Shown here: positions 1 through 51,502 of the stretch, in pieces
How the letters are laid out: the number at the start of each line of letters is the position of its first letter
Numbering within the stretch: the first letter of the stretch is position 1
NCBI RefSeq assembly: GCF_003334255.1
Contig: NZ_QOWU01000037.1
Length of the DNA stretch: 51,502 nt
Source of the DNA: Escherichia coli
GTDB lineage: Bacteria; Pseudomonadota; Gammaproteobacteria; Enterobacterales; Enterobacteriaceae
Direction: 5' to 3' (one strand)
Program-made: the position numbers and the translations under genes
The notes under the pieces: generated by a model
Told to the model about the DNA's origin: nothing
The model's database searches: none
What the model saw: only the letters and a program-made list of their open reading frames with translations

Positions 1-208
1 ACGCGAGGCATCGTCTTAACGAGGCACCGAGGCGTCGCATTCTTCAGATGGTTCAACCCTTAAGTTAGCGCTTATGGGGATTTGCCCCCCCGGTAGAGTT
101 GCCCCTACTCCGGTTTTCGAGACCGGTCCAATCATCAAACGAAACATAAAATTAATTCACATTATGAGGAAAAGTATCTTTTTTGTACTTGTAAATTCAA
201 AGGCTTAG

Positions 209-1078
<870 letters not shown>

Positions 1079-1135
1079 GTCTTTAAGTGATAAGCATAAA
1101 CCGCAGCACGATCTTGCATACGACGTGCTACGGTT

Positions 1136-1690
1136 TCATTTATCTCCGACCGGAAACTTCTTATACAGTGTCGATATACCAACATCATAGATGATCGCCA
1201 CCTTCTGGCGAGGAACGCCTGATGCAATTAATCGCCCGGCCTGCGCCCATTGTTCTGGTGTAAGTTTGGGACGACGTCCACCAATTCGTCCCTGTGCGCG
1301 AGCAGCCTCCAGTCCAGCTTTTGTTCGTTCAACAATCAGTTCTCGTTCCATTTCAGCCAGGGCCCCCATCACATGAAAGAAAAAACGCCCCATCGGTGTG
1401 CTGGTATCAATAGCATCCGTCAGGCTGCGAAAATTAACGCCACGTTCGCGCAACTCCTCAACCAGAATGACCAGATGCCGCATACTACGCCCCAGCCGCT
1501 CCAGCTTCCAGACAACCAGAGTGTCACCTGCCGATAATGTCCTGAGCAGTTTTTTCAGTCCCGGCCTTTCGGACTTTGTACCGCTTATCTTGTCTTCAAA
1601 AATCAGCTCGCATCCTGCACAGTTCAGCGCATTACGTTGTAGATCTGTGTTCTGGTCATTTGTTGACACACGTACATAGCCAATAAGCAT
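1136..1690 (-). CDS. pin: Serine DNA invertase, Pin/Gin/Hin family (ORF open to 1726; likely start MLIGYVRVS)
   Basis: N-terminal resolvase catalytic motif GYVRVSTNDQNTDLQ with Ser nucleophile, C-terminal HTH (GVPRQKVAIIYDVGISTLYKKF); 184 aa, typical of Gin/Hin/Pin. Confidence 0.9.
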   Translation of the reverse strand: MLIGYVRVSTNDQNTDLQRNALNCAGCELIFEDKISGTKSERPGLKKLLRTLSAGDTLVVWKLERLGRSMRHLVILVEELRERGVNFRSLTDAIDTSTPMGRFFFHVMGALAEMERELIVERTKAGLEAARAQGRIGGRRPKLTPEQWAQAGRLIASGVPRQKVAIIYDVGISTLYKKFPVGDK

Positions 1691-1744
1691 GGTAGATCTC
1701 CCTGACAAAAGCAGGAATGATGCCATTTGCTTGTTATTTCTGCA

Positions 1745-1770
1745 TTTTCATAAACGTTGGTTTGGGAGAA
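1745..1770. other. gix/hix-like 26-bp invertase crossover site (proximal to pin)
   Basis: TTTTCATAAACG TT GGTTTGGGAGAA; reverse complement TTCTCCCAAACC AA CGTTTATGAAAA matches the second site in 12/12 left-half positions and the central dinucleotide; resembles gix consensus TTATCCAAAACC TC GGTTTACAGGAA. Confidence 0.8.
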
Positions 1771-2130
1771 GCGGCAAGACGAAATGTGGGAACAGGGGAA
1801 AATCAGATACCGGACATGGCTTCATTTAGTGGGGTGAGGGATTATTACGGAAAACAACTTTTGCCAGGAGGGTTGATACTTCAGTGGCTGACGATTCCAT
1901 CAAGTGCAGCAGCCAACGCTGTAACACTGAATAATGGTAATTATCAGCTGTCAGGCTATAAATGGCCCCAGTCATTTGGTGTCCTGTTTGCTGTGTTTGC
2001 TACAAAAGTTTCTGGCTCGACTAACGAAGCATATGCAATCTCAGTTAATCGTCACTCTACCGATGTAATTGTCACCTGGAATGCCCGTAAGGCTGATGAT
2101 GTCCACATTTTAGGAATTGGGAAATTATGA
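1759..2130 (+). CDS. Alternative (currently silent) tail-fibre C-terminal variable cassette; becomes in-frame with the constant part after inversion
   Basis: ORF open through the crossover site in the frame required for fusion (position 1759 is codon position 1). Ends ...[19 protein letters not shown] with tfa gene immediately downstream. Confidence 0.65.
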
Positions 2131-2546
2131 AAATGAAATGGTCACCATCTGTTCAGGGATTTTTCTCTGAAAATAACAGCGATATTCCCGATGATGCTTT
2201 CGATATTGAAGATGCTCTTTATTATGAACTTATGAATGGTCAGAGTACGGGGAAAATTATTATCAATAACCCGGATAACTACCCTGTACTTACTGAATAT
2301 CCAGCGAAGACACAGGAACAGGAAATAGCTGAAGCGGAGGGAATGAAAAGTATACTTATTGAACAGGCCAACGAATACATGAACAGTAAGCAATGGCCTG
2401 GTAAAGCCGCTATTGGTCGTCTGAAAGGTGAGGAACTGGCGCAATATAATTTGTGGCTGGATTACCTGGACGCACTGGAACTGGTCGATACTTCCGGTGC
2501 GCCAGATATTGAATGGCCTACGCCTCCGGCAGTTCAGGCCAGATGA
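2127..2546 (+). CDS. Tail fibre assembly protein (alternate, U'-like)
   Basis: 139 aa; C-terminal tfa-family signature ...[27 protein letters not shown]; overlaps upstream fibre cassette stop (ATGA), converges on the other tfa. Confidence 0.65.
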
Positions 2547-2781
2547 CGTCCGGCGCGGTGCTGGTATCTGATTCCATCACCGCGTCGATATTACCAACAT
2601 CATATTCAGTCATTTCCGGTTCCGGTGGTGCTATAAACTCTCCGTCAGAATAGAACCAACCGACGCCTGCATCTATATGATCAATATTTATAATTTCGCA
2701 GTTAGAGAATAAATCACCCTCTCCATCCCAGATAATAATATTTTTCACCACGCCATGTTCAATCAGAGCAAAATTACTCAT
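2518..2781 (-). CDS. Tail fibre assembly protein (expressed orientation, U-like)
   Basis: 87 aa directly downstream of (overlapping by ATGA) the fibre gene; C-terminal ...[15 protein letters not shown] resembles the tfa C-terminal motif of the opposite cassette. Confidence 0.6.
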   Translation of the reverse strand: MSNFALIEHGVVKNIIIWDGEGDLFSNCEIINIDHIDAGVGWFYSDGEFIAPPEPEMTEYDVGNIDAVMESDTSTAPDVIWPELPEA

Positions 2782-3764
2782 CAGGCATACTCCTCAACAA
2801 TAACTATTCCCGGGGCACCGTCACCTCCCGATTGAGCCTCACTTCCGGCAGGTGCGCAGGCTCCGCCTCCGCCAGCACCAAAGCCCTCAGCTTTACCACC
2901 ACCACGTCCGCTGAATGATGAAGAACTTGCACCACCTATACCGCCTGAACCTAGTGGTGTATCCCCCCCGGTACCACCTGCAACAGCTTTAACAGAGATA
3001 ACCATTGCTCCTGGTGTTTTTGCACTACAGCGAAATGCTCTTAGTACAGTACCGGACGATGTCGGACTGGCACCCCATGAAATACCCTGAATATATGATG
3101 TGTTTGCAGATGCTCCCCCCGCGCCACCGCCTGTACCACCCGGTGCAGTTATCAGGGAACCGAAATAAGTTGTGCCACCTTCACTACCTGAATTTCTTCC
3201 GGCTCCCCCCCCTTTACCTGCAGCACCGATAATAACGTTGACTTCGAAATCATTATCAACCTCGAAAAATGCTTCAATAAATGCACCGCTCAATCCAGCT
3301 CCGGCTGTTGCCTGCTGATTTTCTGTTGTTTCAGGAACCCCACCGCCGCCGCCACCGCCACCAGAGGCAATGACCCTTATCTTTTTTGTCCCTGGTGTTG
3401 GGATATATTTTCCAGAGCTTTTAAAAATATTCGTGTTTAACAAACGACCAGAGAATCTGGCTTCTCCCAAACCAAGGTTTTCGAGAGCCGTTTGCACAGT
3501 GCCATCCGATTTGATATCGCCAAACGGATTCTTGCGGCTTAACAGCAGCGCACGAAGTGCGGTAAGCATCTGGTCATGCCGCCCTTTCTCCAGGCTGGCA
3601 CCGGAGGCCTCCACCACGCTACAAAGTTCTTCCTGCAACATGTCAAAGTAGTCATCATCCAGATCGGTGGCAGGTGTGCCGGTCTGGGGGTTACCACGGG
3701 TAAAACCGTTCTTACCCGCGCCGAACTTATCCTTCTGCGCGGTTTTCGTGTCTATACGATGCAT
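2781..3764 (-). CDS. Tail fibre protein (Mu S/gp49-like), Gly-rich; constant part 3476..3764, variable part 2781..3473
   Basis: 327 aa with poly-Gly/collagen-like runs (GGGGGGGG, GGTGGGAGGA); contains crossover site; position after gp48-like gene. Confidence 0.8.
3462..3487. other. gix/hix-like 26-bp invertase crossover site inside the tail-fibre gene
   Basis: TTCTCCCAAACC AA GGTTTTCGAGAG, an imperfect palindrome inverted relative to the site at 1745-1770. Confidence 0.8.
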
Positions 3765-3767
3765 GGA

Positions 3768-4352
3768 TTACTCCGGATATTTAAAAATTACGTAGGTATG
3801 CGAAGGGCAGAGTTTGTTAAGCACGCACTCGACAACGGTGTCGCCCCAGATACGCAGTGCGGAATCACAGGGATCGCCACATGTCATCCAGGTGGTGTTG
3901 GTGGCGGCTGGCATGTTGACCTGCCAGTAATACCGCCATTCCGGCGCATTCACTGCGTCAGTACAGGCCGATGAGCAGGTGAACGTGCTTTTATCGTATC
4001 GCGTGATAGTGGCGTCTGGTCTGCCCAGGGCAGCAAGCTGTGCAAGGTAAAAATCCTCATTGATGCCGCCCGCCAGATTAACCTTCGCATCCAGCCGTTG
4101 CTGACGCTGGCGAAGGGTCTGTGTCCCTGCGGGAATACATTCATCCGGCAGACCGCACAGACGCTCCCAGCGGTTTATCAGTTCAGTGGTGGTGCGCGGA
4201 TCCAGCTCCCGCATCAGGGCATCCGCACGCTGATGAACGCGGGTTAATGAAGGTGCCGCACCGGCAATCGCCGGATCGCTGGCTGACCATGCAGGACCGG
4301 GCGGCAACAGTGCCGATAACAGGCGGATGTAATCATCGTTTGTCACGTCCAT
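3768..4352 (-). CDS. Phage tail protein, Mu gp48-like (DUF2313 / YmfQ-like)
   Basis: 194 aa; synteny between baseplate J and fibre as in Mu/e14. Confidence 0.7.
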
Positions 4353-5401
4353 GAAATCGTCCCCAGAACCGCCAGTTCATTTTTTGCAATGGAGATATTG
4401 TCCGCCGGGGCAAGCAACTGATGGCTGTATTCCCCGTTCGCACCGGAAATCGCCTCACTGATACGCGATACCTTCAGTTCTCCCTGAGGATAACCATCAC
4501 GCAGCAGGAACGAACGCAACTCTGCGGTGATGGCAGCCCGTATTTCCGGTGTGTCCGGCGTCACGCGGATATGAAAATCCACTTTATGCGCCACCGGCCT
4601 GAATACATACAAATCAGAGCCTGCCACCGGGGCCAGTGGCTCAATGTGTTGTCTTGCCGCCGTTTCCGTTGATTCTTCCGGAATGGGATTAATCAGGTCA
4701 CTGCTGGCAATCATCACACCGACAGTTCCCGTTCCCATCCAGTGACGGTATGTCCATGCGCGGGTAATGCCGGGCACTTCTTTAGCCCAGACGACATAGT
4801 CCACGTCAGCCCCGCCCTGCGGCGTCCAGTAATACCGCTCAATGATGCGGGCGCGCCACGTTTCCAGATCTTCAGTATCAAATCCGCCTGTCAGGGTGTC
4901 AGCCACACCGGAAGACGGCAGACCATTCACCGGCGTGACCAGGATTAATGACGTACCGTCGTCAGCGTTACCGACCGCGCCTGAACTTGAGCAGGCGATC
5001 GGCACGCGCAGGACACCACCGGAGCTGGTTGCATCGGCAGTTGCCGTGTACTGAACCAGGTCATCGCGCTGAATAACACTCCCGGCGGTCACCTTCAGGC
5101 CATCGCTGACACCTTCCCAGCGCATATACCCGCTGGCAGCCGTGGCCCCCTTGCGCGGACACCGTTTCATCGCAGCATGTCGCGCCAGCCAGGACTCATC
5201 GCACAGGTCAGGCAGCATGTTCATTGCCAGATAATCGATGTAACCGTAAACCGTATGCAGCGCCGCCGCATACACCTTTGCCCGCACGTCTTCATCCATG
5301 CGCCGGAGCGTGTCGCTGACGTCCAGCCTGGCGAATAAATCGTTACGGAGCATACTGATATTTTCTGCCAGCGTCGGGCGCTGAAATTCACTGTCCGCCA
5401 T
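4343..5401 (-). CDS. Baseplate J-like protein (Mu gp47-like)
   Basis: 352 aa; conserved synteny and overlaps with neighbours. Confidence 0.75.
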
Positions 5402-5816
5402 GCGTTATCGCACTCCACAGATCATCAAAAGAAATCATTACCGGTCCGTCACGACGCCAGAGAGTGATACTGTTACCCAGTTCATTAATCCCGGTGCGGC
5501 GGATATCCAGATCAATACGGGACACCACGCCATCATCAATCATCCATTGCAGGCATTCGCGGATATACCCCCTTACCGTCTGCACCAGCTGATTGGTCAG
5601 TTTGCTGCGCTGAAGCAGCCACAGTCGGGAGCCGTAACGGTCATTCTGTACCGCAGGCCAGGTATCCCCCCACCATCCCATCGGGACGTCGGCGTTGTCA
5701 TCAGGCTCCGCCCGCCGCCAGGTAAACAGGGAAATCACCACGGAGCGGGTCAGCGGATCCAGCGGTGCGCTGGCGCAGGTGCGTTTACCGTTCACCGTCA
5801 GCCACAGTTCCATCAT
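5388..5816 (-). CDS. Baseplate protein, Mu gp46 / GP46-family (GPW/gp25-like)
   Basis: 142 aa; position between V and J. Confidence 0.65.
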   Translation of the reverse strand: MMELWLTVNGKRTCASAPLDPLTRSVVISLFTWRRAEPDDNADVPMGWWGDTWPAVQNDRYGSRLWLLQRSKLTNQLVQTVRGYIRECLQWMIDDGVVSRIDLDIRRTGINELGNSITLWRRDGPVMISFDDLWSAITHGGQ

Positions 5817-6361
5817 GCCTCCATCGCTTTATCCGGTTTGTCGGTGTTACTGCCCTGACCGTTCTCTCTGTGACGATGCCCGTTATAGGCAAGCCGCATC
5901 GCTGACATGGTGGTGCCGCCGGAGTCGCACAGGTCTTTCACCTGTCCGGTCACTTCCAGGTCCATTTCAAAACGTGCTTCAGGTGCATTGCGAAACGTGA
6001 TCGTTTTACCTGCACCGTCCACCACGATCCCCTCCCGGGTCAGCGTCACGGACTGCCCCTGATCGTCATAGACAGCCACCTCGCCCGTCTGCAGCCCTTT
6101 CAGGCGGTAGCGACGGTCCGACACCGTAACAACCACCGCATGAGAACGGTCGCCATCCGGAAACAACACAACCGCTTCCGCACCGCTGTTTGCCCTTGCG
6201 GTAAAACCGTAGGGTTCAAGATGTTCAACCCCGGCTTTGGGTTCACCGGCAATCAGGGACACATCCACGGTCTGACATTTCGTGGCGGCACTGATGCTTT
6301 TCACCACGGCCCGCCCAATCAGGCCGAGGAGTTGTCGCTGCATGGCTTCAATCGTCCTCAT
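5813..6361 (-). CDS. Baseplate assembly protein V / spike (Mu gp45-like)
   Basis: 182 aa; synteny. Confidence 0.75.
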   Translation of the reverse strand: MRTIEAMQRQLLGLIGRAVVKSISAATKCQTVDVSLIAGEPKAGVEHLEPYGFTARANSGAEAVVLFPDGDRSHAVVVTVSDRRYRLKGLQTGEVAVYDDQGQSVTLTREGIVVDGAGKTITFRNAPEARFEMDLEVTGQVKDLCDSGGTTMSAMRLAYNGHRHRENGQGSNTDKPDKAMEA

Positions 6362-7440
6362 CAGAACGGGTCCTCCTGTACTCTGGCTTTTTTCTTTTTC
6401 CGCGCGCCGGGGGCTTCGGGTTCAGGCAGATAAGCATCAGGCGGGCCGACACGGATTTCCGTCAGGGTGCCGTTCTGGTCCTGAGTAAACGTGACTTCCG
6501 AAACAAGCAGTTCGGTATTGTCGAAACCACAGACCGGATCAAAGACAATCACCCGCTGGTTGGGCTGCCACAGCGTACCGTTACCCTGTCGCCAGCCCTG
6601 CACCACATAGGTGGTTTCATCCGTCCGCGCCGCCCGTTGTCGGGCTTCAAAGTCCGCACGGGCAATACAACCTGCCCCCGTAGCCTGCCCTGTCTGCCTG
6701 ATATACATCGGACGGTAACGGGCAATAAATGCGTCCTCTGTGCGGGCCCGCAGCGCGGTGGTGGTGGCCTCACCGAAATCATCGTCGTTCCCGGCACGCT
6801 GCCCCGCCACCTGGTAAACAGAAAATCGCTCCCGGATACTCTTCTCCGTATCGCAGGAAAGGATGTTTTCCCCGAGTACCAGCGCGGTATGTGCCCGCGT
6901 TGAGCCAATACCGCCAATCACCAGCCTGCCGTGCGGGTCGTCGTAAGCCAGTGCCTGCTGCTGACCGAGTATTTTGTTGATTACCTCAATCACCGTTTCA
7001 CCGTGATCAGGCTGAACATCAGGAATAACACCCGACGGCGCACCGCTGTTCACCACCTCAATGCCGAAAGGCGCAGCAAGCGCCTGCGCAATCTGCACCA
7101 GCGAGCGTCCGTTAAACTGTGTCGGTTCGGCTGCACAGTCAATCAGGTCAGCCGTCAGACTACGTCCGGCAATACCGGTGCTGACCGAACGGGCATCGTA
7201 ACGAACGGGAGTCGCCTCCACCCAGCCGGTGATCACCAGCTCATCACCAATCAGCACTTCCACTTTTGAACCGTTTCTAATGCGCGGCTGAAGCGTGGTG
7301 ATACCCTCATCTCCCGGCCACTGGCGAGTGATCTCCACACTGAAATCCCGCGCCAGCCGTTCAATACCGGCACCGATGCGCACCGATGTCCAGCCATTCC
7401 ACTCCCGGCCATTTACCCGTAGCGTGACATTGTCGTTCAT
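6361..7440 (-). CDS. Tail/baseplate hub protein, Mu P (gp44)-like
   Basis: 359 aa; ATGA-coupled to V-like gene. Confidence 0.65.
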   Translation of the reverse strand: MNDNVTLRVNGREWNGWTSVRIGAGIERLARDFSVEITRQWPGDEGITTLQPRIRNGSKVEVLIGDELVITGWVEATPVRYDARSVSTGIAGRSLTADLIDCAAEPTQFNGRSLVQIAQALAAPFGIEVVNSGAPSGVIPDVQPDHGETVIEVINKILGQQQALAYDDPHGRLVIGGIGSTRAHTALVLGENILSCDTEKSIRERFSVYQVAGQRAGNDDDFGEATTTALRARTEDAFIARYRPMYIRQTGQATGAGCIARADFEARQRAARTDETTYVVQGWRQGNGTLWQPNQRVIVFDPVCGFDNTELLVSEVTFTQDQNGTLTEIRVGPPDAYLPEPEAPGARKKKKARVQEDPF

Positions 7441-8813
7441 TGCACTGGCACCTTCAGAGGGATCACCGGCACAAAGCCGGGATGCGTAATGGCATTACGC
7501 CGGATAATGTCCGCGTCACGCGCCGCGTTATCAAACCAGGTCGCCGCCAGCACCAGCGCGGGTAAAACCTCATCCGGTGTGCGCTGAATGATCCGTGCAG
7601 ACTGTTCAAGGCGCGTGTTGATATCCGCATTCAGATCTGCTTTCACCCGGCGCAGCGCCAGAAACAGCGCATCACTGGTTGTACGGGACAACTCCTTATC
7701 AATTGCCGTATTCAGTGTGTCGCGAATGTCAGTCAGTTCTTCCCACGTCGGCAGGTCAACCGTGTTTTTCACCGCCGGTGCATTGTTCAGTGCCGGATGC
7801 GTGACGGAAGGCCAGCCAGTGCTCTGCGCAGGTGTTGTTGCCTGCCCCACTGCGGAATTCTGCATCACCGCGGAAGTTGTTGGCGCAGGCAATCGGGTGA
7901 CGGCATACGCCGCTTCACTGATTGCGGTCGTACGAAGGGTGCTGGCAACCACATTACGCTGCTGCGTAGCCGTGGCGGTGGTTTTACTGTCCGTTTTCCA
8001 GACGCCGCGCGGTTGCAGATCGCTGCCGAGGCTGACACCGGAAAGCGTTTTGATCATGGTGACCAGGTCGCTGGCGTTACCATAAAGGCGTTTCCCGGTA
8101 CGCCACATTTTCTGCACCTGCTCAACGAGATTTTTGCCTGACGATGGTGGCGGCAGAAGTACCGAGATATCCCCCTGCAACAGCCTGGCAGCATCCGATA
8201 CGGCAGAATCCACCACTTTCATCGCATCAGAAACATACCCAAGCATTGTGCTGACATTACCAACGACGTCGTTCTGCACGAAATCCGCCACGCCATCGAT
8301 ACTGAAACCTCTGAAGCTGTCACTGATGCAGTCATCCAGTGCAGAACAGGATGACATCAGCGTCTGCGCCGTCGCCGCACCTGAAGTGGGGTAAGAGAGT
8401 TCTCCCGCTTCGACAAACTTCAGGTCAAAGCGGACAATACGCCCTTCACTCTTCGATGTGCTGACCCGAACTTCTCCGTCAACACAGACTTTCAGCTCAC
8501 CGTATGTCGGATGGACAAGCGTGCCGGGACCGGGTTTATTCAGCGCGTCAATCAGGCGATCGCGCTGGTCAAAGCAGTCATCTCCCACCACATAAGCCGT
8601 GATGGACGGGCGAAAAGTGATTTTCCCCAGGTCTTCGGTATAGGGTTTGTCGCGGTTCGGGTATTCATGTGTTTCCACACGGCGACCGGTTCCCGCACTT
8701 TCTTCTTCAACCTTAAACGGCACGCCGCGAAATGACGCGTCCTGAAGTCTGTCACGCCAGCCTGAAGACGACGAAAGTAATGAAGGTCGGGTGGGAAATG
8801 AGGATAAATCCAT
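7437..8813 (-). CDS. DNA circularisation protein N-like (Mu gp43-like)
   Basis: 458 aa, immediately downstream of tape measure; Mu-like order. Confidence 0.6.
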   Translation of the reverse strand: MDLSSFPTRPSLLSSSSGWRDRLQDASFRGVPFKVEEESAGTGRRVETHEYPNRDKPYTEDLGKITFRPSITAYVVGDDCFDQRDRLIDALNKPGPGTLVHPTYGELKVCVDGEVRVSTSKSEGRIVRFDLKFVEAGELSYPTSGAATAQTLMSSCSALDDCISDSFRGFSIDGVADFVQNDVVGNVSTMLGYVSDAMKVVDSAVSDAARLLQGDISVLLPPPSSGKNLVEQVQKMWRTGKRLYGNASDLVTMIKTLSGVSLGSDLQPRGVWKTDSKTTATATQQRNVVASTLRTTAISEAAYAVTRLPAPTTSAVMQNSAVGQATTPAQSTGWPSVTHPALNNAPAVKNTVDLPTWEELTDIRDTLNTAIDKELSRTTSDALFLALRRVKADLNADINTRLEQSARIIQRTPDEVLPALVLAATWFDNAARDADIIRRNAITHPGFVPVIPLKVPVQ

Positions 8814-8837
8814 AGACTGACCTCAAAAAGGACTGCG

Positions 8838-10745
8838 TTATCGTGGAAAACGAAAAGGGGAATACCCCACATCGTGCGTGATTTTCATCAGGGGATCGGC
8901 TTTGCCCGGTACATCAATTATCTTCATACCTGGCGGAGCATTCTCGAACGTGACTTTCAGCTCGCTGTGCTGTGTCATGGAAGAAGATGGATTCAACAGC
9001 GGAACATTGGGTTTGTACTGACTCAGGCTGGCCTGATACTGCTCGTACTCTTTACGATCAAAAAAAGGCGTCCAGTCTGAAGCCAGAAACAGCCCTTTAT
9101 TATCCAGCCAGTTAACCGTATCTTCAGGAACAACACTTTCCAGAGTATCTTTAACCGGCTCATACATCAGGGTTCCCAGAAAACCATATACCCCGGCCTT
9201 CCCGATAAAGCCGCGGCCTTTCCCCATCAATCCCGTTTCTGCCGATACCTTCCCCAGCGTACGCATCTCTCTGGTCACTGCGGTAATGGATTTGGTAACG
9301 TCAGCAACCCATTTGGTTGCCATAAACAGGGCAATCGCTTTCAGAACAGTTTCCCATCCCCCCATCGCCTGCGCCGTTTCATCCACCACGTGCCAGACTT
9401 TTTTTATGACAGGACCTACGGTTTCCCAGTTATCAATAATGAGGTAAGCGCCACCAACCAGAAGAGCAATCAGCCCCTTAGCAGGCGTCATATTCATCAC
9501 ACCGCCGAGAACTTTCATAATTCTGGACAAAGAGCCTGCAGCGGCTCCCACCGTCAGTAAGGCCAGACCGATTTTAGCAATGGTCTTAACGAGCTCCGGG
9601 TTTTCACGGACAAACGTTCTCACTTCCTCAAGGAGCGGTTTTACCGCTTCAAGACCATCATTAACCTCAGGAAGAAACGTTTCCCCCAGCGTGGAAGAAA
9701 TGGCATCAAGTTGATTTTGCAGAAGTAAAAGCTGGTTTTCCGTCGTCGCTGCCCTCGAAGCATATTCCTTCTGCATCGAACTGCCATACTGCTGGGAATC
9801 CGCAACCCGCCTGAAGTTGGTACGCAACAAATCAAGGTTAGTCAGCAGAGGTGCTATCGCGCCCAGAGACTCTTTCCCGAACAGGGCATTCAGCACAGCT
9901 GCCTGTTTTTCTTTGGGCACTTTAGCCATCGCATCCAGTACAGACAGCATGGTTCCCCGGGCATCTTTCTGCATATCAGCAGCTAATTTCTTCGGATTGA
10001 TCCGCAGAAAACGTAATGCCTGTTTCTGCGATTTTGTCGCGGAATTTCCCGCGGTCAGGGAAAGCATGAAGTTCTTGATCCCTGTGGCGGCAATTTCTGA
10101 CTCCACGCCCATCCCGGCAATGGTTGCCCCCATTGCCGCGATTTCGCCGGAAGCCACACCTGCAACACCACCTAAAGGACCAATACGCGTAACAATATCG
10201 GAGATTTTCTTCGCATTCGCCGGGCCGGTATTACCAAGGTAGTTGATTTTGTCAGCCAGCCCGGCCACTTCATCCTGCGTCATATTAAACGCAGTACGCC
10301 ACTGGGCCATCATCTGCCCGGACTCTTCAGCCGTGGTATCAAAGGCCACGCCCATCTTCACCGCATCAGTGGCAAACTGCATCAGTTCATCACGTGCAAT
10401 CCCGGCCTGACCGCCAGCCGCCACAATTTCCGCGATCCCGTCTGCAGACATGGGAAGCTCAGTAGACAAAGCGCGTACCTGCTCCGTCATGGCCTTAAAC
10501 GCATCCGGCGTATCCAGACCGTCTACCACTTTGCGGACATCAGCCATCTTCGATTCAAGGGTGATGGCTGATTTTACAGGGAGTGCCAGTGCCCCCATTA
10601 TTGCAGTACCCGCCCCGGCAGCGCCCAGAGCAAGGCTGGAGACTTCTTTCTGAAACCCCTTAAGCTGACGCTGCATACCTTTAAGCGGGCCGGACAGCCT
10701 GTCAACGGCGGTGATGATGGCTTTCAGCTGAAAATTATCAGCCAT
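8838..10745 (-). CDS. Tail tape measure protein
   Basis: 635 aa, Ala/Gly-rich helical, hydrophobic segment; follows chaperone with frameshift. Confidence 0.85.
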   Translation of the reverse strand: MADNFQLKAIITAVDRLSGPLKGMQRQLKGFQKEVSSLALGAAGAGTAIMGALALPVKSAITLESKMADVRKVVDGLDTPDAFKAMTEQVRALSTELPMSADGIAEIVAAGGQAGIARDELMQFATDAVKMGVAFDTTAEESGQMMAQWRTAFNMTQDEVAGLADKINYLGNTGPANAKKISDIVTRIGPLGGVAGVASGEIAAMGATIAGMGVESEIAATGIKNFMLSLTAGNSATKSQKQALRFLRINPKKLAADMQKDARGTMLSVLDAMAKVPKEKQAAVLNALFGKESLGAIAPLLTNLDLLRTNFRRVADSQQYGSSMQKEYASRAATTENQLLLLQNQLDAISSTLGETFLPEVNDGLEAVKPLLEEVRTFVRENPELVKTIAKIGLALLTVGAAAGSLSRIMKVLGGVMNMTPAKGLIALLVGGAYLIIDNWETVGPVIKKVWHVVDETAQAMGGWETVLKAIALFMATKWVADVTKSITAVTREMRTLGKVSAETGLMGKGRGFIGKAGVYGFLGTLMYEPVKDTLESVVPEDTVNWLDNKGLFLASDWTPFFDRKEYEQYQASLSQYKPNVPLLNPSSSMTQHSELKVTFENAPPGMKIIDVPGKADPLMKITHDVGYSPFRFPR

Positions 10746-10829
10746 GCTTCATCTCCTCATTTATACGGACGGCCTCTGCCTCCAGATCAGCAAAGTGGGA
10801 AATAGCCGTCCGGCGAAGTTCAAGGGGGT

Positions 10830-11153
10830 TTAATTTCCAGAACCACGCGACATTGTAGAATCGCTTCCGGAGGTCTCTTCCGTCTCCAAGCCGGTAAAAA
10901 AACGCATTACAATCATGCCTGCCTTGAAAATATCCAGCTTCGTCATCTGCGCTGCAGACGAGCGCGGGATCCCGGCCAGAAGCGGGATATATTTCAGCGC
11001 TACCTGACTGTCCATTTTCATACCACCATCAGGTGAAACAGAGAAAGGGAACCCCAGCGCCTCAATCTCGTCATACGTAGGCTCACGTATTTCCAGCACA
11101 TGCAGTGTTTCTTTGTGGGCGATGATCGGTTTTTTAAGTACAAGCTCAATCAC
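10830..11153 (-). CDS. Tail assembly chaperone (short form); -1 frameshift-extended form predicted to ~10740
   Basis: 107 aa between tube and tape measure; slippery T_TTT_TTT within ORF; the -1 frame is open ~50 codons to the tape-measure start. Confidence 0.7.
   Translation of the reverse strand: MIELVLKKPIIAHKETLHVLEIREPTYDEIEALGFPFSVSPDGGMKMDSQVALKYIPLLAGIPRSSAAQMTKLDIFKAGMIVMRFFTGLETEETSGSDSTMSRGSGN
10896..10902 (-). other. Predicted -1 programmed ribosomal frameshift slippery heptamer (U UUU UUU on mRNA)
   Basis: A7 run on plus strand = T7 on coding strand, in X_XXY_YYZ phase (cg[t ttt ttt]acc encoding R-F-F-T). Confidence 0.6.
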
Positions 11154-11506
11154 TGGTAATCCCCTTCTTCACCGTGGAACTCAAGATCAACCGTGCCTTC
11201 TTCGGCATTATGGTTCGCTTCGCCGTGCAGCCAGGCAGACGACAGTACATAGACCTGACCGTTCGCCAGCTCGGCAGTGATGGTCATCTCATCAGACGAG
11301 GTGATTTTGCTCACCGGAAAATTCTTCGGCACCTTGAAGGTCCCTTTGACATAGGGCGCACGGTGAGTTTCCTTGCGGTCCACTGAACCGTCCAGGCCGA
11401 TGATGTCATCATTGACCGTCCTGTTCATGGGCACCTCAATGCCGCCGGTCAGCGATAGCTGCTGACCGTCAATTTTGAAATAACAGGTTCCCCCGATACG
11501 GGCCAT
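11150..11506 (-). CDS. Tail tube protein
   Basis: 118 aa directly downstream of sheath (ATGA overlap). Confidence 0.8.
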   Translation of the reverse strand: MARIGGTCYFKIDGQQLSLTGGIEVPMNRTVNDDIIGLDGSVDRKETHRAPYVKGTFKVPKNFPVSKITSSDEMTITAELANGQVYVLSSAWLHGEANHNAEEGTVDLEFHGEEGDYQ

Positions 11507-13002
11507 TATGCAGACTCCTCTGAATACTGAAGACGGAACTGGTTAACCACGGCAAAGACACGCAACTGGTTAACATAGTCAGGCGGGAACAGCGTGTTCA
11601 GGCGGTTCGGATCGCTGGCATCACGCTCCACAACCAGGTACTGCTTAAACAGTTCGTAGTTTTCCACGATCCCCGCACGCTCAAGCTGACGGTAGGTTGC
11701 CAGCAGTTCCCCTTTGATCACCGCCGGTGTGACAATCGCCTGACCGGGACCAAAGCGGGTACCGTCGCTGGCAAGCTTGTGACGCCCGTACTTACTGGTA
11801 ATGACGGATTTCAGTTTGCGCAGCACATACGCGCTGGTATGCAGCGTCTCGCTGTCGAGGTAGCTGTTATCCGCAACACCGTAAGCGTTTTTCCTGTACG
11901 TGGTGACATCACGCTGAATGCGCAGCACCCCGCTTTCGACATACGCCGTTGCCACGCCATGAGACAGCAGGGTCTGTTGTTCGGTCATCGTGAACCGTTT
12001 CCCCTTCGGCGCAGGCAGCATACCCACCAGCTCACCGGTCTGCGTGGGACGTGCCGGATCGTTGCGGATAAACACCGCTGCGCGGGCGGTACGGCTTGCC
12101 GCCAGCTCGTCGGCAGGCGTCTGGGTCTCTTTTTCGTATCCCGCCAGGGTAATGTGCTGCTGGTTAAACTGGTCACCTGCGGTCACCAGTTCTGACAGCG
12201 TGCCGATCTTTGCCGTATACACATGACCATACAGCTGACGCGCATAGCTCCAGCGACCGCTGGTATCGTTCATCTCGGTCACCAGCGTGTTAACGGAGGC
12301 TGTGTCGTTGAACGGCAGGCCGATATAATCAAACGGCTCATCCGCCATTGCAGCCACCGCGCCGGTGAGAACAGGAGCGCCCGTTCCGGCGGTACCCGTC
12401 GCCACGGCAATCTGTACGCCCGCTGGCAGCACTTCGCCCCCACCAAAGCCGTAGTAATTGAGGCTGACAGGAATTTCATTCCCGCAAAGCCCCTTATGAC
12501 GCGCGGTCAGTGTGACCACGCCTGCCGAAGATGAGGCAGTAAACGGCAGGGTCGGAACGGCATTGATGGCATCCTGGATACTGCTGGCAATCGTCGCAAC
12601 GTTATCGCCGTTGGTCACCGGTGCCTGCACGCGGGTACGTCCCACATAAACATTCACCGTGCCGGTTTCGGTTGCCGCGCCGGTCACCGTCAGCGTAACC
12701 GTTGCCGCCGCGCCCGTGGCTTCCGGAACGGCAATCACATACAGCTCGCCAAACGGGTCGGTCTGGCGATAAGCCTCGACCATACGCGCCAGCTGACTTC
12801 CCGCACCACAAATCTGGCGTGCATAGTCTGCCGACGGCATCAGCACCAGACTGTTGGCAACAATCTCTGCACCGTTATTGGCGTGACCAATCAGCAACGA
12901 TGCCCCGCTGTCCTGTGCAGTATTCGCCGCCTGGTTATCCATTTCCGCATAAAACAGCGGAACCAGCGTATTCGACGGAATGGTGTTAAAGCTTATCGTC
13001 AT
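11506..13002 (-). CDS. Tail sheath protein
   Basis: 498 aa; contractile-tail sheath size and position. Confidence 0.85.
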   Translation of the reverse strand: MTISFNTIPSNTLVPLFYAEMDNQAANTAQDSGASLLIGHANNGAEIVANSLVLMPSADYARQICGAGSQLARMVEAYRQTDPFGELYVIAVPEATGAAATVTLTVTGAATETGTVNVYVGRTRVQAPVTNGDNVATIASSIQDAINAVPTLPFTASSSAGVVTLTARHKGLCGNEIPVSLNYYGFGGGEVLPAGVQIAVATGTAGTGAPVLTGAVAAMADEPFDYIGLPFNDTASVNTLVTEMNDTSGRWSYARQLYGHVYTAKIGTLSELVTAGDQFNQQHITLAGYEKETQTPADELAASRTARAAVFIRNDPARPTQTGELVGMLPAPKGKRFTMTEQQTLLSHGVATAYVESGVLRIQRDVTTYRKNAYGVADNSYLDSETLHTSAYVLRKLKSVITSKYGRHKLASDGTRFGPGQAIVTPAVIKGELLATYRQLERAGIVENYELFKQYLVVERDASDPNRLNTLFPPDYVNQLRVFAVVNQFRLQYSEESA

Positions 13003-13156
13003 CGGTGTTCACCTTTTTATTCACGCGCCGGATATCACCCGCTGCTTCACGGCGCAGCCAGTAGTTGTTCTCATCAACATTTCGCCCTTCGGCGGGCAAA
13101 AGGTCGCCGCGGGCAGGGTCAGGCACTGACCGCCCTTTAACAGGTTTGACAAACAT
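12986..13156 (-). CDS. Small Mu-like tail-region ORF (56 aa, DUF2635-like)
   Basis: Hand-translated: MFVKPVKGRSVPDPARGDLLPAEGRNVDENNYWLRREAAGDIRRVNKKVNTDDDKL, stop overlaps sheath start. Confidence 0.4.
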   Translation of the reverse strand: MFVKPVKGRSVPDPARGDLLPAEGRNVDENNYWLRREAAGDIRRVNKKVNTDDDKL

Positions 13157-13164
13157 GAGGATCC

Positions 13165-13725
13165 TCAGGAAGGAAGGGTTATTTCGGTGTGATGTTCGAT
13201 ATCGCCGTCAGGCCCGTTACCGGGCTCGAGATAATCAACATCAATCGCCAGCGTTTGCAGTTCATCCAGACTGTTCAGATCATCCTGCTGGCGGGTATCG
13301 TCTTCAGTCAGCTCGCTGATGACCGAAAAATCGAACTGATAAATCAGCTCATGACGATTCAGATCCAGCAGCGTGCCGCCGTCATAGGTAATCGGGTTAC
13401 CGCACGCTTCCAGGTTCCAGCCCAGCAGGGCCTTAAAGAGCATCTGCCGGACATCGTCCACCACATCATACGAGGCAAACTGACCGCGCTCATCACGCCC
13501 GTTACTCAGTATGACAACCACGGAGAAGCCCTCTTTCAGCTCCTGCCAGTAGTCGGTCTGGCTTTTGTTTTCTCCCGGAGAGTCATCACCCGGTACCACA
13601 TACGCCGCCGGGAGTCTCAGCTTTCCGACCTCCGGCAGATTTTTGAACTGTGCCGCGCCTGCCACCCGGTTTTCAAAATACGGGCAGCGGGCACGCAGCG
13701 CAGCAATAACAGGCGTCAGTTTCAT
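13165..13725 (-). CDS. Tail completion/terminator-like protein (Mu gp37-like)
   Basis: 186 aa; synteny upstream of sheath. Confidence 0.5.
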   Translation of the reverse strand: MKLTPVIAALRARCPYFENRVAGAAQFKNLPEVGKLRLPAAYVVPGDDSPGENKSQTDYWQELKEGFSVVVILSNGRDERGQFASYDVVDDVRQMLFKALLGWNLEACGNPITYDGGTLLDLNRHELIYQFDFSVISELTEDDTRQQDDLNSLDELQTLAIDVDYLEPGNGPDGDIEHHTEITLPS

Positions 13726-14228
13726 CTGTGTCGTCGCTCCGGCTTCAGTGATTTACGCAATTCCCGCGCCAGAAAATAGCGTGTCCAGCTGCGGTTCTTT
13801 TCAAGCGCTTCCACCATGAAGTTATTACGTGGAGCCAGTCGCCAGCCGCTGCCACCGGATGCACCACGATGATGACTACGACGACGTTTTGCTCCTCCCC
13901 GGACACCAAAAAACAGAAACGCCGGATAGAAGTCACCAGAGATCATCCGGTTCCCCTTCCCGTTGCGCTGGTTAGGGGCAATGCGTGTCATAAAACCGGC
14001 TCGCTTTTTACTGGCTCTCGGCACCATATAACCAATCGAACGAGCCAGGCGTCCGGTCTGATAACCGGGGTTTTCACCCGGTGCCGACCGCGCACGGCGC
14101 ATCACCAGCCGACGGGCATCACGCATATGACGCTGCCCAATCGTGACAAACGCCCGCCGGACACGGGCGCGGTTAAAGCGCATCTCGGCGGGCTGCTGAA
14201 CATCAACGTGAAAAAAGGGAGTCGCCAT
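13722..14228 (-). CDS. Head-tail joining protein (HK97 gp10-like), basic
   Basis: 168 aa, Arg-rich; ATGA overlap with neighbours. Confidence 0.5.
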   Translation of the reverse strand: MATPFFHVDVQQPAEMRFNRARVRRAFVTIGQRHMRDARRLVMRRARSAPGENPGYQTGRLARSIGYMVPRASKKRAGFMTRIAPNQRNGKGNRMISGDFYPAFLFFGVRGGAKRRRSHHRGASGGSGWRLAPRNNFMVEALEKNRSWTRYFLARELRKSLKPERRHR

Positions 14229-14613
14229 TGCTGCCTCCGTGACTCTGCCTACATTCGCCCAGCTCCGTACACTCCAGCAGCAGAAAGCGCCGCGCCCCGT
14301 TCAGATCGCGCTGACGTTTCACCCGGTACACACTGTCACCGCAGACCACCTCATAATCAGCGGTGATCCCCCGGCGGTAACGAATGGTGATGTAATGGGT
14401 GATGGCGTCCCCGGTCTGCGCGGTTTCCTGCCAGGTGGTGGCACTGGTCTGGATAACCTTCGCCCATGTCCGGAACGTAACCGGGTATTGAGGCTCCACG
14501 CCAAAGTTATCCGCGGGCATATCCACCCGCAGGCGGATCAGGACGCGTTTATTCAGTTCACCGGGGTCCGGCAGAATGTAGGTTGCGCTGGTCTGCGCCT
14601 GACGAATTTTCAT
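14203..14613 (-). CDS. Head closure / head-tail adaptor protein
   Basis: 136 aa; position after gp6-like connector. Confidence 0.55.
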   Translation of the reverse strand: MKIRQAQTSATYILPDPGELNKRVLIRLRVDMPADNFGVEPQYPVTFRTWAKVIQTSATTWQETAQTGDAITHYITIRYRRGITADYEVVCGDSVYRVKRQRDLNGARRFLLLECTELGECRQSHGGSNGDSLFSR

Positions 14614-14933
14614 TGCGGAAAGTACCTGTACGGGCCGACAAGCCAGCCAAAACTCTGCGGCATGTCGAGTTTCTCCACTTCCGTAACCGACGAGCGGTTT
14701 TCGTAAAAATGGCTGATAAGCATCAGCATCCCCAGACGAATATCATCCGGCAGGTGCAGCCCGTCCGGATCGCTCTCCGGAATGGTTTCATCCGGTGCAT
14801 AGAGCTTCCGGTTCAGATACGTTTCCGTCCGCTTTTGCGCCGCACAGGCCAGCAGTTGCAGATGGCGGTCATCAGCATCGAAATCCTCATCCAGCCGGAG
14901 TTGGGCTTTAATCTCTTCCATTGTCAGAAGCAT
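14610..14933 (-). CDS. Head-tail connector (gp6-like DNA-packaging protein)
   Basis: 107 aa; typical size and position after capsid. Confidence 0.65.
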   Translation of the reverse strand: MLLTMEEIKAQLRLDEDFDADDRHLQLLACAAQKRTETYLNRKLYAPDETIPESDPDGLHLPDDIRLGMLMLISHFYENRSSVTEVEKLDMPQSFGWLVGPYRYFPQ

Positions 14934-14935
14934 AC

Positions 14936-15136
14936 TCAGCCCTCTTTACTGGTCGTGGCTTTTTTCTCTTTTGCCGCTTTACTGCTTTTTGCACTGGTTC
15001 CGCGCTCTGCTAACCCGGCCTGAAGTGCAATCTCCTGCACCCGGGCAGGAAGCGCCCCGTCGTCATACTCACCGGCCCGAATGACCTCAACACGCATACC
15101 GTCCGGTGACCATTTCAGATCTTGTTTCAGGATCAT
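14936..15136 (-). CDS. Small hypothetical head-region protein
   Basis: 66 aa, Lys/Ala-rich C-terminus. Confidence 0.4.
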   Translation of the reverse strand: MILKQDLKWSPDGMRVEVIRAGEYDDGALPARVQEIALQAGLAERGTSAKSSKAAKEKKATTSKEG

Positions 15137-15185
15137 GATTCTTCACCCGTCAGAACAGGGGGCGCGGTTCCGCGCCCCTGAGTGA

Positions 15186-16391
15186 TTACGCCGCTGCAAT
15201 CTTCAGCAGTTTGATGGCCTGCGAATCGACCAGCATCCCGCCGGTGCGCTTGGTGGTATAAAAACCGACAAACGGTTTATTGGTGTACGGGTCACGCAGA
15301 ATGCGGGTGCCGATACGGTCAACGATGGTGTAACCCCGTTTGAAGTTACCAAATGCAATGGCTTTCGCATCAGCGGCGATATCCGGCATCTGTTCGTTTT
15401 CAGCGATACCGTAACCCGCCAGAGAGGACGGCTGCCCCAGTTCCAGCCCCGGACGCCACAGATAGTTACCCTCGGTGTCTTTCAGCAGACGGATGGCAAA
15501 CAGGCTGTTGTTGTTCATCATGAACTTCGCGCCAGTGCGGTGTGCCTTACGCAGCGTGTAAATCAGTTTGATAATGGCGTCTGCGGTCACCGCGGTCGCT
15601 TCGCCGGATACAATATGCTGAAGTTTGCCGAACGCCCGGACCTTGTCGGTTTCATCAGTGGATTCATACGCCAGGAACCCTTTCGGCTTCTTGGTGCCAT
15701 CGCCTGAGGTAAAGGCAATTTCTTCCTGTTCGGCAAATTCGGTTGCCAGCTCGCTGTTGATCCAGGCCTCCACGTTGAAGAAGGCATCGTCCAGCATTTT
15801 CTGGGTAGCCTGCGGGTTGCCGTAGATTTCCCCCATGAGAGGTTCAATCAGCTCCAGTCTGGAGGTGGCAGTCTGGGATCGCGTATCCGTTTCCCCCACC
15901 CATCCGGAAGCCGTACCGCCCAGATTCACCAGTTTTTTGTAGTCGGAACCGCCAACGGTGATCACCGTGGCTTCCTGACGCATCACCACTTCATCTTTCA
16001 GCAGGTTAAGAATGTTGCGATCCAGTTCTTCCGGCACGGCGTAGCCACCGTCTTCATCGGTACCCACCTGCAATGCCTTACGCTCCAGATCGCGCAGACC
16101 GTCTTCACGGCCTTTACGTAGAAAGCCCACAAACGCCTCTTTATGCTCGGTGGCCAGTTTATTTTGCGCTCCACCTGCCGGACGTTTCAGCTCAAGCAGC
16201 TCTTTTTCAAGGTCGCTTTTGAGATTTTCCAGCTCGCTGAGTTTCCCGTTCAGGGTTTCCACCTGCCCGGCAAGCTTGCCTTTTTCCTGCTCAATCGCAT
16301 CCACGCGCTTGTCGTTCTTTGCTTTGAAGTCGTCAAACTTCTGCTGCAGCTCCTGCGCGACCTGTTCGACATCTTTAATATCAACCGCCAT
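15186..16391 (-). CDS. Major capsid protein, HK97 family
   Basis: 401 aa; follows prohead protease; coiled-coil N-terminal delta-domain-like segment (LNGKLSELENLKSDLEKELLELK). Confidence 0.9.
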   Translation of the reverse strand: MAVDIKDVEQVAQELQQKFDDFKAKNDKRVDAIEQEKGKLAGQVETLNGKLSELENLKSDLEKELLELKRPAGGAQNKLATEHKEAFVGFLRKGREDGLRDLERKALQVGTDEDGGYAVPEELDRNILNLLKDEVVMRQEATVITVGGSDYKKLVNLGGTASGWVGETDTRSQTATSRLELIEPLMGEIYGNPQATQKMLDDAFFNVEAWINSELATEFAEQEEIAFTSGDGTKKPKGFLAYESTDETDKVRAFGKLQHIVSGEATAVTADAIIKLIYTLRKAHRTGAKFMMNNNSLFAIRLLKDTEGNYLWRPGLELGQPSSLAGYGIAENEQMPDIAADAKAIAFGNFKRGYTIVDRIGTRILRDPYTNKPFVGFYTTKRTGGMLVDSQAIKLLKIAAA

Positions 16392-16405
16392 CGTATTTCT
16401 CCTGA

Positions 16406-17092
16406 TTAGAAGTTCAGATTTTTCAGTGCATTCAGTGCAGAGCCCACATCCTCAGCGTCGCGCAGGGACAGTGCGCCATAGCCCCCGGCCATGAATGCTT
16501 TGGCCTGGGTACGGGAGAGTCCGACATCACGCAGGACTCTTTCGATTTTTTTCTGTTCGGGGATTTCCCCGCGGGCCAGCGCGTTCTTGACGTCGCTGAT
16601 CCGCGCCTCGTCGTTAGACGGAAACGTCACCAGACTGACTTCCCAGAGGTCGATTTCTTTCAACAGAAAGGCTTCTTTGCTCCGGTCGTATTCCCAGTCT
16701 TTCAGGACGTACCCAATAGAAAGGCCGGTTAACGAACCGGCCTTCATGTGTGCATGTGCGCGTTTTGCGAGGGGATCATCATCAATAAGCAACCGTCCCC
16801 TGACGTAAAGCCCGACATCGTCTTCCTTCATTTCGGTGTAAACACCGATGGGTTCATCCATGCGGTGCTGCCAGAGCAGCGCAGGTAACGCTTTTCTGTC
16901 ACTCCACGCCCGCAGGGAAGCAGCAAATGCCCCGGACATCACCACATCATCGTGGCTGTCCTTTACACCAAAGACGGAGCCATACCCTTCAAACTCACCG
17001 GAGTCACTGACAGATTTCAGACTCAGCGGTACATCAAGACGTTGTTTCGTCTGCATTGGCGTTATCCTTCTGCTTACCGGCTTTACTGCCAT
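16406..17092 (-). CDS. Prohead protease, HK97 family
   Basis: 228 aa; between portal and capsid. Confidence 0.8.
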   Translation of the reverse strand: MAVKPVSRRITPMQTKQRLDVPLSLKSVSDSGEFEGYGSVFGVKDSHDDVVMSGAFAASLRAWSDRKALPALLWQHRMDEPIGVYTEMKEDDVGLYVRGRLLIDDDPLAKRAHAHMKAGSLTGLSIGYVLKDWEYDRSKEAFLLKEIDLWEVSLVTFPSNDEARISDVKNALARGEIPEQKKIERVLRDVGLSRTQAKAFMAGGYGALSLRDAEDVGSALNALKNLNF

Positions 17093-18275
17093 CGGAGGGT
17101 TTCGTGGTCATGTTCATCGGTGTGAGATAGACATCCCCACCGGGACGCGGATTCATATCTTCCAGGTCGCGGCAGTCATTGGGAGAGTAAATTCCCCAGT
17201 TAATCCCGGTGGCGTAGGCTTCAAAACGGGACTTCATATCCCCGCGCAGTAACGCCCCGGCGTTAAATTTGGCGTAATAAACGCCCTGCTTACTTTTTCG
17301 TACCAGTCCGGTGTTGATCCGCTGCTCAATGCGGGTCAGATACGGCACCAGTGAATAGTTGATAAATCCCAGCCCCAGTTCTTCGATATTGTTGAAGGTG
17401 GCGCGATCGGTGTTCTGCACCATGTGCAATGGCACACGGAACAGACGACAGATTTCTTCAAGCTGAAACTTGCGGGTTTCCAGGAACTGGCTGTCCTCGG
17501 CGTTCAGCGCCATCGACTTCCAGTCCAGCCCCATCTCAAGGATCATCGGGCGGTGAGCATTACCAAGCCCGGTGTGACGCTCCTCAAAATCTTTCTTCAG
17601 ACGCTCATAAGCCTGATCCGACAGCGTCTGCTCTGTACGCAACACACCGGACGTCACCGCACCATTGCTGAACAGTCTGGCCCCGTGCTCTTCGGTCGCA
17701 GCTGCCAGCGATATTGCCTCGCGGGCATAGGCGATGGGATTCAGTCCCACCAGACCGTCCAGCGTTAGCGTGCGCACATGCCAGATATCTTCCTGGCTCA
17801 GTACATCCGTGGAGCCGTCCGGGAATGTGACCTGGTAAACCGGTTCCCAGCTACTGTTAAGCTTCGGTACCACACAACCTGGGTCGACGGGCAGCAGTTC
17901 AGCCACTTCGCCAAATGCTTTCACTTTGTAGGCGTAAAAGTTTCCCCGCAGGCACAGACAGGTGACCACCAGCTCCCAGAACTCCTGCGGCGTCATATAG
18001 CCATTGGGATGCGTGGAGATCAGCTTATGCAGACGTTCGCCGGTGGCTCTCTGTTTCAGGCTGCCGTTCAGGTGATACAGGTTGCAGGGCAACATCCCGA
18101 CCGACTCCGCCAGCACCCTGACGCAGGAAAAAACCGCCGTCAGTCGCATGGCCCGCTGGCTGCTGATCTGCTTTCCGGTATAGGTGTCATATGACAGCCC
18201 GATAGCATCCGCCAGCTCTGCTGGCGTGGTCACCGGTGCGTCACTTTTTCGTTGAAATAATCCCGAAAAGAACAC
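17034..18275 (-). CDS. Portal protein, HK97 family
   Basis: 413 aa; downstream of TerL. Confidence 0.85.
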   Translation of the reverse strand: MFFSGLFQRKSDAPVTTPAELADAIGLSYDTYTGKQISSQRAMRLTAVFSCVRVLAESVGMLPCNLYHLNGSLKQRATGERLHKLISTHPNGYMTPQEFWELVVTCLCLRGNFYAYKVKAFGEVAELLPVDPGCVVPKLNSSWEPVYQVTFPDGSTDVLSQEDIWHVRTLTLDGLVGLNPIAYAREAISLAAATEEHGARLFSNGAVTSGVLRTEQTLSDQAYERLKKDFEERHTGLGNAHRPMILEMGLDWKSMALNAEDSQFLETRKFQLEEICRLFRVPLHMVQNTDRATFNNIEELGLGFINYSLVPYLTRIEQRINTGLVRKSKQGVYYAKFNAGALLRGDMKSRFEAYATGINWGIYSPNDCRDLEDMNPRPGGDVYLTPMNMTTKPSDGSKAGKQKDNANADETTS

Positions 18276-18457
18276 TATTTACCTCCGCCGACAGACGGCT
18301 GTGTACGGTCGAGATATCGCGCCACCAGCCACGACCAGAACAGGCACAGCGCCCCGGCAACAACAAACCCCGCCGGGGGATAAATCAGCCAGGCACCATA
18401 CGCCAGCAAAAGCGCACCCAGCACGCCCACCAGAGGCGCGAGAATCAGCATGATCAT
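18275..18457 (-). CDS. Small two-TM membrane protein between terL and portal
   Basis: 60 aa, two hydrophobic helices ([23 protein letters not shown] / [16 protein letters not shown]). Confidence 0.4.
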
Positions 18458-18468
18458 AATTACCTCAG

Positions 18469-20202
18469 TTAAAGCGAGCGGATCCCGTAGGACTCAATGT
18501 GATCAGACAGCGTGTCTTCTTTCTCGTACAGCATGGCTCTGCCAACCGCCATAATCAGCGCAACTGCACCATCAATTTTGTTTTCCGCCTGCTCCTTGAC
18601 GGGCTTCACCACATCATCGTTACCCGGAATGGTTTTGCCGACCACGTTGCCGATACACCAGGTCATGATGGGATTGCCGTCATGATGAAAACGCCCCGAT
18701 TCAATTGCCGCTTCCAGCTCTTTCATCGGGTCGGACATGTTGGTGTAGTTCTGAATGATGGTGATGGGGTTCAGGTCTTCATCCGCAAGGTCATGCGACA
18801 GCCCGGTCGCCCCGAAGGGGTCGATGGGTGACTCACTGACCGGGCTGATTTTGTTCGCCGCTTTGGCCTCCTCGAGGATGTAGCGATAATCCACCTCCGC
18901 ACCATCGGTAACGGTCAGAACGCCCATTTCCACCCATTTCTGAAAGCGCTCGGCTGTCCGGCGATCTTCATTTTTCTCGACGCTGTACACCGTGTCATAC
19001 GGTACCCAGAAGCGCGGAGCCACACTGTAGTAATGCGTTTTACCGTCAATCTCGCGGGTATAAAGTCGCGCCATACTGTTCATATCCAGCTTACGCGCCA
19101 GGTCAAAGGCCAGAATGCACGGCTGCCCCTCAAACTGCTCAAGGGTCAGTGATTTATTCTCGCAGCTCTGCCAGCTCACCAGGTTGAAATACGCCGAACG
19201 CGCCGACACCCAGATATTGAGGTGTTTTGTTTTAAAGACGTTTGCCAGACGGGCGTTATTTTTCGCACGTTGCTGCTGGCTTAACAAAAACTCGCGATAA
19301 ACCGACACACCGATATTCGGGTTAGCTTTTTCAAGTACCTGCGGGTCGGTCCAGTCGTCGCCTTCGTCAACGGTATAGATGATCCCGAACAGTTCATCGT
19401 TGGGCACCGAGCCGTTGAGCATCTCGATGACTTCCCGCCGTTTGTCGTAGCACGGCCCCTCAATGTTGTACCCGGCGGTGGTAATGGCCCACATCAGTGG
19501 CTGGCGTCGCGCCCCCATCCCGGTAAGCATCGTGGTGTAAAGCGCATCTGTGGCGTGCTCGTGATATTCATCCACCACGGCACAGTGGGGTGATGAACCA
19601 TCACCAGGGTTACCGATCAGCGGTTCAAACCGCGCACCATCCTCCGGACGGTTCATGTTTGAGGCGTTAACCTCAATCCCGAACGCTTCCGTCAGCATGG
19701 GTGTGCGTTTACACATCAGTCGTGCCGGACGAAAGACTTCCCATGCCTGTTTCTCCGTCGTGGCACCGGAATACACTTCCGCGCCGAACTCGTTATCACA
19801 GGCAAAACAATACAGGGCAACACCGGCAGAGATTGCCGATTTGCCGTTCTTACGGGGAATTTCGGTATACACCTCCCGGAAGCGGCGCAACCGGGTGCCT
19901 TTATTGACCCAGCCAAACGCACAGCAGATCACAAAGAGCTGCCACGGCTCCAGCGTGATGGGCATCCGTTTAAATGCCCACTCACCCTTGGTGTGCGGCA
20001 ACAGCTGAATAAATTTCGCGGCCCGTTCAGCCAGGTCCTTGTCGAAGCGGTAACGAAACGACTTACTTTTTTCCTCCATCAGGTCATCAAGATGGCGCTG
20101 GCAGGCCTGAATCACAAACTGGCAGGCCACAATCTTTCCGCGCACGACATCACGGGCATACTGATTGGCAGCATTTACGTTGGGGTAAGATTTCCGGCTC
20201 AT
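18469..20202 (-). CDS. Terminase large subunit
   Basis: 577 aa; Walker A-like region and C-terminal nuclease domain; ATGA coupled to terS. Confidence 0.9.
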
Positions 20203-20702
20203 GATTCGATGATTTTCAGAAACGGGTTAGTGGCTTTCTTCTGCCCCGCCAGGCCAATCAGACGCTGGCGGCTGCTGGGGTCGAGTCCGAGCATTGCCCC
20301 CGTACTGCTCATCTCGGACTCCTGTTCTTTTTTGGCGGTCAGCTCCGGATTTTTGACCATACCGCCCATTGCACCGGTGATGGTGTTGCCCTGTCTGGCA
20401 ATATTTTTCACGGCACGTCGCCAGAACTCGTAGGCCACGCACCACCGCTCAAGCACCGCGAGGTCAGTCACGCACAGCAGACCCTGACCGCAGAGTTCTT
20501 TAGTTGTCAGTTGCCACATGATCGTAGCGAGAGGGAGATCTTCTTCAGCGAACCACTCCGGTGGCTCAACACCTTTGATGGGCGTAAAAACAGGTTCATC
20601 TTTATTCAGGGCTCGCTTGCCGGGGTTTCCGGCCAGCGCCTTGCGCGCCGTTGGCTTGGGGCGACGCCCGGAACGCCCCGCCGTTCCAGCCATATGCGGC
20701 AC
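20199..20702 (-). CDS. Terminase small subunit, P27 family
   Basis: 167 aa; basic N-terminus; paired with HNH endonuclease as in HK97-like cos phages. Confidence 0.8.
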
Positions 20703-20743
20703 TCCTGGTTAAATTTCATTTTTCGCGGGTATAAAAAAACGAT

Positions 20744-20792
20744 GGGGCGGGCAGTCCGGAAGACGTCAGGTCACAGAGATTTGACCCGCCCC
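20744..20792. other. Candidate cos region: GC-rich inverted repeat GGGGCGGG ... CCCGCCCC
   Basis: 8-bp inverted arms 33 bp apart in the 116-bp HNH-terS intergenic gap, the position of cos in HK97-like genomes. Confidence 0.3.
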
Positions 20793-20818
20793 TCCCCTCA
20801 GACAGTTGAGAATTATTA

Positions 20819-21268
20819 TCACTTTAGCCGTTCACGGGCCGTCTTCGCCTTATGGCACGGCCAGCACAGGCTCTGCAGATTACTGTCTGCATCGGTGCCG
20901 CCATGCGCTTTAGGGATGATGTGGTCAACGGTTTTCGCCTCACGCACCACACCAGCACGCAGACATAACTGACACAGGCCTTTGTCACGCTTCAATATGC
21001 GCGCGCGGATACTGTCCCACTTCGAACCGTAGCCGCGCTGATGACGGGATTGCCCCGGCTTGTATTGTTTCCAGCCTTCGCTTTTGTGGCTTTCGCAATA
21101 GCCTGACGGGTCAGTCGTGGTATGGCGGCAGCCGCGAACACGGCAGGCTTTTGGGATTCGTGATGGCATATGTACTCCAATGAAGAAGCCACCGACATAG
21201 CCTCCTCCATTCATCGTGAAACTATTTTCATCTACGCAGTCATGAATTCTTTGTAGAGTTGTGATCAA
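20819..21268 (-). CDS. HNH endonuclease (packaging-associated)
   Basis: CxxC...HIIPKAHGGTDADSNLQSLCWPCH HNH motif; 149 aa immediately upstream of terS. Confidence 0.85.
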   Translation of the reverse strand: MITTLQRIHDCVDENSFTMNGGGYVGGFFIGVHMPSRIPKACRVRGCRHTTTDPSGYCESHKSEGWKQYKPGQSRHQRGYGSKWDSIRARILKRDKGLCQLCLRAGVVREAKTVDHIIPKAHGGTDADSNLQSLCWPCHKAKTARERLK

Positions 21269-21287
21269 TACAACTCACTAATGGAGA

Positions 21288-21309
21288 GGCTTGTCCAACA
21301 CGTTGGACA
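21288..21309. promoter_or_regulatory. Perfect 10-bp-arm palindrome CTTGTCCAAC ac GTTGGACAAG 20 bp upstream of HNH start
   Basis: Seen directly; followed on plus strand by T-rich tract (tttcctgtttgattt). Confidence 0.4.
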
Positions 21310-21391
21310 AGTTTCCTGTTTGATTTACTGGACACTATAGAAGGACAGAATGCCTTCCTCACTCGAATAACATTAATTAAGGAGGTTCAAC

Positions 21392-21514
21392 ATGTTTCAT
21401 TCCACAAATCATCAGGCTGTAATTATGGCTGTATCAGTTTGTGCCACAGACCTTTTCCGCTTCACTTTGAGCCTGATTCATTTCTACCTGACCGGCTCGC
21501 CTCTATCTTTTTAA
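21392..21514 (+). CDS. Small hydrophobic ORF (40 aa) with consensus Shine-Dalgarno
   Basis: TAAGGAGG 6 nt upstream of ATG. Product MFHSTNHQAVIMAVSVCATDLFRFTLSLIHFYLTGSPLSF. Lies opposite to late transcription between bor and HNH. Confidence 0.3.
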   Translation: MFHSTNHQAVIMAVSVCATDLFRFTLSLIHFYLTGSPLSF

Positions 21515-21694
21515 TCCCCGCTTTATCCAAATTGCATTGCCAGAATGCCGACAACAGACTGACATTCAAATCCTGACTACCTCCAATAGTCTGACCGTAC
21601 ACCTATATAGTTTTAAATTTCATCAATCCATTTAACTATCGTTTAATTGTTGTCACATAGGATTCTGCCGTTTTTAACAATGCAGGATAATAAG

Positions 21695-21988
21695 ATGAAA
21701 AAAATGTTGTTTTCTGCCGCTCTGGCAATGCTTATTACAGGATGTGCTCAACAGACGTTTACTGTTGGAAACAAACCGACAGCAGTAACGCCAAAGGAAA
21801 CCATCACCCATCATTTCTTCGTTTCGGGAATTGGACAGGAGAAAACTGTTGATGCAGCCAAAATTTGTGGCGGCGCAGAAAATGTTGTTAAAACAGAAAC
21901 CCAGCAAACATTCGTAAATGGATTGCTCGGTTTTATTACTTTAGGCATTTATACTCCGCTGGAAGCGCGTGTGTATTGCTCACAATAA
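21695..21988 (+). CDS. bor: Bor lipoprotein (serum-resistance, lambda Bor-like)
   Basis: MKKMLFSAALAMLITGCAQQ lipobox; 97 aa matching recalled lambda Bor almost exactly; opposite strand to lysis genes as in lambda/DLP12. Confidence 0.9.
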   Translation: MKKMLFSAALAMLITGCAQQTFTVGNKPTAVTPKETITHHFFVSGIGQEKTVDAAKICGGAENVVKTETQQTFVNGLLGFITLGIYTPLEARVYCSQ

Positions 21989-22019
21989 TTGCATGAGTTG
22001 CCCATCGATATGGGCAGCT

Positions 22020-22481
22020 CTATCTGCACTGCTCATTAATATACTTCTGGGTTCCTTCCAGTTGTTTTTGCATAGTGATCAGCCTCTCTCTGAGGGTGAA
22101 ATAATCCTGTTCAGCGGTGTCTGCCAGTCGGGGGGAGGCTGCATTATCCACGCCGGAGGCGGTGGTGGCTTCACGCACTGACTGACAGACTGCTTTGATG
22201 TGCAACCGACGACGACCAGCGGCAACATCATCACGCAGAGCATCATTTTCAGCTTTCGCATCAGCTAACTCCTTCGTGTATTTTGCATCGAGCGCAGCAA
22301 CATCACGCTGACGCATCTGCATGTCAGTAATTGCCGCGTTCGCCAGCTTCAGTTCTTTGGCATTTTTGTCGCGCTGGGCTTTATAGGTAATGGCGTTATC
22401 ACGGTAATGATTAACAGCCCATGACAGGCAGACGATGATGCAGATAACCAGAGCGGAGATAATCGCGGTTACTCTGTTCAT
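22020..22481 (-). CDS. Rz: Spanin inner-membrane subunit Rz
   Basis: [41 protein letters not shown]... matches recalled lambda Rz; ORF open to 22493. Confidence 0.9.
22079..22261 (-). CDS. Rz1: Spanin outer-membrane lipoprotein Rz1 (embedded in Rz, +1 frame)
   Basis: 60 aa, lipobox VVGC, proline-rich PPPPPAW. Confidence 0.85.
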
Positions 22482-22975
22482 TGCTGACCCCACAAACAGA
22501 TTTCACGCTCAATCTCACGACGAGTCATGAGACCTTTCCATTGCTTACCGCCAGCATATGTCCAGCGACGTAACTGATCACATGCGCCTTTGATATCGCC
22601 CTGGTTTATTTTGCGAAGAAGCGTCGATGTTCTGAAATTGCCAGCACCCACGTTGTAAACGAATGAGTAAAGAGCGCCGCGCGTTGTTTCCGGTATATCG
22701 ACTTCGATGTATGGGTTAATTTGTCTGGCGACAGTGGCAAGGTCTTTATTCAAGAGTGCTTTGCATTCTGCTTTGGTATACGTTTTACCGAGCATGATGT
22801 CTTTTCCTGTATGCCCGTGACATACGGTCCATACACCAACAATATCTTTGTATGGTATGTAGCTGACACCTTCCAGACCATCGTTACCACTTGGGCCAGT
22901 GATTAACACTGATGCTATAGCAATTGCTCCGCCACCAATAGCAGCAGCAACGGCTTTTCGTAATGATGGAGGCAT
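22478..22975 (-). CDS. R: SAR endolysin (phage 21 R-like lysozyme with N-terminal signal-anchor-release domain)
   Basis: [28 protein letters not shown]... Gly/Ala-rich SAR helix then lysozyme domain; matches recalled R21. Confidence 0.9.
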
Positions 22976-23190
22976 TATTCACCTCTCGCAGCCTTGCGCT
23001 TATCTTCTTTAATCTTGAAATAAAGGTTTGTCAGGTACGTCAGCAGGCCAAATACCAGGCTACCCAGCACACCTATTGCTGCCCACTGTGAGGGCGTGAC
23101 TTTATCGAGCAGCTGTAAAAACCAGTAACCGGCACTACCTGCTGAGGTGCCATAGGCGACACCCGTTGTTAACTTATCCATGGATTTCAT
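22975..23190 (-). CDS. S: Pinholin S21-like with dual-start motif (MKSM...)
   Basis: [31 protein letters not shown]...; two Met codons 3 residues apart (antiholin/holin). ORF open upstream to 23235. Confidence 0.85.
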
Positions 23191-23778
23191 AACCCCACCT
23201 CGCAGACAAAGCGGGTGTAAATTGAGGGAATACAACGTATCGCAAAAAAGCAGAAACGTAACAGACTCGGAGTCAGTGAATAACTCAGGTATTGAGTTAT
23301 CAGCTAATATCGAGACTCAAAAAATGGAAAAACCAGCTCGACGGCGGGTTTAAGCTGTGTGACGAAGTAACCACTCTTAACAGCATAACCAATTTTTTAC
23401 GTACGTAAACCACTGAATGATATTTATGAGAATGCTACCGAGTGTTCAAAACACCACCACAAATACATAAGAAAACCTCAACAAATAACCAATAAATAAT
23501 TTCCGGCGTTATTTTTAGTTAATTTAAATTAAACCATCGAATTATAGACCCCCCATAAATAACAGCCATTAATATAAATTAGCTAATAGGTTTATTTTTG
23601 TTCAAATAAGAGCCATAAATAGGTTTCGATAGAAAAAGTTCAGATAAAAATAGAGATCTACTTCACAAATTAAATGAGAAACTAAAACTTACATCTTGAA
23701 ATAATCACATTGATTAGATGAATATTTATCGCGCAGTGACATCATTTTTTAATAATAGTTCAAAAAAAAGGGCTCACG

Positions 23779-24861
23779 ATGAAAAAATTAACAGTGGCAA
23801 TTTCTGCTGTAGCTGCATCAGTACTGATGGCGATGTCTGCTCAGGCAGCTGAAATTTATAATAAAGACAGTAACAAGCTGGATCTGTACGGGAAAGTTAA
23901 TGCTAAGCACTACTTCTCCTCTAATGATGCAGATGATGGTGATACTACTTATGCCCGTCTTGGCTTCAAAGGTGAAACCCAAATCAACGATCAACTGACT
24001 GGTTTCGGTCAGTGGGAATATGAATTCAAAGGCAACCGCGCTGAATCTCAAGGTTCCTCCAAAGATAAAACCCGTCTTGCCTTCGCTGGCCTGAAATTCG
24101 GTGACTACGGCTCCATCGATTACGGCCGTAACTACGGTGTAGCATACGACATCGGTGCGTGGACTGACGTCCTGCCAGAATTCGGTGGTGACACTTGGAC
24201 TCAAACAGATGTGTTCATGACTGGTCGCACCACTGGTGTTGCAACTTATCGTAACAACGACTTCTTTGGTCTGGTTGATGGTCTGAACTTTGCTGCTCAG
24301 TATCAGGGTAAAAATGACCGCACTGACGTAACTGAAGCTAATGGTGATGGTTTCGGTTTCTCCACTACTTATGAGTATGAAGGATTCGGTGTAGGTGCAA
24401 CCTATGCTAAATCTGATCGCACTAATAATCAGGTTATCTACGGTAACAACGGTCTGAATGCTTCTGGTCAAAATGCTGAAGTATGGGCAGCTGGTCTGAA
24501 ATATGATGCGAACAACATCTATCTGGCCACCACCTATTCTGAAACCCAGAACATGACTGTTTTTGGTAATAACCATATTGCCAACAAAGCACAAAACTTC
24601 GAAGCTGTTGCACAATATCAGTTCGACTTCGGCCTGCGTCCATCCGTTGCTTACCTGCATTCTAAAGGAAAAGACTTGGGTGTTTGGGGTGATCAGGACC
24701 TGGTTGAATATGTTGATGTAGGTGCAACCTATTACTTCAACAAAAATATGTCCACTTTTGTTGACTACAAAATCAACCTGATTGATAAGAGCGATTTCAC
24801 GAAAGCATCTGGCGTTGCTACCGATGATATCGTTGCTGTAGGTATGGTTTACCAGTTCTAA
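23779..24861 (+). CDS. Prophage-encoded OmpC-family general porin (Lc/NmpC-like lysogenic-conversion gene)
   Basis: 360 aa, signal peptide AMSAQA, ...[17 protein letters not shown]..., C-terminal VAVGMVYQF. Lies between Q and S on the opposite strand, exactly as nmpC in DLP12 and lc in PA-2. Confidence 0.9.
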
Positions 24862-24997
24862 TTTGATTACTAAAAGATATGTTGTGGGAGGCTTTGCCTC
24901 CCCAACATATAAGTGGCTCCCTCAAGCCACTTCCTTTAGAAGCACAACCTTGCTTCTAACTATACAAACCTTCTGTTATATATTACCCTTTATTTTT

Positions 24998-25022
24998 GGG
25001 GGCGTTTCAACGCCCCATTTTT
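24998..25022 (+). terminator. Rho-independent terminator after porin gene
   Basis: GGGGCG tttcaa CGCCCC followed by ATTTTT; preceded by three additional stable hairpins at 24886-24902, 24911-24932, 24937-24958. Confidence 0.7.
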
Positions 25023-25049
25023 AATAACTTTTAGTAAATAATTGGCGTA

Positions 25050-25433
25050 TTAATTAGAGTTATTAACAACGATATCCATCTCTAACCGGATATCTAATGC
25101 CATTAACATCCCTTCAATTATGCCCTCAGCCTTCTGTAACCTTTTCCCGATATAACCATCAGAGCAGCAATGCTTACCTGCCAGTGACATGAATGTCATA
25201 CCGACTACATAATAATCTACTAATAAATCGTGCAAATCGCTGTTGTTCTTTTTCAGACGGGCCATGCACCCGCAAATGATCATCGCGTCATCGTCACAAC
25301 ATTGCGGGCGAGATTTTACTTTTGAAGTAATTAATCCCTTAAAACCGGCGGCAATGGACGACCAGGTCACATCTTCATGATTATTAGCCGCCCACGCTCC
25401 CCAACGCTCAAGAACCATCTGAATATCACGCAT
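25050..25433 (-). CDS. Late antiterminator Q (DLP12 QuuD / phage 82-21 type)
   Basis: [24 protein letters not shown]...[22 protein letters not shown] (zinc-binding Cys cluster); 127 aa; ORF open to 25448. Confidence 0.85.
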
Positions 25434-25518
25434 CAACTTACTCCACAAAAATCAGACCAGAACGCCAATTACAAGCAAAAATCAACAAAACAGTATTAGT
25501 TGATTGTTATCTCTGACT

Positions 25519-25659
25519 TCATACTCCTGCTCCTGTCAGGGTTTTGGCGTAATTCTTCAGTATTCGGTAATCGGTCAAAACAGAACCGGGGAAACGATAT
25601 AAGCGCAGACGCCCCCAGCGGTGGCGAAGAAGTTCTGCCATATTAAACTCAAACATCAT
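25519..25659 (-). CDS. YlcG-like small protein (46 aa)
   Basis: Hand-translated [46 protein letters not shown]; ATG overlaps rusA stop, as in DLP12 rusA-ylcG-quuD. Confidence 0.5.
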
Positions 25660-26018
25660 TCATTCCCCATTTCGGTGATGGTCAGTTCCAGCCTCCCACC
25701 TTTGGTAACAGGCATCTTCACAACACGGTAATCAACGACCTGAGCATCATCCAGCCAGAAACCTGCTTTGGTGAGTGCGTCAAAAGCGGCTTTTTGCAGA
25801 TTATCCAGGTCACGGCGACGGCGATCCGGCATGTGGCACTCAATACGGATTTTCACTGGCATAGCCAGGCCGATATCCAGCATGGAGCCTTTGATGATTC
25901 GGGCGACGTTATCGCGGTATGCCTGCCCTTCTGCGCTGACGTGCGTGCGCCCGCGATTATGGCGGTAATAGCGATTATTGCTCGGAGGCCAGGGTAATGT
26001 GATGCTGTAGGTATTCAC
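25656..26018 (-). CDS. rusA: Holliday junction resolvase RusA
   Basis: 120 aa [28 protein letters not shown]...; GTG start; matches recalled DLP12 RusA. Confidence 0.9.
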
Positions 26019-26305
26019 GCCTTAATTACCCCCTCTTTCAGCCAGATAACCTGCGTTCTCGCCATACCTTCCAGCGCGCATTCTTTTGCATATCCAGCGT
26101 CAACAAAATGCGTGCGGCGGTCGATTTCGTCGTGGCAGGCAGAACATGCAATGGTGGCAATCAGGTCTGGCGGTTTCGTACCGGTGCCGCACAATCCAGT
26201 CAGCCGGATATGTGCCAGTACAGACGTTTCAGGGTTGCCATTACATACGCCAGGGATTCTTACCTGGCATTCCCGACCACGCGCTGCTTTTCTCAAATCA
26301 GCCAT
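26015..26305 (-). CDS. YbcO-like (DUF1364) putative nuclease
   Basis: [35 protein letters not shown]...CSACHDEID Cys-rich; ORF open to 26344. Confidence 0.75.
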
Positions 26306-26468
26306 GATTCCTCCTTGCTGCCAGTCGCAACCATTTTTTATCAACCAGGCTAGCGGTATATCCGAGCAGTGTTGGTATTTCGGATGGTTTCAGCTCAGGC
26401 TTACGCTTACGACGATTTGGTACTCTGTAGATGTGTCCGTTCATGACACGAATAAGCGGTGTAGCCAT
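26298..26468 (-). CDS. NinE-like small protein (56 aa)
   Basis: Hand-translated [56 protein letters not shown]; start overlaps ybcN stop. Confidence 0.4.
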   Translation of the reverse strand: MATPLIRVMNGHIYRVPNRRKRKPELKPSEIPTLLGYTASLVDKKWLRLAARRNHG

Positions 26469-26923
26469 TACGCCTCCTGCTTGTCGCGCAGCAGCTGGAA
26501 CTCGCAGCTCTGCGGAATAGTCAGGTGGCAGCCAATATTCATCGCCCAGGCTTCAACCTTACACAGGAAGACATACATCTCTCCGCTATCAAGATTGGAG
26601 GTATGACGTAATGACTGAATGGTGGTGATTTCACCGGTTACGACATCAACCAGTTCTTTGGTTTCATAACCGAGATAAGTGTGTTTGAGAGCATCTTTTA
26701 CCCAAGCTGGAGTGGCGAACGTTTTACCCCTGCTGATGAGGTATTCACTGATTTCGCTGTACCACATGTGGCTGAGTGCATTCTGGGAAAGACTGCGTCT
26801 CTCGCGCCACGGTTTAAGCACCATGCGAAAGCATTTGCCGTCCTCCAGATAAGGCTGGATCTGCTGGCCGATAGCGGTGAAGTTACCGCGATGCAATTTG
26901 ATACCATCTTGTGGGAGGTTCAC
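26468..26923 (-). CDS. YbcN-like protein (DLP12 ybcN family; nin-region protein)
   Basis: 151 aa [19 protein letters not shown]...; GTG start with GGAGGTG SD. Confidence 0.75.
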
Positions 26924-27110
26924 GCTTCACCTCCGCAGAGATCAAACGCTGGATGCAAAATATCGCAGGTGCATTTCTGCATCTGTGAATGGAGAAGAGA
27001 GGTTGGATTGTATGTGCGCATAAACGTCCCCGTTTAGCGCAGAAGTCACCGGAGTTGTTCAGGCTCCGATGACATGATTATGGCGGGTTGATTATGGAAA
27101 ATCAATCAAG

Positions 27111-27620
27111 CTATGTTTCATCGGCGAGGTCATCATCTGTGACAATCATGAGGTTAAAGAATGAAATAATGTTTAACCACTGCGAGTAAATATCGCTCGT
27201 CATGCTGGTTAGCTCCTCTCCGTGAAAGAAGGCATCAGGCCCAACCTCATAGTTGAGCTCTTCAAAAAGCTCCATGTTTAATTGGCTAATAAAGAATTGC
27301 TTCAGACCTTTCATTGCATCCTGATTGTTGGTATCTGAGTAATTTATTATGCTCCCCATTGCCATGTTCAAACATCGAACAATATTGGCTGCGTCATGAA
27401 AGCTCCAGTCAGCCCCTTTCTTTCCTTTTGAGTATGAATTCGCTCTCTCAGCGCAAGCTTTTAATGTCTCGTACAAATACTGCTTTCCTTGCAACTGCAA
27501 AGCTTTTTCGGATGTGGCCCTGCTAGCTTCTGAGGATCGCCATGCTAAATAAGTTGCTACCGCAGATGCGATAGCTGCAATCGCAGAAACTGCATCTATA
27601 CCGTTATCCCAACCAGACAT
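27111..27620 (-). CDS. Low-GC moron protein with single N-terminal TM helix (169 aa), function unknown
   Basis: N-terminus GIDAVSAIAAIASAVATYLAW hydrophobic; ~42% GC; SD GAGGGG embedded in 3' arm of an upstream hairpin. Confidence 0.55.
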   Translation of the reverse strand: MSGWDNGIDAVSAIAAIASAVATYLAWRSSEASRATSEKALQLQGKQYLYETLKACAERANSYSKGKKGADWSFHDAANIVRCLNMAMGSIINYSDTNNQDAMKGLKQFFISQLNMELFEELNYEVGPDAFFHGEELTSMTSDIYSQWLNIISFFNLMIVTDDDLADET

Positions 27621-27650
27621 AAAAACCCCCTCGATTATTTGAGGGGATTA
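27621..27650 (-). terminator. Hairpin + U-tract immediately upstream of the 169-aa ORF start; SD sequestered in 3' arm
   Basis: mRNA sense CCCCUC aaauaauc GAGGGG GUUUUU AUG; 6-bp G/C stem, 8-nt loop, U5 then start codon. Confidence 0.5.
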
Positions 27651-27669
27651 TACCTTCAAAGTTTCCGCG

Positions 27670-27864
27670 CTACCCATTCATAACTAAAGCTTTTGCTTTC
27701 CAATGAGAAAGCGCGCTATGTTCGCTAGAACCTGTTTCGACTATATGGCGCCCCCAGGAATCTCCCCATGCTCTCCACGTTGACTTGCCGGTTTGGACTA
27801 CTGTGACAACATACTCTTTGCCGTCGATGTTAACTTCATGCTGCACTGGTGATTGTGATTTCAT
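27670..27864 (-). CDS. Small hypothetical protein (64 aa from MKSQSP...; ORF open to 27891)
   Basis: AGAGG SD 7 nt upstream of internal ATG; low GC; paired with downstream TM-protein gene. Confidence 0.45.
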   Translation of the reverse strand: MKSQSPVQHEVNIDGKEYVVTVVQTGKSTWRAWGDSWGRHIVETGSSEHSALSHWKAKALVMNG

Positions 27865-27915
27865 TTTCAAACCTCTGCTTATCGTTGACATCGCAATTAT
27901 GCTGTCACGACATAA

Positions 27916-28722
27916 TCACTTCGCCTCCTGCTGCGGTGCTGCTGCGATCATGGCCTTCCATTGGTGGTCTGGGCTCCATAATCTACCGCCATCTTCACAC
28001 TCTTCCTGCGCCTGATGGTACGCCTCACGCATTTCTGGAGTTGGCTCCTTAGGAACCAGCACCCAACCATCCGGAATCACCGGAGAGTTGCTGACGGGCG
28101 ACTCGGAAATTTTTGGCGAAGAATCTAGGGCTGGCGCGGTCTGCATGGTGGTGGGCGACTCGGCTTTTTCGGCACCCTGAAGCATGGCGTCGCGGCATCC
28201 GTCATACGCTTCTTTCATAGCATCACGCACCCATCCGACAGGTTTCTGCTCAGTCAACTCACACCATTTCTCGAATGTGGGCACAGATACCGGAACTGGC
28301 GGTGCTGCATAAAGCGCCTGACAACTCCAGCCAGACCAGTGAGCACCCTCCGCTCTCTCATCATCTTCAGGGCGAACAAGCGTGACTTCGCTCGGGTGTT
28401 TCCTGTGTGACCACAGCCAGGCTACGGTTTCGGCATTGGCTGGCTCTGGCGGGGCGGAGTAAAAATACTCATCCTCAATCCCATCAACGGGCTTTGAGAA
28501 GCCGATAAAATCACCATAATGCCAAGGATAGGGGCCGTATGGCTCAGAGGTCACACGACGCCACCGGTGAATGGCAGGCTCCGCTTCGAGCGATGCCAGC
28601 GCGATACGCAGTGCCGCCAGCGTGTTGCTGTCGCCTTCGTCCAGACCGAACGGGATTTCATCTCTGGCTGCTTCCATGTCGGCAATTTTCTGCTGCAGCC
28701 ATTGTTTGGTAATAGTGCTCAT
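27916..28722 (-). CDS. Hypothetical lambdoid early-region protein (268 aa, Trp/Pro-rich)
   Basis: ORF with ATGA coupling to ead-like gene; common nin/ea-region position. Confidence 0.5.
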   Translation of the reverse strand: MSTITKQWLQQKIADMEAARDEIPFGLDEGDSNTLAALRIALASLEAEPAIHRWRRVTSEPYGPYPWHYGDFIGFSKPVDGIEDEYFYSAPPEPANAETVAWLWSHRKHPSEVTLVRPEDDERAEGAHWSGWSCQALYAAPPVPVSVPTFEKWCELTEQKPVGWVRDAMKEAYDGCRDAMLQGAEKAESPTTMQTAPALDSSPKISESPVSNSPVIPDGWVLVPKEPTPEMREAYHQAQEECEDGGRLWSPDHQWKAMIAAAPQQEAK

Positions 28723-29132
28723 GATGCCTCTCCTTTACCGGATGCGGCGGCGATCAGCTTCTGCGCCTGCTGAATGTCAGGATTGCCTGCAATCATCACT
28801 TCTGGCGCGTCACAGTCACCGCCAAGGTCAAGAATGCGCTCATGTCCGGTACGCAGGCAGGATTTGTATCCTGAAACCGTCTGCTTGAGCGATTCGGTCA
28901 GCACAGCAATCCTCTGGTCTTTGGCTTCCAGCTCATCCAGCAGCGCCAGCACTGTGGCTGGGTTGGCTACGGAGTTCAGCGCGTTCAAGGCAGTGATATC
29001 TGCATCAAGCTGAGTTCCTTCTGCCAGTGAGATATCGAAAATGTCATCAGGCGGCATAACACTAAGGCGCTCATGTGCACCAACTGCTGCCTCAGCGATT
29101 TCACGTAATGCGCGTTTGTCGATGTTGCTCAT
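28719..29132 (-). CDS. Ead/Ea22-like coiled-coil protein
   Basis: MSNIDKRALREIAEAAVGAHERL... typical N-terminus of Ead/Ea22-like proteins of lambdoid/Stx phages. Confidence 0.6.
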   Translation of the reverse strand: MSNIDKRALREIAEAAVGAHERLSVMPPDDIFDISLAEGTQLDADITALNALNSVANPATVLALLDELEAKDQRIAVLTESLKQTVSGYKSCLRTGHERILDLGGDCDAPEVMIAGNPDIQQAQKLIAAASGKGEAS

Positions 29133-29147
29133 TCTTCATCCTCCAAC

Positions 29148-29360
29148 TCAGATACGGCGTCCATTACATCTGAGCCGCGAATGGTTTCGAATGCCACACA
29201 AGACCATTTCAAAGCACAGGCGCTCATGCGGGTGCGGAGATTGCCAATACTTGAAGCCAGGACGATGCGAATAGCCCTGCATCGCATAAAACTCTCCGGC
29301 CAATTCAATGGCGGCATCCACCAGTTCACGGTTTGTCATTGGTTTGTCGATGTTGCTCAT
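29148..29360 (-). CDS. Small hypothetical protein sharing MSNIDK N-terminus
   Basis: 70 aa; first 19 nt of gene identical to start of ead-like gene. Confidence 0.4.
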   Translation of the reverse strand: MSNIDKPMTNRELVDAAIELAGEFYAMQGYSHRPGFKYWQSPHPHERLCFEMVLCGIRNHSRLRCNGRRI

Positions 29361-29557
29361 TGGGCGGCCTCCTGGATTAACTTTTCGAGAATGGCATCAA
29401 GGGCTTTCCGTTTTCCGATATACCCGCCACCAACCCACTCTCCACGAAGCAAGGCGTAATATTTCCCGTCGTCTTCGTGATACGGTCCTCGGATAGACCA
29501 GTCGGTTGTGATGGCGTCGATAGCCTTTTTAGTTTCTGCGAAATCCATCATGCTCAT
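29357..29557 (-). CDS. Small hypothetical protein (likely start MSMMDFAE...)
   Basis: ORF open to 29614; start placed at ATG overlapping upstream gene stop. Confidence 0.4.
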   Translation of the reverse strand: MSMMDFAETKKAIDAITTDWSIRGPYHEDDGKYYALLRGEWVGGGYIGKRKALDAILEKLIQEAAQ

Positions 29558-29847
29558 ACCCCTACCCTCCCCCAAACCATCAACACCCGCTTCATCGCGG
29601 CACTCTGGCGACACTCCTTAAAAATCAGGTTAGTGCTCACCTTTCCTTCCCGTTCTTCCCTGGTAGCGAATCTGTAATACACCGTTCGCCAGACCTTACC
29701 ATCTATGACCAAGATTCCTGCCCGCGCCATTTTAGCCGCAGCCTGATTTATGCTGGTTACTGTTGCGCCTGTTACCGCGGCAACGTCCAGCGCACAGAAG
29801 CTCTTATGCGTCCCCAGGTAATAAATAATTGCCTCTTTACCCGTCAT
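29554..29847 (-). CDS. Hypothetical small DNA-binding-like protein
   Basis: 97 aa; ATGA coupled downstream of P. Confidence 0.4.
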   Translation of the reverse strand: MTGKEAIIYYLGTHKSFCALDVAAVTGATVTSINQAAAKMARAGILVIDGKVWRTVYYRFATREEREGKVSTNLIFKECRQSAAMKRVLMVWGRVGV

Positions 29848-30545
29848 ACACTTGCTCCTTTCAGCCCAAACTTAGCTTTGATTTCTGCGATCTTCGCCAG
29901 AGCCTGTGCACGATTTAGAGGTCTACCGCCCATAACAGGAAGTTGTTTTACTGGTTCAGGTATCGTCTCACCACGGTTAATTCGCGCTGTCATACAGGTC
30001 AGTTCATCGGCAGCCTTGCGCCGTAATTCCGCGTCAGTCAGCGCATTGGCCCGCATGTTCTGGTACAAGTTGGTAACCAACCAGTAATGCGCGTTCGATT
30101 TCCACGGATAAGACTCTGCATCCGGATACAGGCCACGCTTCCGGCAATACTCGTAAACCATATCAACCAGCTCGCTGACGTTTGGCAGCCCGGCGTTAAC
30201 AGATGCTTCTTCCCGGCACCAGGCGACAAACTGCCCGGGTGATGGCAGGAATGGTCGATTCTGCCGACGGGCTACGCGCATTCCAGCGTTAACCTGTTCC
30301 ATTGTGGTGATCCCGTTTTCCCGGAAAGCCAGAACCCACTGGCGACGGATTTCGTTCAGTTCATTCTGGTCACGGTTAGCCAGGCTCGCCGGGAAAGTTG
30401 CCAGTAACTGGCTGAACACACCGTTGATGATCTGCGCTACCTGCTGTACCTGTGGCTTTTCGTCGTACTGTTCCGGCATGTTGTTGGCGATCCGGCGCAT
30501 CTGCTCACAGTCAAAGTTAACCATCTGTGCGGCGATGTTTTTCAT
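29844..30545 (-). CDS. P: Replication protein P (lambda P-like DnaB loader)
   Basis: 233 aa MKNIAAQMVNFD...KAKFGLKGASV, matches recalled lambda P nearly residue for residue. Confidence 0.9.
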   Translation of the reverse strand: MKNIAAQMVNFDCEQMRRIANNMPEQYDEKPQVQQVAQIINGVFSQLLATFPASLANRDQNELNEIRRQWVLAFRENGITTMEQVNAGMRVARRQNRPFLPSPGQFVAWCREEASVNAGLPNVSELVDMVYEYCRKRGLYPDAESYPWKSNAHYWLVTNLYQNMRANALTDAELRRKAADELTCMTARINRGETIPEPVKQLPVMGGRPLNRAQALAKIAEIKAKFGLKGASV

Positions 30546-31471
30546 AGCTCCACCCCGTAAATCCAGTCAGTGTTCGTCAGGTCGAGTTTTGGTTTGCCGG
30601 CTGTCACGCCAGCCTGTTGCTTGTTTCGGTTGATTTCGAGCTGGGTCCACTTGTCGCGGAGTTTGGCCGGACTTAGCACGTTACCGGACCAGAAGTTGTC
30701 CTGGCATGCCCAGCGGAACAGCACGCACATGTCGCGGTGGTTACGTCCGTCACGTTCACGCATCAGGCGGATATCGTTAGCCCACCCAGCAAAATTCGGT
30801 TTTCTGGCTGATGGCGCGATGGTCTTCACCATGTCAAACATCCACTCTGCGGCGGTCAGGTCTTCTGCTGTCCCCCACTTGCTGCCGCTCTGAATTGCAG
30901 CATCTGGTTTCACCACAGGAAGATCGTTTTCTGGTTGGTCAGAGGATTCGCCAGAATTCTCGGACGAAAAAGGTTTTATATTGTCTTTTGTTAGTTTGTC
31001 TTTTGTGTTTACCTGATTCGGGTAAACGCCTTTACCTGATTTGGGTAAACTTTTTTTACCTGATTCAGGTAAATTTACCTCTTTCAGGTAAACTTTATTT
31101 TTCTTACCTGATTCGGGTAATGTTGACCATTCACTGACCACATTATTAATGCCGGTATTCCGCCCGCTCTGAATAAAAATCCCACGCTTTACCAGAACAC
31201 TTTTTGCAGCAGAACACTTGTGCGGCAATATCCCGGTTAATTCGGAAAGTTGCTCGTTGCTAACCCAATCCAGTTTTTTATTAAAGCCATATGTTTTGCG
31301 CATGACAGCCAGAAAGACCAGAAGCTGGTGCTGTGTTAATCCGGCCAGCATCACAGCTTCCAGCAACTCATTTGCAATGCGCGTATAACCATCATCGAGA
31401 TCTGCCACGCGCGGCTCCTTTTGTGCCGCATCCGGCACTGGAAAATTGAATATCTCAGCAGTGTTTGCCAT
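30542..31471 (-). CDS. O: Replication initiator O (lambda O-like), contains ori iterons
   Basis: Start MANTAEIFNF with GGGAGG SD. N-terminal DNA-binding domain VADLDDGYTRIANELLEA similar to lambda O. Internal iteron-encoded repeats. ORF open upstream to 31561. Confidence 0.8.
   Translation of the reverse strand: MANTAEIFNFPVPDAAQKEPRVADLDDGYTRIANELLEAVMLAGLTQHQLLVFLAVMRKTYGFNKKLDWVSNEQLSELTGILPHKCSAAKSVLVKRGIFIQSGRNTGINNVVSEWSTLPESGKKNKVYLKEVNLPESGKKSLPKSGKGVYPNQVNTKDKLTKDNIKPFSSENSGESSDQPENDLPVVKPDAAIQSGSKWGTAEDLTAAEWMFDMVKTIAPSARKPNFAGWANDIRLMRERDGRNHRDMCVLFRWACQDNFWSGNVLSPAKLRDKWTQLEINRNKQQAGVTAGKPKLDLTNTDWIYGVEL
31010..31123. repeat. Origin iterons: five ~18-bp direct repeats TACCTGATTCGGGTAAAC inside O
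   Basis: Copies at 31010, 31033, 31057, 31076, 31106 with 1-4 mismatches; preceded by TTGTCTTTTG repeats and followed by AT-rich stretch. Confidence 0.8.
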
Positions 31472-31557
31472 AATTCCTCCCGCAATGAGTGTGTTACGAT
31501 TTGCACCTGAAAGTCGGTTCTGTTCCAGCAGACCGGCTTTCGCCATTTCTGAACCTG

Positions 31558-32097
31558 TCATATCGCCCCCAGCATGGTAGTAACCATCGCCATCAATGGA
31601 CCAGCCAGATCTGGGTCCACACGAAACATCGACACAATACCTTCACTAATTTCCTTCAGTTTCTGGTGGCGTGGTGCGTTGAGAATGACAGCCTGTTTTG
31701 CCTCACTGAGTTCCTTTTCCATTTCAGCCAACCTAGCCATGAAGCTATCCTGCTCAACCAGGTAACCGCGATATTCCAGCGGTAGTACCGCCAGAATTGC
31801 CGGGGTCAGTTCACGCACGTTATTTCGGTATTTTTCAGAATCGAATTTGTTATCGAGGAAGCGGAACAGCTTCTGGCGTGCACGGCTGACATCATCAGGG
31901 AAATCGATGGTGCCGCCGCCCTGCTCCCGATACTCATTCACAATGAGTGTGGCAACGACATCCTGATTATCTACAGCCGACCAGGCGCGGACGGCATCAC
32001 GGATTTTTTCGTGGCCTGGCACCTGTTTTGTTTGAGAACGATTTATCACCGCAGTCGGGCTAAATCCGCTAGTCTGTTGGTATGTAAGTGGTTGCAT
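31558..32097 (-). CDS. YdaT-like protein at the cII position (Rac YdaT family regulator)
   Basis: Segment VNEYREQGGGTIDFP...LTPAILAVLPLEYRGYLVE resembles recalled Rac YdaT (EEYLRQGGGELPLVP...LIPAILAILPRELRHRL); AAGGAG SD. Confidence 0.6.
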   Translation of the reverse strand: MQPLTYQQTSGFSPTAVINRSQTKQVPGHEKIRDAVRAWSAVDNQDVVATLIVNEYREQGGGTIDFPDDVSRARQKLFRFLDNKFDSEKYRNNVRELTPAILAVLPLEYRGYLVEQDSFMARLAEMEKELSEAKQAVILNAPRHQKLKEISEGIVSMFRVDPDLAGPLMAMVTTMLGAI

Positions 32098-32166
32098 AAT
32101 TGACTCCTTTAGTTTGAATTGACTGTTAAGTTGATTGCTTATTGTTAAAGAGCGTGAAATGGAAAT

Positions 32167-32397
32167 TTAAGCTGCGTTCTTTTCGGTGTGTGGAAACAAC
32201 TTCGGAAGATCCGGGCGAATCTGGTATGCCTTCACTACTCCACCAGTAGCCGTAACAATGCTGCCGACATGTTCAGGGGATACCTTTGCTTTGTTGTGAA
32301 GCCACTTATAGACGGCCTGCTGTGAAACTTCGCAAGCAGCGCCCAGTTTCTTTTGTGAACCAACGATATTGATCGCTGTTTTGATAGCTGGGTTCAT
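32167..32397 (-). CDS. cro: Cro-like / YdaS-family HTH repressor
   Basis: 76 aa, IVGSQKKLGAACEVSQQAVYKW HTH; divergent from cI; GGAGG SD. Confidence 0.8.
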   Translation of the reverse strand: MNPAIKTAINIVGSQKKLGAACEVSQQAVYKWLHNKAKVSPEHVGSIVTATGGVVKAYQIRPDLPKLFPHTEKNAA

Positions 32398-32501
32398 AAC
32401 AACCTCCGTGGTTAATTTGAATCAAGATTAAAACTATGGTTGTTTTTAGTCAACAACCATTTTCGTTTGATGGAATAAAACCTTGGTTGTACATTTGGAC
32501 T
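32398..32501. promoter_or_regulatory. OR/PR-PRM region between cro and cI with AACAACC/GGTTGTT operator half-sites
   Basis: Perfect inverted repeat ATGGTTGTT-N7-AACAACCAT at 32446-32470; additional AACAACC at 32399 and GGTTGT at 32485. Confidence 0.6.
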
Positions 32502-33191
32502 ATGAAAACAACACTCTCAGAAAGACTTAAAGAAGCCAGATTAGCGCGAGGCCTTACACAAAAGGCGCTTGGGGATTTGGTCGGGGTTAGCCAGGCTGCT
32601 ATTCAGAAAATCGAAACAGGGAAAGCTAATCAAACAACTAAAATCGTGGAGATCGCGAACGCTTTGGGTGTGCGCGCAGAATGGTTATCTTCTGGCGTTG
32701 GAAATATGTCAGACAGTACAGTGCAACCAATACAATCAACTGTCAGCCATTCCAAATACTTCAAGATTGACGTTCTTGATATAGAAGTCAGTGCTGGGCC
32801 GGGAGTCATCAACCGTGAGTTTGTAGAAGTTCTACGCTCGGTTGAGTACTCGTTTGACGATGCTCGTCACATGTTCGATGGTAGGAAGGCGGAAAATATC
32901 CGCATCATTAACGTGCGTGGTGACAGCATGTCAGGAACGATCGAACCAGGTGATCTGCTGTTCGTTGATATCACAGTTAAATCTTTCGACGGTGATGGTA
33001 TCTATGCGTTTCTGTACGACGACACAGCCCATGTAAAGCGCCTGCAAATGATGAAGGATAAGCTGCTGGTCATCTCTGATAACAAAAGCTACTCACCGTG
33101 GGACCCGATCGAGAAAGACGAGATGAACCGGGTGTTCATCTTCGGTAAGGTTATTGGGAGCATGCCGCAGACATATAGGAAGCATGGGTAG
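32502..33191 (+). CDS. cI: CI-type repressor (XRE HTH + S24 LexA-like peptidase domain)
   Basis: HTH LTQKALGDLVGVSQAAIQKIETG; Ala-Gly cleavage site (VSAGPG); Ser/Lys dyad (RGDSMSGT ... HVKRL). ORF open upstream to 32436. Confidence 0.85.
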   Translation: MKTTLSERLKEARLARGLTQKALGDLVGVSQAAIQKIETGKANQTTKIVEIANALGVRAEWLSSGVGNMSDSTVQPIQSTVSHSKYFKIDVLDIEVSAGPGVINREFVEVLRSVEYSFDDARHMFDGRKAENIRIINVRGDSMSGTIEPGDLLFVDITVKSFDGDGIYAFLYDDTAHVKRLQMMKDKLLVISDNKSYSPWDPIEKDEMNRVFIFGKVIGSMPQTYRKHG

Positions 33192-33312
33192 TACCAATTA
33201 AAAATTATCAACTGGGCATTGTGCTCATTCAGTAAAGAACTAATTCCTATCTTTGCTCTAGGTAGTAATATTAAGCCACCGCAATAATATCTTTACCTAA
33301 CGGCGTAAGAAT

Positions 33313-33339
33313 CCCGGTCACCGTGCCGGGTTTTCTTTT
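33313..33339 (+). terminator. Rho-independent terminator downstream of cI
   Basis: CCCGG tcaccgtg CCGGG followed by TTTTCTTTT. Confidence 0.7.
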
Positions 33340-33449
33340 GCCCTCCCCTCATCACACACACCGTTAAAAAAACCACCATAACCTCGCTTCAGTTATCGCT
33401 ATGCGATTCAAGTCACAAAATAAATCCATCCTAAATACAACCAGTTATA

Positions 33450-33510
33450 TCTAAAACAACCAATAAAACAACTTTTGTTGTTGACGATAAAACAACTATA
33501 GTTTTAAATA
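33450..33510 (+). promoter_or_regulatory. Candidate OL/PL: operator-like repeats and -35/-10 elements driving the gam-bet-exo-xis-int operon
   Basis: AACAAC TTTT GTTGTT palindrome (33469-33484) overlapping TTGACG (-35 like) with TTAAAT 17 bp downstream; AACAACTATAGTT repeat; same AACAAC half-site as OR. Confidence 0.45.
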
Positions 33511-33702
33511 AGTTCATCGCAACAACACAACGATACGGCAACTACCTGATTCACCGTTGCGATGACCGCTTAGATCCGCAGTTTGAATTTCAGCAGGCTT
33601 CGGGGAGTGCGAGGGGTGAAACGGACGCGTGAACGTCGGTGTGACCAGCTGAAATTAACTCAACATTTCATACCTTAGTCGCTTCAACGAGGCGGCTTAG
33701 TT

Positions 33703-33993
33703 ATGACAACCGGCGGCCATCCACCGCCTGAATACGCGCAGAAGTCTCTATATGTTCAGCAGCCCAGCTTACGGGCAGGAGTTTTTATGGTTCATCAACA
33801 TTATGGAACGCAGACCGTTAATCGAGGTGCGGTCATGCCAGGAATGCTGGTCAAACACAAAGATGGTACCTGGACTGCATCAGCTAATTTACGCGGACGG
33901 CTTTATCTGCATCGCGGCATCGAGTGCACTTATACCCGTGATTTGCTCGTGGAAGTTTTTCTCGACGGACGCGGTAACGGCCTGAATCACTAA
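33703..33993 (+). CDS. Hypothetical early protein at kil/cIII position (alternative strong-SD start at 33784)
   Basis: 96-aa ORF; CAGGAG SD precedes internal ATG 33784; not Arg-rich, not N-like. Confidence 0.4.
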
Positions 33994-34068
33994 TCCCCTT
34001 TCCTGTTTTCCTAATCAGCCTGGCATTTCGCGGGCGATATTTTCACAGCCATTTTCAGGAGGTCAGCC

Positions 34069-34365
34069 ATGAACGCTTATTACATTCAGGATCGTCTTGA
34101 GGCTCAGAGCTGGGCGCGTCACTACCAGCAGATCGCCCGTGAAGAGAAAGAGGCAGAACTGGCAGACGACATGGAAAAAGGCCTGCCCCAGCACCTGTTT
34201 GAATCGCTATGCATCGATCATTTGCAACGCCACGGGGCCAGCAAAAAAGCCATTATCCGTGCGTTTGATGACGATGTTGAGTTTCAGGAGCGCATGGCAG
34301 AACACATCCAGTACATGGTTGAAACCATTGCTCACCACCAGGTTGATATTGATTCAGAGGTATAA
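34069..34365 (+). CDS. gam: Gam (RecBCD inhibitor), GamS form
   Basis: [21 protein letters not shown]...[10 protein letters not shown] matches recalled lambda Gam; upstream in-frame codons resemble degenerate GamL N-terminus without ATG. Confidence 0.9.
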
Positions 34366-34370
34366 AACGG

Positions 34371-35156
34371 ATGAGTACAGCACTCGCAACGCTGGCAGGG
34401 AAGCTGGCTGAACGTGTCGGCATGGATTCTGTCGACCCACAGGAACTGATCACCACTCTTCGCCAGACGGCATTTAAAGGTGATGCCAGCGATGCGCAGT
34501 TCATCGCATTGTTGATCGTCGCCAACCAGTACGGCCTTAATCCGTGGACGAAAGAAATTTACGCCTTCCCTGATAAGCAGAACGGCATCGTTCCGGTGGT
34601 GGGCGTTGATGGCTGGTCCCGCATCATCAATGAAAACCAGCAGTTTGATGGCATGGACTTTGAGCAGGACAATGAATCCTGTACATGCCGGATTTACCGC
34701 AAGGACCGTAATCATCCGATCTGCGTTACCGAATGGATGGATGAATGCCGCCGCGAACCATTCAAAACTCGCGAAGGCAGAGAAATCACGGGGCCGTGGC
34801 AGTCGCATCCCAAACGGATGTTACGGCATAAAGCCATGATTCAGTGTGCCCGTCTGGCCTTCGGATTTGCTGGTATCTATGACAAGGATGAAGCCGAGCG
34901 CATTGTCGAAAATACTGCATACACTGCAGAACGTCAGCCAGAACGCGACATCACTCCGGTTAACGATGAAACCATGCAGGAGATTAACACTCTGCTGATC
35001 GCCCTGGATAAAACATGGGATGACGACTTATTGCCGCTCTGTTCCCAGATATTTCGCCGCGACATTCGCGCATCGTCAGAACTGACACAGGCCGAAGCAG
35101 TGAAAGCTCTTGGATTCCTGAAACAGAAAGCCACTGAGCAGAAGGTGGCAGCATGA
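34371..35156 (+). CDS. bet: Bet single-strand annealing protein (Red beta)
   Basis: 261 aa [37 protein letters not shown]... matches recalled lambda Bet. Confidence 0.95.
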
Positions 35157-35833
35157 CACCGGACATTATCCTGCAGCGTACCGGGATCGACGTGAGAGCT
35201 GTCGAACAGGGGGATGATGCGTGGCACAAATTACGGCTCGGCGTCATCACCGCTTCAGAAGTTCACAATGTGATAGCAAAACCCCGCTCCGGAAAGAAAT
35301 GGCCTGACATGAAAATGTCCTACTTCCACACCCTGCTTGCCGAGGTTTGCACCGGTGTGGCTCCGGAAGTTAACGCTAAGGCGCTGGCCTGGGGAAAACA
35401 GTACGAGAACGACGCCAGAGTCCTGTTTGAGTTTACTTCCGGCGTGAATGTTACTGAATCACCGATCATCTATCGCGACGAAAGTATGCGCACCGCCTGC
35501 TCTCCCGATGGTTTATGCAGTGACGGCAATGGCCTTGAGCTGAAATGCCCGTTTACCTCCCGGGATTTCATGAAGTTCCGGCTCGGTGGTTTCGAGGCCA
35601 TAAAGTCAGCTTACATGGCCCAGGTGCAGTACAGCATGTGGGTGACTCGAAAAGATGCCTGGTACTTTGCCAACTATGACCCGCGCATGAAGCGTGAAGG
35701 CCTGCATTATGTCGTGATTGAGCGGAATGAAAAGTACATGGCGAGTTTTGACGAGATGGTGCCGGAGTTCATCGAAAAAATGGACGAGGCACTGGCTGAA
35801 ATTGGTTTTGTATTTGGGGAGCAATGGCGATGA
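35153..35833 (+). CDS. exo: Lambda exonuclease (Red alpha)
   Basis: 226 aa [40 protein letters not shown]... matches recalled lambda Exo. Confidence 0.95.
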
Positions 35834-36012
35834 CGCATCCTCACGATAATATCCGCGTAGGCACGATCACTTTCGTCTACTCCGTTACGAAGCGAGGCTG
35901 GGTATTTCCCGGCCTTTCTGTTATCCGAAATCCCCTGAAAGCACAGCGGCTGGCTGAGGAGATAAATAATAAACGGGGAGCTGTATGCACAAAGCATCTC
36001 CCGTTGAGTTAA
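35824..36012 (+). CDS. lambda orf60a-like small protein
   Basis: [37 protein letters not shown]... matches recalled lambda orf60a. Confidence 0.8.
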
Positions 36013-36176
36013 GAACGAGTATCGAGATGGCACATAGCCTCGCTCAAATTGGAGTCAGGTTTGTGCCAATACCAGTAGAAACAGACGAAGAATTTCATAC
36101 GTTAGCCGCATCCCTTTCACAAAAGCTGGAAATGATGGTGGCGAAAGCAGAAGCAGATGAGAGAGACCAGGTATGA
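35985..36176 (+). CDS. lambda orf63-like small protein
   Basis: [23 protein letters not shown]... matches recalled lambda orf63. Confidence 0.8.
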   Translation: MHKASPVELRTSIEMAHSLAQIGVRFVPIPVETDEEFHTLAASLSQKLEMMVAKAEADERDQV

Positions 36177-36252
36177 CAACCACTGAATGCATTTTTCTGG
36201 CAGCGGGCTTCATATTCTGTGTGCTTATGCTTGCCGACATGGGGCTTGTTCA

Positions 36253-36468
36253 ATGACACCTCAGCAAGAAAACGCCCTTCGCAGCATTGCCCGTCAGGCT
36301 AATTCTGAAATCAAAAAAGCCAGACAGCAGTTTCCGGATAAAAACGTCGATGACATTTGCCGTAGCGTACTAAAGAAGCACCGCGAAACGGTAACGCTGA
36401 TGGGATTCACACCGACTCATTTAAGCCTGGCGATCGGCATGTTGAACGGCGTCTTTAAGGAACGGTGA
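36253..36468 (+). CDS. lambda orf61-like small protein
   Basis: MTPQQENALRSIARQANSEIKKARQQFPDKNVDDICRSVLKKHRETVTLMGFTPTHL...; ORF open upstream to 36187. Confidence 0.75.
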   Translation: MTPQQENALRSIARQANSEIKKARQQFPDKNVDDICRSVLKKHRETVTLMGFTPTHLSLAIGMLNGVFKER

Positions 36469-36566
36469 ACATGAAAAGCAAAATCATCAGGGAGCTACAG
36501 GCTCCTTTTTTATTGTTCGCATTCACCCTCAAGCGTATTAACCAACAATTCAGGGATTAATGGAAG

Positions 36567-36785
36567 ATGGCAGACATCATTGATTCAGCATCAGAAATTG
36601 AAGAATTACAGCGCAACACAGCAATAAAAATGCACCGCCTGAACCACCAGGCTATATCTGCCACTCATTGTTGTGAGTGTGGCGATCCGATAGATGAACT
36701 AAGACGTCTGGCCGTTCAGGGTTGTCGGACTTGTGCAAGTTGCCAGGAGGAGATCGAACTTAAGAACAAACAATGGGGATTGTGA
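36567..36785 (+). CDS. TraR/DksA-family C4 zinc-finger protein
   Basis: CCECGDPID...CRTCASCQ (CxxC-N17-CxxC). Confidence 0.7.
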   Translation: MADIIDSASEIEELQRNTAIKMHRLNHQAISATHCCECGDPIDELRRLAVQGCRTCASCQEEIELKNKQWGL

Positions 36786-36833
36786 TGGCCTCAAAGCAGC
36801 AAATTTCAACATCAGTCCAACTGAGGTGTAAAA

Positions 36834-37112
36834 ATGTTCAGAATCATTTTTCCTAACACCTGGTACGTCGACCACCACGGCACTCCCTGCAAAATCCTGC
36901 GTTCTACCCACAACAAAGTTCACTACATCCGAAAAGGCAGAACATGTATCGCCAGCATGTTCCGCTTTAATCATGACTTTGAACCTGTGAATAAAGCTGA
37001 TGCAGATCGGATAGCAGAAGAGATCGAAACGGCAGAACACATTAAGAAGTTACGTGACATGCGTTCAAAAAGCAGAGGTAACCATGGAATCATACAGCCT
37101 CACACTCGATGA
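36834..37112 (+). CDS. Small hypothetical protein upstream of xis
   Basis: 92 aa ORF; no recognised motif. Confidence 0.4.
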   Translation: MFRIIFPNTWYVDHHGTPCKILRSTHNKVHYIRKGRTCIASMFRFNHDFEPVNKADADRIAEEIETAEHIKKLRDMRSKSRGNHGIIQPHTR

Positions 37113-37434
37113 GGCCTGTCAGTTTCTCAAGATATCCAGACCTACCGCTACCAACTGGATACGAACAGGCCGCCTACAGGCAACACGCAAAGACCCCACT
37201 AAACCAAAATCTCCTTACCTCACAACGCGACAAGCCTGCATTGCGGCGCTTCAGTCTCCGCTGCATACTATCAAGGTGAGCGCGGGTGATGGCATAACAG
37301 AGGAAAGAAAATGTCACTCTTCCGCAGAGGTGAAATATGGTACGCCAGTTTCACATTGCCGAACGGTAAAAGATTTAAACAGTCTCTTGGAACAAAGGAC
37401 AAAAGGCAGGCGACAGAACTCCATGACAAGCTAA
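37084..37434 (+). CDS. xis: Excisionase-like DNA-binding protein (xis); 3' end overlaps int
   Basis: [34 protein letters not shown] typical of Xis/AlpA-like proteins; AGAGG SD; C-terminal extent uncertain. Confidence 0.55.
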
Positions 37435-38474
37435 AGGCTGAAGCATGGCGGGTCAGCAAACTTGGTGAAATACCTGATATAACGTTCGAGGAAGCGTGTG
37501 TCAGGTGGCTTGAAGAGAAAGCACATAAAAAATCACTGGACGATGACAAAAGCCGGATCGGATTCTGGCTTCAACATTTCGCAGGAATGCAACTAAGAGA
37601 CATTACTGAATCAAAAATTTATTCAGCAATGCAGAAAATGACGAACCGGCGTCATGAGGAAAACTGGAAACTCAGGGCAGAAGCATGCAGAAAAAAAGGG
37701 AAACCTGTTCCAGAATACACGCCAAAACCAGCGTCCGTTGCAACGAAGGCTACGCATCTTTCATTTATAAAGGCCCTACTAAGAGCCGCAGAGCGTGAAT
37801 GGAAAATGCTGGATAAGGCACCAATTATTAAAGTGCCTCAACCAAAGAATAAACGGATCCGCTGGCTGGAGCCCCATGAAGCACAAAGGCTGATTGATGA
37901 ATGTCCGGAGCCATTAAAGTCTGTTGTTGAATTTGCACTGGCAACAGGCTTAAGACGCTCGAACATCATCAACCTTGAATGGCAACAAATAGATATGCAG
38001 CGCCGGGTGGCATGGATAAACCCGGAAGAGAGTAAATCAAACCGCGCAATCGGCGTTGCGCTGAATGATACTGCATGTCGCGTTTTGAAAAAACAAATCG
38101 GGAATCATCACCGTTGGGTATTTGTGTACAAGGAAAGCTGTACCAAACCAGACGGAACGAAAGCGCCAACAGTAAGGAAGATGCGGTATGACGCAAACAC
38201 AGCCTGGAAAGCAGCGCTGAGGCGGGCTGGTATTGATGATTTCAGATTTCACGACTTGAGACACACCTGGGCAAGTTGGCTGGTTCAAGCCGGAGTCCCG
38301 TTGTCAGTGTTACAGGAAATGGGAGGCTGGGAGTCTATCGAAATGGTTCGTCGATATGCTCACCTTGCACCTAATCACCTTACCGAACACGCACGGCAAA
38401 TAGACTCGATCCTGAACCCATCGGTCCCAAATTCGTCCCAGTCAAAAAATAAGGAAGGTACTAATGATGTGTAA
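37311..38474 (+). CDS. int: Tyrosine integrase (thrW-specific, SfV/e14-like family)
   Basis: 387 aa; catalytic residues R...[15 protein letters not shown]...VRRYAHL (RHRY motif); stop 14 nt from tRNA 3' end. Confidence 0.9.
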
Positions 38475-38488
38475 CTTATTGATTTAAA

Positions 38489-38564
38489 TGGTGCCGATAA
38501 TAGGAGTCGAACCTACGACCTTCGCATTACGAATGCGCTGCTCTACCAACTGAGCTATATCGGC
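38489..38564 (-). tRNA. thrW: tRNA-Thr (anticodon CGU), thrW; phage attachment site
   Basis: GCCGATATAGCTCAGTTGGTAGAGCAGCGCATTCGTAATGCGAAGGTCGTAGGTTCGACTCCTATTATCGGCACCA; cloverleaf with CGT anticodon and encoded CCA. Confidence 0.9.
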
Positions 38565-38678
38565 CCTGAAAGGACATGTTCACGAACGTGAATCACGGTG
38601 GACAAGGTTAAAACTAACCGGGCGATGCGTCAATGGCCTTGTGAATCAAATGGCTACTTTTGCATCACCCGGTTTTAT

Positions 38679-39932
38679 TTACGCACGAATGGTGTAATCA
38701 CCAATGCCGATCCACTTGTAAGTGGTCAGTGCTTCCAGCCCCATTGGGCCACGCGCGTGGAGTTTTTGTGTGCTTACCGCCACTTCCGCACCCAGACCAA
38801 ACTGGCCGCCGTCGGTAAAACGCGTAGAGGCGTTAACGTAAACAGCGGACGAATCCACTTCGTTAACAAAACGCTGGGCGTTGCGCATATCGCGGGTCAG
38901 GATCGCATCGGAGTGTTGTGTGCCGTGTTCACGAATATGGGCGATGGCATCGTCAAGATCGCTGACGATTTTGACGTTCAAATCTAATGACAGAAACTCA
39001 TCGTCATACTCTTCGGCTTTAACAGCAACCACCTTCGCAGGGCCTGCCTGCAACTGCGCCAGTGCAGCTGCATCTGCGTGTAATGTCACGCCGCTTTCCG
39101 CCATTTGTTTGCTTAATGCGGGCAGGAAGCTATCGGCGATGTTTTTATTCACCAGCAACGTTTCAACCGTATTACATGTGCTCGGACGCTGAGTTTTCGC
39201 GTTGACGATCACTTTTAATGCTTCAGCGATCTCTACACTTTCATCAACGTAAATATGGCATACGCCTATACCACCTGTGATCACCGGGATTGTCGACTGT
39301 TCACGGCACAGTTTATGCAAACCAGCGCCACCACGCGGGATCAGCATGTCGATGTATTTATCCATACGCAGCATTTCACTGACCAGCGCACGGTCAGGAT
39401 TATCAATCGCCTGCACGGCACCCGCCGGTAAGCCGCAGGATTTCAGGGCGTCCTGAATCACCGCCACCGTTGCAGCGTTAGTGCGACACGTTTCTTTGCC
39501 ACCGCGCAGGATCACCGCATTACCGGTTTTCAGGCACAGCGAAGCGACATCAACCGTCACGTTCGGGCGCGCTTCATAAATCACGCCAATAACCCCCAGC
39601 GGTACGCGACGACGCTCAAGACGCAGGCCGCTGTCCAGTACGCCGCCATCGATTACCTGCCCCACCGGATCGGCGAGGTTGCACACCTGACGTACATCGT
39701 CGGCAATGCCTTTCAGCCGTGCGGGCGTCAGTGCCAGACGGTCAAGCATCGCTTCGCTAAGGCCATTGGCTCGCGCGTCAGCAACATCCTGGGCGTTAGC
39801 GTTGAGGATGATTTCGCTTTGTGCTTCCAGTTCATCGGCGATTTTTTCCAGCACGCGATTTTTTTCGCGGCTGGAGAGTTGCGCTAATTTATACGAGGCT
39901 TGCTTCGCGGCAATGCCCATTTGTTCCAGCAT
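38679..39932 (-). CDS. proA: Gamma-glutamyl phosphate reductase
   Basis: 417 aa matching recalled E. coli ProA. Confidence 0.95.
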
Positions 39933-39943
39933 CAGCCTGCTCC

Positions 39944-41047
39944 TTAACGGGTAATCATGTCATCACGGTGAACGGCAACCGGGCCGTATTCATATCCCAG
40001 TATTGCATCAATTTCTTGCGAGTGGTGTCCGGCAATACGGCGTAATGCATCGCTGTTGTAACGACTGACGCCGTGGGCGATATCGCGGCCTTCGAGGTTG
40101 CAAATGCGGATGACTTCACCACGCGAGAAATTGCCAGTCACGCTTTTAATGCCTTTCGGCAACAGGGAGCTGCCGCGTTCCAGAATGGCGGCAGTTGCCC
40201 CTTCATCTACCGTGATTTCACCCGCCGGCGGCGCACCGAAAATCCAGCGTTTACGGTTTTCAAGCGGAGTCGCCTGGGCATGGAACAGCGTACCGACGGA
40301 AATGCCTTCCATCACATCACCAATAACGCCCGGCTTGCTGCCCGCGGCAATAATGGTGTCGATACCCGCACGGCAAGCCACGTCAGCGGCCTGCAATTTG
40401 GTACTCATGCCGCCAGTTCCGAGGCCTGAAACGCTGTCACCGGCAATCGCGCGCAGTGCGTCATCAATGCCGTAAACATCTTTAATCAGTTCTGCCTGCG
40501 GATTGCTGCGCGGGTCAGCGGTATACAAACCTTTTTGATCGGTCAGCAGCAACAGTTTATCGGCACCCGCAAGAATCGCCGCCAGCGCAGAAAGGTTATC
40601 GTTATCGCCGACCTTAATCTCTGCCGTAGCGACAGCATCGTTCTCATTGATTACCGGAACGATATTGTTATCGAGCAACGCTCGCAGGGTGTCGCGGGCG
40701 TTCAGGAAGCGTTCACGGTCTTCCATATCAGCACGGGTCAGCAGCATTTGCCCGACGTGAATGCCATAAATCGAAAACAGCTGTTCCCACAGTTGAATCA
40801 GTCGACTCTGCCCTACCGCCGCCAGCAGTTGTTTCGAGGCGATGGTCGCTGGCAGTTCCGGGTAACCCAGGTGCTCACGTCCGGCGGCGATCGCGCCCGA
40901 CGTCACAATAACAATCCGATGCCCGGCGGCATGTAACTGCGCGCACTGGCGAACAAGTTCAACGATATGGGCACGGTTCAGACGGCGCGATCCGCCTGTT
41001 AGCACACTGGTGCCGAGTTTTACCACCAGCGTCTGGCTGTCACTCAT
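39944..41047 (-). CDS. proB: Glutamate 5-kinase
   Basis: Start [19 protein letters not shown]...; 367 aa; ORF open upstream to 41134. Confidence 0.95.
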
Positions 41048-41235
41048 GATTCTCTGCCATTCAATTTTAGGAAAAATGATATCAAACGAACGTTTTAGCA
41101 GGACTGTCGTCGGTTGCCAACCATCTGCGAGCAAAGCATGGCGTTTTGTTGCGCGGGATCAGCAAGCCTAGCGGCAGTTGTTTACGCTTTTATTACAGAT
41201 TTAATAAATTACCACATTTTAAGAATATTATTAAT

Positions 41236-41260
41236 CTGTAATATATCTTTAACAATCTCA
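41236..41260 (+). promoter_or_regulatory. Pho box upstream of phoE
   Basis: CTGTAATATATCTTTAACAATCTCA, tandem PhoB-binding repeats ~75 bp upstream of phoE start. Confidence 0.5.
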
Positions 41261-41334
41261 GGTTAAAAACTTTCCTGTTTTCAACGGGACTCTCCCGCTG
41301 AATATTCGCGCGTTAATTAAAATCAGGAATGAAA

Positions 41335-42390
41335 ATGAAAAAGAGCACTCTGGCATTAGTGGTGATGGGCATTGTGGCATCTGCATCTGTACAGGCTGCA
41401 GAAATATATAATAAAGACGGTAATAAACTGGATGTCTATGGCAAAGTTAAAGCCATGCATTATATGAGTGATAACGCCAGTAAAGATGGCGACCAGAGTT
41501 ATATCCGTTTTGGTTTTAAAGGCGAAACACAAATTAACGATCAACTGACTGGTTATGGTCGTTGGGAAGCAGAGTTTGCCGGTAATAAAGCAGAGAGTGA
41601 TACTGCACAGCAAAAAACGCGTCTCGCTTTTGCCGGGTTGAAATATAAAGATTTGGGTTCTTTCGATTATGGTCGTAACCTGGGGGCGTTGTATGACGTG
41701 GAAGCCTGGACCGATATGTTCCCGGAATTTGGTGGCGATTCCTCGGCGCAGACCGACAACTTTATGACCAAACGCGCCAGCGGTCTGGCGACGTATCGGA
41801 ACACCGACTTCTTCGGCGTTATCGATGGCCTGAACTTAACCCTGCAATATCAAGGGAAAAACGAAAACCGCGACGTTAAAAAGCAAAACGGCGATGGCTT
41901 CGGCACGTCATTGACATATGACTTTGGCGGCAGCGATTTCGCCATTAGTGGGGCCTATACCAACTCAGATCGCACCAACGAGCAGAACCTGCAAAGCCGT
42001 GGCACAGGCAAGCGTGCAGAAGCATGGGCAACAGGTCTGAAATACGATGCCAATAATATTTATCTGGCAACTTTCTATTCTGAAACACGCAAAATGACGC
42101 CAATAACTGGCGGCTTTGCCAATAAGACACAGAACTTTGAAGCGGTCGCTCAATACCAGTTTGACTTTGGTCTGCGTCCATCGCTGGGTTATGTCTTATC
42201 GAAAGGGAAAGATATTGAAGGTATCGGTGATGAAGATCTGGTCAATTATATCGACGTCGGTGCTACGTATTATTTCAACAAAAATATGTCAGCGTTTGTT
42301 GATTATAAAATCAACCAACTGGATAGCGATAACAAATTGAATATTAATAATGATGATATTGTCGCGGTTGGCATGACGTATCAGTTTTAA
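41335..42390 (+). CDS. phoE: Phosphoporin PhoE
   Basis: [21 protein letters not shown]...VAVGMTYQF, 351 aa matching recalled PhoE. Confidence 0.95.
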
Positions 42391-42428
42391 TGAATATTGC
42401 CGGATGTGATGCATCCGGCACATTTCAC

Positions 42429-42887
<459 letters not shown>

Positions 42888-44132
42888 TTAACACAAGCGT
42901 TTTTCGATCCAGTCGGTGATTTCCTGAAGACCTTTGTCAAAATTCCGATACACCGGGTTAAATGGGATCTCTAATAATTTACCGTCAGCAGATGATGAGG
43001 TGATTAAGCGTGAGTCCTCTTCCGGGCTGAACGGATCGTTCTTCCAGTAGCCTGATAACATTGGCGTTGGGCAGCGACGTCCCAGCAATCCTTGCACTTT
43101 TAATGAATAGCGATTCAGCTCCACGCGCAACGCTTCATCGGAAGCATCATGCATCCCCAAACGACTGGCCAGAACGTCAAGATACATTTCCGGCACCTGT
43201 TGCTGGCACTTAAAATCACTCAACAGGGTATGAACTACCGGACCAAGACAGGCAACCGCTTTCAGACGCGGCGATTCAAGGTATGCCAGACGCACGGCAA
43301 CGTTAGCGCCGAAACGGAAACCAAAGGCCGCGACGCGAGTGTGATCCACCCACGGTACGTTAGGCAGCGCCTTTAAGACGTGCTGATGCAACAGGCTGGA
43401 GTCCTGGGTGAGCTTCCATTTTGAAGAAAAGCCCACCGACGGCATATCAATAGTCAGCATCGCAATGCCGCGCGGCGCAAAATAACGTTCATACAGGCTG
43501 TAATAGTCCGTCTGCATCGCATCCAGACCACCACACATTAATACCGTCGGGAACGGGCCATCGCCTTTCGGCATATGCAAAAAGCCGGTGATGGGCGCAC
43601 CGCCGGGTACGGTAAACTCCATCTGCCGCATCGTGCCCGGTAGACGCTGAGCGGCCTCTTCATAGGCGCGGTTTGACAAAGCCTGCGCTTGCTCGGCCAG
43701 GTCATCTCCTTTCAGATGAGGATAGGCGGCAATGTTGTACAACGTAGCCGCATGCAGCCAGTGACGACCACTGAGTTGCGGATCGTCTTCCGCACAGGCT
43801 TTTTGTTGCCACACCATCGCCTGGGTGGCCCACTCATAAATCCAGTTGCCGCCACGGTAGCCAATCACCGTATCGTATAAATCATCGTCGGTACGTTCGG
43901 CATCGCTCATCACAATACGTGCCTGGACGTCGAGGATTTCGCGTGGGTCAATGCCGCGCCAGATCCACATCAGACGGTTAATCATGCGATACCAGTGAGG
44001 GATGGTTTTACCATCAAGGGCCGACTGCACAGGCGGTTGTGCGCCGTGATTAAAGCGGCGGACTAGCGTCGAGGTTTCAGGATGTTTAAAGCGGGGTTTG
44101 AACAGGGTTTCGCTCAGGTTTGCCTGTGTCAT
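42888..44132 (-). CDS. frsA: Esterase FrsA (fermentation/respiration switch protein)
   Basis: 414 aa alpha/beta hydrolase; K-12 synteny between crl and gpt. Confidence 0.9.
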
Positions 44133-44223
44133 GGATGCAGCCTCCAGAATACTTACTGGAAACTATTGTAACCCGCCTGAAGTTAAAAAGAACAACGCCC
44201 GGCAGTGCCAGGCGTTGAAAAGA

Positions 44224-44682
44224 TTAGCGACCGGAGATTGGCGGGACGAATACGACGCCCATATCCCACGGCTGTTCAATCCAGGTATCTTGCGGGATAT
44301 CAACAACATAGTCATCAACCAGCGGACGACCAGCCGGTTTTGCGAAGATGGTGACAAAGTGCGCTTTTGGATACATTTCACGAATCGCAACCGCAGTACC
44401 ACCGGTATCCACCAGGTCATCAATAACGATGAAGCCTTCGCCATCGCCTTCTGCGCGTTTCAGCACTTTAAGCTCGCGCTGGTTGTCGTGATCGTAGCTG
44501 GAAATACAAACGGTATCGACATGACGAATACCCAGTTCACGCGCCAGTAACGCACCCGGTACCAGACCGCCACGGCTTACGGCAATAATGCCTTTCCATT
44601 GTTCAGAAGGCATCAGTCGGCTTGCGAGTTTACGTGCATGGATCTGCAACATGTCCCAGGTGACGATGTATTTTTCGCTCAT
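44224..44682 (-). CDS. gpt: Xanthine-guanine phosphoribosyltransferase
   Basis: 152 aa [23 protein letters not shown]... Confidence 0.95.
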
Positions 44683-44942
44683 GTGAAGTGTCCCAGCCTG
44701 TTTATCTACGGCTTAAAAAGTGTTCGAGGGGAAAATAGGTTGCGCGAGATTATAGAGATCTGGCGCACTAAAAACCAGTATTTCACATGAGTCCGCGTCT
44801 TTTTACGCACTGCCTCTCCCTGACGCGGGATAAAGTGGTATTCTCAAACATATCTCGCAAGCCTGTCTTGTGTTGACAACATTTTCTGCTAACCCTGTGA
44901 CCTGCAATACTGTTTTGCGGGTGATCGACAAGGAGACTTAAC

Positions 44943-46400
44943 GTGTCTGAACTGTCTCAATTATCTCCACAGCCGCTGTGGGATATTTTTGCCAAAATCT
45001 GTTCTATTCCTCACCCGTCCTATCATGAAGAGCAACTCGCTGAATACATTGTTGGTTGGGCAAAAGAGAAAGGTTTCCATGTCGAACGCGATCAGGTAGG
45101 TAATATCCTGATTCGTAAACCTGCTACCGCAGGTATGGAAAATCGTAAACCGGTCGTCTTACAGGCCCACCTCGATATGGTGCCGCAGAAAAATAACGAC
45201 ACCGTGCATGACTTCACGAAAGATCCTATCCAGCCTTATATTGATGGCGAATGGGTTAAAGCGCGCGGCACCACGCTGGGTGCGGATAACGGCATTGGTA
45301 TGGCCTCTGCGCTGGCGGTTCTGGCTGACGAAAACGTGGTTCACGGCCCGCTGGAAGTGCTGCTGACCATGACCGAAGAAGCCGGTATGGACGGTGCGTT
45401 CGGCTTACAGGGCAACTGGTTGCAGGCTGATATTCTGATTAACACCGACTCCGAAGAAGAAGGTGAAATCTACATGGGTTGTGCGGGGGGTATCGACTTC
45501 ACCTCCAACCTGCATTTAGATCGTGAAGCGGTTCCAGCTGGTTTTGAAACCTTCAAGTTAACCTTAAAAGGTCTGAAAGGCGGTCACTCCGGCGGGGAAA
45601 TCCACGTTGGGCTGGGTAATGCCAACAAACTGCTGGTGCGCTTCCTGGCGGGTCATGCGGAAGAACTGGATCTGCGCCTTATCGATTTCAACGGCGGCAC
45701 ACTGCGTAACGCCATCCCGCGTGAAGCCTTTGCGACCATTGCTGTCGCAGCTGATAAAGTCGACGTCCTGAAATCTCTGGTGAATACCTATCAGGAGATC
45801 CTGAAAAACGAGCTGGCAGAAAAAGAGAAAAATCTGGCCTTGTTGCTGGACTCTGTAGCGAACGATAAAGCTGCCCTGATTGCGAAATCTCGCGATACCT
45901 TTATTCGTCTGCTGAACGCCACCCCGAACGGTGTGATTCGTAACTCCGATGTAGCCAAAGGTGTGGTTGAAACCTCCCTGAACGTCGGTGTGGTGACCAT
46001 GACTGACAATAACGTAGAAATTCACTGCCTGATCCGTTCACTGATCGACAGCGGTAAAGACTACGTGGTGAGCATGCTGGATTCGCTGGGTAAACTGGCT
46101 GGCGCGAAAACCGAAGCGAAAGGCGCATATCCTGGCTGGCAGCCGGACGCTAATTCTCCGGTGATGCATCTGGTACGTGAAACCTATCAGCGCCTGTTCA
46201 ACAAGACGCCGAACATCCAGATTATCCACGCGGGCCTGGAATGTGGTCTGTTCAAAAAACCGTATCCGGAAATGGACATGGTTTCTATCGGGCCAACTAT
46301 CACCGGTCCACACTCTCCGGATGAGCAAGTTCACATCGAAAGCGTAGGTCATTACTGGACACTGCTGACTGAACTGCTGAAAGAAATTCCGGCGAAGTAA
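44943..46400 (+). CDS. pepD: Cytosol non-specific dipeptidase PepD
   Basis: 485 aa, GTG start, M20-family metal-binding motifs; K-12 synteny. Confidence 0.95.
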   Translation: MSELSQLSPQPLWDIFAKICSIPHPSYHEEQLAEYIVGWAKEKGFHVERDQVGNILIRKPATAGMENRKPVVLQAHLDMVPQKNNDTVHDFTKDPIQPYIDGEWVKARGTTLGADNGIGMASALAVLADENVVHGPLEVLLTMTEEAGMDGAFGLQGNWLQADILINTDSEEEGEIYMGCAGGIDFTSNLHLDREAVPAGFETFKLTLKGLKGGHSGGEIHVGLGNANKLLVRFLAGHAEELDLRLIDFNGGTLRNAIPREAFATIAVAADKVDVLKSLVNTYQEILKNELAEKEKNLALLLDSVANDKAALIAKSRDTFIRLLNATPNGVIRNSDVAKGVVETSLNVGVVTMTDNNVEIHCLIRSLIDSGKDYVVSMLDSLGKLAGAKTEAKGAYPGWQPDANSPVMHLVRETYQRLFNKTPNIQIIHAGLECGLFKKPYPEMDMVSIGPTITGPHSPDEQVHIESVGHYWTLLTELLKEIPAK

Positions 46401-46456
46401 TTATTTGATTTGCTGCCGGATGGCGTTTAATCGCCTTCCGGCAGTTTCATCCTTCA

Positions 46457-47014
46457 TTATCCTTCGATAAAAGCCATCCCTGTAAATGTCCGTCGCGGGT
46501 TGCCACGTTCAATCTGGTGATGGAACATTCGCCGCTGCGATTTCAGCGCCGCGCTATTTTCCTGTTGCTGTTGCTCCAGCTTCCAGGCAATCAGCAATCG
46601 TGCCAGCCGCTTGTTAGCATGCTGACTACGCTCTGACTGAACCTTCACGCTAATACCGGATGCCAAATGCGTGGCGCGTACCGCCGAGTCGGTTTTATTG
46701 ACATGTTGACCGCCCGGCCCCGACGAACGCAGCGTCTCATAACGGATTGCATCCGATTGTTCCTGCTCATCAGCGGTAAAACGCCCAATGCCCAGAAACC
46801 AGTTTTTGCGCCCATGATGAGGCCGATACGGACTCGGACAAATCCACTGAATAGTGCCACACCAGCTTTCGCTTAATGCCCATGCGTTATCGCCATCGAG
46901 AGAAACCAGCGCCGAACGCAGTGTGTCAGAGTAGCGGCCCGTTTCTGTTTCCAGCACCGTTACCGCGACGTCTTGCCGGGTAAAAACGACCAACAGAGAA
47001 GAACGCTGCGCCAA
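46457..47014 (-). pseudogene. prfH: prfH remnant (peptide chain release factor H homologue lacking native N-terminus)
   Basis: Contains GGQ motif ([12 protein letters not shown]) and PrfH C-terminus, but N-terminal ~30 aa replaced; overlaps rtcB fragment as in the K-12 ykfJ-prfH deletion. Confidence 0.6.
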
Positions 47015-47192
47015 TCGGGTAGCCGCGTCCGGGGTGTAAATCTGGCATCCCCACTACGCGCTGCATGTTGGGTAAATTTGCCGTGGTGTGTAATTGTTGG
47101 ATCGCTAAACTCTCGATCCACAGGTCATCAGATGCGATGGTAAATACCGCATCGGATAAGGGACGAATATATTTGCCCATGTACCATTCCAT
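46926..47192 (-). pseudogene. ykfJ: RtcB-family RNA ligase N-terminal fragment (ykfJ-like)
   Basis: [51 protein letters not shown]... = RtcB N-terminus, then frame lost after ~65 aa. Confidence 0.6.
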
Positions 47193-47497
47193 TTATACTC
47201 GTCATACTTCAAGTTGCATGTACTGCGACTGCGTTCGTTCACCCCAGTCACTTACTTATGTAAGCTCCTGGCGATTCACTCGCTTGTCGCCTTCCTGCAA
47301 CTCGAATTATTTAGAGTATATAAATATAAAAATCAGGAAATGGCAGACGAATCCAGGGCAAGAAAAAAAGAATTAATCCTGGAAAGGTCTGCAAAGAGTC
47401 ATTGATAAAGGATTTGTCATGATTTACCTCCTTGCAGTTTGTGGAATCAGAAAACGCGCACATACCAGGCGGGCGTTATTTTCATTGCAAGCTGGAT

Positions 47498-47950
47498 TTA
47501 ATGTTGCGGTTTATATCGCATATAAAAATTAGTAAACCACGCTCCCCGGCATTCAACGCGCTGCTGCTTAACTGTCTGAAAACCATAACGTTCAAAAAAG
47601 GGTTTTGCGGTTATGCTTGCGTCCACCGTAAGTTCGGATTCAGACTTAATCAAAGGTTTTAACAAAGCGCTGGCAACCCCACGGCGGGTGTATTCAGGGT
47701 CAACAAATAACATATCGATATAATGTTCAATGCGGGAAATAAAACCAACCGGTTGTGCATTAATGATCGCAACCCACACTTGTGATTTCGCGAGTTTCTC
47801 CTTCCAGCGAGATTCGTCAATCTGCGCCCAGGCGGAAATTTGTTGTGGTGAATAATGCTGACTGGCGGTCATCGTAACCGCTCTAATGAAAATAGCGCAT
47901 AGTTGCTGAAAATCGCCAGGCTGATAGTTTCTTATTTGTATGTTATTCAT
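47498..47950 (-). CDS. yafP: GNAT-family acetyltransferase YafP
   Basis: 150 aa; K-12 dinB-yafNOP operon synteny. Confidence 0.85.
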   Translation of the reverse strand: MNNIQIRNYQPGDFQQLCAIFIRAVTMTASQHYSPQQISAWAQIDESRWKEKLAKSQVWVAIINAQPVGFISRIEHYIDMLFVDPEYTRRGVASALLKPLIKSESELTVDASITAKPFFERYGFQTVKQQRVECRGAWFTNFYMRYKPQH

Positions 47951-47959
47951 AATATAAAT

Positions 47960-48358
47960 TCAAAAACGCATGCGAAACGCTTCTGCCATTTTCCCAATTT
48001 TATGCATTTGGTTGTTATCTCGAGCCAGTTTATGAGGTTCAGGTTTCAGAATGGCAATGAGCAACCATGCTTGCTCATCAAACGCCCCCTGACAATATAC
48101 CAAATGCGCTTCGTCATTCGTTCTGCTGAATTGGCGCAACTGTGGCGGAAATGGATTATTCTCATTTGCCAGATGAATATGAGCAACTCGCTCAAATTTG
48201 ATTAATGGCCAGGTAAAGGAGTCGTCGTAGAGTGCATCGCGACCAAATATATCTGGCAAAACACCGTCACGCTTATAGGAAATAAAATCCGCCGTTAACG
48301 CATCAAGTTCCTCTGCTGTAAGTTGCAGGCGAATAAGTTTTGTTTTGAATACCCGCAT
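47960..48358 (-). CDS. yafO: Toxin YafO (ribosome-dependent mRNA interferase)
   Basis: 132 aa MRVFKTKLIRLQLTAEELDALTADFISYKRDG... Confidence 0.9.
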   Translation of the reverse strand: MRVFKTKLIRLQLTAEELDALTADFISYKRDGVLPDIFGRDALYDDSFTWPLIKFERVAHIHLANENNPFPPQLRQFSRTNDEAHLVYCQGAFDEQAWLLIAILKPEPHKLARDNNQMHKIGKMAEAFRMRF

Positions 48359-48360
48359 CC

Positions 48361-48654
48361 TTATTCCTTAAAGTCATTGAAATCATCATCCGTCATATCA
48401 TTAAGATATTGTTCAGCGCGGCGTGTAATTTCCTCTAATCTTGCAGCACTTGGACGGAAGCGCGCCTTTATGGGCTTTTTCTCCTCTTGTTCAGCAAGCA
48501 TGTCCATTAACGCTTCGAATGCGCTGGCACTTAAGAGATATCCTGCGGGGCGATTATTAGAAAGAACCGCAACCGGTTGATCAATAAAGTATTTAGCTGG
48601 GTTTTTACGTAACTCAGTGATATTGACCGATTTTTCAGCGAGAATTCGATGCAT
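48361..48654 (-). CDS. yafN: Antitoxin YafN
   Basis: 97 aa MHRILAEKSVNITELRKNPAKYF... Phd/YefM-like. Confidence 0.9.
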   Translation of the reverse strand: MHRILAEKSVNITELRKNPAKYFIDQPVAVLSNNRPAGYLLSASAFEALMDMLAEQEEKKPIKARFRPSAARLEEITRRAEQYLNDMTDDDFNDFKE

Positions 48655-48705
48655 ACAGTGATACCCTCATAATAATGCACACCAGAATATACATAATAGT
48701 ATACA

Positions 48706-49770
48706 TCATAATCCCAGCACCAGTTGTCTTTCCATTTGCGGGTCAAGCAACGTCACATGCAGCCCCACCAGACGCACACCGCGCCCGCCGCGGCGTTCAT
48801 CCCAGGTTTTACGCGCGGTGGCGATTAGATCAGCTTTATTCAGCCGCGGCCAGACGTGCTCCTGGGTGGTTTGCTGAAAATCGTCGAACTTTAATTTCAC
48901 CCCCTGGCGAGCAATCAGTAAATCAGGTTTTACCTTTGCCAGACGGCGTTCAAGTTCCGGATACAGCCGCTCGATAATCGCTTCACATTCAGACCAGTGA
49001 TGAATATCTTCCGCCATCGTGCGTTCCACGCCGACGGATTTTCGCAACCGTTCGCTGTTAACATCGCGTTCGTCAATCCCCTGACTACGCTCCCACAAAA
49101 TGCGGCCAAATTTGCCAAAGCGTTTAAGCAGCATCACCAGATCACACTTTTGTACATCACCGCAGGTCCGCAGCCCCATCGCTTCCAGTTTTGCCGCTGA
49201 GACTTTGCCGACGCCGGGGATTTTTGCCAGCGGTAAGGTTTGTAAAAATGCCGGAACTTCTGCCGGCGTAATCACAAACTGGCCGTTGGGTTTATTCATG
49301 TCGGAGGCGATTTTGGCGAGAAACTTTACTGGTGCCACGCCCGCAGACGCCGTCAGTTGCAGCTCGTTGAAGATTGTCTGGCGGATTTCCTGGGCGATGA
49401 GGGTCGCAGAACCGTGGCAATGGACGCTATCGGTGACATCGAGATAAGCCTCATCCAGTGACAACGGTTCAATGCGCGAGGTGTAGCGCGAGAAGATTTC
49501 ACGGATATGATTTGAGGCTTCTTTGTAGGCGTCAAAGCGCCCCGGAAGCAAGGTGAGATGTGGGCATAATTTGAGCGCCATCCCTGTCGGCATAGCGCTA
49601 CGTACGCCAAATTTACGCGCGGGATAATTGGCGGTGCTGATCACCCCCCGACGTTCGCGGCTGCCGCCAATAGCAATAGGGATATCGCGCAGGGCGGGAT
49701 TGTCGCGCATCTCCACTGCGGCGAAAAAGCAGTCCATATCCACATGAATAATCTTCACTTTCTTATGCAC
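48706..49770 (-). CDS. dinB: DNA polymerase IV (DinB); 5' end and promoter differ from K-12
   Basis: ...[31 protein letters not shown]... Y-family polymerase; only GTG starts available (49770 or 49758); sequence upstream of codon ~4 unrelated to the K-12 dinB leader as I recall it. Confidence 0.85.
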
Positions 49771-49816
49771 CCTGTGGATTTATACATATAAAGAGATTAT
49801 ACACACAAAAGCAAAA

Positions 49817-50587
49817 TCAGTAAGTGCCGCGTTTATTCGGATTCACGCTAAACTTCCGTAAAGCATTACCCGACTTAAGCACCTTTGAAGCTTGCTCATT
49901 AGCTGAGGCTGTGAAGGTGCTTTTTCCATTCTCAACTTTGACACTTTTACCACAATTGATACGGGCTTGAAGTTGCTCATTAGTGAGTTCACTCGTAGAG
50001 CGATTATATAACTCCTGACACAGCAACATACCATTACCTAAACTTGTTGTAGTGTTACCTGTATTCTTCTTAGAAGTTGCACCACCATCATTCGTGGTAG
50101 CTGTTTTGCCAGTAGCTGCTGAGACATCAGTTTGTCCTACGATTGAACGAAACTCTACACCTTGGAAGGTCATCTGAATACGAAGACCGTTAGCAATGGT
50201 ATGCTCTTTACTCGCTTTAAACTGAGTAATGATACTATCAGTGATAGCTATTCCATCTCTACAAACAATAGTGATGATTTGCTTCTGGTCTCGCCATTGT
50301 TCAACCGTAGAAATAAAGGTTTCTACAAGTTGCCCCTGTCTGGTTAATAGAACTGAACCCGTCGAATCAACCACTACAACACCGCTAATAGAGATGGTCT
50401 TAGGTGCTCTCTGAACATTATCAGTGATAGTTTGCCCCGATTGCATAGCCTGAGTTGTCACCATCATCGGTGAGTCATAGTCCATCTGTTCAGTAGCTGT
50501 TAAGGCAAGAAAAGATTCTACATTATCTCTAAGGTGAAAATAGATACCATCTTTACCTGAGTATCTAATTTGCTTTGTGTCAAACAT
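49817..50587 (-). CDS. Hypothetical protein in low-GC islet (256 aa); Thr/Ser/Asn-rich central region
   Basis: ORF in ~40% GC DNA between dinB and IS629; no motif recognised. Confidence 0.45.
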
Positions 50588-50630
50588 TGTTGTTATTCCT
50601 ATTCTGTTAAGCGTGAGCTACGTGAAATCT

Positions 50631-51433
50631 TGAACCGCCCCGGAAATCCTGGAGACTAAACTCCCTGAGAAAGAGGTAAACAGGATGACTAAAAATACTC
50701 GTTTTTCCCCCGAAGTCCGTCAGCGGGCGATTCGTATGGTTCTGGAAAGTCAGGATGAATATGACTCACAGTGGGCGGCAATTTGTTCCATTGCCCCAAA
50801 GATTGGCTGTACGCCGGAGACTCTGCGTGTCTGGGTTCGCCAGCATGAGCGGGATACCGGGGGCGGTGATGGAGGGCTCACCACCGCTGAACGTCAGCGT
50901 CTGAAAGAGCTGGAACGTGAAAATCGTGAACTGCGCCGCAGTAACGATATCCTTCGCCAGGCTTCCGCTTATTTTGCGAAGGCGGAGTTCGACCGCCTCT
51001 GGAAAAAATGATGCCACTGCTGGATAAGCTGCGTGAGCAGTACGGGGTCGGACCGGTATGCAGCGAACTGCATATTGCCCCGTCAACGTATTACCATTGT
51101 CAGCAACAGCGACATCATCCGGATAAACGCAGTGCCCGTGCGCAGCACGATGACTGGCTGAAGAGAGAGATACAGCGCGTATACGATGAAAATCATCAGG
51201 TGTACGGTGTGCGTAAAGTCTGGCGTCAGTTGTTACGGGAAGGAATCAGGGTGGCCAGATGTACAGTGGCGCGCCTCATGGCGGTTATGGGACTTGCCGG
51301 TGTTCTCCGGGGTAAAAAGGTCCGCACTACCGTCAGCCGGAAAACCGTTGCCACAGGTGACCGCGTAAACCGTCAGTTCGTGGCAGAACGTCCTGACCAG
51401 CTGTGGGTGGCTGATTTTACTTACGGTGTGCCC
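50631..51433 (+). mobile_element. IS629 (IS3 family) 5' fragment, interrupted before the DDE domain
   Basis: Terminal TGAACCGCCCCGG; orfA and orfB proteins match recalled IS629. orfB frame diverges after ...WVADFTY and stops. Confidence 0.75.
50685..51011 (+). CDS. IS629 OrfA (transposase HTH/leucine-zipper subunit)
   Basis: [42 protein letters not shown]... Confidence 0.85.
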
Positions 51434-51490
51434 GGAGTTCAGGGCGGGCATGGATGCTTAAATGAACCGCGAGTCTGTCTGGAATATTGA
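51008..51490 (+). pseudogene. IS629 OrfB transposase, truncated (160 of ~296 aa)
   Basis: [46 protein letters not shown]... then unrelated C-terminus GVPGVQGGHGCLNEPRVCLEY and stop. Confidence 0.7.
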
Positions 51491-51502
51491 ACCGGTAACT
51501 CA

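Follow-up and report, generated by a model that had tools for sequence, protein, structure and literature searches.

A probable e14-family invertible tail-fibre segment in an SfV/SfIV-like prophage of Escherichia coli

Introduction

The P segment of the cryptic prophage e14 of E. coli K-12 and its invertase PinE were reportedly described by Plasterk and van de Putte in 1985. The related invertase Hin acts on 26-bp sites centred on AA/TT, and its Fis-bound enhancer is located in the recombinase gene. The e14 P segment is inverted by PinE, PinQ, and PinR and shows phase variation in culture (PMC12529663, PMC4272514), and one of its alternative products, StfE2, in which the gp53-like tip of StfP is carried on a short leader, lowers the adsorption of phage T2 when produced (PMC12529663).

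The locus described here lies in a 51.5-kb stretch of E. coli DNA (the whole of the analysed sequence, hereafter the window). It very probably represents a switch of the e14 P-segment family, within the Gin/Pin/Cin/Hin class, lying where the late operon ends in a temperate SfV/SfIV-like myovirus that has tRNA-Thr as its integration site. It shares with e14 the same two 26-bp sites, at which homology ends exactly, the same gene order (ymfQ-stfP-tfaP><tfaE-stfE-pinE), convergent tfa ends that overlap by 29 bp, and the same pin-proximal leader reading frame. Both variable cassettes, however, differ from those of K-12 (StfP/TfaP and StfE/TfaE), the only common stretch within them being an island of 199 bp (85%) where the two tfa genes end. 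The segment of e14 is also longer (1797 bp vs about 1717 bp here), e14 is defective and located at icd whereas the present prophage is seemingly complete, SfV-like and at tRNA-Thr, and the neighbour of pin is mcrA in e14 and PD-T4-3 here, where Pin in addition carries the substitution D64E.

The Mu G segment with Gin and the P1 C segment with Cin follow the same logic: the fibre N-terminus is constant and lies beyond the segment, the two variable C-termini point in opposite directions and are each paired with an assembly gene, the sites are 26 bp long, and the invertase gene, located immediately next to the segment, carries an enhancer within its 5′ part (putative here). The Mu G segment differs in its size (~3 kb), in its constant part of ~170 codons and long S/S′ fibres, and in the TC/GA centre of gix as opposed to TT/AA, and the cassettes are unrelated. 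The invertase of the Salmonella H segment, Hin (PMC3798978), belongs to the same subfamily and uses the same AA/TT centre, but it flips a promoter, whereas coding sequence is exchanged in the present locus. The type of system is thus a known one, while its pair of fibre cassettes is uncharacterised.

Crossover sites

The invertible segment of ~1.7 kb (about 1717 bp) is bounded by two crossover sites, neither of which is assigned to a strand. Site A, proximal to pin, spans 1745-1770 and reads TTTTCATAAACG TT GGTTTGGGAGAA, with its TT centre at 1757-1758; site B, within the fibre gene, spans 3462-3487 and reads TTCTCCCAAACC AA GGTTTTCGAGAG, with its AA centre at 3474-3475, and encodes ...ENLGLGE. 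Both sites and their common central dinucleotide had been recognized in a first-pass annotation of this DNA and are recovered here, the two inverted copies agreeing at 21 of 26 positions. That annotation had taken the identical 12-bp halves to be the outer ones; they are in fact the inner ones, since 1759-1770 and 3462-3473 fall inside the invertible segment, and the outer half-sites differ from each other. A repeat finder returned the inverted pair 1752-1772/3460-3480 (21 nt, 95% complementary).

The half-sites of A and B conform to TTnTCnnAAACC, the 12-2-12 pattern of invertase sites to which the Mu gix sites also conform, and the pair has the expected geometry of two inverted 26-bp sites with 12-bp half-sites and a 2-bp core, TT/AA, that is the same in the same sense. 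A scan of the 51.5 kb with a 17-base version of the site, allowing up to 3 mismatches, gave two occurrences, namely sites A and B (0.19 matches expected by chance; 0 of 100 shuffles reached 3), and no extra crossover sites of the sort found in multi-cassette Min/shufflon-like systems. In K-12 e14 (reference locus L003), site A recurs unchanged at 6606-6631 and site B at 4779-4804. As in the e14 P segment, the crossover sequences have the core TTGGTTTGGGAGAAG, a ymfQ/Mu gp48-like gene precedes the constant N-terminus, which is of the StfP type, and pinE is adjacent.

Fibre cassettes

The constant, baseplate-proximal part of the fibre (3476..3764, minus strand, 96 codons) is preceded, within one operon, by a Mu gp48-like gene (3768-4352). 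Its protein is 1 residue different from K-12 StfP, and the surrounding DNA is 96.5% identical to K-12 e14. In the present orientation it continues into the expressed variable cassette, which encodes a glycine-rich tip (2781..3473, minus strand, 230 codons; Gly_rich_2 PF21722, E = 3.1e-7), to give a fibre of 327 aa (3764..2781). The silent cassette is on the plus strand (1759..2130) and encodes a short tip of 123 codons; when the segment was inverted in silico between the central dinucleotides, the constant part continued into it in frame to the same stop at 2130, giving a fibre of 220 aa. This predicted fusion is, residue for residue, the annotated protein WP_047660169.1 of E. coli G1/2. Both continuations, and the contrast between a long glycine-rich expressed part and a short silent one, had been proposed in the first-pass annotation and hold.

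Each orientation therefore presents an intact in-frame fibre within the baseplate operon, followed with stop/start overlap by a downstream gene, as in a host-range switch, with the caveat that one of the two assembly proteins is shortened to 87 aa. At site B, homology stops at 3460/3461 in comparisons with ~1,900 genomes of E. coli and with phages of the SfV family. Compared with L016, the fibre gene has 17 synonymous and 5 non-synonymous codon differences and is thus under purifying selection.

In the AlphaFold model of the expressed fibre, most 10-residue blocks in residues 111-327 have a mean pLDDT above 90 (range 71-98). The best structural match in the PDB is the fibre of cyanophage Pam3 (7ypx_A, E = 7.6e-9); Bxb1 tail-tip proteins and ALK/LTK TG domains come next, and the expressed tip is modelled as a TNF-like and glycine-rich fold. 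Pam3 gp24 (PDB 7YPX; PMC9608196) and the modelled 327-aa fibre are alike in their N-terminal helical part and in the tip, although sequence identity is about 20% and the Pam3 fibre is not invertible. The silent cassette matches phrog_2557 (E = 2.8e-33) and, weakly and under threshold, Pfam Gp53-like_C; its tip aligns with the gp53-like tips of K-12 StfP and the phage 720R4 fibre, and it is only a distant relative of StfP. The comparison with known fibre domains that the first-pass annotation had advised thus leads to Pam3 for the expressed tip and to StfP/720R4 for the silent one, and its suggestion of two very different specificities is sustained at the level of fold, between a modelled Pam3-like tip and a short tip resembling the gp53-like type. 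A sequence search of the PDB with both fibre forms gave only marginal matches, to the N-terminal portion of Mu fibre S (E about 0.07-0.2), which were set aside.

Tail-fibre assembly proteins

The silent cassette is followed by tfa′ (2127..2546, plus strand), which overlaps its stop at 2130 by ATGA and encodes a predicted assembly chaperone of 139 aa (Caudo_TAP, E = 2.6e-23; phrog_188, E = 2.3e-51), as had been annotated. The gene downstream of the expressed fibre (2518..2781, minus strand) encodes a Tfa-like protein of only 87 aa; its start overlaps the fibre stop and its 3′ end overlaps tfa′ by the 29 bp mentioned above. The earlier description of this gene as tfa is correct insofar as the product is a Tfa relative, 52% identical in pairwise alignment to a 132-aa Caudo_TAP protein (P0006) that sits after a 327-aa Gly_rich_2 fibre in L011. 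It is not a canonical Tfa, however: ~45 central residues present in P0006 are missing through an internal deletion, and with them the central helical region. Against the Caudo_TAP profile it scores 17.3 bits, below the cut-off of 22.1, with the last 19 residues alone matching, while phrog_14370 is matched by its first 56 aa.

Modelled with AlphaFold from a 5-sequence alignment, the 87-aa protein has a pLDDT of 54.5 with strands in residues 1-50 only, a quality too poor for a fold search. Its dN/dS is uninformative: codons 1-70 show a single synonymous difference, and all others lie inside the tfa′ overlap. In Pam3, too, a small Tfa-related gene, gp25, follows the fibre gene. The gp25 protein ends in a helical trimerisation domain (PMC9608196), whereas the corresponding central region is absent from the 87-aa protein, so that the expressed fibre would not necessarily be matured.

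Invertase and candidate enhancer

The pin gene (1136..1690, minus strand) lies 55 bp from site A and encodes a serine DNA invertase of the PinE type of 184 aa (Pfam Resolvase, E = 5.8e-51; HTH_7, E = 5e-13), the start being most likely ATG 1690 rather than the upstream ATG 1726. The protein is identical to K-12 PinE at 174 of 184 positions (94.6%) and to Mu Gin at 140 of 181 (77%), and has the features of a small serine recombinase, with an N-terminal catalytic domain in which the GYVRVST motif with the catalytic Ser9, R65 and R68 are kept, and a C-terminal HTH. A candidate recombinational enhancer was located in the 5′ end of pin (1606..1669, minus strand) from two G-N13-C 15-mers (1669-1655 and 1620-1606), whose register relative to the mapped Hin and Gin sites is approximate. 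The first 150 nt of pin are identical to K-12 pinE at 147 positions (98%) and to Mu gin at 109 (73%), and by homology and from what is known of Hin and Gin this stretch would be bound by Fis. Consensus scans of 1000-4000 gave 5 promoters against 4.6 expected, nothing above chance, and no terminators above the shuffled expectation.

Codon 64 of pin (window 1499-1501) is GAG (Glu), whereas relatives have GAT (Asp). Residue 64 is Asp in 119 of 120 homologue cluster representatives and Glu in none; the D64E allele does not occur in any of the 2,283 complete E. coli genomes that match pin, and the 121-bp stretch spanning the codon has an exact match in no complete E. coli genome. With this private substitution, a “complete” switch is not the same as an “active” one, and the first-pass statement that the switch is complete is retained as regards the presence and arrangement of all parts, but is qualified by D64E and by the shortened Tfa.

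It is possible, if rather doubtful, that the switch is structurally complete but locked in the source strain, D64E crippling Pin and the glycine-rich orientation being fixed unless another invertase of the genome acts in trans. The affected residue is a nearly invariant one of the active site, with Glu absent from all surveyed relatives, and it is the equivalent of D67 in Tn3/γδ resolvase, where D67A and D67N abolish in vivo resolution and lower the cleavage rate about 60-fold (PMC2794168); no second invertase gene is present within the 51.5-kb window. Glutamate, on the other hand, retains a carboxylate, the group through which this residue touches R68 in resolvase, and D67 was judged by those who studied it to be non-essential for catalysis (PMC2794168). 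The Pin-family invertases PinQ, PinR, and PinE also cross-act on e14 sites (PMC12529663), and most of the E. coli genomes with any match to the region match it in about two places (median, 2). Finally, D64E is a single-base change and could be recent or a sequencing error.

Leader reading frame at site A

A further predicted reading frame (1717..2130, plus strand) runs from a 14-aa pin-proximal leader through site A into whichever cassette is silent. Its product might be expressed and block the receptors of other phages, as is reported for StfE2, in which case the switch would serve the lysogen besides, or instead of, setting virion host range. The leader and its ATG are conserved with K-12 StfE, StfE2 of K-12 e14 reduced T2 adsorption when produced (PMC12529663), the window shows the corresponding arrangement, in which the leader is joined to a short tip of the gp53-like type, and the known defence gene PD-T4-3 adjoins pin. 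We nevertheless regard this role as unlikely. StfE2 was made from a plasmid (PMC12529663), the leader frame has neither a detected promoter nor a convincing ribosome-binding site, the silent cassette is only distantly related to StfP, and a role in virion host range suffices to account for the locus, since the prophage looks complete.

Natural orientations and proposed mechanism

The inverted form of the window aligns with E. coli G1/2 in a single colinear stretch of 7480 bp at 99.97% identity, whereas the uninverted window aligns in three pieces with breaks at 1752-1772 and 3460-3480, site A itself being a homology breakpoint. The inverted state is carried by G1/2, G8, and G6/7, and the orientation of the window recurs in genome NZ_LR882050, a comparison between genomes rather than within one culture. 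Both states are therefore found naturally, and the breaks coincide exactly with the sites. The junction of the constant part with the glycine-rich cassette is present in 3 of 5,426 genomes, and that with the short cassette in 12 of 5,426. Through LGLGEA, the junction encoded by the site, the glycine-rich cassette is attached to eight or more fibre N-termini that are not related.

The notion that the inverted repeats are incidental or due to chance, and that the orientations arose by rare RecA-dependent recombination rather than programmed inversion, agrees with the between-genome nature of the comparison but is extremely improbable and was rejected, given a common repeat of just 21 bp, sites of the 12-2-12 pattern like Mu gix that are the same sequences as the e14 sites used experimentally (PMC12529663), an invertase gene close by, and the linkage of a single cassette to so many N-termini by one junction motif.

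Programmed inversion by an e14-type switch would then proceed as follows. The fibre gene is split, with codons 1-96 (3764-3476) fixed and the remainder, together with its cognate assembly protein, on the invertible segment. In the present orientation the late operon would yield the 327-aa fibre with its Pam3-like tip and then the 87-aa Tfa-like protein. Pin dimers bound to both sites would come together with the enhancer near the start of pin, itself occupied by Fis, and cut at the central TT/AA, and rotation of the strands would invert the segment. The N-terminus would then be joined at ...NLGLGEA to a tip of 118 residues resembling the gp53-like type, followed by the canonical 139-aa Tfa, so that virions of two kinds, differing in receptor specificity, would come from one population of lysogens. 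The component parts and their reading frames, the identity in sequence to e14, and the two natural orientations are observations; the dependence on Fis and the enhancer, the rate of switching, the receptors, and the activity of Pin (D64E) are inferences.

Prophage context

From 3460 on, the structural module is 97-98% identical to those of SfIV, SfII, SfI, SfV, and vB_EcoM-720R4. The element carries lambdoid O, P, CI-like, RecT, and integrase genes, adjoins tRNA-Thr, and is apparently a complete SfV/SfIV-like prophage. A second att copy of the tRNA-Thr 3′ end was not found in positions 1-400, and the pin-side end of the prophage is therefore undefined inside the window. We also noticed that the neighbour of pin, PD-T4-3, is a known defence gene.

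Implications

The mechanism is a textbook one and the exact module is already present in RefSeq genomes, so that the locus raises no new question on inversion itself. As the e14 switch is found here in an apparently intact SfV-like prophage, e14 itself being defective, it could be used to measure the value of a P segment for a viable phage. Two minor peculiarities, the private allele D64E and the reduced length of the chaperone, can be put to the test. It would be more far-reaching, though we consider it improbable, if the minimal 87-aa chaperone matured the glycine-rich fibre and the leader frame made the “silent” cassette a receptor-blocking protein in the lysogen. The 87-aa protein would then represent a new minimal class of fibre chaperone, reduced to an N-terminal domain that binds the fibre and a conserved tail at the C-terminus, the helical trimerisation domain being gone, and one switch would toggle both virion host range and host defence. 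The occurrence of the glycine-rich cassette behind so many unrelated N-termini through LGLGEA shows that the crossover site acts as a universal adaptor for the horizontal exchange of fibre tips.

Layout of the switch and its crossover sites

The 327-aa fibre ORF (3764..2781, minus strand) comes immediately after a Mu gp48-like gene and a Baseplate_J gene and is followed on the same strand by an ORF of 87 aa (2781..2518). On the plus strand, the pin-proximal ORF (1717-2130) is followed by tfa', an ORF of 139 aa (2127-2546). The 184-aa ORF of pin occupies 1690..1136 on the minus strand; its start was set by the homologues, which open with MLIGYVRVST, while the mechanical ORF list places it at 1726. 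One 26-bp crossover site, TTTTCATAAACG-TT-GGTTTGGGAGAA, is found at 1745-1770, where the pin-proximal ORF passes through it, and the other, TTCTCCCAAACC-AA-GGTTTTCGAGAG, at 3462-3487 within the 327-aa ORF. Compared as inverted copies, the two sites match at 21 of 26 positions, and the pair (1752-1772 and 3460-3480, 20/21) forms the longest inverted repeat of the 3-kb region. The site pattern, with up to three mismatches, retrieves these two sites only in the 51.5-kb window (chance expectation 0.19).

The first-pass annotation had described an identical outer half shared by the two sites; the identical 12-bp halves (1759-1770 and 3462-3473) actually lie inside the invertible segment. Its coordinates, reading frames and junction peptides are right: in-silico inversion between the central dinucleotides changes the fibre ORF from 327 to 220 aa, with the stop at the position that had been predicted.

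Evidence for inversion

The same prophage end is present in E. coli G1/2 (NZ_CP060083). Without inversion, the alignment of the window to this genome is split into three pieces, at 1752-1772 and 3460-3480; after in-silico inversion it is a single 7480-bp piece at 99.97%. The predicted 220-aa fusion is identical at every residue to an annotated G1/2 protein. The orientation of the window is also present in NZ_LR882050. In a set of 5,426 complete E. coli genomes, 3 have the constant fibre part joined to the glycine-rich cassette and 12 have it joined to the short one. For the P segment of K-12 e14, both orientations have been found side by side in single cultures, and PinE, PinQ and PinR invert it (PMC4272514, PMC12529663). 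The original observation of paired sites, invertase and alternative fibre/tfa cassettes is confirmed, and its interpretation as a switch is supported.

Relationship to the e14 P segment

K-12 e14 has the identical layout (ymfQ, stfP, tfaP, tfaE and stfE on the opposite strand, pinE), and both of its 26-bp site sequences are identical to those of the window, the core of which is the published e14 inverted repeat, TTGGTTTGGGAGAAGG (PMC12529663). Homology at the DNA level extends through the constant fibre part (3476..3764, minus strand) at 96.5% and ends at 3461; it restarts at 1771 and continues across pin at 92%. The segment between the sites, in contrast, has in common with e14 only a 199-bp island (2391-2589), where the 3' ends of the two tfa genes converge. 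Given the shared layout, sites and repeat core, the locus is, as judged from sequence, a P-segment switch of the e14 family with other cassettes; the evidence supports that it works like, and belongs to, the Gin/Pin invertase host-range switches. This member is new only in the two cassettes that it pairs: one has a glycine-rich, Pam3-like tip and a shortened chaperone, the other a short tip like that of StfP and a canonical Tfa. Our literature search found no description of this combination. The island has 85% identity to the K-12 sequence in which the 3' ends of tfaP and tfaE overlap, and in both elements the overlap between the two convergent genes is 29 bp.

In fibres of 288-389 aa, the identical glycine-rich cassette follows eight or more unrelated N-terminal parts, always joined at (N/Y)LGLGEA, the peptide coded by the crossover site. 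The constant part is common to ~1,900 E. coli genomes, with homology stopping at 3460/3461. The complete module of two cassettes, two assembly genes and invertase also occurs in another myovirus backbone, where the baseplate genes are different.

In L006-L009 (for example, L006 5001-7677), this invertible module has a Gly-rich fibre of 343 aa with a different N-terminus, the 87-aa ORF, the 139-aa Tfa, a 136-aa silent-cassette ORF and a 184-aa invertase, and lies in a backbone with Sheath_initiator, a 399-aa Baseplate_J protein and Phage_Wedge1. In two other related loci (L002 5363-5665 and L016 4604-4906), RefSeq labels the constant fibre part "stfP, incomplete, missing C-terminus" and has no entry for the 327-aa glycine-rich fibre, although its reading frame is uninterrupted in L016; this is an annotation artefact from K-12 naming.

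The two cassettes

The expressed cassette (2781..3473, minus strand) contains a Gly_rich_2 domain. The AlphaFold model of the fibre, from a 43-sequence alignment, has a mean pLDDT of 78, and most 10-residue blocks of residues 111-327 exceed 90 (range 71-98). Its best match in the PDB is the cyanophage Pam3 fibre (7ypx_A, E=7.6e-9), followed by mycobacteriophage Bxb1 tail-tip proteins and then by ALK/LTK TNF-like/glycine-rich domains. The Pam3 fibre has a helical N-terminal part and a TNF-like and glycine-rich receptor-binding tip, and it folds with the help of a Tfa-like chaperone that binds the fibre by an N-terminal beta-sandwich and trimerises by C-terminal helices (PMC9608196). Relative to a 96%-identical copy in L016, the fibre shows 17 synonymous and 5 non-synonymous codon differences.

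The 87-aa ORF had been labelled a tfa, which is correct as to chaperone lineage but not as to type, as it is no standard Tfa. It codes for a shortened member of the lineage, because it matches the Caudo_TAP profile over its last 19 residues only and, in pairwise alignment with its nearest longer relative, a 132-aa Caudo_TAP protein (52% identical), is without ~45 central residues. The Caudo_TAP proteins encoded after other Gly_rich_2 fibres are 119-132 aa long. The AlphaFold model of the 87-aa protein was too poor for use. In a non-invertible SfV-like prophage (L011 1104-2487), a 327-aa Gly_rich_2 fibre with a tip ~50% identical to that of the window precedes this full-length 132-aa Tfa; the integrase comes straight after, and pin is absent.

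The silent cassette (1759..2130, plus strand) codes for a short tip of the K-12 StfP/720R4 fibre kind, with a Pfam Gp53-like_C match under threshold, and is followed by the canonical 139-aa Tfa. An ATG and a leader of 14 aa in the pin-proximal flank are in frame with the silent cassette in either orientation, and StfE of e14 carries the same leader. According to a 2025 paper, e14 StfE2, composed of the leader and the gp53-like StfP tip, blocks T2 adsorption when produced (PMC12529663). The configuration in the window, with the leader joined to the short tip, is equivalent to StfE2, and by analogy a second role as an adsorption-blocking product would be a minor possibility; no promoter and no good ribosome-binding site were found for the leader ORF (1717-2130).

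Activity of the invertase

All parts of the switch are intact in the window. The 184-aa invertase has Resolvase and HTH_7 domains and is identical to K-12 PinE at 174/184 positions and to Mu Gin at 140/181. Hin and Gin have a Fis-bound enhancer in the 5' part of the invertase gene (PMC3798978). The 5' 150 nt of pin are identical to K-12 pinE at 147 positions and hold a candidate enhancer stretch with two G-N13-C 15-mers (1669-1655 and 1620-1606).

One point against Pin activity in this strain is a private D64E substitution: codon 64 (1499-1501) is GAG (Glu), and GAT (Asp) in G1/2 and K-12. Across 120 homologue cluster representatives, this residue is Asp in 119 and Glu in none. The 121 bp around the codon have no exact match in complete E. 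coli genomes (best 99.2%), and none of those with a pin match carries the D64E allele. Residue 64 is the equivalent of active-site D67 in Tn3 resolvase, where D67A and D67N abolish in vivo resolution and reduce cleavage to ~0.017 of the wild-type rate, the side chain being judged non-essential for catalysis by the authors (PMC2794168). A mild effect of D64E would be plausible since Glu retains the carboxylate. The e14 sites are also open to other Pin-family invertases in trans (PMC12529663).

Prophage context

Between 3460 and ~21 kb, the window aligns at 97-98% identity with the structural modules of Shigella phages SfIV, SfII, SfI and SfV and Escherichia phage vB_EcoM-720R4, and all these alignments begin at the crossover site. 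Farther along are genes for lysozyme, lambda-type O and P, a CI-like repressor, RecT, YqaJ and an integrase (37311-38474), the last adjoining tRNA-Thr(CGT) (38489-38564). Because the structural modules and the lysis, early and integrase genes are present and none of the large structural ORFs is interrupted, the element appears to be a complete temperate myovirus of the SfV type with the switch at the end of its late operon, whereas e14 is defective. The baseplate genes have a GC content of 54-61%, which drops to 38-47% over the short cassette and tfa'; this fits horizontal acquisition of the cassettes.

No repeat of the tRNA-Thr 3' end was found in 1-400, and the pin-side end of the prophage is therefore not identifiable in the window; at this end, relatives L001 and L002 carry an AraC-family gene as well as a transposase or IS remnant. 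Beside pin lies the gene (305-1078, plus strand) of a 257-aa GIY-YIG (LEM-3-like) protein that matches PD-T4-3, a protein of anti-phage defence, over the full length (PADLOC E=2.4e-140); in K-12 e14, mcrA has this place beside pinE. Between the lysis and early regions, the prophage also encodes a 360-aa Gram-negative porin (23779-24861, plus strand; Porin_1, E=3e-152), apparently a lysogenic-conversion gene of nmpC/lc type.

Follow-up and report, generated by a model that had tools for sequence, protein, structure and literature searches.

Promoters of virulent phage types precede a small hydrophobic gene in the bor-HNH spacer of an Escherichia coli prophage: a putative cassette responsive to superinfecting podophages

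Results

Two phage-type promoters pointing at a small ORF

The plus strand of the bor-HNH spacer of an E. coli prophage was found to carry a cassette in which a T7-type promoter, a 5' stem-loop, a K1-5/SP6-type promoter, a leader, a Shine-Dalgarno (SD) sequence and a 40-aa ORF follow one another in this order. Judged by their sequences, both promoters belong to single-subunit phage RNA polymerases and both point at the ORF, and the only promoters that can be recognised for this micro-gene are of the types of virulent phages, T7-like and K1-5/SP6-like. We give a probability of roughly 0.55 to the reading that this is a silent cassette, transcribed only by the polymerase of a superinfecting podophage, whose membrane peptide would abort or exclude the infection.

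The elements are listed below with their positions in the window, which is the whole stretch of 51,502 nucleotides (51.5 kb) that was analysed. The cassette is about 250 bp in size.

21266..21288, plus strand: T7-type (Teseptimavirus class II-like) promoter, positions -17 to +6, CAATACAACTCACTAATGGAGAG; predicted +1 at G 21283
21286..21315, plus strand: 13-bp stem-loop with a perfect core at 21290-21311; +4 to +33 of the T7-type transcript, 8 nt upstream of the second promoter
21293..21351, plus strand: 3' half of the hairpin, spacer and promoter block, homologous to one specific SP6-group intergenic region
21323..21345, plus strand: K1-5-type (Vectrevirus, SP6 group) promoter, positions -17 to +6, ATTTACTGGACACTATAGAAGGA; predicted +1 at G 21340
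21346..21377, plus strand: conserved 5' leader with GCCUUCCUC, predicted to pair with the SD
21378..21386, plus strand: SD sequence TAAGGAGGT, 5 nt before the ATG
21392..21514, plus strand: 40-aa ORF MFHSTNHQAVIMAVSVCATDLFRFTLSLIHFYLTGSPLSF, presumed effector, open in 46 of 46 variants
21462..21581, minus strand: 3'-end remnant of an SfIV-type Rz1/LysC o-spanin gene, reading ...DLNVSLLSAFWQCNLDKAGIKKIEASRSGRNESGSK-stop, compared with ...LDLNVSLLSALGQCNLDKAGIRRIEASRSGRSESGSK-stop in the intact SfIV Rz1

The T7 matrix was made from 17 annotated T7 promoters, and the real promoters were scored by leaving one out. With this matrix the site at 21266-21288 scored 22.4 bits, within the range of the real promoters (22.0-38.7), and the runner-up in the window scored 6.4; it was also the sole match in the window at no more than 3 mismatches, where 0.02 would be expected by chance. 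Its core (21276-21283) is CACTAATG with the initiating G, and positions -17 to -13 are the AT-rich CAATA. The A at -11 is shared with the real T7 promoters phiOL and phi3.8 and the C at -17 with phi1.1A, phi4c and phi4.7, while the T at -1 occurs among the real T7 promoters in phi2.5 only. This T, and a score at the lower edge of the real range, count against the preferred reading. One common allele, that of the O157:H7 type, has an A-to-G change at -6 and falls below 18 bits, which speaks against this reading as well. The T3 matrix gave no match in the 51.5-kb window.

The second site, 21323-21345, is identical at 23 of 23 positions to a promoter copy of coliphage K1-5 itself, at genome position 12580. 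It scored 36.2 bits with the K1-5 matrix (real range 21.4-36.6; runner-up in the window 10.7) and 29.0 with the SP6 matrix, and the chance expectation is 0.00 per window. The core (21333-21340) is CACTATAG with the initiating G, and ATTTA occupies -17 to -13. The two matches lie 57 bp apart on the same strand upstream of the ORF, and each is unique in the 51.5 kb. Both sites thus have the score, the core of the type CACTA(T/A)(A/T)G with an AT-rich -17 to -13 segment and the directional placement beyond chance that would be expected of T7-supergroup promoters, and we regard the identity of the promoters as well supported by sequence.

The promoter type can change between alleles while a promoter is kept. 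The SfIV-type allele has the SP6 version ATTTAGGTGACACTtTAGAAGGA at the second site, and the alleles carry either CTG (K1-5) or GGT (SP6) at -12 to -10, the very positions that separate the promoter sets of K1-5 and SP6 themselves. In the second promoter 39% of the columns are variable, mainly at -12 to -10; in the T7-type promoter the figure is 17% across 46 variants, compared with 47% in the flank.

When the spacer was used in an unbiased BLAST search, hundreds of Autographiviridae genomes were matched at 5-8 places each, some of them annotated "promoter". The hairpin-promoter block matched SP6 14255-14313 and its relatives with 77-78% identity over 59 nt (BLAST), and the alignment with SP6 and K1-5 showed that the homology ends a few bases past +1. 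The homology of this block to SP6/K1-5 DNA makes it probable that recombination brought the promoters in, and some of their apparent conservation could be due to recent capture, a point against the preferred reading. An origin of the ORF from SP6 gp20 or K1-5 gp18, the genes behind the homologous promoter, was rejected, as the homology ends just past +1.

The palindrome is an RNA hairpin

The preliminary description of this region had reported a perfect palindrome with 10-bp arms, CTTGTCCAAC-ac-GTTGGACAAG, at 21288-21309. The palindrome exists, but at 21290-21311, 2 bp from that position. It had been placed 20 bp upstream of the HNH start by taking the TTG at 21268 as the start; the conserved 116-aa HNH gene begins at ATG 21169, as in the PGAP annotation of related genomes, and the true distance is about 120 bp. 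The T-rich run TTTCCTGTTTGATTT noted behind the palindrome is real but interrupted, and its 3' part is the ATTTA (-17 to -13) of the second promoter; by its sequence, the run is the AT-rich upstream portion of that K1-5-type promoter.

Perfect palindromes with 10-bp arms occur twice in the window, compared with 0.63 in Markov shuffles; the palindrome alone is therefore not beyond chance, and its significance comes from covariation. Over 12 distinct variants the stem cells were paired in 94.9% of cases (24-47% in slid controls), 3 stem pairs were changed on both sides (CCAA/TTGG vs CTCA/TGAG), and G-U pairs were tolerated on the plus strand only. Since covarying pairs with G-U work only in the plus-strand RNA, this argues for an RNA rather than a protein site, and the palindrome is a covarying RNA hairpin beginning at +4 of the T7-type transcript. 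It is homologous to the hairpins after SP6 gp19 and K1-5 gp17, and its variants mirror the difference between the SP6 and K1-5 sequences.

It is very improbable that the palindrome itself is the functional unit, as an operator for a dimeric HNH/terminase regulator or as an insulating intrinsic terminator, with the ORF incidental. The perfect 10-bp arms and the symmetric changes are what such a unit would show, and a related palindrome stands ahead of the first promoter in Klebsiella cassettes. An operator at the HNH start, as first proposed, would nevertheless lie about 120 bp off, the compensatory changes and one-sided G-U pairs preserve RNA pairing, and the same hairpin occurs in the lytic phages SP6 and K1-5, which lack lambdoid regulators. 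As for the factor-independent terminator also proposed, our scan did call the palindrome terminator-like, but just 5 of the 13 stem pairs are G-C, the tail CTGTTTGATT is interrupted, and its proximal T's are replaced in variants (CTTCC, CCTCC). A terminator role of the stem-loop looks weak, because the U-tract is interrupted and further eroded in variants.

Leader, SD sequence and the 40-aa ORF

The preliminary description was right that 21392-21514 encodes the 40 aa it gave, with a consensus SD (21378-21386), on the strand opposite to the late operon. The SD is intact in 10 of 10 relatives collected by BLAST and in 44 of the 46 variants, which were anchored independently of it. That the ORF might have arisen by chance did not survive a comparison of 138 loci anchored on the neighbouring Rz1 motif alone, about 130 of which have an ORF of 32-41 aa with the same end point and an AAGGAGG-type SD; since ORF and SD recur in loci anchored in this way, the ORF is not a chance one. 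The positional counterparts fall into more than 20 sequence types, mostly with a strong hydrophobic core, and the persistence of size, strong SD and hydrophobic core in such diverse ORFs fits a generic membrane-active effector.

The TM-like core first described is hydrophobic, although moderately so: its best 17-aa Kyte-Doolittle window is 1.65, and it is broken by D20 and R23. By the same measure relatives reach 1.5-2.45 (MLEVLNSLAPFAPAINAIVILICSIIAKYYGVLPLPF is an example of a more hydrophobic one) and the SfIV allele 1.05. This moderate hydrophobicity counts against the preferred reading. The dN/dS-style conservation check suggested earlier proved uninformative, with mostly non-synonymous changes in the N-terminal half and a C-terminal half constrained by Rz1 on the opposite strand; a classical signal of purifying selection on the protein is absent. 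The sequence data nevertheless support a real, conserved small hydrophobic gene on the anti-late strand that is predicted to be well translated.

The peptide had no Pfam, PHROG or PADLOC match at E<=1, a search of 5.8 billion proteins returned only unnamed copies of the same locus, and tblastn found it in temperate phages only, with no copy in Autographiviridae genomes.

In the leader 16% of the columns are variable, compared with 47-57% in flanks other than promoters. The predicted probability that GGAGG is unpaired was 0.07-0.12 at all transcript starts tested. By this prediction the SD would mostly be base-paired with the leader, which weighs against the preferred reading. Riboregulation by the leader, with the SD exposed only in transcripts from the phage promoters, found no support, the SD being predicted as paired for all starts.

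Host-type signals are lacking

No sigma-70 site of at least 9/12 was present in 20600-22100, where shuffles give 1.9, and a lenient scan gave nothing above 8/12. The Rfam scan of 20000-23000 (E<=1) returned only a chance match to a microRNA family (E 0.13) inside bor, and PGAP annotates neither a gene nor an sRNA at the ORF locus in any of 634 records.

These results bear on the type I toxin suggested in the preliminary description, and on the wider alternative that a type I toxin or a constitutive exclusion peptide is expressed from host promoters in the lysogen and controlled by antisense RNA, supplied by a dedicated sRNA or by read-through from the late operon, the likeness to phage promoters being irrelevant. 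The peptide is small and hydrophobic (40 aa, 1.65) and lies opposite the late operon, the predicted sequestration of its SD recalls many type I toxin mRNAs, and weak 8/12 sigma-70-like sites exist, one of them antisense inside the ORF at 21437. We consider this alternative improbable: the scans yielded no sigma-70 promoter for a toxin, no promoter above 8/12 for an antisense sRNA, no antitoxin and no Rfam family; homology to known toxin families (Hok, Ldr, Ibs, TisB, ShoB, Zor and others) was not found in Pfam, PHROG or PADLOC at E<=1; and the promoter matches with their roughly 1000-fold enrichment (see below) would be left unexplained.

Like a moron, the cassette is an inserted autonomous unit, located between Rz1 and HNH and absent from some relatives; unlike a moron, which has its own sigma-70 promoter and terminator and is expressed from the repressed prophage, it showed no sigma-70 promoter and no terminator-like site ahead of bor. 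Nor is it like a holin gene, as the ORF has no holin match (Pfam, PHROGs) and is convergent with Rz1.

Genomic surroundings

In its last 17 codons the ORF is the antisense of the Rz1 remnant, a stretch that PGAP annotates as an Rz1 pseudogene in CP128613. SfIV homology stops near 21581, where lambda-type bor sequence starts, and the region is a mosaic of the Rz1 remnant and a bor insertion. The bor/iss gene starts at 21695, 181 bp past the end of the ORF, and is followed by a porin gene at 23779 and, further downstream, by cI and the early-left genes, all on the plus strand. A cos site in the spacer was also considered and dropped, as the linear end of the SfIV record lies just past HNH, outside the spacer.

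This arrangement allows for functional promoters that serve something other than the peptide: read-through of the invader's highly processive polymerase into bor, the porin gene, cI or the early-left genes, an RNA antisense to the lysis genes, or piracy of replication or packaging. Bor and the porin gene do follow on the same strand, nothing resembling a terminator was found from the end of the ORF to the start of bor, and piracy would agree with the promoters at the T7 replication origin and with the T3 annotation, which puts the origin beside phi1.05. Such a beneficiary is nonetheless rather unlikely, because ancestral SfIV-type and Klebsiella arrangements are without bor, the transcript there running antisense into Rz1, Rz and R, and only the SD and small ORF are constantly found behind the promoters.

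Distribution of the cassette and its relatives

The cassette is present in 633 of 5426 complete E. coli genomes, and the lysogen E. coli G1/2 (CP060083) is 100% identical. Relatives with different hydrophobic ORFs of 32-41 aa occur downstream of Rz1 in prophages of Shigella, Klebsiella and Pseudocitrobacter, and they carry other promoter types (SP6, K11 and K1F). Distant cassettes have K11-type and T7-type promoters, those that could be tied to named records being Klebsiella prophages with T7-type ones, and a Pseudocitrobacter cassette has a K1F-type promoter. Klebsiella cassettes also carry the unassigned units TTTAATAGTGGCGAGTATAGA, TTTAATGTTACCGGAGTAGGAA and AAGTTACACAATAGAAC. Some Rz1-anchored loci lack the cassette, among them L112, L113 and L148. 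The Rz1-motif scan of genome contigs gave 3 species representatives only.

At a threshold of 18 bits, six matrices of known promoters matched the 28.4 kb of sense-strand DNA ahead of the ORFs 81 times, the antisense strand there 0 times and the remaining 1.17 Mb 3 times. Known-promoter matches are hence about 1000-fold commoner on the sense strand upstream of the ORFs than in the rest of the same loci, and a rescan of all loci found no promoter match outside a copy of the cassette.

An inert scar is a further alternative: fragments of T7-like and SP6-like phage DNA, each with a promoter, captured by illegitimate recombination during co-infections in a tolerant slot after Rz1, with the ORF a by-product of the antisense Rz1 tail. 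The resemblance of the hairpin-promoter block (77% identity) to one specific SP6/K1-5 intergenic region, the hairpin variants that mirror SP6 and K1-5, the mosaic surroundings and an ORF C-terminus that is simply antisense of Rz1 all suit it. We still regard it as unlikely, though the strongest of the alternatives. Just promoters and hairpin were retained, never the flanking phage genes; promoters of different subfamilies are stacked in one direction before a strong SD and an ORF, in unrelated cassettes from several genera; the T7-type promoter, leader and SD are much less variable than the adjoining non-coding DNA (12-17% of columns vs 47-57%); antisense promoter matches are 0; and the length, SD and hydrophobic core of the ORF persist despite the turnover of its sequence.

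Discussion

A model for the preferred reading is as follows. Lambdoid phages do not encode a single-subunit RNA polymerase and the cassette lacks a host-type promoter; it is therefore expected to be silent in the lysogen and during lytic growth of the prophage itself, when only antisense late transcripts would cross it. A superinfecting T7-like or K1-5/SP6-like podophage would make its own polymerase and shut off host transcription, and that polymerase would start transcripts of the cassette at 21283, at 21340 or at both. The T7-type transcript would be stabilised by the stem-loop close to its 5' end, and the strong SD would ensure that the 40-aa ORF is translated. Once in the inner membrane, the peptide would harm the cell or the infection, whether through depolarisation, through premature lysis or by blocking genome entry, so that sister lysogens would be protected. 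According to the T7 annotation, gp0.7 and gp2 inhibit host RNA polymerase and gene 6 degrades host DNA, which makes a trigger through the invader's own polymerase logical. The degradation of host DNA by T7-type phages also narrows the time window for transcription and so counts against the model. The phage exclusion peptide named as a possibility in the preliminary description comes near to this reading, the defence role being what we infer.

In the T7 supergroup, late units such as phi10 of T7 (used in pET) and phi1.1-R1.1, phi1.3-R1.3 and phi13-R13 of T3 combine a promoter, a 5' stem-loop or RNase III site and a strong SD. The cassette resembles them in its 23-bp promoter, G-purine-rich start, stem-loop a few bases past +1 and AAGGAG-type SD, and T3 and T7 themselves place a stem-loop immediately after a promoter. 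It differs from them in residing in a polymerase-less lambdoid prophage, in stacking two specificities and in encoding a product without an Autographiviridae homolog.

The lambda morons bor and lom are transcribed in the lysogen, from sigma-70 promoters of the host type. The cassette shares their slot after Rz/Rz1 and before the packaging genes, as well as the anti-late orientation of bor, but has phage-polymerase promoters only. Holins and pinholins are likewise small membrane proteins encoded beside S, R, Rz and Rz1; unlike them, the cassette ORF lies on the opposite strand, has a single short hydrophobic stretch and matches no holin family.

In abortive infection, the type I system hok/sok excludes T4 and PifA of the F plasmid excludes T7. 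Like small membrane toxins, the cassette peptide is hydrophobic, shorter than 50 aa and without an enzyme domain, and damage to the membrane is plausible; unlike hok/sok and PifA, which are triggered by antisense RNA decay or protein sensing, the cassette would be triggered by transcription by the invader's polymerase. Promoters that respond to an invader are found in P4, whose late promoters are activated via P2 Ogr, in PICI/PLE satellites and in an engineered "triggered suicide" cassette with a phi31 promoter in Lactococcus. The cassette would share their logic of staying silent until an incoming phage brings the transcription factor. Those systems rely on factors that activate the host polymerase, and they either help satellites to spread or were engineered, whereas the cassette has natural promoters of several specificities for a whole foreign polymerase, and a micro-ORF.

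If the cassette works in this way, an invader would be sensed through the promoter specificity of its RNA polymerase, a principle unreported for natural anti-phage systems, by some 250 bp of DNA that need no sensor protein and would be immune to the shut-off of host transcription. Unrecognised resistance to therapeutic phages of the T7-like, K1-5/K1E-like and SP6-like kinds, in about one ninth of sequenced E. coli genomes and in Klebsiella prophages, would then be explained. Escape would occur by a change of polymerase or promoter specificity, which could help to drive the diversification of promoters in Autographiviridae. The analysis also reveals a widespread family of unannotated genes of 32-41 aa, and the cassettes may offer ready-made, naturally insulated phage-inducible switches.

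More tentatively, and with slightly less than even confidence, we propose a natural "promoter trap" in temperate enterobacterial phages, in which an array of promoters of the T7, SP6, K1-5, K11 and K1F types, taken over from several genera of virulent Autographiviridae, precedes a silent membrane-peptide micro-gene, the repertoire is swapped with invaders and tracks local phages, and innate immunity is achieved without a protein sensor. The enzyme by which an invader escapes host shut-off would then transcribe its own executioner, and the exchange between K1-5 and SP6 types at -12 to -10 would exemplify swapping of the repertoire by recombination with invaders. Full-text literature searches found no description of phage-polymerase promoters in prophages. 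Two candidate relatives proved unrelated: the svsR sRNA of prophage NC-SV, which sits at the 3' end of cI (PMC12803456), and Gifsy gipd474, which encodes an ATPase-domain protein (PMC12724215).

Two phage-type promoters upstream of the 40-aa ORF

The preliminary description had placed a 40-aa ORF at 21392-21514, preceded by an SD (TAAGGAGGT) at 21378-21386, 5 nt ahead of the ATG, and both were found exactly as described. Two promoters of phage type are directed toward them:

21266-21288, plus strand, T7-type (class II-like) promoter CAATACAACTCACTAATGGAGAG
21323-21345, plus strand, K1-5-type promoter ATTTACTGGACACTATAGAAGGA, 23/23 identical to the K1-5 copy at 12580

The copy at 12580 is one of at least 12 copies of the promoter motif in K1-5, is intergenic and lies upstream of the CDS at 12667; against the SP6 consensus, 18 of the 23 positions of 21323-21345 are identical. 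Scoring matrices for T7, T3, SP6 and K1-5 were derived from promoters that are annotated or repeated in these phages. On the K1-5 matrix, whose real promoters span 21.4-36.6 bits in leave-one-out, the K1-5-type site reached 36.2 bits, and on the SP6 matrix 29.0 bits. The T7-type site reached 22.4 bits on the T7 matrix, whose real promoters span 22.0-38.7. The runner-up sites across the 51.5-kb window reached only 10.7 bits (K1-5-type) and 6.4 bits (T7-type). A consensus search allowing up to 3 mismatches returned one match per promoter, with 0.00 (K1-5-type) and 0.02 (T7-type) expected. Each departure of the T7-type site also occurs in real T7 promoters: phiOL and phi3.8 have A at -11, phi1.1A, phi4c and phi4.7 have C at -17, and phi2.5 has T at -1. 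When the spacer was compared by unbiased BLAST with 50,697 phage records, it matched SP6-, K1-5-, T7- and Yersinia T7-like phages, each genome at 5-8 places. No sigma-70 promoter with at least 9/12 matches was found in 20600-22100 (shuffles give 1.9), a lenient scan gave 8/12 sites only, and the Rfam search found no family. We consider the promoter identity and the cassette architecture to be well supported. Working promoters could also have read-through as their real target, into bor, the porin gene at 23779-24861 or further plus-strand genes; we regard this as less likely than expression of the ORF toward which both point.

Stem-loop between the promoters

The two promoters flank a stem-loop (REINTERPRETED), which occupies +4..+33 of the T7-type transcript. 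Its core, the palindrome CTTGTCCAAC-ac-GTTGGACAAG, does exist but is located at 21290-21311, 2 bp from where it had been placed, and extends to a 13-pair stem at 21286-21315. Two perfect 10-bp-arm palindromes occur in the window versus 0.63 in shuffles, and taken alone it is not remarkable; the only other one with arms of at least 10 bp (16721-16744, loop 4) is in the head-gene region. Pairing holds in 94.9% of cells across 12 distinct variants, against 24-47% when the partners are slid by 1-3 columns. Three pairs are altered on both sides (CCAA/TTGG to CTCA/TGAG, plus U-A to C-G); as the double changes at the two central pairs are found only together, they may be a single event. The outer two pairs are mostly G-U, becoming G-C or A-U, and this pairing works only as plus-strand RNA. 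In the T3 annotation, stem-loops likewise directly follow or overlap promoters (phi1.1/R1.1, phi1.3/R1.3, phi3.8/R3.8, phi13/R13). The palindrome had been proposed as an operator or a terminator, which is less likely than a stem-loop at the head of a transcript. The "T-rich run" behind it corresponds to positions -22..-13 of the K1-5-type promoter, which are AT-rich; taken as a terminator tail, it is interrupted and erodes in variants.

The segment 21293-21351 (hairpin 3' half, spacer and promoter) is 77-78% identical to SP6 14255-14313, and hairpin variants match the SP6 (GTCTAAC..GTTGGAC) and K1-5 (GTCTCAC..GTGAGAC) forms. Because of this identity and of these mirrored variants, SP6-group phages are the probable source from which the hairpin-promoter block was captured, perhaps in more than one event. 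The homology stops a few bases past +1, and neither the leader nor the ORF is related to the gene that follows this promoter in the phage.

Conservation among close variants

The comparison covered 46 distinct variants drawn from 104 loci; the anchor was a motif within the ORF/Rz1 overlap, so that the set is independent of the promoters and SD. Variable columns made up 47% of the HNH-proximal flank and 57% of both the (compensated) hairpin and the inter-element spacer, 17% of the T7-type promoter, 16% of the leader and 12% of SD..ATG. Variation in the K1-5-type promoter is focused on -12..-10 (3/3 columns variable; 20% at -17..-13 and 30% at -9..+1), the positions that distinguish the K1-5 from the SP6 phages' own promoter sets; the alleles are CTG (K1-5 type), GGT (SP6 type; SfIV and relatives), CTT and ATG. 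No in-frame stop was found in the ORF among the 46 variants, and AAGGAGG-N4-8-ATG is kept in 44 of them. That the cassette is an inert recombination scar is less likely than that it is a functional unit.

Folding predictions pair a conserved leader segment, GCCUUCCUC (within 21346-21391), with the SD (GGAGGUU) over a 20-nt AU-rich loop, leaving the SD with a predicted P(unpaired) of 0.07-0.12 for every transcript start tested; such pairing may damp translation. It is not obviously common to other cassette types.

A wider family of cassettes

With the conserved Rz1 motif (TCCCCGCYTTATCCARATTGCAYTGCC) as the sole anchor, a wider survey of IMG/VR, GenBank phages and genomes yielded 138 usable loci. 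In about 130 of them there is a 32-41 aa ORF with the same stop position and an AAGGAGG-type SD ahead. The peptides fall into more than 20 unrelated-looking types (e.g. MLEVLNSLAPFAPAINAIVILICSIIAKYYGVLPLPF, MSHIEIIQLIDSYVLLATHIICLIIAYRKLIADLSRRS, MTHEKIVKLATAYTMLIGAVINLATHLLNLLTALPQSF), most with a best 17-aa hydropathy of 1.5-2.45; they matched no family in Pfam, PHROG or PADLOC and are not encoded in any Autographiviridae record. Upstream of the related ORFs are additional repeated units of no assigned type and the following other Autographiviridae promoter types:

K11-type promoter AATTAGGGCCCACTATAGAGACC
T7-type promoter TAATGCGACTCACTATAGAGAGA
K1F-type promoter GACTTAACTATCACTATAGGGG, in Pseudocitrobacter faecalis
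T3-type promoter GATTAACCCTCACTATAGG

At a threshold of 18 bits, six matrices gave 81 matches in 28.4 kb of unique sequence upstream of the ORFs on the sense strand, 0 antisense and 3 in 1.17 Mb of remaining locus DNA; rescanning every locus gave no promoter match outside cassette copies. Genomes of T7-family phages and of Klebsiella podophages each match the Klebsiella array at many positions, some of which carry a "promoter" annotation.

Klebsiella prophages (loci L109, L110, L118 and L176; e.g. L176 1330-1500) carry up to four serial promoter-like units, a T7/K11-type unit and then TTTAATAGTGGCGAGTATAGA, TTTAATGTTACAGGAGTAGGAA and AAGTTACACAATAGAAC, with a second palindrome (CTTGTCTCTTATAAGAGACAAG) ahead of the first promoter; only the second unit is linked to multi-copy sites in Klebsiella podophages. 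Seven IMG/VR contigs (L036, L039, L043, L045, L076, L086, L108) have a degenerate second copy of the two promoters and leader, its SD changed to TTACGGAGC and its ATG missing, fused into the 5' portion of the HNH gene region; this points to a cassette that was duplicated in tandem or rearranged. In two loci (L008 and L009, 1203-1397, minus strand) a 64-aa hypothetical gene (WP_109161702) separates cassette and HNH. In E. coli IAI39 (L007, 1348-1881) the HNH gene beside the cassette is a truncated pseudogene, and both the terminase (DUF1441 + GpA type) and the lysis cassette of the prophage are different; therefore the module moves or survives independently of its neighbours.

Proposed mechanism

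Single-subunit polymerases are not known from lambdoid phages, so the cassette should stay silent until a T7-group or SP6-group infection. Such a phage would inhibit the host polymerase (the T7 record annotates gp0.7 and gp2 in this role) and rely on its own enzyme for transcription; reading of the cassette by that enzyme would start at 21283 and/or 21340. In E. coli, mRNA is stabilised by a stem-loop that lies within 3 nt of its 5' end. The consensus SD would drive strong translation, complicated by the predicted SD-leader pairing, and the putative membrane peptide would act at the inner membrane, aborting or excluding infection. We put the probability of the whole model, including the defence function to which we reason, at about 0.55.

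The cassette would work like a T7 late-gene expression cassette set in a lambda "moron" slot, and its logic resembles that of helper-activated satellite promoters and of the engineered lactococcal "triggered suicide" cassettes. Promoters serving piracy of the invader's replication or packaging, and a conventional type I toxin, are both less likely than exclusion of the invader. The cassette lacks defining features of a type I toxin-antitoxin system, of a classical moron and of a holin. Full-text literature searches yielded no account of promoters for phage polymerases in prophages, although a prior mention may exist; two superficially related papers (PMC12803456, PMC12724215) concern other loci.

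Prophage setting and mosaic origin

The window consists of lambdoid E. coli prophage DNA, in which the minus strand carries the late operon:

18469-20202, large terminase
20199-20702, P27-family small terminase
20819-21169, minus strand, HNH endonuclease of the late operon
21695-21988, plus strand, bor/iss
22020-23235, holin, endolysin and Rz genes

The TTG at 21268, earlier taken as the HNH start, belongs to an upstream in-frame extension; PGAP and alignments take the ATG at 21169. With HNH starting there and bor/iss at 21695, the true spacer is therefore 21170-21694. The segment 21150-21581 is 85% identical to Shigella phage SfIV, in which the corresponding spacer is flanked by HNH and by an Rz1 o-spanin gene that is intact, and lambda-type bor sequence begins at about 21577 and continues onward; thus 21462-21581 (minus strand) is a stranded SfIV-type Rz1 3' end, which PGAP calls an Rz1 pseudogene in one genome (CP128613). 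The original lysis cassette appears to have been replaced by a lambda-type bor and Rz/R/S module through recombination within Rz1. The junction near 21577-21581 adjoins the stranded 3' end of the SfIV-type Rz1/LysC gene, and the 40-aa ORF reads antisense through the Rz1 tail in its final 17 codons. The 409-bp module was found in 633 of 5426 complete E. coli genomes, and PGAP never annotated any gene within it.

The plus-strand gene at 23779-24861, on the anti-late strand upstream of the holin gene and downstream of the cassette and bor, encodes a 360-aa Gram-negative porin (Pfam Porin_1, E 3e-152) resembling the Lc/NmpC porins of other lambdoid prophages. The HNH-TerS spacer (20703-20818) contains a symmetric G-rich sequence, GGGGCGGGCAG ... 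CCCGCCCCTCCCC, and by analogy with HK97-type phages would be the expected position of a cos site; the SfIV record has its linear end just past HNH.

What the first reader, a model, noticed from the sequence alone, without database searches (positions are those of the whole stretch)
27111..27891. Low-GC two-gene moron between replication and nin genes: hairpin-gated N-terminal-TM protein (candidate abortive-infection/exclusion module)
The 169-aa product has one N-terminal TM helix and a soluble domain with no motif I recognise. A 64-73-aa partner ORF lies upstream. Both are ~42% GC, well below neighbours. Immediately upstream of the 169-aa start the mRNA forms CCCCUC-aaauaauc-GAGGGG followed by UUUUU-AUG. 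That is an intrinsic-terminator-like hairpin whose 3' arm is the only SD. The gene would therefore be both transcriptionally insulated and translationally masked unless the hairpin is remodelled. This is a typical design for toxic effector genes (Abi/superinfection-exclusion or TA-like). The position (after P, before ninB) is a known moron hotspot in lambdoid phages.
Basis: partly seen in the sequence, partly recalled or inferred. Interest (0 to 1): 0.65.

Follow-up and report, generated by a model that had tools for sequence, protein, structure and literature searches.

The report
Phage cargo gene behind generic terminator
An uncharacterised membrane-protein gene sits in a known cargo slot of a lambda-like E. 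coli prophage, and the hairpin in front of it is a standard gene junction shared by many unrelated phage genes, so the locus is largely ordinary and its function is unknown.

Summary
On the minus strand there is a 169-aa ORF (27111-27620), a real but unannotated 64-aa ORF (27670-27864) and a -14.2 kcal/mol hairpin (27624-27649) whose 3' arm is the only Shine-Dalgarno sequence. Both genes are low in GC (43% and 47%, neighbours 50-57%).

The 169-aa protein belongs to a small Enterobacterales prophage family (PHROG 1779). It has no Pfam, NCBIfam, PADLOC, PDB or fold match. It likely has one N-terminal membrane helix and a helical domain with no catalytic signature.

The 64-aa gene is not a partner. 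It precedes the family gene in 16 of 95 loci, all at least 96% identical copies. Its 81% relative precedes a DNA polymerase III theta homologue instead.

The hairpin is not a private gate. The same TATAAT-CCCCTC-loop-GAGGGG-T-run-ATG junction occurs in at least 120 viral contigs, in front of at least seven unrelated gene families. It most likely acts as a lambda tR2-like intrinsic terminator that also holds the ribosome-binding site.

Cargo status in the ren-ninB hotspot is supported. An abortive-infection or exclusion role is untested. Interest is low to moderate.

The parts
27111..27620 (-). 169-aa cargo gene of the PHROG 1779 family (RefSeq WP_000017329.1, 'hypothetical protein'). Predicted to have one N-terminal membrane helix (about residues 8-27), a long stalk helix, a helical bundle and an acidic C-terminal tail.
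   Evidence: ORF. RefSeq annotation. PHROG 1779 at E = 2.5e-77. No Pfam, PADLOC or NCBIfam hit. AF2 model with pLDDT 89, all-helical. Hydropathy.
27624..27649 (-). Stem-loop AAUCCCCUC / AAAUAAUC / GAGGGGGUU. It looks like an intrinsic terminator, and its 3' arm is the only Shine-Dalgarno sequence of the 169-aa gene. It is a copy of a widespread nin-region gene junction.
   Evidence: -14.2 kcal/mol. Conservation and covariation. Generic occurrence.
27647..27652 (-). TATAAT hexamer abutting and overlapping the 5' arm. TATAAT or TATACT is present in all 17 distinct junction versions examined. It contains a TAA stop that is in frame with the gene. Whether it acts as a -10 box is unproven.
   Evidence: T3 A4 T5 A6 T8 invariant. 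No -35 or TG enrichment. In-frame TAA.
27618..27623 (-). End of the U-run (UUU) and the AUG start codon of the 169-aa gene, directly after the stem.
27670..27864 (-). 64-aa ORF (73 aa if read from 27891). A real coding gene that RefSeq does not annotate. It is a separate cassette, not an obligate partner.
   Evidence: Homologues of 62-64 aa. Third-position bias. Linkage statistics. Alternative downstream gene. No family or PDB hit.
27004..27110 (-). Right boundary of the cargo slot: the conserved leader of the ylcH(orf33)-ybcN(ninB) genes. It holds a TTGATT-17-CATAAT promoter-like site, an invariant palindrome and two covarying hairpins.

Best explanation
The locus is a single-gene accessory cassette. 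It sits in the usual cargo slot of a phage-82/DLP12-like lambdoid prophage, just upstream of the conserved ylcH-ninB leader.

(1) Gene organisation. The 64-aa ORF and the 169-aa gene are two independent cassettes that became neighbours only recently (shown).

(2) The hairpin. It is one copy of a portable junction of about 45 nt: upstream stop codon, TATAAT, CCCCUC/GAGGGG stem, U-run, AUG. Enterobacterial lambdoid phages use this junction between many different nin-region genes (shown). It most likely acts as an intrinsic terminator comparable to lambda tR2. That would make the cargo gene and everything downstream depend on antiterminated early transcription. Because its descending arm carries the Shine-Dalgarno sequence, it would also keep translation low unless the stem is opened, for example by ribosomes finishing the upstream ORF (inferred).

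(3) The protein. It is a bitopic inner-membrane protein with N-out, C-in topology. It has a small-residue-rich membrane helix, a long stalk and a helical cytoplasmic domain with no catalytic signature, so it should act by binding or oligomerisation rather than catalysis (inferred). My best single guess for its role is superinfection exclusion or phage-phage competition at the inner membrane, at about 0.3-0.35. An early lytic host-modulating role is about as likely.
For: Setting:
- The gene order is cI, cro, O, P, ren..., ylcH, ybcN, ninE, ybcO, rusA, ylcG, quuD, ompC, then lysis genes.
- The module is in 25 of 5426 E. coli genomes and its flank in 2822.

Family:
- There are 29 clusters at 90% identity and 36 representatives among 1.8 billion proteins, all about 155-175 aa.
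- Members lie in early operons of lambdoid prophages and point the same way as their neighbours, on the pR side (L009, L097, L003) or the pL side (L005, L347).

Partner: 16 of 95 loci carry the 64-aa gene, and only at 96% identity or more. The theta-like gene is the alternative downstream neighbour.

Junction:
- It is present upstream of family members from 49% to 100% identity. Loops vary and stems covary: CUCCCUUC/GAAGGGAG in L048, and an added G:C pair in L014.
- At least 120 IMG/VR contigs carry it.
- Among 87 distinct copies, the start codon lies 3-9 nt after GAGGGG in 62, and an upstream ORF stops within 6 nt of TATAAT in 38.
- The downstream genes fall into at least seven unrelated families, including DNA_pol3_theta, DUF1643 and TonB_C-like.

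Terminator reading:
- Lambda tR2 is comparable in place and form: an 8-bp stem, an 8-nt loop and a U-run, at -15.7 against -14.2 kcal/mol.
- It is the longest-stemmed terminator-like site found on this strand in 26000-30000.
- Intra-operon terminators and tight packing of nin genes are established (PMC8022706).

Protein: the hydropathy and positive-inside pattern hold family-wide, and P0061 has two extra N-terminal membrane segments. No invariant catalytic-type residues appear in the broad alignment.
Against: - Nothing here shows termination or translational masking in vivo.
- The U-run is not conserved in every copy (L009 has AUUAUU, L014 has CAUUAAA), so not all copies can be efficient terminators.
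- No full-length N gene was seen between cI and gam in this prophage. It is therefore unclear how read-through would occur here.
- The invariance of TATAAT is not explained by a pure terminator model.
- The membrane helix is Ala-rich and only borderline hydrophobic in this member (1.74). AF2 draws it as part of one 60-residue helix.
- The protein's role is a guess. There is no homology or fold match to any exclusion or defence protein.
Confidence: 0.55

Rival explanations
1. First reader's model. The 64-aa and 169-aa genes form a two-gene toxic abortive-infection, exclusion or toxin-antitoxin-like module. The effector is deliberately kept silent by a dedicated terminator and Shine-Dalgarno-masking hairpin until that hairpin is remodelled.
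For: - Low GC, sporadic distribution and hotspot position.
- An N-terminal membrane helix with small-xxx-small motifs, as seen in many membrane-acting effectors.
- The Shine-Dalgarno sequence really lies inside a -14 kcal/mol stem in this locus.
- Neighbouring cargo in relatives includes PD-lambda-1 and a pyocin.
Against: - The pairing is confined to near-identical copies: 16 of 95 loci, and 0 of 76 below 90% identity.
- The 64-aa gene also pairs with a theta homologue.
- The two genes are separated by 49 nt and not coupled. The 64-aa protein has no DNA-binding or antitoxin-like domain.
- The hairpin is generic and most often precedes a harmless-looking theta gene.
- More distant family members have a free GGAG after the hairpin.
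- No PADLOC hit.
Confidence: 0.1
2. Promoter-inside-terminator insulator. TATAAT is a -10 box placed so that transcription starts in the loop, about 7-8 nt downstream. Locally initiated transcripts then lack the 5' arm and escape both termination and Shine-Dalgarno masking, while read-through transcripts from pR are stopped or masked. The logic matches IS10 'fold-back inhibition' (from my own knowledge: Davis, Simons and Kleckner 1985).
For: - TATA(A/C)T is invariant in all 17 distinct junctions, although sequence further upstream and the loops vary freely and only its last three bases pair.
- The predicted +8 position is A in 69 of 86 copies.
- A transcript starting in the loop leaves the Shine-Dalgarno sequence unpaired, with an MFE of -4.4 kcal/mol.
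- In the PhiR-type lineage a different hairpin again pairs the Shine-Dalgarno region (AUAAGGU) with a segment (ACCUUAU) that lies inside a TTGATT-17-GATATT promoter-like spacer.
Against: - There is no -35 enrichment at 16-18 nt compared with control offsets, and TGn is present in 1 of 86 copies.
- Consensus promoter scans are not above shuffled expectation.
- Some copies are perfect palindromes, TATAATCCCCTC...GAGGGGATTATA, so TATAAT can be explained as an old stem extension.
- TATAAT also supplies a TAA stop, and the upstream consensus TAGTGAT looks like a stop-codon cluster.
- No transcription-start data are available.
Confidence: 0.15
3. The protein is a delayed-early lytic-cycle accessory factor, involved in host takeover, anti-defence or modulation of replication or lysis timing. 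It is not a lysogen-expressed defence gene, and the hairpin merely tunes its level within the operon.
For: - In every context the gene points the same way as, and lies inside, the early pR or pL operon. It sits among ea-, nin-, Ead/Ea22- and DUF551-type early genes.
- No convincing promoter of its own in this locus.
- No defence-system hit.
Against: - In several lineages the gene is bracketed by terminators or followed by a canonical one. L003 and L004 have a strong terminator and about 200 nt of AT-rich spacer upstream. L057-L059 and L347 have a terminator downstream. This layout is that of an independently transcribed moron.
- Its sporadic distribution argues against any core lytic role.
Confidence: 0.3

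Closest known systems
Lambda tR2 and the other intra-operon intrinsic terminators of lambdoid nin regions
   Same: Both lie in the early-right operon after P/ren and before ninB. Both have an 8-9 bp GC-rich stem, an 8-nt loop ending in UAAUC and a U-run (UUUUUAU). Stabilities are similar, at -14.2 against -15.7 kcal/mol. From established lambda biology, such sites make downstream nin and Q expression depend on antitermination.
   Different: The stem sequence is unrelated. In lambda the ninB Shine-Dalgarno sequence lies downstream of the terminator, whereas here the 3' arm is itself the Shine-Dalgarno sequence. Here the element is a repeated, portable junction with an invariant TATAAT, found in front of many different genes. 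Termination was not measured.
IS10/IS50 'fold-back inhibition' (ribosome-binding-site sequestration in read-through transcripts)
   Same: The ribosome-binding site sits in the 3' arm of a hairpin, and the 5' arm lies at or just downstream of a -10-like hexamer. Only transcripts coming from upstream would be masked.
   Different: No promoter is demonstrated, and no -35 or extended -10 was found. The comparison rests on my own knowledge of IS10, not on a test here.
Lambdoid morons that encode small inner-membrane exclusion proteins (for example HK97 gp15, P22 SieA/SieB)
   Same: Sporadic low-GC cargo in a lambdoid prophage that encodes a small membrane-anchored protein with no enzymatic motif. 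In some lineages the gene is followed by its own terminator.
PHROG 1779, and the UniRef label 'DUF4760 domain-containing protein'
   Same: Full-length match to PHROG 1779 at E = 2.5e-77. One UniRef cluster name for the identical protein says DUF4760.
   Different: PHROG 1779 has no assigned function. The current Pfam-A copy gives no hit at all at E <= 1 for this protein, and DUF4760 is not among the 25 families listed for the 29 members scanned, of 39 matched. A Hafnia member carries another automatic label, 'Fungal N-terminal domain'. These names probably reflect the Ala-rich helix and say little.

Membership tests
PHROG 1779 (phage protein family of unknown function) | Significant full-length match to the family profile | tested here: met
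   E = 2.5e-77, residues 3-167 against profile positions 2-169 of 169.
Pfam DUF4760 (name given by UniRef) | Match to the Pfam model at or above its gathering score | tested here: not met
   No Pfam-A hit at E <= 1 for the protein. DUF4760 is not among the 25 families listed (of 39 matched) when the 29 members were scanned. The label comes only from a UniRef name.
Known anti-phage defence systems (PADLOC-DB v2) | Match of any component to a defence-system profile | tested here: not met
   No families at E <= 1 for the 169-aa, 73-aa or 268-aa proteins.
Two-gene toxin-antitoxin or abortive-infection module | The two genes are conserved together across the family | tested here: not met
   The 64-aa gene is upstream in 16 of 95 loci, all at least 96% identical, and in 0 of 76 below 90%. 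Its homologue pairs with a theta-like gene.
Two-gene toxin-antitoxin or abortive-infection module | Overlapping or translationally coupled genes, and a partner with a DNA-binding or neutralising domain | tested here: not met
   The genes are 49 nt apart with a hairpin between them. The 64-aa protein has no Pfam, NCBIfam, PHROG or PDB match.
Two-gene toxin-antitoxin or abortive-infection module | Toxicity of the effector, or phage resistance on expression | not testable with these tools
   Needs expression and phage-challenge experiments.
Rho-independent (intrinsic) terminator | GC-rich stem of at least 5 bp with a short loop, immediately followed by a U-run | tested here: met
   9 pairs (5 G-C), an 8-nt loop, then UUUUUAU. 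Listed first in the scan, with the longest stem on this strand in 26000-30000. -14.2 kcal/mol.
Rho-independent (intrinsic) terminator | Structure conserved, with compensatory changes, in related sequences | tested here: met
   15 of 17 distinct versions fold into the stem. There are double changes (C-G to U-A in L048) and an inserted G:C pair (L014). There are few independent events, and the U-run is not conserved in L009 or L014.
Rho-independent (intrinsic) terminator | Transcripts end at the U-run in vivo or in vitro | not testable with these tools
   Needs Term-seq or in vitro transcription.
Moron (autonomous promoter-gene-terminator cargo in a lambdoid phage) | Sporadic presence between conserved flanks, with atypical base composition | tested here: met
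   25 against 2822 genomes. 43.1% GC against 50-57%. The right flank is conserved in 73 of 95 family loci.
Moron (autonomous promoter-gene-terminator cargo in a lambdoid phage) | Own sigma-70 promoter | tested here: inconclusive
   A perfect TATAAT is present, but there is no -35 or TG enrichment. Scans are not above shuffled expectation.
Moron (autonomous promoter-gene-terminator cargo in a lambdoid phage) | Own downstream terminator | tested here: not met
   There is none after the stop codon in this locus, where the ylcH leader follows directly. Relatives L347 and L057-L059 do have one.
Bitopic (single-pass) inner-membrane protein | One hydrophobic segment of about 19-21 residues, with a positive-inside charge bias | tested here: inconclusive
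   Kyte-Doolittle 19-residue maximum of 1.74 here and mostly 1.5-2.5 in the family. The N-terminus is acidic, and Arg and Lys follow the segment. P0061 adds two further membrane segments. No dedicated topology predictor was available and there is no experiment.

The most novel reading that the evidence does not exclude
The TATAAT-hairpin junction may be a portable 'insulated expression cassette'. In this reading the terminator contains its own -10 box, so locally started transcripts begin in the loop and escape both termination and Shine-Dalgarno masking. Lambdoid prophages would then express swappable cargo genes in the lysogen while silencing them in read-through transcripts. In the same reading, PHROG 1779 is a new single-gene, membrane-anchored superinfection-exclusion or abortive-infection protein.
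Probability: 0.1. Interest if true: 0.6.

Novelty: new member of a known kind. Interest (0 to 1): 0.3.

Why it matters
As submitted, the finding suggested a purpose-built gate on a toxic defence gene. The evidence shows instead an uncharacterised cargo gene behind a standard junction, so it should not be ranked as a defence-system lead on the strength of its architecture.

Two modest points remain useful.

(1) A sharply conserved junction of about 45 nt, combining a terminator and a ribosome-binding site, marks the swap points of many nin-region cargo genes in enterobacterial lambdoid phages. It could serve as a search handle for cataloguing such cargo, and as a test case for how intra-operon terminators and Shine-Dalgarno occlusion tune early-operon genes.

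(2) PHROG 1779 is a small, confidently modelled family (pLDDT 89) with no fold relatives. It is a cheap candidate for a phage-challenge screen.

Tried and rejected
- Deeper family search. A profile search of 1.8 billion representatives found 36 proteins, and a second word-indexed search found none with a Pfam domain.
- The search for related loci with the broad alignment failed because it had no conserved stretch. The narrower alignment worked.
- A generic CCCCTC...GAGGGGNTTT scan of viral contigs returned unrelated terminators from many kinds of phage and was dropped as uninformative.
- Rfam gave no family for the hairpin or the downstream leader.
- The -35 and extended -10 test for the promoter idea showed no enrichment.
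- Literature searches for DUF4760, the protein accessions, the PhiR phages, the junction sequence and hotspot terms gave nothing relevant. The exception was general statements on the nin region and its terminators.
- I considered boxB/nut identity for the hairpin and rejected it. The loop is 8 nt rather than a GNRA-like pentaloop, no boxA is present, and the position is wrong (from my own knowledge of nut sites).
- I considered a Sec signal peptide for the N-terminus and rejected it, because the n-region is acidic.
Full report
**1. What is in the sequence**

All genes in this region run on the minus strand. The 169-aa ORF is 27111-27620. Upstream lies a 73-aa ORF at 27670-27891.

Homologues of the small ORF are 62-64 aa and all start at the internal MKSQS or MKPQS. 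That start has an AGAGG Shine-Dalgarno sequence, and the 73-aa start is not conserved in relatives. The gene is therefore 27670-27864 (64 aa). Between homologues, 23 of 35 nucleotide differences fall on third codon positions, and both length and frame are kept. It is a real coding gene, although RefSeq leaves it unannotated.

GC is 43.1% for the 169-aa gene and 46.7% for the 64-aa ORF. The neighbouring ninB, P and 268-aa genes are at 50-57%.

Between the two genes the RNA folds as AAUCCCCUC-AAAUAAUC-GAGGGGGUU (27649->27624), followed by UUU and AUG. The hairpin energy is -14.2 kcal/mol. Its stem motif occurs once in the window, against none in 100 shuffles. GAGGGGG is the only Shine-Dalgarno-like sequence before the AUG.

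**2. Setting**

The window is an E. coli lambdoid prophage of the phage-82/DLP12 type. The gene order is cI, cro, a YdaT-like gene, O, P and ren. Small early genes follow (Ead/Ea22 and a 268-aa protein), then the 64-aa ORF and the 169-aa gene. After these come ylcH (orf33), ybcN (ninB-like), ninE, ybcO, rusA, ylcG, quuD, an ompC/nmpC porin and the lysis genes.

The 1-kb stretch around the finding is complete in only 25 of 5426 complete E. coli genomes. Its rightmost 100 bp, the leader of ylcH-ybcN, matches in 2822 genomes. No sequenced phage record carries the module.

The same slot holds other cargo in relatives. PhiR26_1 carries PD-lambda-1 and Rha there, and L344 carries an S-type pyocin. 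From my own knowledge, DLP12 of K-12 carries emrE and ybcK-ybcM in this position. The label 'cargo in a hotspot' is therefore justified.

**3. The protein**

It matches PHROG 1779 (function unknown) over its full length, at E = 2.5e-77. Nothing matches in Pfam, NCBIfam, PADLOC or the PDB by sequence.

The family is small. There are 29 clusters at 90% identity, and 36 representatives in a library of 1.8 billion proteins, nearly all 155-175 aa and from Enterobacterales. One UniRef name says 'DUF4760', but the current Pfam does not match it.

The N-terminus carries an Ala/Ser/Gly-rich hydrophobic segment. Its best 19-residue Kyte-Doolittle mean is 1.74 here and mostly 1.5-2.5 across the family. 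Acidic residues and a Trp precede it, and Arg and Lys follow. One relative (P0061) adds two further membrane segments in front. This fits an N-out, C-in single-pass anchor, although no topology predictor or experiment backs it.

In the broad alignment the near-invariant residues are Q44, L53, N61, W72, A87, L114, P128 and W148, plus a C-terminal acidic D/E-D-L-x-D tail. This is not a catalytic signature.

**4. The 'partner'**

I located 95 family loci: the window, three public collections and two sequenced phages. The 64-aa gene lies directly upstream in 16 of them, all with at least 96% protein identity. It is upstream in none of the 76 loci below 90% identity. Other family members follow a 57/58-aa ORF, Rha plus a terminator, a ParE-like gene or other genes.

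Conversely, the 81%-identical relative of the 64-aa gene is followed by a DNA polymerase III theta homologue rather than by this family. The two genes are thus independent cassettes that became neighbours recently. They are not an operon-like pair.

**5. The hairpin is a generic junction**

The upstream 110 nt of all family loci fall into classes. In one class the start codon is preceded by TATAAT (or TATACT), a CCCCTC-type stem and a T-run. This class spans 49-100% protein identity across Escherichia, Enterobacter, Klebsiella, Kluyvera and Phytobacter.

- The loops differ freely.
- The stems covary: CUCCCUUC/GAAGGGAG in L048, G-U intermediates in L049, L027 and L030, and an inserted G:C pair in L014.
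- In the more distant members a separate GGAG follows the T-run. Shine-Dalgarno masking is therefore not a conserved property of the family.

The decisive observation is that the same element precedes the unrelated theta-like gene in L103 and L104.

Among 87 distinct copies with enough flank, a start codon of an ORF of at least 40 codons lies 3-9 nt after GAGGGG in 62. An upstream ORF of at least 50 codons stops within 6 nt of TATAAT in 38.

The downstream proteins cluster into at least seven unrelated families:

- theta homologues (29 of 57 distinct proteins)
- a 60-aa basic protein
- this family
- a TonB_C-like secreted protein
- a 192-aa membrane protein
- DUF1643
- an 82-aa protein

Some copies are perfect palindromes, TATAATCCCCTC...GAGGGGATTATA. 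The hairpin is therefore a portable gene junction of lambdoid nin regions, not a device specific to a toxic gene.

**6. What the junction most likely does**

It has the form of an intrinsic terminator. It resembles lambda tR2, which lies between ren and ninB, in stem length, loop length and tail. The loop even ends in the same UAAUC. The energies are -14.2 and -15.7 kcal/mol.

Nin genes are known to be tightly packed, and lambdoid operons contain internal terminators. These are thought to stop transcription that lacks antitermination or to lower downstream mRNA (PMC8022706). I therefore read the element as a tR2-like terminator that also houses the ribosome-binding site.

From established work on Shine-Dalgarno occlusion (my own knowledge: de Smit and van Duin), a -14 kcal/mol stem should depress translation strongly unless it is opened. 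In the commonest arrangement the upstream stop codon is only 2-5 nt from TATAAT. A terminating ribosome could then melt the base of the stem and couple the two genes. This is inference. In this window the gap is 17 nt, so coupling would be weaker.

Two caveats apply. The U-run is degraded in some copies (L009, L014). I also found no full-length N gene between cI and gam in this prophage.

**7. The promoter-in-hairpin idea**

TATA(A/C)T is invariant in all 17 distinct junctions, although only its last three bases pair. A start 7-8 nt downstream would fall in the loop, where position +8 is A in 69 of 86 copies. The resulting transcript would have a free Shine-Dalgarno sequence. This would mirror IS10 fold-back inhibition.

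The evidence against it is stronger:

- There is no -35 enrichment at 16-18 nt relative to control offsets.
- TGn occurs in 1 of 86 copies.
- Promoter scans do not exceed shuffled expectation.
- The hexamer can also be explained as the remnant of a longer palindromic stem, and as a TAA stop within a TAGTGAT-TATAAT stop cluster.

I keep this reading as a minority possibility, at about 0.15.

**8. Function of the protein**

In every context the gene lies inside an early operon and points the same way as its neighbours. This holds on the pR side and, in Serratia and Hafnia, on the pL side between recombination genes and xis/int.

In several lineages it looks like an independent unit. In the PhiR phages a strong terminator and about 200 nt of AT-rich spacer precede it. 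In L057-L059 and L347 a canonical terminator follows it.

Taken with its sporadic distribution, membrane anchor and lack of catalytic residues, I favour a binding or oligomerising inner-membrane factor. Superinfection exclusion or phage-phage competition is my best single guess, at about 0.3-0.35. A delayed-early host-modulating role is about as likely. Neither can be tested here.

**9. Comparison with known systems, and novelty**

The gene is a member of an already catalogued but uncharacterised phage family. The hairpin works like a nin-region terminator such as tR2, but it is not homologous in stem sequence. It differs in carrying the Shine-Dalgarno sequence and in being a repeated junction.

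The locus fails the tests for a two-gene toxin-antitoxin or abortive-infection module. It only partly meets the definition of a moron: composition and sporadic presence are met, a promoter of its own is inconclusive, and a terminator of its own is absent in this locus.

I rate it 'new member of a known kind', with interest 0.3. The recurrent junction is the most reusable result.

**10. Side observation**

The 100 nt downstream of the gene (27004-27110) form a conserved leader. It has an invariant TTGATT...AATCAA palindrome and two hairpins with compensatory changes in 8 of 19 pairs. One hairpin has a conserved CUGAACAA loop. The other presents GGGGA in its loop and holds the ylcH AUG in its 3' arm. 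It has no Rfam match.

Noticed in passing
window 27004-27110 (minus strand); also downstream of the family gene in 73 of 95 loci: A conserved leader of the ylcH(orf33)-ybcN(ninB) genes. It holds a TTGATT-17-CATAAT promoter-like site overlapping an invariant TTGATT...AATCAA palindrome. One hairpin has a conserved (C)CUGAACAA loop and a covarying stem. A second covarying hairpin shows GGGGA in its loop and holds the ylcH AUG in its 3' arm. 8 of 19 pairs carry compensatory double changes. It has no Rfam family, and the phage 82 record only notes a 'possible regulator-binding site'.
   Followed up: partly
window 27670-27864 (minus strand): The 64-aa ORF is a conserved coding gene, shown by third-position bias and homologues in Klebsiella and other genera. 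RefSeq/PGAP does not annotate it in identical E. coli chromosomes. It has no family, fold or PDB match.
   Followed up: partly
IMG/VR loci L106-L225 (e.g. L106:94-119, L103:4215-4246): The TATAAT-CCCCTC-loop-GAGGGG-T-run junction most often precedes an 85-aa homologue of DNA polymerase III theta (HolE/Hot-like). It also precedes DUF1643, TonB_C-like and other small genes. Some phages carry two or three copies, including perfectly palindromic ones (L114, L131, L165, L169), which could act as intragenomic recombination points.
   Followed up: partly
window 33192-34068 (plus strand): No full-length N-type antiterminator ORF lies between cI (32436-33191) and gam (34069-34365). There is only a 31-aa Arg-rich ORF (33583-33678, ...RGVKRTRERR...), which might be a remnant. 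The prophage may lack N or use another antitermination mechanism.
   Followed up: no
L003 743-2245 (phage PhiR26_1); L344 5942-8389: In relatives, the slot next to the family gene carries PD-lambda-1 (as annotated) or an 815-aa S-type pyocin on the opposite strand. This confirms the region as a cargo hotspot.
   Followed up: no
C-terminus of the 169-aa protein (residues ~160-169; window ~27111-27140): An acidic tail, T-D-[DE]-D-L-x-D, is conserved across most of the family, including 25-30% identical members. It may be a short linear interaction motif.
   Followed up: no
window 29129-29360 (minus strand): RefSeq marks the early gene here as frameshifted (a pseudogene) in the identical chromosome. 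Two overlapping ORFs are seen in the window.
   Followed up: no
window 38492-38564 (minus) and 50966-51082 (plus): A tRNA gene lies directly next to the integrase (37311-38474) and is the likely attachment site. An ALIL pseudoknot, the IS3-family frameshift signal, lies near the right end of the window and points to an IS element.
   Followed up: no
L003 3840-3905 and L004 3840-3905 (PhiR-type family members, 46-47% identity): A different upstream hairpin pairs ACCUUAU, which lies inside a TTGATT-17-GATATT promoter-like spacer, with AUAAGGU, which contains the Shine-Dalgarno sequence. The masking logic is the same as in the window but the sequence is unrelated. It follows a strong terminator and about 200 nt of AT-rich spacer.
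   Followed up: partly

Follow-up and report, generated by a model that had tools for sequence, protein, structure and literature searches.

The stretch of DNA analysed here (the window; 51,502 nucleotides of Escherichia coli contig NZ_QOWU01000037.1) contains the region that governs early gene expression in a family of lambdoid prophages that is very common in E. coli and to which phages PhiR34_1, Turner, 4A7 and Perceval belong. On the minus strand lie cro, a helix-turn-helix gene of the YdaS family (32167–32397; PF15943, E=4e-17; phrog_35); a YdaT-family gene in the cII slot (31558–32097; PF06254, E=8.5e-30; phrog_163 'CII-like transcriptional activator', E=4e-67); replication gene O (30542–31561; PF04492, E=1e-33), with five internal origin iterons forming a direct repeat family (TTTACCTGATTCGGGTAAA; 31008–31129); and a lambda-type P (29844–30545; PF06992, E=7.8e-62). 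On the plus strand, cI encodes a repressor with HTH and S24 peptidase domains (32502–33191, its frame open from 32436; PF01381, E=5e-13; PF00717, E=1e-18) and is followed by an intrinsic terminator kept in relatives (33313–33340), by kil, encoding a cell-division inhibitor of the KilR/phi80 type (33787–33993; phrog_294, E=8e-37, and PGAP annotation of relatives), and by the lambda Red genes gam, bet and exo (34069–35833; Gam by PF06064, E=1e-63, bet and exo from the annotation of relatives). Pfam also identified DUF1317 and DUF1382 proteins among the early ORFs. These domain matches bear out the layout proposed in an earlier note on this DNA, in which a YdaS-like Cro and a YdaT-like protein in the cII slot sit beside lambda Red and O/P.

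The switch has the Pfam composition of a YdaS/YdaT lambdoid switch, with its genes divergent from the S24 repressor (PF00717 and PF01381). At OR/PR (32425–32460) we found an operator (AAAACAACCATAGTTTT; 32430–32446), a palindrome (32436–32460) and the PR -35 element TTGACT (32453→32448); at OL/PL (33465–33509, plus strand), two operators (33465–33481 and 33489–33505) accompany a promoter paralogous to PR, with TTGACG (33481–33486) and TTAAAT (33504–33509) separated by a 17-nt spacer. The pattern AAAACAAC-N4-GTTKT occurs three times, at exactly these OR and OL operators, where 0.19 occurrences were expected; the recurrence of operator half-sites reported earlier is therefore real, although the coordinates then given were off by 2–10 nt.

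YdaS and YdaT are the published equivalents of Cro and CII (PMC9986795, PMC8630535, PMC5917428), and the cII-analogue function of the YdaT-family protein is taken from the first of these (PMC9986795). The same Pfam families in the order cI / cro(YdaS) - YdaT - O are found in Rac and CP-933P (PMC9986795, PMC8630535), and phi80 has, by annotation, a 180-aa 'CII-like transcriptional activator' in the same slot, which may be a YdaT-family protein. A YdaS/YdaT switch on a lambda backbone is thus already known and not new, although Rac and CP-933P are cryptic remnants whereas the window prophage represents a phage type that is complete and apparently viable. The published YdaT operator, TTGATTN6AATCAA, is absent from the junction of cro and ydaT (32090–32200, up to two mismatches); the match nearest the junction, at 32408–32425, carries two mismatches, and a perfect copy lies at 27088–27105. 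Because recognition loops differ within the YdaT family (PMC9986795), the missing junction operator is not decisive.

Transcription from PL would start at about 33516, and the mosaic breakpoint relative to other immunity types lies at 33516/33517. The leader that follows, on the plus strand, contains three elements: firstly, a 5'-terminal hairpin (CAUCGCAAC ... GUUGCGAUG; 33515–33564); secondly, a PL-proximal segment that we call module A (33517–33665), at least 93% identical among its carriers, from which a candidate Arg-rich mini-ORF with a GTG start and a TAG stop (33616–33678; MKRTRERRCDQLKLTQHFIP) extends; thirdly, module B (33666–33735), which is common to phi80, HK225 and HK639 and comprises hairpin A (33668–33706; inner stem 33677–33685/33689–33697), the start of a conserved uORF that is in frame with kil in the window (33703–33786; MTTGGHPPP...), and, inside the uORF stretch, hairpin B (GGCGG-CCAUCCA-CCGCC; 33712–33728). 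The earlier suggestion that this might simply be an untranslated leader is over-simple, given a possible 20-codon Arg-rich ORF, a conserved uORF in a covarying hairpin and the hairpin at the 5' end.

Hairpin A pairs both the Shine-Dalgarno sequence GAGG (33689–33692) and the AUG (33703–33705) of the uORF. In the alignment, 97.7% of cells were paired, compared with 25–48% in slid controls; six pairs showed double changes, and 0 of 500 shuffles matched what was observed. One compensatory pair, 33680/33695, was seen as C-G, C.A and U-A. Module B is therefore a covarying hairpin that sequesters the Shine-Dalgarno sequence and start codon of a conserved uORF 5' of kil. Module B with its uORF matches HK225 at 95% and is present in phi80 and HK639; the uORF is a separate frame of 21 codons in HK225 and phi80, and in DX6 its frame differs from that of kil. 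A partial match to the ribosome-site hairpin occurs in a laboratory-strain genome and may be Rac. We found no published description of the hairpin A element. It resembles translational-control hairpins with leader ORFs before toxic phage genes in pairing a Shine-Dalgarno sequence and AUG upstream of kil, and in that an upstream ORF ends in it or reads through it; its mechanism is predicted from structure.

No N homologue was found by PHROG or Pfam searches of the window's early ORFs, the unassigned ones included. PhiR34_1, 97–99.9% identical, has no annotated N gene, and the same is true of all 16 phages that carry module A, PhiR34_1, 4A7 and Perceval among them. The earlier note had held that no Arg-rich N-like ORF lies between PL and the first early ORF: this stands as far as N homologues are concerned but is wrong as worded, since an Arg-rich ORF does occur there, at 33616–33678. 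Nor do the PHROG and Pfam searches place an N-like gene elsewhere in the early operons of the prophage, a finding that would have overturned the N-independent reading. Lambda-type nut sites are not present in both early transcripts: a boxA occurs on the PR side only and has no hairpin 3' of it, all 64 module-A loci lack a boxA in their PL leaders, and no boxB-like hairpin is common to both operons of the window. Compared with the N-nut system of lambda and phi80, the window shares a boxA directly 3' of cro, as in nutR, and an Arg-rich motif resembling the N ARM right after PL, but lacks an N homologue, a boxB after boxA, a PL-leader boxA and the N-tL1A cassette of phi80.

Put RNAs act in cis and independently of any protein to let polymerase read through terminators, an activity blocked by mutations in the zinc-binding domain of rpoC. 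Early expression in lambdoid phages without an N homologue is usually put down to something 'perhaps put-like' (e.g. PMC12315714). The put elements of HK022 and HK639 lie in the same location, right after PL, in lambdoid phages without N function; HK639 shares with the window the order cI, cro, 181-aa 'CII-like activator', kil, gam and has put on the left side only, the window's leader element having no R-side copy; and in two IMG/VR contigs a CobraSix-type putL occupies the position of module A directly 5' of module B.

We nevertheless reject a HK022 put-like leader. A covariance model trained on six putL RNAs recovered the held-out putR elements of HK022 and UPF_BP1 at 43–44 bits (E ~1e-8) and was silent on the leader: it had no match in 33510–33790, its best matches in the window (E >= 0.47) lay elsewhere, and it found nothing in the leader of phage 4A7. 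Rfam gave chance matches only, both for the whole window at gathering thresholds and for 31400–34200 at E <= 10; neither the PR operon nor any other part of the window contains a second copy of the leader; and the invariant put motifs GAACGGCGCG, TAAACCATGCGTCGG and GGCGGG-TCAGGA are missing from the leader. The covarying two-stem fold of the HK022 and HK639 put elements is likewise not seen. The earlier note had raised the possibility of a put-like antitermination RNA and proposed a comparison of its fold with putL/putR covariation; with the model, Rfam and the R-side search all negative, the idea fails, and the stems then quoted lie in a stretch that folds no better than shuffles (z = -0.96 and -0.58), with 0 of 34 pairs covarying. 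Conserved structure in relatives, which that note had also raised, exists at 33668–33706 but not in the stretch of the quoted stems. The put explanation is thus wrong for the most widespread E. coli type of N-less lambdoid phage.

Downstream of cro, the earlier note had seen nothing resembling boxA or boxB. There is in fact a perfect rrn-type boxA core, CGCTCTTTAACAAT, 13 nt past the cro stop and 44 nt short of the ydaT start codon AUG (CGCUCUUUAACAA; 32142–32154, minus strand); the boxB part of the claim stands, with no hairpin 3' of the boxA (MFE -3.7 kcal/mol, z = -0.24). The sequence GCTCTTTAACAA (32153→32142, on the cro strand) matches the pattern at 12 of 12 positions and is its sole exact match in the window, and GCTCTTTAACA (32153→32143) is the window's one fit to the functional consensus GYTCTTTAANA (PMC5725501). 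All 13 bases of GCUCUUUAACAAU are the same as in the rrn boxA-spacer oligonucleotide of PMC2724277. The spacer is unstructured and G-poor (C 22%, G 9% around the boxA on the RNA strand). The element therefore resembles the boxA-Nus system (NusB/E/A/G, SuhB) of rrn and suhB, both in this 13/13 identity (PMC2724277) and in fitting the consensus less than 50 nt from a start codon (PMC5725501); it would likewise be single-stranded and predicted to need no phage protein, but it differs in lying in a phage early operon, outside any boxB or boxC context. A boxA can repress as well as antiterminate, for example at suhB (PMC5725501).

Comparison with relatives shows how this arrangement varies. N-type relatives use CGCTCTTTAACAAT as the boxA of nutR, followed by a boxB, and UPF_BP1 has a homologous cro followed by putR. 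In minority variants a boxB-like hairpin lies 22 nt past the boxA; in the window, a 12-nt deletion between TAACAG repeats removes a hairpin that variants possess. A diverged variant (L146) keeps its boxA within the consensus (GTTCTTTAACA). The 4A7-type immunity, which accounts for about half of module-A loci, has no consensus boxA on the PR side; boxA therefore cannot be a general solution.

What precedes module B also varies. In 53 of 103 unique upstream contexts (126 matched stretches) it is preceded by sequence other than module A, usually ending in an intrinsic terminator that adjoins CATACCTCAG; in phi80 the terminator before module B, directly 3' of N, is annotated tL1A. On these alignments, module A fills the slot that nutL-N-tL1A or putL occupies in relatives.

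We favor, at a probability of roughly 50%, the reading that the window represents an N-less, put-less YdaS/YdaT lambdoid family whose left operon does without N-tL1 and whose right operon would rely on host Nus factors and boxA. The cassette between PL and kil (nutL-N with tL1A, or putL) would have been replaced by the ~150-nt, terminator-free module A, allowing polymerase from PL to reach kil-gam-bet-exo without a dedicated antiterminator; none should be needed on the left because module A replaces the N-tL1 cassette and contains no terminator. Between PL and exo there is no strong terminator-like site, only weak 5–6 bp candidates at 33936, 34018 and 34489. The 5' hairpin of the PL transcript is a probable stabilizer. 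The mini-ORF, which we tentatively take to be probably translated, would end inside, or pass through, the hairpin that occludes the uORF Shine-Dalgarno sequence and AUG, and ribosomes arriving from it might open hairpin A and shield the long leader from Rho. On the right, the sequence and position of the post-cro boxA suggest that it recruits NusB/NusE and the Nus/SuhB complex, which could modulate Rho-dependent termination or ydaT translation without N, while late genes would remain Q-dependent. One genome with exactly this leader, TAG included, was deposited as that of a complete phage whose host is E. coli K-12 MG1655. Some read-through device may still be needed, because good terminator-like sites persist further down both operons, at 36489–36507 on the plus strand before xis/int and at 27649→27624 on the minus strand before Q.

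Alternatively, module A could be filler without function, a leftover of the recombination or deletion event in which N-tL1 was lost, conserved because it spread recently with kil-Red, and the boxA an ancestral nutR relic. Its narrow distribution and low divergence are consistent with this: at 93% identity or more, 16 phages carry module A, as do 2314 of 5426 E. coli genomes; it is limited to lambdoid phages and prophages of this species and is absent from other genera, none of the 10 divergent loci recovered there through Kil containing it. So are the absence of covariation within it (0 of 34 consensus pairs, a test that low diversity makes uninformative), a Klebsiella phage of the same immunity type whose PL leader of only ~75 nt has neither N nor module A, and the boxA and boxB of N-type relatives, together with the loss from the window, through the TAACAG-repeat deletion, of a hairpin present in variants. 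However, diversity is threefold lower in module A than at kil third codon positions (0.023 vs 0.071, a comparison confounded by mosaicism; gam and bet were left out because non-homologous segments inflate their figures), the junction coincides exactly with the start of transcription across immunity types, 51 haplotypes show no indel in 33616–33675, and the diverged lineage keeps its boxA inside the functional consensus. We consider filler unlikely.

It is also possible, though quite unlikely, that the Arg-rich ORF encodes a functional small protein acting on RNA or RNA polymerase, either an N-like or Nun-like ARM peptide or, in CAG alleles, an N-terminal extension of Kil. Frame 1 encodes ...SRLRGVRGVKRTRERRCDQLK..., with starts at TTG 33583 or GTG 33616 and a TAG stop at 33676, and the product of 33616–33678 opens with MKRTRERRCDQLK. 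The cores of the N ARM are TRRRERR in lambda and TRRHERR in P22, which its KRTRERR resembles. An SD-like GGAG lies 8 nt before GTG 33616; this codon is ATG in 6 of the 51 haplotypes, which with TAG gives a clean 20-codon ORF; indels are absent, as noted; third codon positions account for 63% of the diversity (permutation p=0.04–0.07); and the minority variants have their boxB-like hairpin past the boxA. The start polymorphism, the lack of indels and the third-position bias also underlie the tentative view, part of the favored reading, that the mini-ORF is translated.

Against a functional peptide, PHROGs, Pfam, 50,697 phage records and a 5.8-billion-protein set contain no homologue, the only protein matches being deletion fusions and copies of the E. 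coli sequence itself. Twenty residues are too few to accommodate the regions of N that bind NusA and RNAP, the window lacks a boxB-like hairpin common to both operons, the CGN arginine codons may reflect a high G+C content, and most copies begin with a codon other than ATG while the stop is polymorphic (TAG in 13 haplotypes, CAG in 38). The in-frame Kil fusion is not conserved, and the changes at 33680 and 33695 compensate for RNA pairing but are non-synonymous in the ORF frame; a conserved ARM-Kil fusion product was rejected on these grounds (the TAG allele, the DX6 frame difference and the RNA-type compensatory changes).

Distinctly improbable, finally, is that module A acts in cis as a new processive antiterminator RNA, a functional counterpart of put with no sequence relationship to it, and carries polymerase from PL through downstream terminators: its exact coincidence with the putL or nutL-N position, its 5' edge at the inferred start of the transcript, as with putL, in each of two unrelated immunity types, its constrained diversity, the missing N annotation in 16 of 16 carriers, the terminator-like site at 36489–36507 and the L-side-only put of HK639 all speak for it, but the put model and Rfam are silent, 33575–33665 folds no better than shuffles (z = -0.58), none of its 34 consensus pairs covaries, the common substitutions at 33600, 33616 and 33656 disrupt predicted pairs, an R-side copy is absent, and the O157-type version lacks the first 34 nt.

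Lambdoid phages often have no N homologue, and in the N-less, put-less family favored here the candidate elements are now pinpointed: after cro, a host-type boxA that fits the consensus; a conserved segment occupying the N/put slot; and a covarying ribosome-site hairpin that guards the toxic kil. It is improbable that module A, which prophages carry in ~40% of complete E. coli genomes, provides lambdoid phages with a third means of early antitermination or of countering Rho, as RNA alone or together with the 20-residue Arg-rich peptide; if it did, it would be interchangeable with nutL-N-tL1 and putL. Should module A or the lone boxA give N-independent read-through, a new phage route into the host rRNA antitermination machinery would follow; should neither do so, loss of the N-tL1 cassette alone would suffice to render a lambdoid phage N-independent.

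Local alignments of module A with the PL leaders of phi80, L093, HK639, HK225 and HK022 scored within shuffles (z <= 2.2), and module A has its first 26 nt, and no more, in common with the L093 leader. The 5'-terminal hairpin folds better than most shuffles (z = -2.49, 4 of 200 as good), and its changes among relatives are one-sided and pair-keeping only. The L093 PL leader also opens with CATCGC and, judged by eye and unscored, has a comparable hairpin at the start of its transcript.

Along the window's plus strand, which runs in lambda's leftward direction, the minus-strand genes P (29844-30545), O (30542-31561), a YdaT-family protein (31558-32097) and a YdaS-family cro (32167-32397) are followed by OR/PR (~32425-32460), plus-strand cI (32502-33191), a terminator (33313-33340), OL/PL (33465-33509), a 270-nt leader, Kil (33787-33993), gam, bet, exo, homologues of orf60a/63/61, a TraR/DksA-like gene, and xis and int. 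Family matches bore out the gene assignments of an earlier note made from the sequence alone, and the YdaS/YdaT part of the region has been published before (PMC9986795, PMC8630535, PMC5917428). The prophage is integrated at tRNA-Thr(CGT) (38489-38564), which adjoins proA (38679-39932). PhiR34_1, deposited as a complete genome with E. coli K-12 MG1655 as host, is 97.4% identical over 8 kb of the early region and 99.9% identical across 33200-34070.

The reading frame of cI extends back to ATG 32436, inside the OR palindrome, and the PhiR34_1 annotation gives that 251-aa form; ATG 32502 (MKTTLSERLK...) seems the likelier start. Between cI and OL, the rexAB slot (33192-33460) is empty in the window; its cargo differs among relative loci (L006 1549-3150, L007 1690-3263, L146 615-995, L002 2660-4076), the types being a SIR2 protein (O157:H7), a HipA-family kinase with DUF3037, a BamE-like lipoprotein and an ASCH-domain protein, and the slot resembles an insertion hot spot for defence genes or morons.

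An N-less lambdoid early region is the best-supported interpretation. No early ORF had an N-family match and PhiR34_1 is annotated with Q and without N, in agreement with the earlier note's claim that there is no N gene. Because the N-tL1 cassette is absent, the left operon would be N-independent, its leader combining a hairpin at the 5' end, a mini-ORF that may be translated and a hairpin over the ribosome site that would control a uORF and kil; the right operon would carry a host-type boxA. PL and PR are paralogous, and three copies of the operator motif AAAACAAC-N4-GTTKT are present (0.19 expected), every one of them in OR or OL.

When set against 16 phages, 2314 of 5426 complete E. coli genomes and over 120 IMG/VR contigs, the leader divides into module A (33517-33665) and module B (33666-33735). 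Module A is at least 93% conserved; in each of two unrelated immunity types its 5' edge falls at the inferred start of transcription, and in the O157 type the junction with it lies at 33550. It was not found in Kil-bearing loci of other genera, nor as a second copy in the window, and the PL leaders of phi80, HK639, HK225, HK022 and the relative locus L093 have no significant similarity to it except over the first 26 nt in L093. Core diversity (0.023) is the same as at the first two codon positions of kil and threefold lower than at the third (0.071), a comparison that is confounded by mosaicism and suggests constraint.

Sequence other than module A precedes module B in 53 of 103 unique upstream contexts, most of which end in a strong intrinsic terminator abutting CATACCTCAG. 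It is named tL1A in the phi80 annotation, where it comes after the N gene and nutL lies upstream; two contigs have a CobraSix-type putL immediately before module B. Since these elements occupy the same slot, module A, which contains no terminator, is positionally interchangeable with nutL-N-tL1A and with putL. We keep a read-through function for module A as an unlikely possibility because good terminator-like sites persist downstream, at 36489-36507 before xis/int and from 27649 to 27624 before Q.

The earlier note's further suggestion, a leader resembling HK022 put, failed on comparison. We placed HK022 putL and putR by the primer and residue numbers given in the literature (PMC9986795), trained a covariance model on six putL sequences (HK022, HK639, phiEt88, UPF_BP1, CobraSix and S9-5) and searched with filters off. 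The model recovered putR, which had been kept out of the training set, in HK022 (43 bits) and UPF_BP1 (44 bits) and had no match in the window's leader or that of 4A7, its best window matches lying outside the leader at E >= 0.47; on this evidence the leader does not belong to the put family.

Module A was examined both as an RNA and as a coding sequence. Only its 5'-terminal hairpin (33515-64) folds better than shuffles (z = -2.49; 33575-33665, z = -0.58); across module A, RNAalifold found compensatory change in 0 of 34 pairs, and some common substitutions disrupt predicted pairs. The hairpin uses CAUCGC, which a distal 3' arm closes in the window; the PL leader of L093 (10805-10830) opens with the same CATCGC, closable by a nearby GCGATG, so that such a start-of-transcript hairpin, scored in the window only, may be common to both. 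This suggests selection on the terminal stem-loop, possibly as an mRNA stabiliser.

The earlier note's statement that no Arg-rich N-like ORF is present does not hold as worded: reading the leader in frame 1 gives an Arg-rich peptide, with GTG 33616, preceded by GGAG 8 nt upstream, as a candidate start. Among 51 unique sequences the start is ATG in six, always with TAG at 33676 and hence a clean 20-codon ORF; that codon is TAG in 13 and CAG in 38, both indels lie upstream of 33616, and third codon positions account for 63% of the diversity (permutation p=0.04-0.07). Translation is plausible but unproven from this pattern; homologues are lacking in PHROGs, Pfam, phage records and a 5.8-billion-protein set, and an N-like protein is not supported.

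On the PR side, where the earlier note reported nothing like boxA after cro, GCTCTTTAACAA matches boxA at 12/12 positions on the cro strand, 13 nt past the cro stop, and is the sole exact match in 51.5 kb (~0.006 expected by our calculation). It fits the functional consensus GYTCTTTAANA (PMC5725501), and 13 nt are identical to the rrn boxA-spacer (PMC2724277). The boxA junction occurs in 1515 of 5426 genomes, and a diverged variant, GTTCTTTAACA, stays within consensus. Folding gave no hairpin 3' of boxA in the window, and the RNA between cro and ydaT lacks structure and is poor in G (C 22%, G 9%). Rho loads on RNA of this kind, and in lambda nutR and tR1 lie at this position. N-type relatives have the same CGCTCTTTAACAAT followed by boxB GGCUGAGUAAUCAGCC, and UPF_BP1 has a homologous cro followed by putR. 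Of the 59 module-A loci whose upstream sequence is long enough, only 28 have a consensus boxA, and these 28 share the immunity type of the window; the other 31 have none on the PR side, and the 4A7 locus, for example, has no exact boxA. Minority variants of this immunity type (L051, L146 ~2263-2320) have 12 extra nt between two TAACAG repeats relative to window 32098-32141, giving a hairpin, GACUG-AUUAA/AUGAA-CAGUC, 22 nt after boxA and boxB-like in size; the insert is absent from the window and most genomes.

Module B is 95% identical to HK225, with adjoining kil only 72%, and is also common to phi80 and HK639; a laboratory-strain genome (H124) has a partial match at 84%, which could be Rac. 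The kil-leader module (33668-33728) occurs in more than 120 IMG/VR contigs and in phi80 (L144 ~8420-8480), HK225 (L005 ~3500-3565) and HK639 (L008 2610-2670), directly adjoining an intrinsic terminator in most phages (tL1A in phi80). In its hairpin A (33668-33706), a conserved uORF, MTTGGHPPP..., has both its SD-like GAGG (33689-92) and its AUG (33703-05) base-paired. Across 22 distinct sequences 97.7% of cells pair, the 3' outer arm being set by the search pattern and the inner stem not; 0 of 500 shuffles reached the observed value, and slid controls paired at 25-48%. Double changes occur at six pairs, with stem variants such as GUCGC/GCGGC, GCAAC/GUUGC and GAGUCA/UGGCUC, and among module-A carriers 33680/33695 is C-G, C.A or U-A, an RNA-level compensation that is non-synonymous in the long reading frame. 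Module B is thus a real RNA structure. In the window the uORF continues in frame into kil; it is a separate 21-codon ORF in HK225 and phi80, and is out of frame in DX6. Hairpin B (GGCGG-CCAUCCA-CCGCC, 33712-28), 3' of hairpin A, encodes GGHPP; in HK639 it is annotated with a U-tract as a terminator, whereas the window has no U-tract there.

Elsewhere, a stretch of ~2.5 kb from ren to the ybcN-like region (27105-29585) has no counterpart in PhiR34_1 and holds ORFs of unassigned function (phrog_1779, phrog_60, phrog_14548, phrog_4132). At a mosaic junction with PhiR34_1, just downstream of the good terminator-like hairpin from 27649 to 27624, TTGATTTTCCATAATCAA (27088-27105) perfectly matches the published YdaT operator consensus TTGATT-N6-AATCAA and overlaps the -35 of a promoter-like site, TTGATT-17-CATAAT (27077-27105, minus strand), that faces ybcN-ninE-rusA-Q; the site may act as an internal promoter of nin/Q under YdaT control. 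Outside the prophage, an ALIL pseudoknot (RF01497, 121 bits), the programmed-frameshift signal of an IS3-family insertion sequence, lies at 50966-51082.

Follow-up and report, generated by a model that had tools for sequence, protein, structure and literature searches.

Large serine recombinase (LSR) elements that integrate in genes include Listeria A118 in comK, Bacillus SPbeta in spsM, mycobacteriophage Bxb1 in groEL1, and phiC31, and the crossover cores of natural serine integrases are normally asymmetric. The Vibrio cholerae PLE, a satellite of the virulent phage ICP1, is a small island that carries an LSR and its own replication initiator and integrates in VCR repeats. The gene considered here, dinB, encodes DNA polymerase IV (Pol IV), which accounts for much of the mutagenesis induced by SOS and stress; the gene is the first of an operon that includes the YafNO toxin-antitoxin. 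In Streptococcus pyogenes, the chromosomal island SpyCIM1 (~13 kb) is reported to sit at the 5' end of mutL and to bring that operon under its control, and some SpyCI are reported to supply a promoter rescuing downstream expression (PMC4689407, PMC3430984, PMC4129442). For the A118 integrase, a symmetric core removes polarity and gives both deletion and inversion (PMC3556126), and attP x attB synapsis is itself symmetric (PMC3783163). Engineered symmetric-core sites of the A118 and Bxb1 integrases form productive synapses in either alignment and give both orientations or inversion (PMC3556126; Ghosh et al. 2003 cited there).

Here, we describe a 51,502-nt stretch of an Escherichia coli contig (NZ_QOWU01000037.1; the window), in which dinB is preceded by ~880 bp of 41% GC DNA and then by IS629. 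We consider it probable that this islet is the recombination scar of a serine-recombinase element docking at the dinB start, and that native SOS control is gone. Like LSR prophages and islands, the element has an integrase with resolvase, recombinase and zinc-ribbon domains, a ~50-bp pseudo-palindromic attP with a 2-bp crossover, and hybrid attL/attR sites that fall at a conserved point within a host gene. Unlike them, it has a self-complementary core, AT, and occurs in both orientations in nature; it targets the start codon region and rebuilds the ORF start, leaving the gene unsplit; and its integrase is just 34-39% identical to its nearest relatives. The two orientations recall the engineered A118 and Bxb1 cores, but here the symmetric core appears to be natural in both attP and attB. 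SpyCIM1 is likewise a small phage-like island placed site-specifically at the 5' end of a gene for DNA repair or mutagenesis; SpyCI, however, is reported to block mutL transcription and to act by growth-phase excision, whereas the dinB element rebuilds the ORF, and host, recombinase and target differ. In general make-up the element resembles PLE, with an LSR, a predicted replication initiator and genes akin to those of virulent rather than temperate phage, but it integrates in a gene start instead of VCR repeats. We found no published description of dinB as an attachment site, of lafU-dinB insertions, of natural symmetric cores or of FelixO1 satellites in a literature search that mainly covered papers open without subscription.

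The element swaps the promoter, operator, ribosome-binding site and start codon of dinB, in two alternative configurations, and could make strains that are otherwise nearly identical differ in mutation supply and in SOS timing. The site would also be a natural example of a symmetric-core serine-integrase target, otherwise known from engineered substrates. For the window strain, dinB is without authentic SOS control, and K-12-like behaviour should not be assumed.

The element and its attachment site

The features of the window used below are as follows.

47498-47950, minus strand, yafP, intact downstream gene of the dinB operon (ORF list)
47960-48358, minus strand, yafO, intact downstream gene of the dinB operon (ORF list)
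48361-48654, minus strand, yafN, intact downstream gene of the dinB operon (ORF list)
48706-49758, minus strand, dinB (DNA polymerase IV) CDS, 350 aa from GTG49758, MKIIHVDMD... (ORF list)
49724-49774, unstranded, hybrid attachment site (attR/attL type): host arm 49724-49747, AT 49748-49749, element (P-type) arm 49750-49774
49750-50630, minus strand, 881-bp element remnant ("Dit arm"), recognised by blastn and from intact elements in relatives
49770-49789, unstranded, LexA-box-like 20-mer, ATGTATAAATCCACAG in dinB orientation, with its 16-mer core at 49772-49787, 13 nt upstream of GTG49758
49796-49801, minus strand, TATAAT hexamer, a possible -10, 8 nt upstream of the box, with no acceptable -35
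49817-50587, minus strand, intact 256-aa Dit-like phage tail/baseplate gene, the last gene of the element (Pfam PF21821, phrog_3721)
50631-51426, plus strand, left part of IS629/IS1203 (IS3 family), with IRL from 50631 and the 5' part of orfB (sequence matches)
50685-51011, plus strand, IS629 orfA (ORF list)
50966-51082, plus strand, ALIL frameshift pseudoknot of IS629 (RF01497, 121.5 bits)
51427-51502, plus strand, probable 5' end of a group II intron in IS629 orfB, beginning GTGTG; the window ends inside it

From K3 onward, the window DinB is identical to K-12 DinB (349/349), matches the Pfam families IMS, IMS_C and IMS_HHH (PF00817, E=5e-51; PF11799; PF11798; PF21999), and keeps the Y-family layout of IMS catalytic core, HhH and little-finger domains and the N-terminal VDMD catalytic motif. 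The order and names of yafN, yafO and yafP match RefSeq relatives. Upstream, the picture changes: GC content is 0.40-0.42 over 49800-50700 vs 0.52-0.55 within dinB, and DNA similarity to ordinary E. coli dinB breaks off at 49749-49755. An earlier note on this DNA had proposed that the dinB promoter, SOS operator and first codons were replaced by foreign low-GC DNA followed by IS629. Alignment with the K-12 upstream region bears this out, as the K-12 leader, LexA box, Shine-Dalgarno sequence (SD) and ATG-CGT are all missing and the native promoter is not intact. K-12 codons 1-4 (ATG CGT AAA ATC) have given way to element-derived GTG AAG ATT; the rebuilt N-terminus reads MKIIHVD, and R2 is lost.

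The suspicion that the islet is a remnant of something larger also proved right: it is one arm of a phage-like element, ~11.4 kb when intact, whose size and synteny are conserved among relatives. When the element of strain GB089 is compared with the window by blastn, the sole match is 49649-50630. The element encodes a 514-aa large serine recombinase, a small serine recombinase, a replication-initiator-like protein, an HNH protein, a tape-measure protein and the Dit-like protein, and it also matches TMP_3 and replication-initiator PHROGs. The GB089 514-aa integrase has the LSR domain set (PF00239, PF07508, PF13408; Resolvase, Recombinase, Zn_ribbon_recom) and matches the phrog_95 integrase (E=3e-73). 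Because the integrase, the second arm and lafU are absent from the window and present in relatives, the link to the element rests on those relatives.

Among 5426 complete E. coli genomes, at least 26 (~0.5%) have the element between lafU and dinB, with carriers that include B2, APEC and food isolates as well as the colitis/cancer model strain NC101. Integrase homologues form one tight cluster (96-100% identity), followed by a gap down to 39%, with no intermediate relatives in which the boxes could be compared. No close integrase was found among GTDB species representatives (only distant Clostridia recombinases, 22-31%) or among sequenced phages (best match 34%, YbcK-like). A Pfam/PHROG comparison of the element proteins recognised no recombination directionality factor, and no free or circular element contig was found in viral collections.

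The attachment site can be read directly from the junctions, of which we compared four types in nine complete genomes, eight draft or metagenome loci and five further contigs. The target, attB, is the dinB start region, ATGCGTAAAATC[AT]TCATGTGG in the K-12 sequence, and attP as reconstructed is an imperfect palindrome, CAGGGTGCATAAGAAAGTGAAGATT[AT]GATTTTCACTTCCTAAAACACCCCT, the two P arms of which are identical at 17/25 positions as inverted repeats. In every junction compared, the crossover is the palindromic 2-bp core AT (window 49748-49749), and in the window-type orientation AT alone is common to both sides. At the lafU side of GB089, the mirror-image junction reads ...ACTGTATACTTTACCAGTG...ATGCGTAAAATC[AT]GATTTTCACTTCC..., followed by int. 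A pseudo-palindromic attP of ~50 bp, a 2-bp crossover and hybrid attL/attR without target-site duplication are what is expected of an LSR; the 5-bp inward shift of the zinc-ribbon motif expected between attP and attB was not seen, as the GGTG motifs moved just ~2 bp. The closest genomes, 100% identical to the window up to 49749, have an intact attB, and the same target is used in L032, a non-E. coli enterobacterium whose dpaA flank is merely 85% identical to E. coli. The predicted circle junction of an excised element is AAGTGAAGATTATGATTTTCACTT; searches of IMG/VR and of JGI metagenome contigs gave no attP junction from an excised copy.

Read outward, both element arms give GTG-AAR-ATY-AT, which means that the dinB frame is restored as MKIIHVD in either orientation. 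The replacement is neither an anonymous islet nor the product of an IS but a site-specific recombination junction of an LSR element with the dinB start as attB. Integration of the ~11.4-kb element, by exchange at the core AT, shifts the native promoter, LexA operator and SD, together with codons 1-4, to its distant side and sets element DNA before dinB codon 5. In the orientation of the window, the Dit-like gene abuts dinB, and a later insertion of IS629, itself with a probable group II intron, severed the remaining element.

Translation and transcription of the rebuilt dinB

Two GTG codons could start the rebuilt gene. GTG49758 has an SD of -3.9 kcal/mol at a spacer of 9, compared with -1.9 and a spacer of 0 for GTG49770 and -7.1 for native dinB. 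GTG49770, which the earlier note had taken as the start, touches the LexA-like box and is without a usable SD, and in relatives gene callers pick the equivalent of GTG49758, giving a 350-aa DinB. Thus, GTG49758 is likely the dinB start, and dinB would be translated from it with an SD weaker than the native one.

At element-bearing loci, PGAP often misses this start and yields a 343-aa product minus the first eight residues of K-12 DinB, which include a catalytic aspartate. The same locus appears in RefSeq with 343-aa or 350-aa DinB products, the annotation being confused by the element.

All of our promoter statements come from a simple consensus scan. On the minus strand, it found no sigma-70 promoter over 49650-50700, including around the candidate box between the TATAAT and GTG49758, and no terminator was found between the Dit-like gene and dinB. 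The genuine SOS operator of the window dinB is lost, and transcription would come only from weak element signals (TATAAT 49796-49801) or from read-through of the Dit-like gene. Most likely, Pol IV and YafNO are expressed at a reduced level and respond poorly to SOS induction, and are not constitutively high.

In the integrase arm, the same scan returned only inward promoters (TTTTCA-17-TATAAT, towards int). That arm, absent from the window, carries a LexA box of the form CTGTAT(A/G)TT(T/C)ATCCAG (heterology index, HI, 4.9-6.0), which adjoins the int start codon and is followed by a TATAAT that is aimed at dinB when the element is inverted. In window-type copies, int lies behind the native LexA-controlled dinB promoter, which reads into it through a 9-codon leader.

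Two orientations and alternative readings

The window-type junction occurs in 8 of 5426 complete E. coli genomes and the inverted type in 18. The same integrase (WP_023277944.1) is found in GB089 and 1218KP, which are window-type, and in TUM9757, which is inverted. NC101, on the one hand, and AB_24_S34 and SCU-484, on the other, have a 5.55-kb element in opposite orientations with 0 mismatches, and the flanks of NC101 differ from theirs at 7/8680 and 8/10643 positions (99.92% identical); the 5.5-kb element of the NC101 type is a deletion derivative. Where typical LSR sites have an asymmetric central dinucleotide and a single orientation, this core is self-complementary and both orientations occur, which is a departure from typical LSR members and not from the LSR mechanism. 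From serine-integrase biochemistry, a self-complementary core would abolish polarity, and the element would then integrate, re-integrate or invert either way. Two other routes to inversion were considered and rejected. For a Hin/Gin-type inversion by the small recombinase, the breakpoints are the host-element junctions, each with one host-type and one element-type half-site, and to our knowledge they are unlike hix or gix sites. For RecA-mediated inversion, the terminal inverted repeats are just ~13-26 bp and imperfect.

Whether dinB-yafNOP is still SOS-regulated turns on the one-mismatch CTGT-N8-ACAG sequence at 49772-49787 (CTGTGGATTTATACAT), which the earlier note had offered as a fortuitous or imported LexA box. 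The sequence is as described, and it is imported, since all copies examined have it as a conserved portion of this arm of the element; across four haplotypes, ATGT...ACAG is invariant and only the spacer differs (CC/AT/CT). Its CTGT-N8-ACAG layout and AT-rich spacer are those of canonical E. coli SOS boxes, with a close likeness to the polB box (CTGTATAAAACCACAG, present in K-12), and it lies just past the TATAAT and 13 nt before the start, a position from which a repressor, once bound, would prevent initiation. By a 20-nt matrix built from a site list in which only dinB, dinG, recN1-3 and polB were verified in the K-12 sequence, the box has an HI of 14.0 and ranks 7th among 51,483 window positions, and the APEC O18 variant ATGTATAAATATACAG scores better (HI 10.7). 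Against a working operator, HI 14.0 is worse than 30 of 30 reference LexA sites (HI 2.0-11.3) even though the matrix was trained on them, and the box has ATG for the critical CTG in one half-site in every copy, which together set it apart from the native dinB, polB, dinG and recN boxes. In favour of an operator, two K-12 boxes that LexA binds, those of dinG and recN (box 3), are also without the C of CTG in one half-site, as a check of their sequences confirmed. The one-mismatch criterion of the earlier note gives 24 matches in the window vs 15.4 +/- 4.3 in shuffles, no excess over chance; the consensus scan found no sigma-70 promoter for the box to control; and the clear LexA box of the element sits on the other arm. 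The box may be at best a weak operator, and SOS control retained through it is possible but not likely. The opposite reading, that dinB is effectively silenced (promoterless, with a poor start) and that its intact ORF reflects the recency of the insertion, is in our view unlikely. It would account for the lack of a consensus promoter in the 900 bp upstream, the GTG start with its weak SD, the frequent failure of PGAP to find that start, and flanks 100% identical to empty-site strains, which indicate a recent event. However, dinB is intact in all element-bearing genomes inspected, which span three to four diverged haplotypes and two species, no terminator separates it from the Dit-like gene, and a TATAAT is present.

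The two orientations raise a further idea, that the element is an invertible cassette acting as an adaptive switch of Pol IV control, with either the strong-box integrase arm or the weak-box Dit arm facing dinB, the native dinB SOS promoter driving the integrase gene in the window-type orientation through its 9-codon leader, and the window copy frozen by IS629. Both orientations in near-identical backgrounds, the SD-like GGGTG-N9-GTG and reading frame kept in both arms, and the strong box and TATAAT that would point at dinB upon inversion are consistent with such a switch. Yet mixed orientations in a single culture are without support, integrase binding needs arm symmetry anyway, of which the pair of GTGs could be a side effect, the strong box adjoins the int start codon and its role may be no more than to control int, no outward promoter on the integrase arm passed the consensus scan, and just ~0.5% of complete genomes have the element; we judge this reading quite improbable. 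Another origin, an illegitimate or IS629-mediated rearrangement that fused unrelated prophage DNA to dinB, might be suggested by the adjacency of IS629, since IS elements often cause neighbouring deletions, and by the absence of the dinB/Dit-like/IS629 combination from every complete genome searched. This origin is effectively refuted: a base-identical dinB junction is present in many genomes without IS629, so IS629 did not create it, the lafU side has a mirror-image junction, and IS629 lies 880 bp from the dinB junction. Docking of the serine-recombinase element at the dinB start is the reading we prefer.

The tail gene and the interrupted IS629

The 256-aa ORF next to dinB is intact, as the earlier note had it, but it is not merely hypothetical: it matches Pfam Dit_like (E=1.2e-17) and phrog_3721 (E=2.9e-127), and RefSeq names it a phage baseplate protein. 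In public assemblies, an identical protein turns up in 184 indexed blocks, each time at the element end. It is ~70% identical to the product of the gene that follows the tape measure in Ounavirinae (virulent FelixO1-like phages), the tape-measure protein of the element is 28-29% identical to that of Ounavirinae, and the two genes are syntenic with their Ounavirinae counterparts. This tail-gene pair, akin to that of virulent FelixO1-like phages, suggests that this E. coli element may be a new satellite or an island acting against phages. Known defence models gave no match in the element, where PADLOC returned just coiled-coil noise. A fuller version would make the island a satellite or assembly parasite of a FelixO1-like myovirus with flippable, symmetric-core docking at dinB, orientation-dependent dinB start regions and capture of a promoter for int; we regard this combination as distinctly unlikely. 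If true, a satellite with a flipping configuration would link DNA damage with the mobility of the element and with mutagenesis by Pol IV.

IS629 was inserted 43 bp upstream of the Dit-like ATG. Its terminal inverted repeat (TGAACCGCCCCGG...), orfA and the pseudoknot before orfB are those of the IS3 family, and it is 96-99.5% identical to annotated IS629/IS1203 copies. The copy had been described as truncated. Instead, orfB is interrupted at 51427 by GTGTGCCCGG..., which continues to the window end at 51502, and sequence from 51427 is colinear with the copy in strain EC1, where ltrA follows ~600 bp further on; this fits a group II intron inserted in IS629. Rfam gave no match for the 5' part of the putative intron. 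Judged from this colinearity, IS629 is probably interrupted by a group II intron and not truncated by deletion. The 51427-51502 segment matches at 100% inside features annotated "IS3 family transposase" in >2000 genomes.

Junction upstream of dinB

On the minus strand, dinB precedes yafN, yafO, and yafP (ORF list), and its product is identical to K-12 DinB from Lys3 on (349/349 residues). DNA likeness to ordinary E. coli dinB ends at 49749-49755, where the K-12 leader (...aaatcACTGTATACTTTACCAGTGttgagaggtgagcaATGCGTAAAATCATTCATGTGG) is replaced by ...TATAATCTCTTTATATGTATAAATCCACAGGGTGCATAAGAAAGTGAAGATTATTCATGTGG (minus strand). The DNA upstream has a GC content of 0.40-0.42 and contains two features:

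49817-50587, minus strand: intact gene for a 256-aa Dit-like phage tail/baseplate protein (Pfam PF21821, E=1.2e-17; phrog_3721, E=2.9e-127)
From 50631: IS629, 43 bp upstream of the Dit-like ATG

An earlier note on this DNA had described a low-GC islet, a 256-aa gene, and then IS629 before dinB, and this description is accurate. The note had called the 256-aa product a hypothetical protein; the open reading frame is intact, and the product is identifiable as Dit-like. It was also right that the native dinB SOS box is gone: the native promoter, LexA box, Shine-Dalgarno sequence (SD), and codons 1-4 are missing altogether from the window.

The nearest genomes, which are 100% identical up to 49749, carry an empty attB. 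In complete E. coli genomes (GB089, 1218KP, and APEC O18), the identical dinB junction leads into a conserved ~11.4-kb element between lafU and dinB. Judged by this comparison, the islet represents one end of a specific mobile element, which answers the question raised earlier of whether it is the remnant of something larger in related genomes. The window keeps only a scar of that element.

To define the attachment site, we compared the K-12 empty site with both element ends from 9 complete genomes, 8 draft or metagenome loci, and 5 further contigs. The attB site is ATGCGTAAAATC[AT]TCATGTGG and attP is CAGGGTGCATAAGAAAGTGAAGATT[AT]GATTTTCACTTCCTAAAACACCCCT, the arms of which are inverted repeats with 17/25 positions identical. 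In the window-type arrangement, in which the end bearing the Dit-like gene (the Dit arm) is next to dinB, both parents share only AT (49748-49749) at the switch point; since this is their sole overlap, the crossover is 2 bp. Target duplication is absent at the element junctions. A 2-bp crossover, inverted-repeat attP arms, and no target duplication are hallmarks of large-serine-recombinase sites (PMC3783163), and on these sequence features we identify the dinB junction as a serine-integrase attachment site. In a metagenome contig (L032, 993-1851), the Dit arm is joined at the same AT to the dinB promoter and LexA box of another species (TACTGTATACTTAAACAGTG), and the dpaA flank shows only 85% identity to E. 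coli. Therefore, the element's target is conserved beyond E. coli, in another enterobacterial species.

Content and orientation of the ~11.4-kb element

The element carries the following genes, in order:

Gene 1: 514-aa large serine recombinase (the integrase, int), with Resolvase, Recombinase, and Zn-ribbon domains
Gene 2: coiled-coil protein
Gene 3: small serine recombinase
Gene 4: replication-initiator-like HTH protein
Next: small ORFs, with HNH and Dam present or absent
Next: 234-aa and 71-aa proteins
Next to last: 688-aa tape-measure protein
Last gene: Dit-like protein

An identical 256-aa protein occurs in 184 blocks of public assemblies and is the last gene of the element every time. 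The integrase forms one tight cluster (334 member sequences) whose next relatives are only 39% identical, and none of the sequenced phages carries it (best match 34%). The element is mosaic in its central part; relative to the integrase, the gene for the small serine recombinase is on the same strand in 1218KP and TUM9757 and on the opposite strand in GB089 and APEC O18 (loci L001, L002, and L013). The element may thus contain a module that can be inverted or exchanged.

In virulent FelixO1-like myoviruses (Ounavirinae), the tape-measure gene is directly followed by a gene whose product shares ~70% identity with the Dit-like protein. The best match of the tape-measure protein encoded by the element is likewise in Ounavirinae (28-29% over full length), and the order of tape-measure and next gene is common to both (window 49817-50587; comparison loci L002 16112-18178 and L028 4740-7777). 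This tail-gene pair, together with the serine integrase, replication module, and constant ~11.4-kb size, suggests, as a lead, a possible satellite of FelixO1-like phages or an island that interferes with their assembly. It is reminiscent of the Vibrio PLE; PADLOC defence models gave no match on the element. Serine-integrase prophages inserting in genes are among the closest known systems, as are engineered symmetric-core substrates (PMC3556126). Another is SpyCIM1, which sits in the 5' end of mutL as a phage-like island and governs a mutator phenotype; a rescuing promoter is supplied by some of its relatives (PMC4689407, PMC3430984, PMC4129442). A literature search with incomplete coverage turned up no account of the ~11.4-kb element, nor any of dinB serving as an attachment site.

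The window-type junction occurs in 8/5426 complete genomes. In 18/5426 the arrangement is reversed: the integrase arm lies beside dinB and the Dit arm beside the displaced native promoter. Integrase WP_023277944.1 is found in both arrangements. A 5.5-kb derivative with an internal deletion is present in NC101 (L005 16001-21551) and, with 0 mismatches but in the opposite orientation, in AB_24_S34 (L014 14097-19631) and SCU-484 (L015 14097-19654), where the flanks differ from those of NC101 at 7/8680 and 8/10643 bases (99.92% identical). An inverted derivative without mismatches in near-identical flanks places the flip after the deletion and within one lineage, which indicates a recent event. 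The crossover core AT is self-complementary, and with the A118 integrase a symmetric core allows sites to synapse both ways, giving deletion and inversion products (PMC3556126). By analogy, we infer that the element may integrate, re-integrate, or invert without polarity; the sequences fit either direct attL x attR inversion or excision and re-integration.

Start and expression of dinB

Both element arms read outward GGGTG-N9-GTG-AAR-ATY-AT, and dinB is rebuilt in frame in either orientation as M-K-I-I-H-V-D, the K-12 sequence without Arg2. The in-frame GTG49770, previously taken as the start, lacks the space for an SD (-1.9 kcal/mol, spacer 0); GTG49758 is better placed, with a modest SD (-3.9 kcal/mol, spacer 9), compared to -7.1 for the native K-12 ATG. 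Gene callers in relatives give a DinB of 350 aa, while RefSeq sometimes retreats to Met9 (343 aa). RefSeq annotates the 350-aa form from the element-derived GTG in L002 (14057-15109) and L005 (21541-22593), and the 343-aa form, which loses the first eight residues, in L001 (11307-12338), L003 (20562-21593), and L013 (13055-14086). The lost residues include a catalytic aspartate.

In the full element, the native promoter, LexA box, SD, and codons 1-4 are displaced to its far side, where the SOS promoter native to dinB reads into int via a 9-codon leader (MRKIMIFTS) if the element has the window-type orientation. In the window, a consensus scan of 49650-50700 found no sigma-70 promoter on the dinB strand, and no terminator separates the Dit-like gene from dinB. 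The only plausible promoter signal before dinB is a TATAAT (49796-49801) that lacks a -35.

The earlier note proposed that dinB may retain SOS control through a substitute LexA box, CTGTGGATTTATACAT, at 49772-49787. The sequence is present with one mismatch to CTGT-N8-ACAG, but the window holds 24 such matches vs 15.4 +/- 4.3 expected. We scored it with a 20-nt heterology-index (HI) matrix from 30 E. coli sites, of which dinB, dinG, recN1-3, and polB were verified in K-12 sequence. Its HI of 14.0 ranks 7 among 51,483 positions and is worse than every reference site (2.0-11.3). All copies share a defect, ATG in place of CTG in one half-site. Three points favor the box: it is a conserved part of the Dit arm, with copies varying in the spacer only (CC, AT, CT); it resembles the polB box; and a non-C first base is also present in K-12 dinG and recN box 3 (sequences verified), both of which LexA binds. 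The convincing LexA box of the element sits instead on the integrase arm, missing from the window: CTGTAT(A/G)TT(T/C)ATCCAG (HI 4.9-6.0) abuts the integrase ATG, followed by TATAAT, and faces dinB in the inverted orientation only. One copy is CTGGATAAATATACAG (L002 26529-26544, equivalent in L003 near 20471-20486; HI about 5), and an inward promoter, TTTTCA-17-TATAAT, is predicted on this arm with its -35 within the attP arm. Altogether, the earlier observation stands and its interpretation is supported in part: SOS control through the candidate box appears unlikely, and dinB expression in the window is expected to be reduced and poorly inducible, not constitutively high.

IS629 and neighboring regions

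The IS629 insertion is unrelated to the dinB junction. Although described earlier as truncated, this IS629 is not deletion-truncated; its orfB is interrupted at 51427 (compare L024 2296-3371) by sequence beginning GTGTG (GTGTGCCCGG...), which runs on exactly as in strain EC1, where it is followed ~600 bp further on by ltrA, the group II intron reverse transcriptase gene. Thus, the insert in IS629 orfB would fit a group II intron. Only its first 76 bp (51427-51502) fall within the window, and Rfam gave no match on this 5' part. No Dit-like gene/IS629 junction was found among complete E. coli genomes; the IS629-plus-insert arrangement itself is 100% conserved in >2000 E. coli genomes.

Upstream of yafP (46457-47192), prfH and the rtcB-like gene are present as short fragments only (ORFs of 185 aa and 88 aa), a state shared with K-12-type strains; both are full-length in GB089, NC101, and APEC O18. 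A tRNA-Thr(CGT) gene (thrW) lies at 38489-38564 with an adjoining tyrosine-integrase gene, and most of the window upstream of thrW seems to consist of a prophage or island integrated at this tRNA gene.
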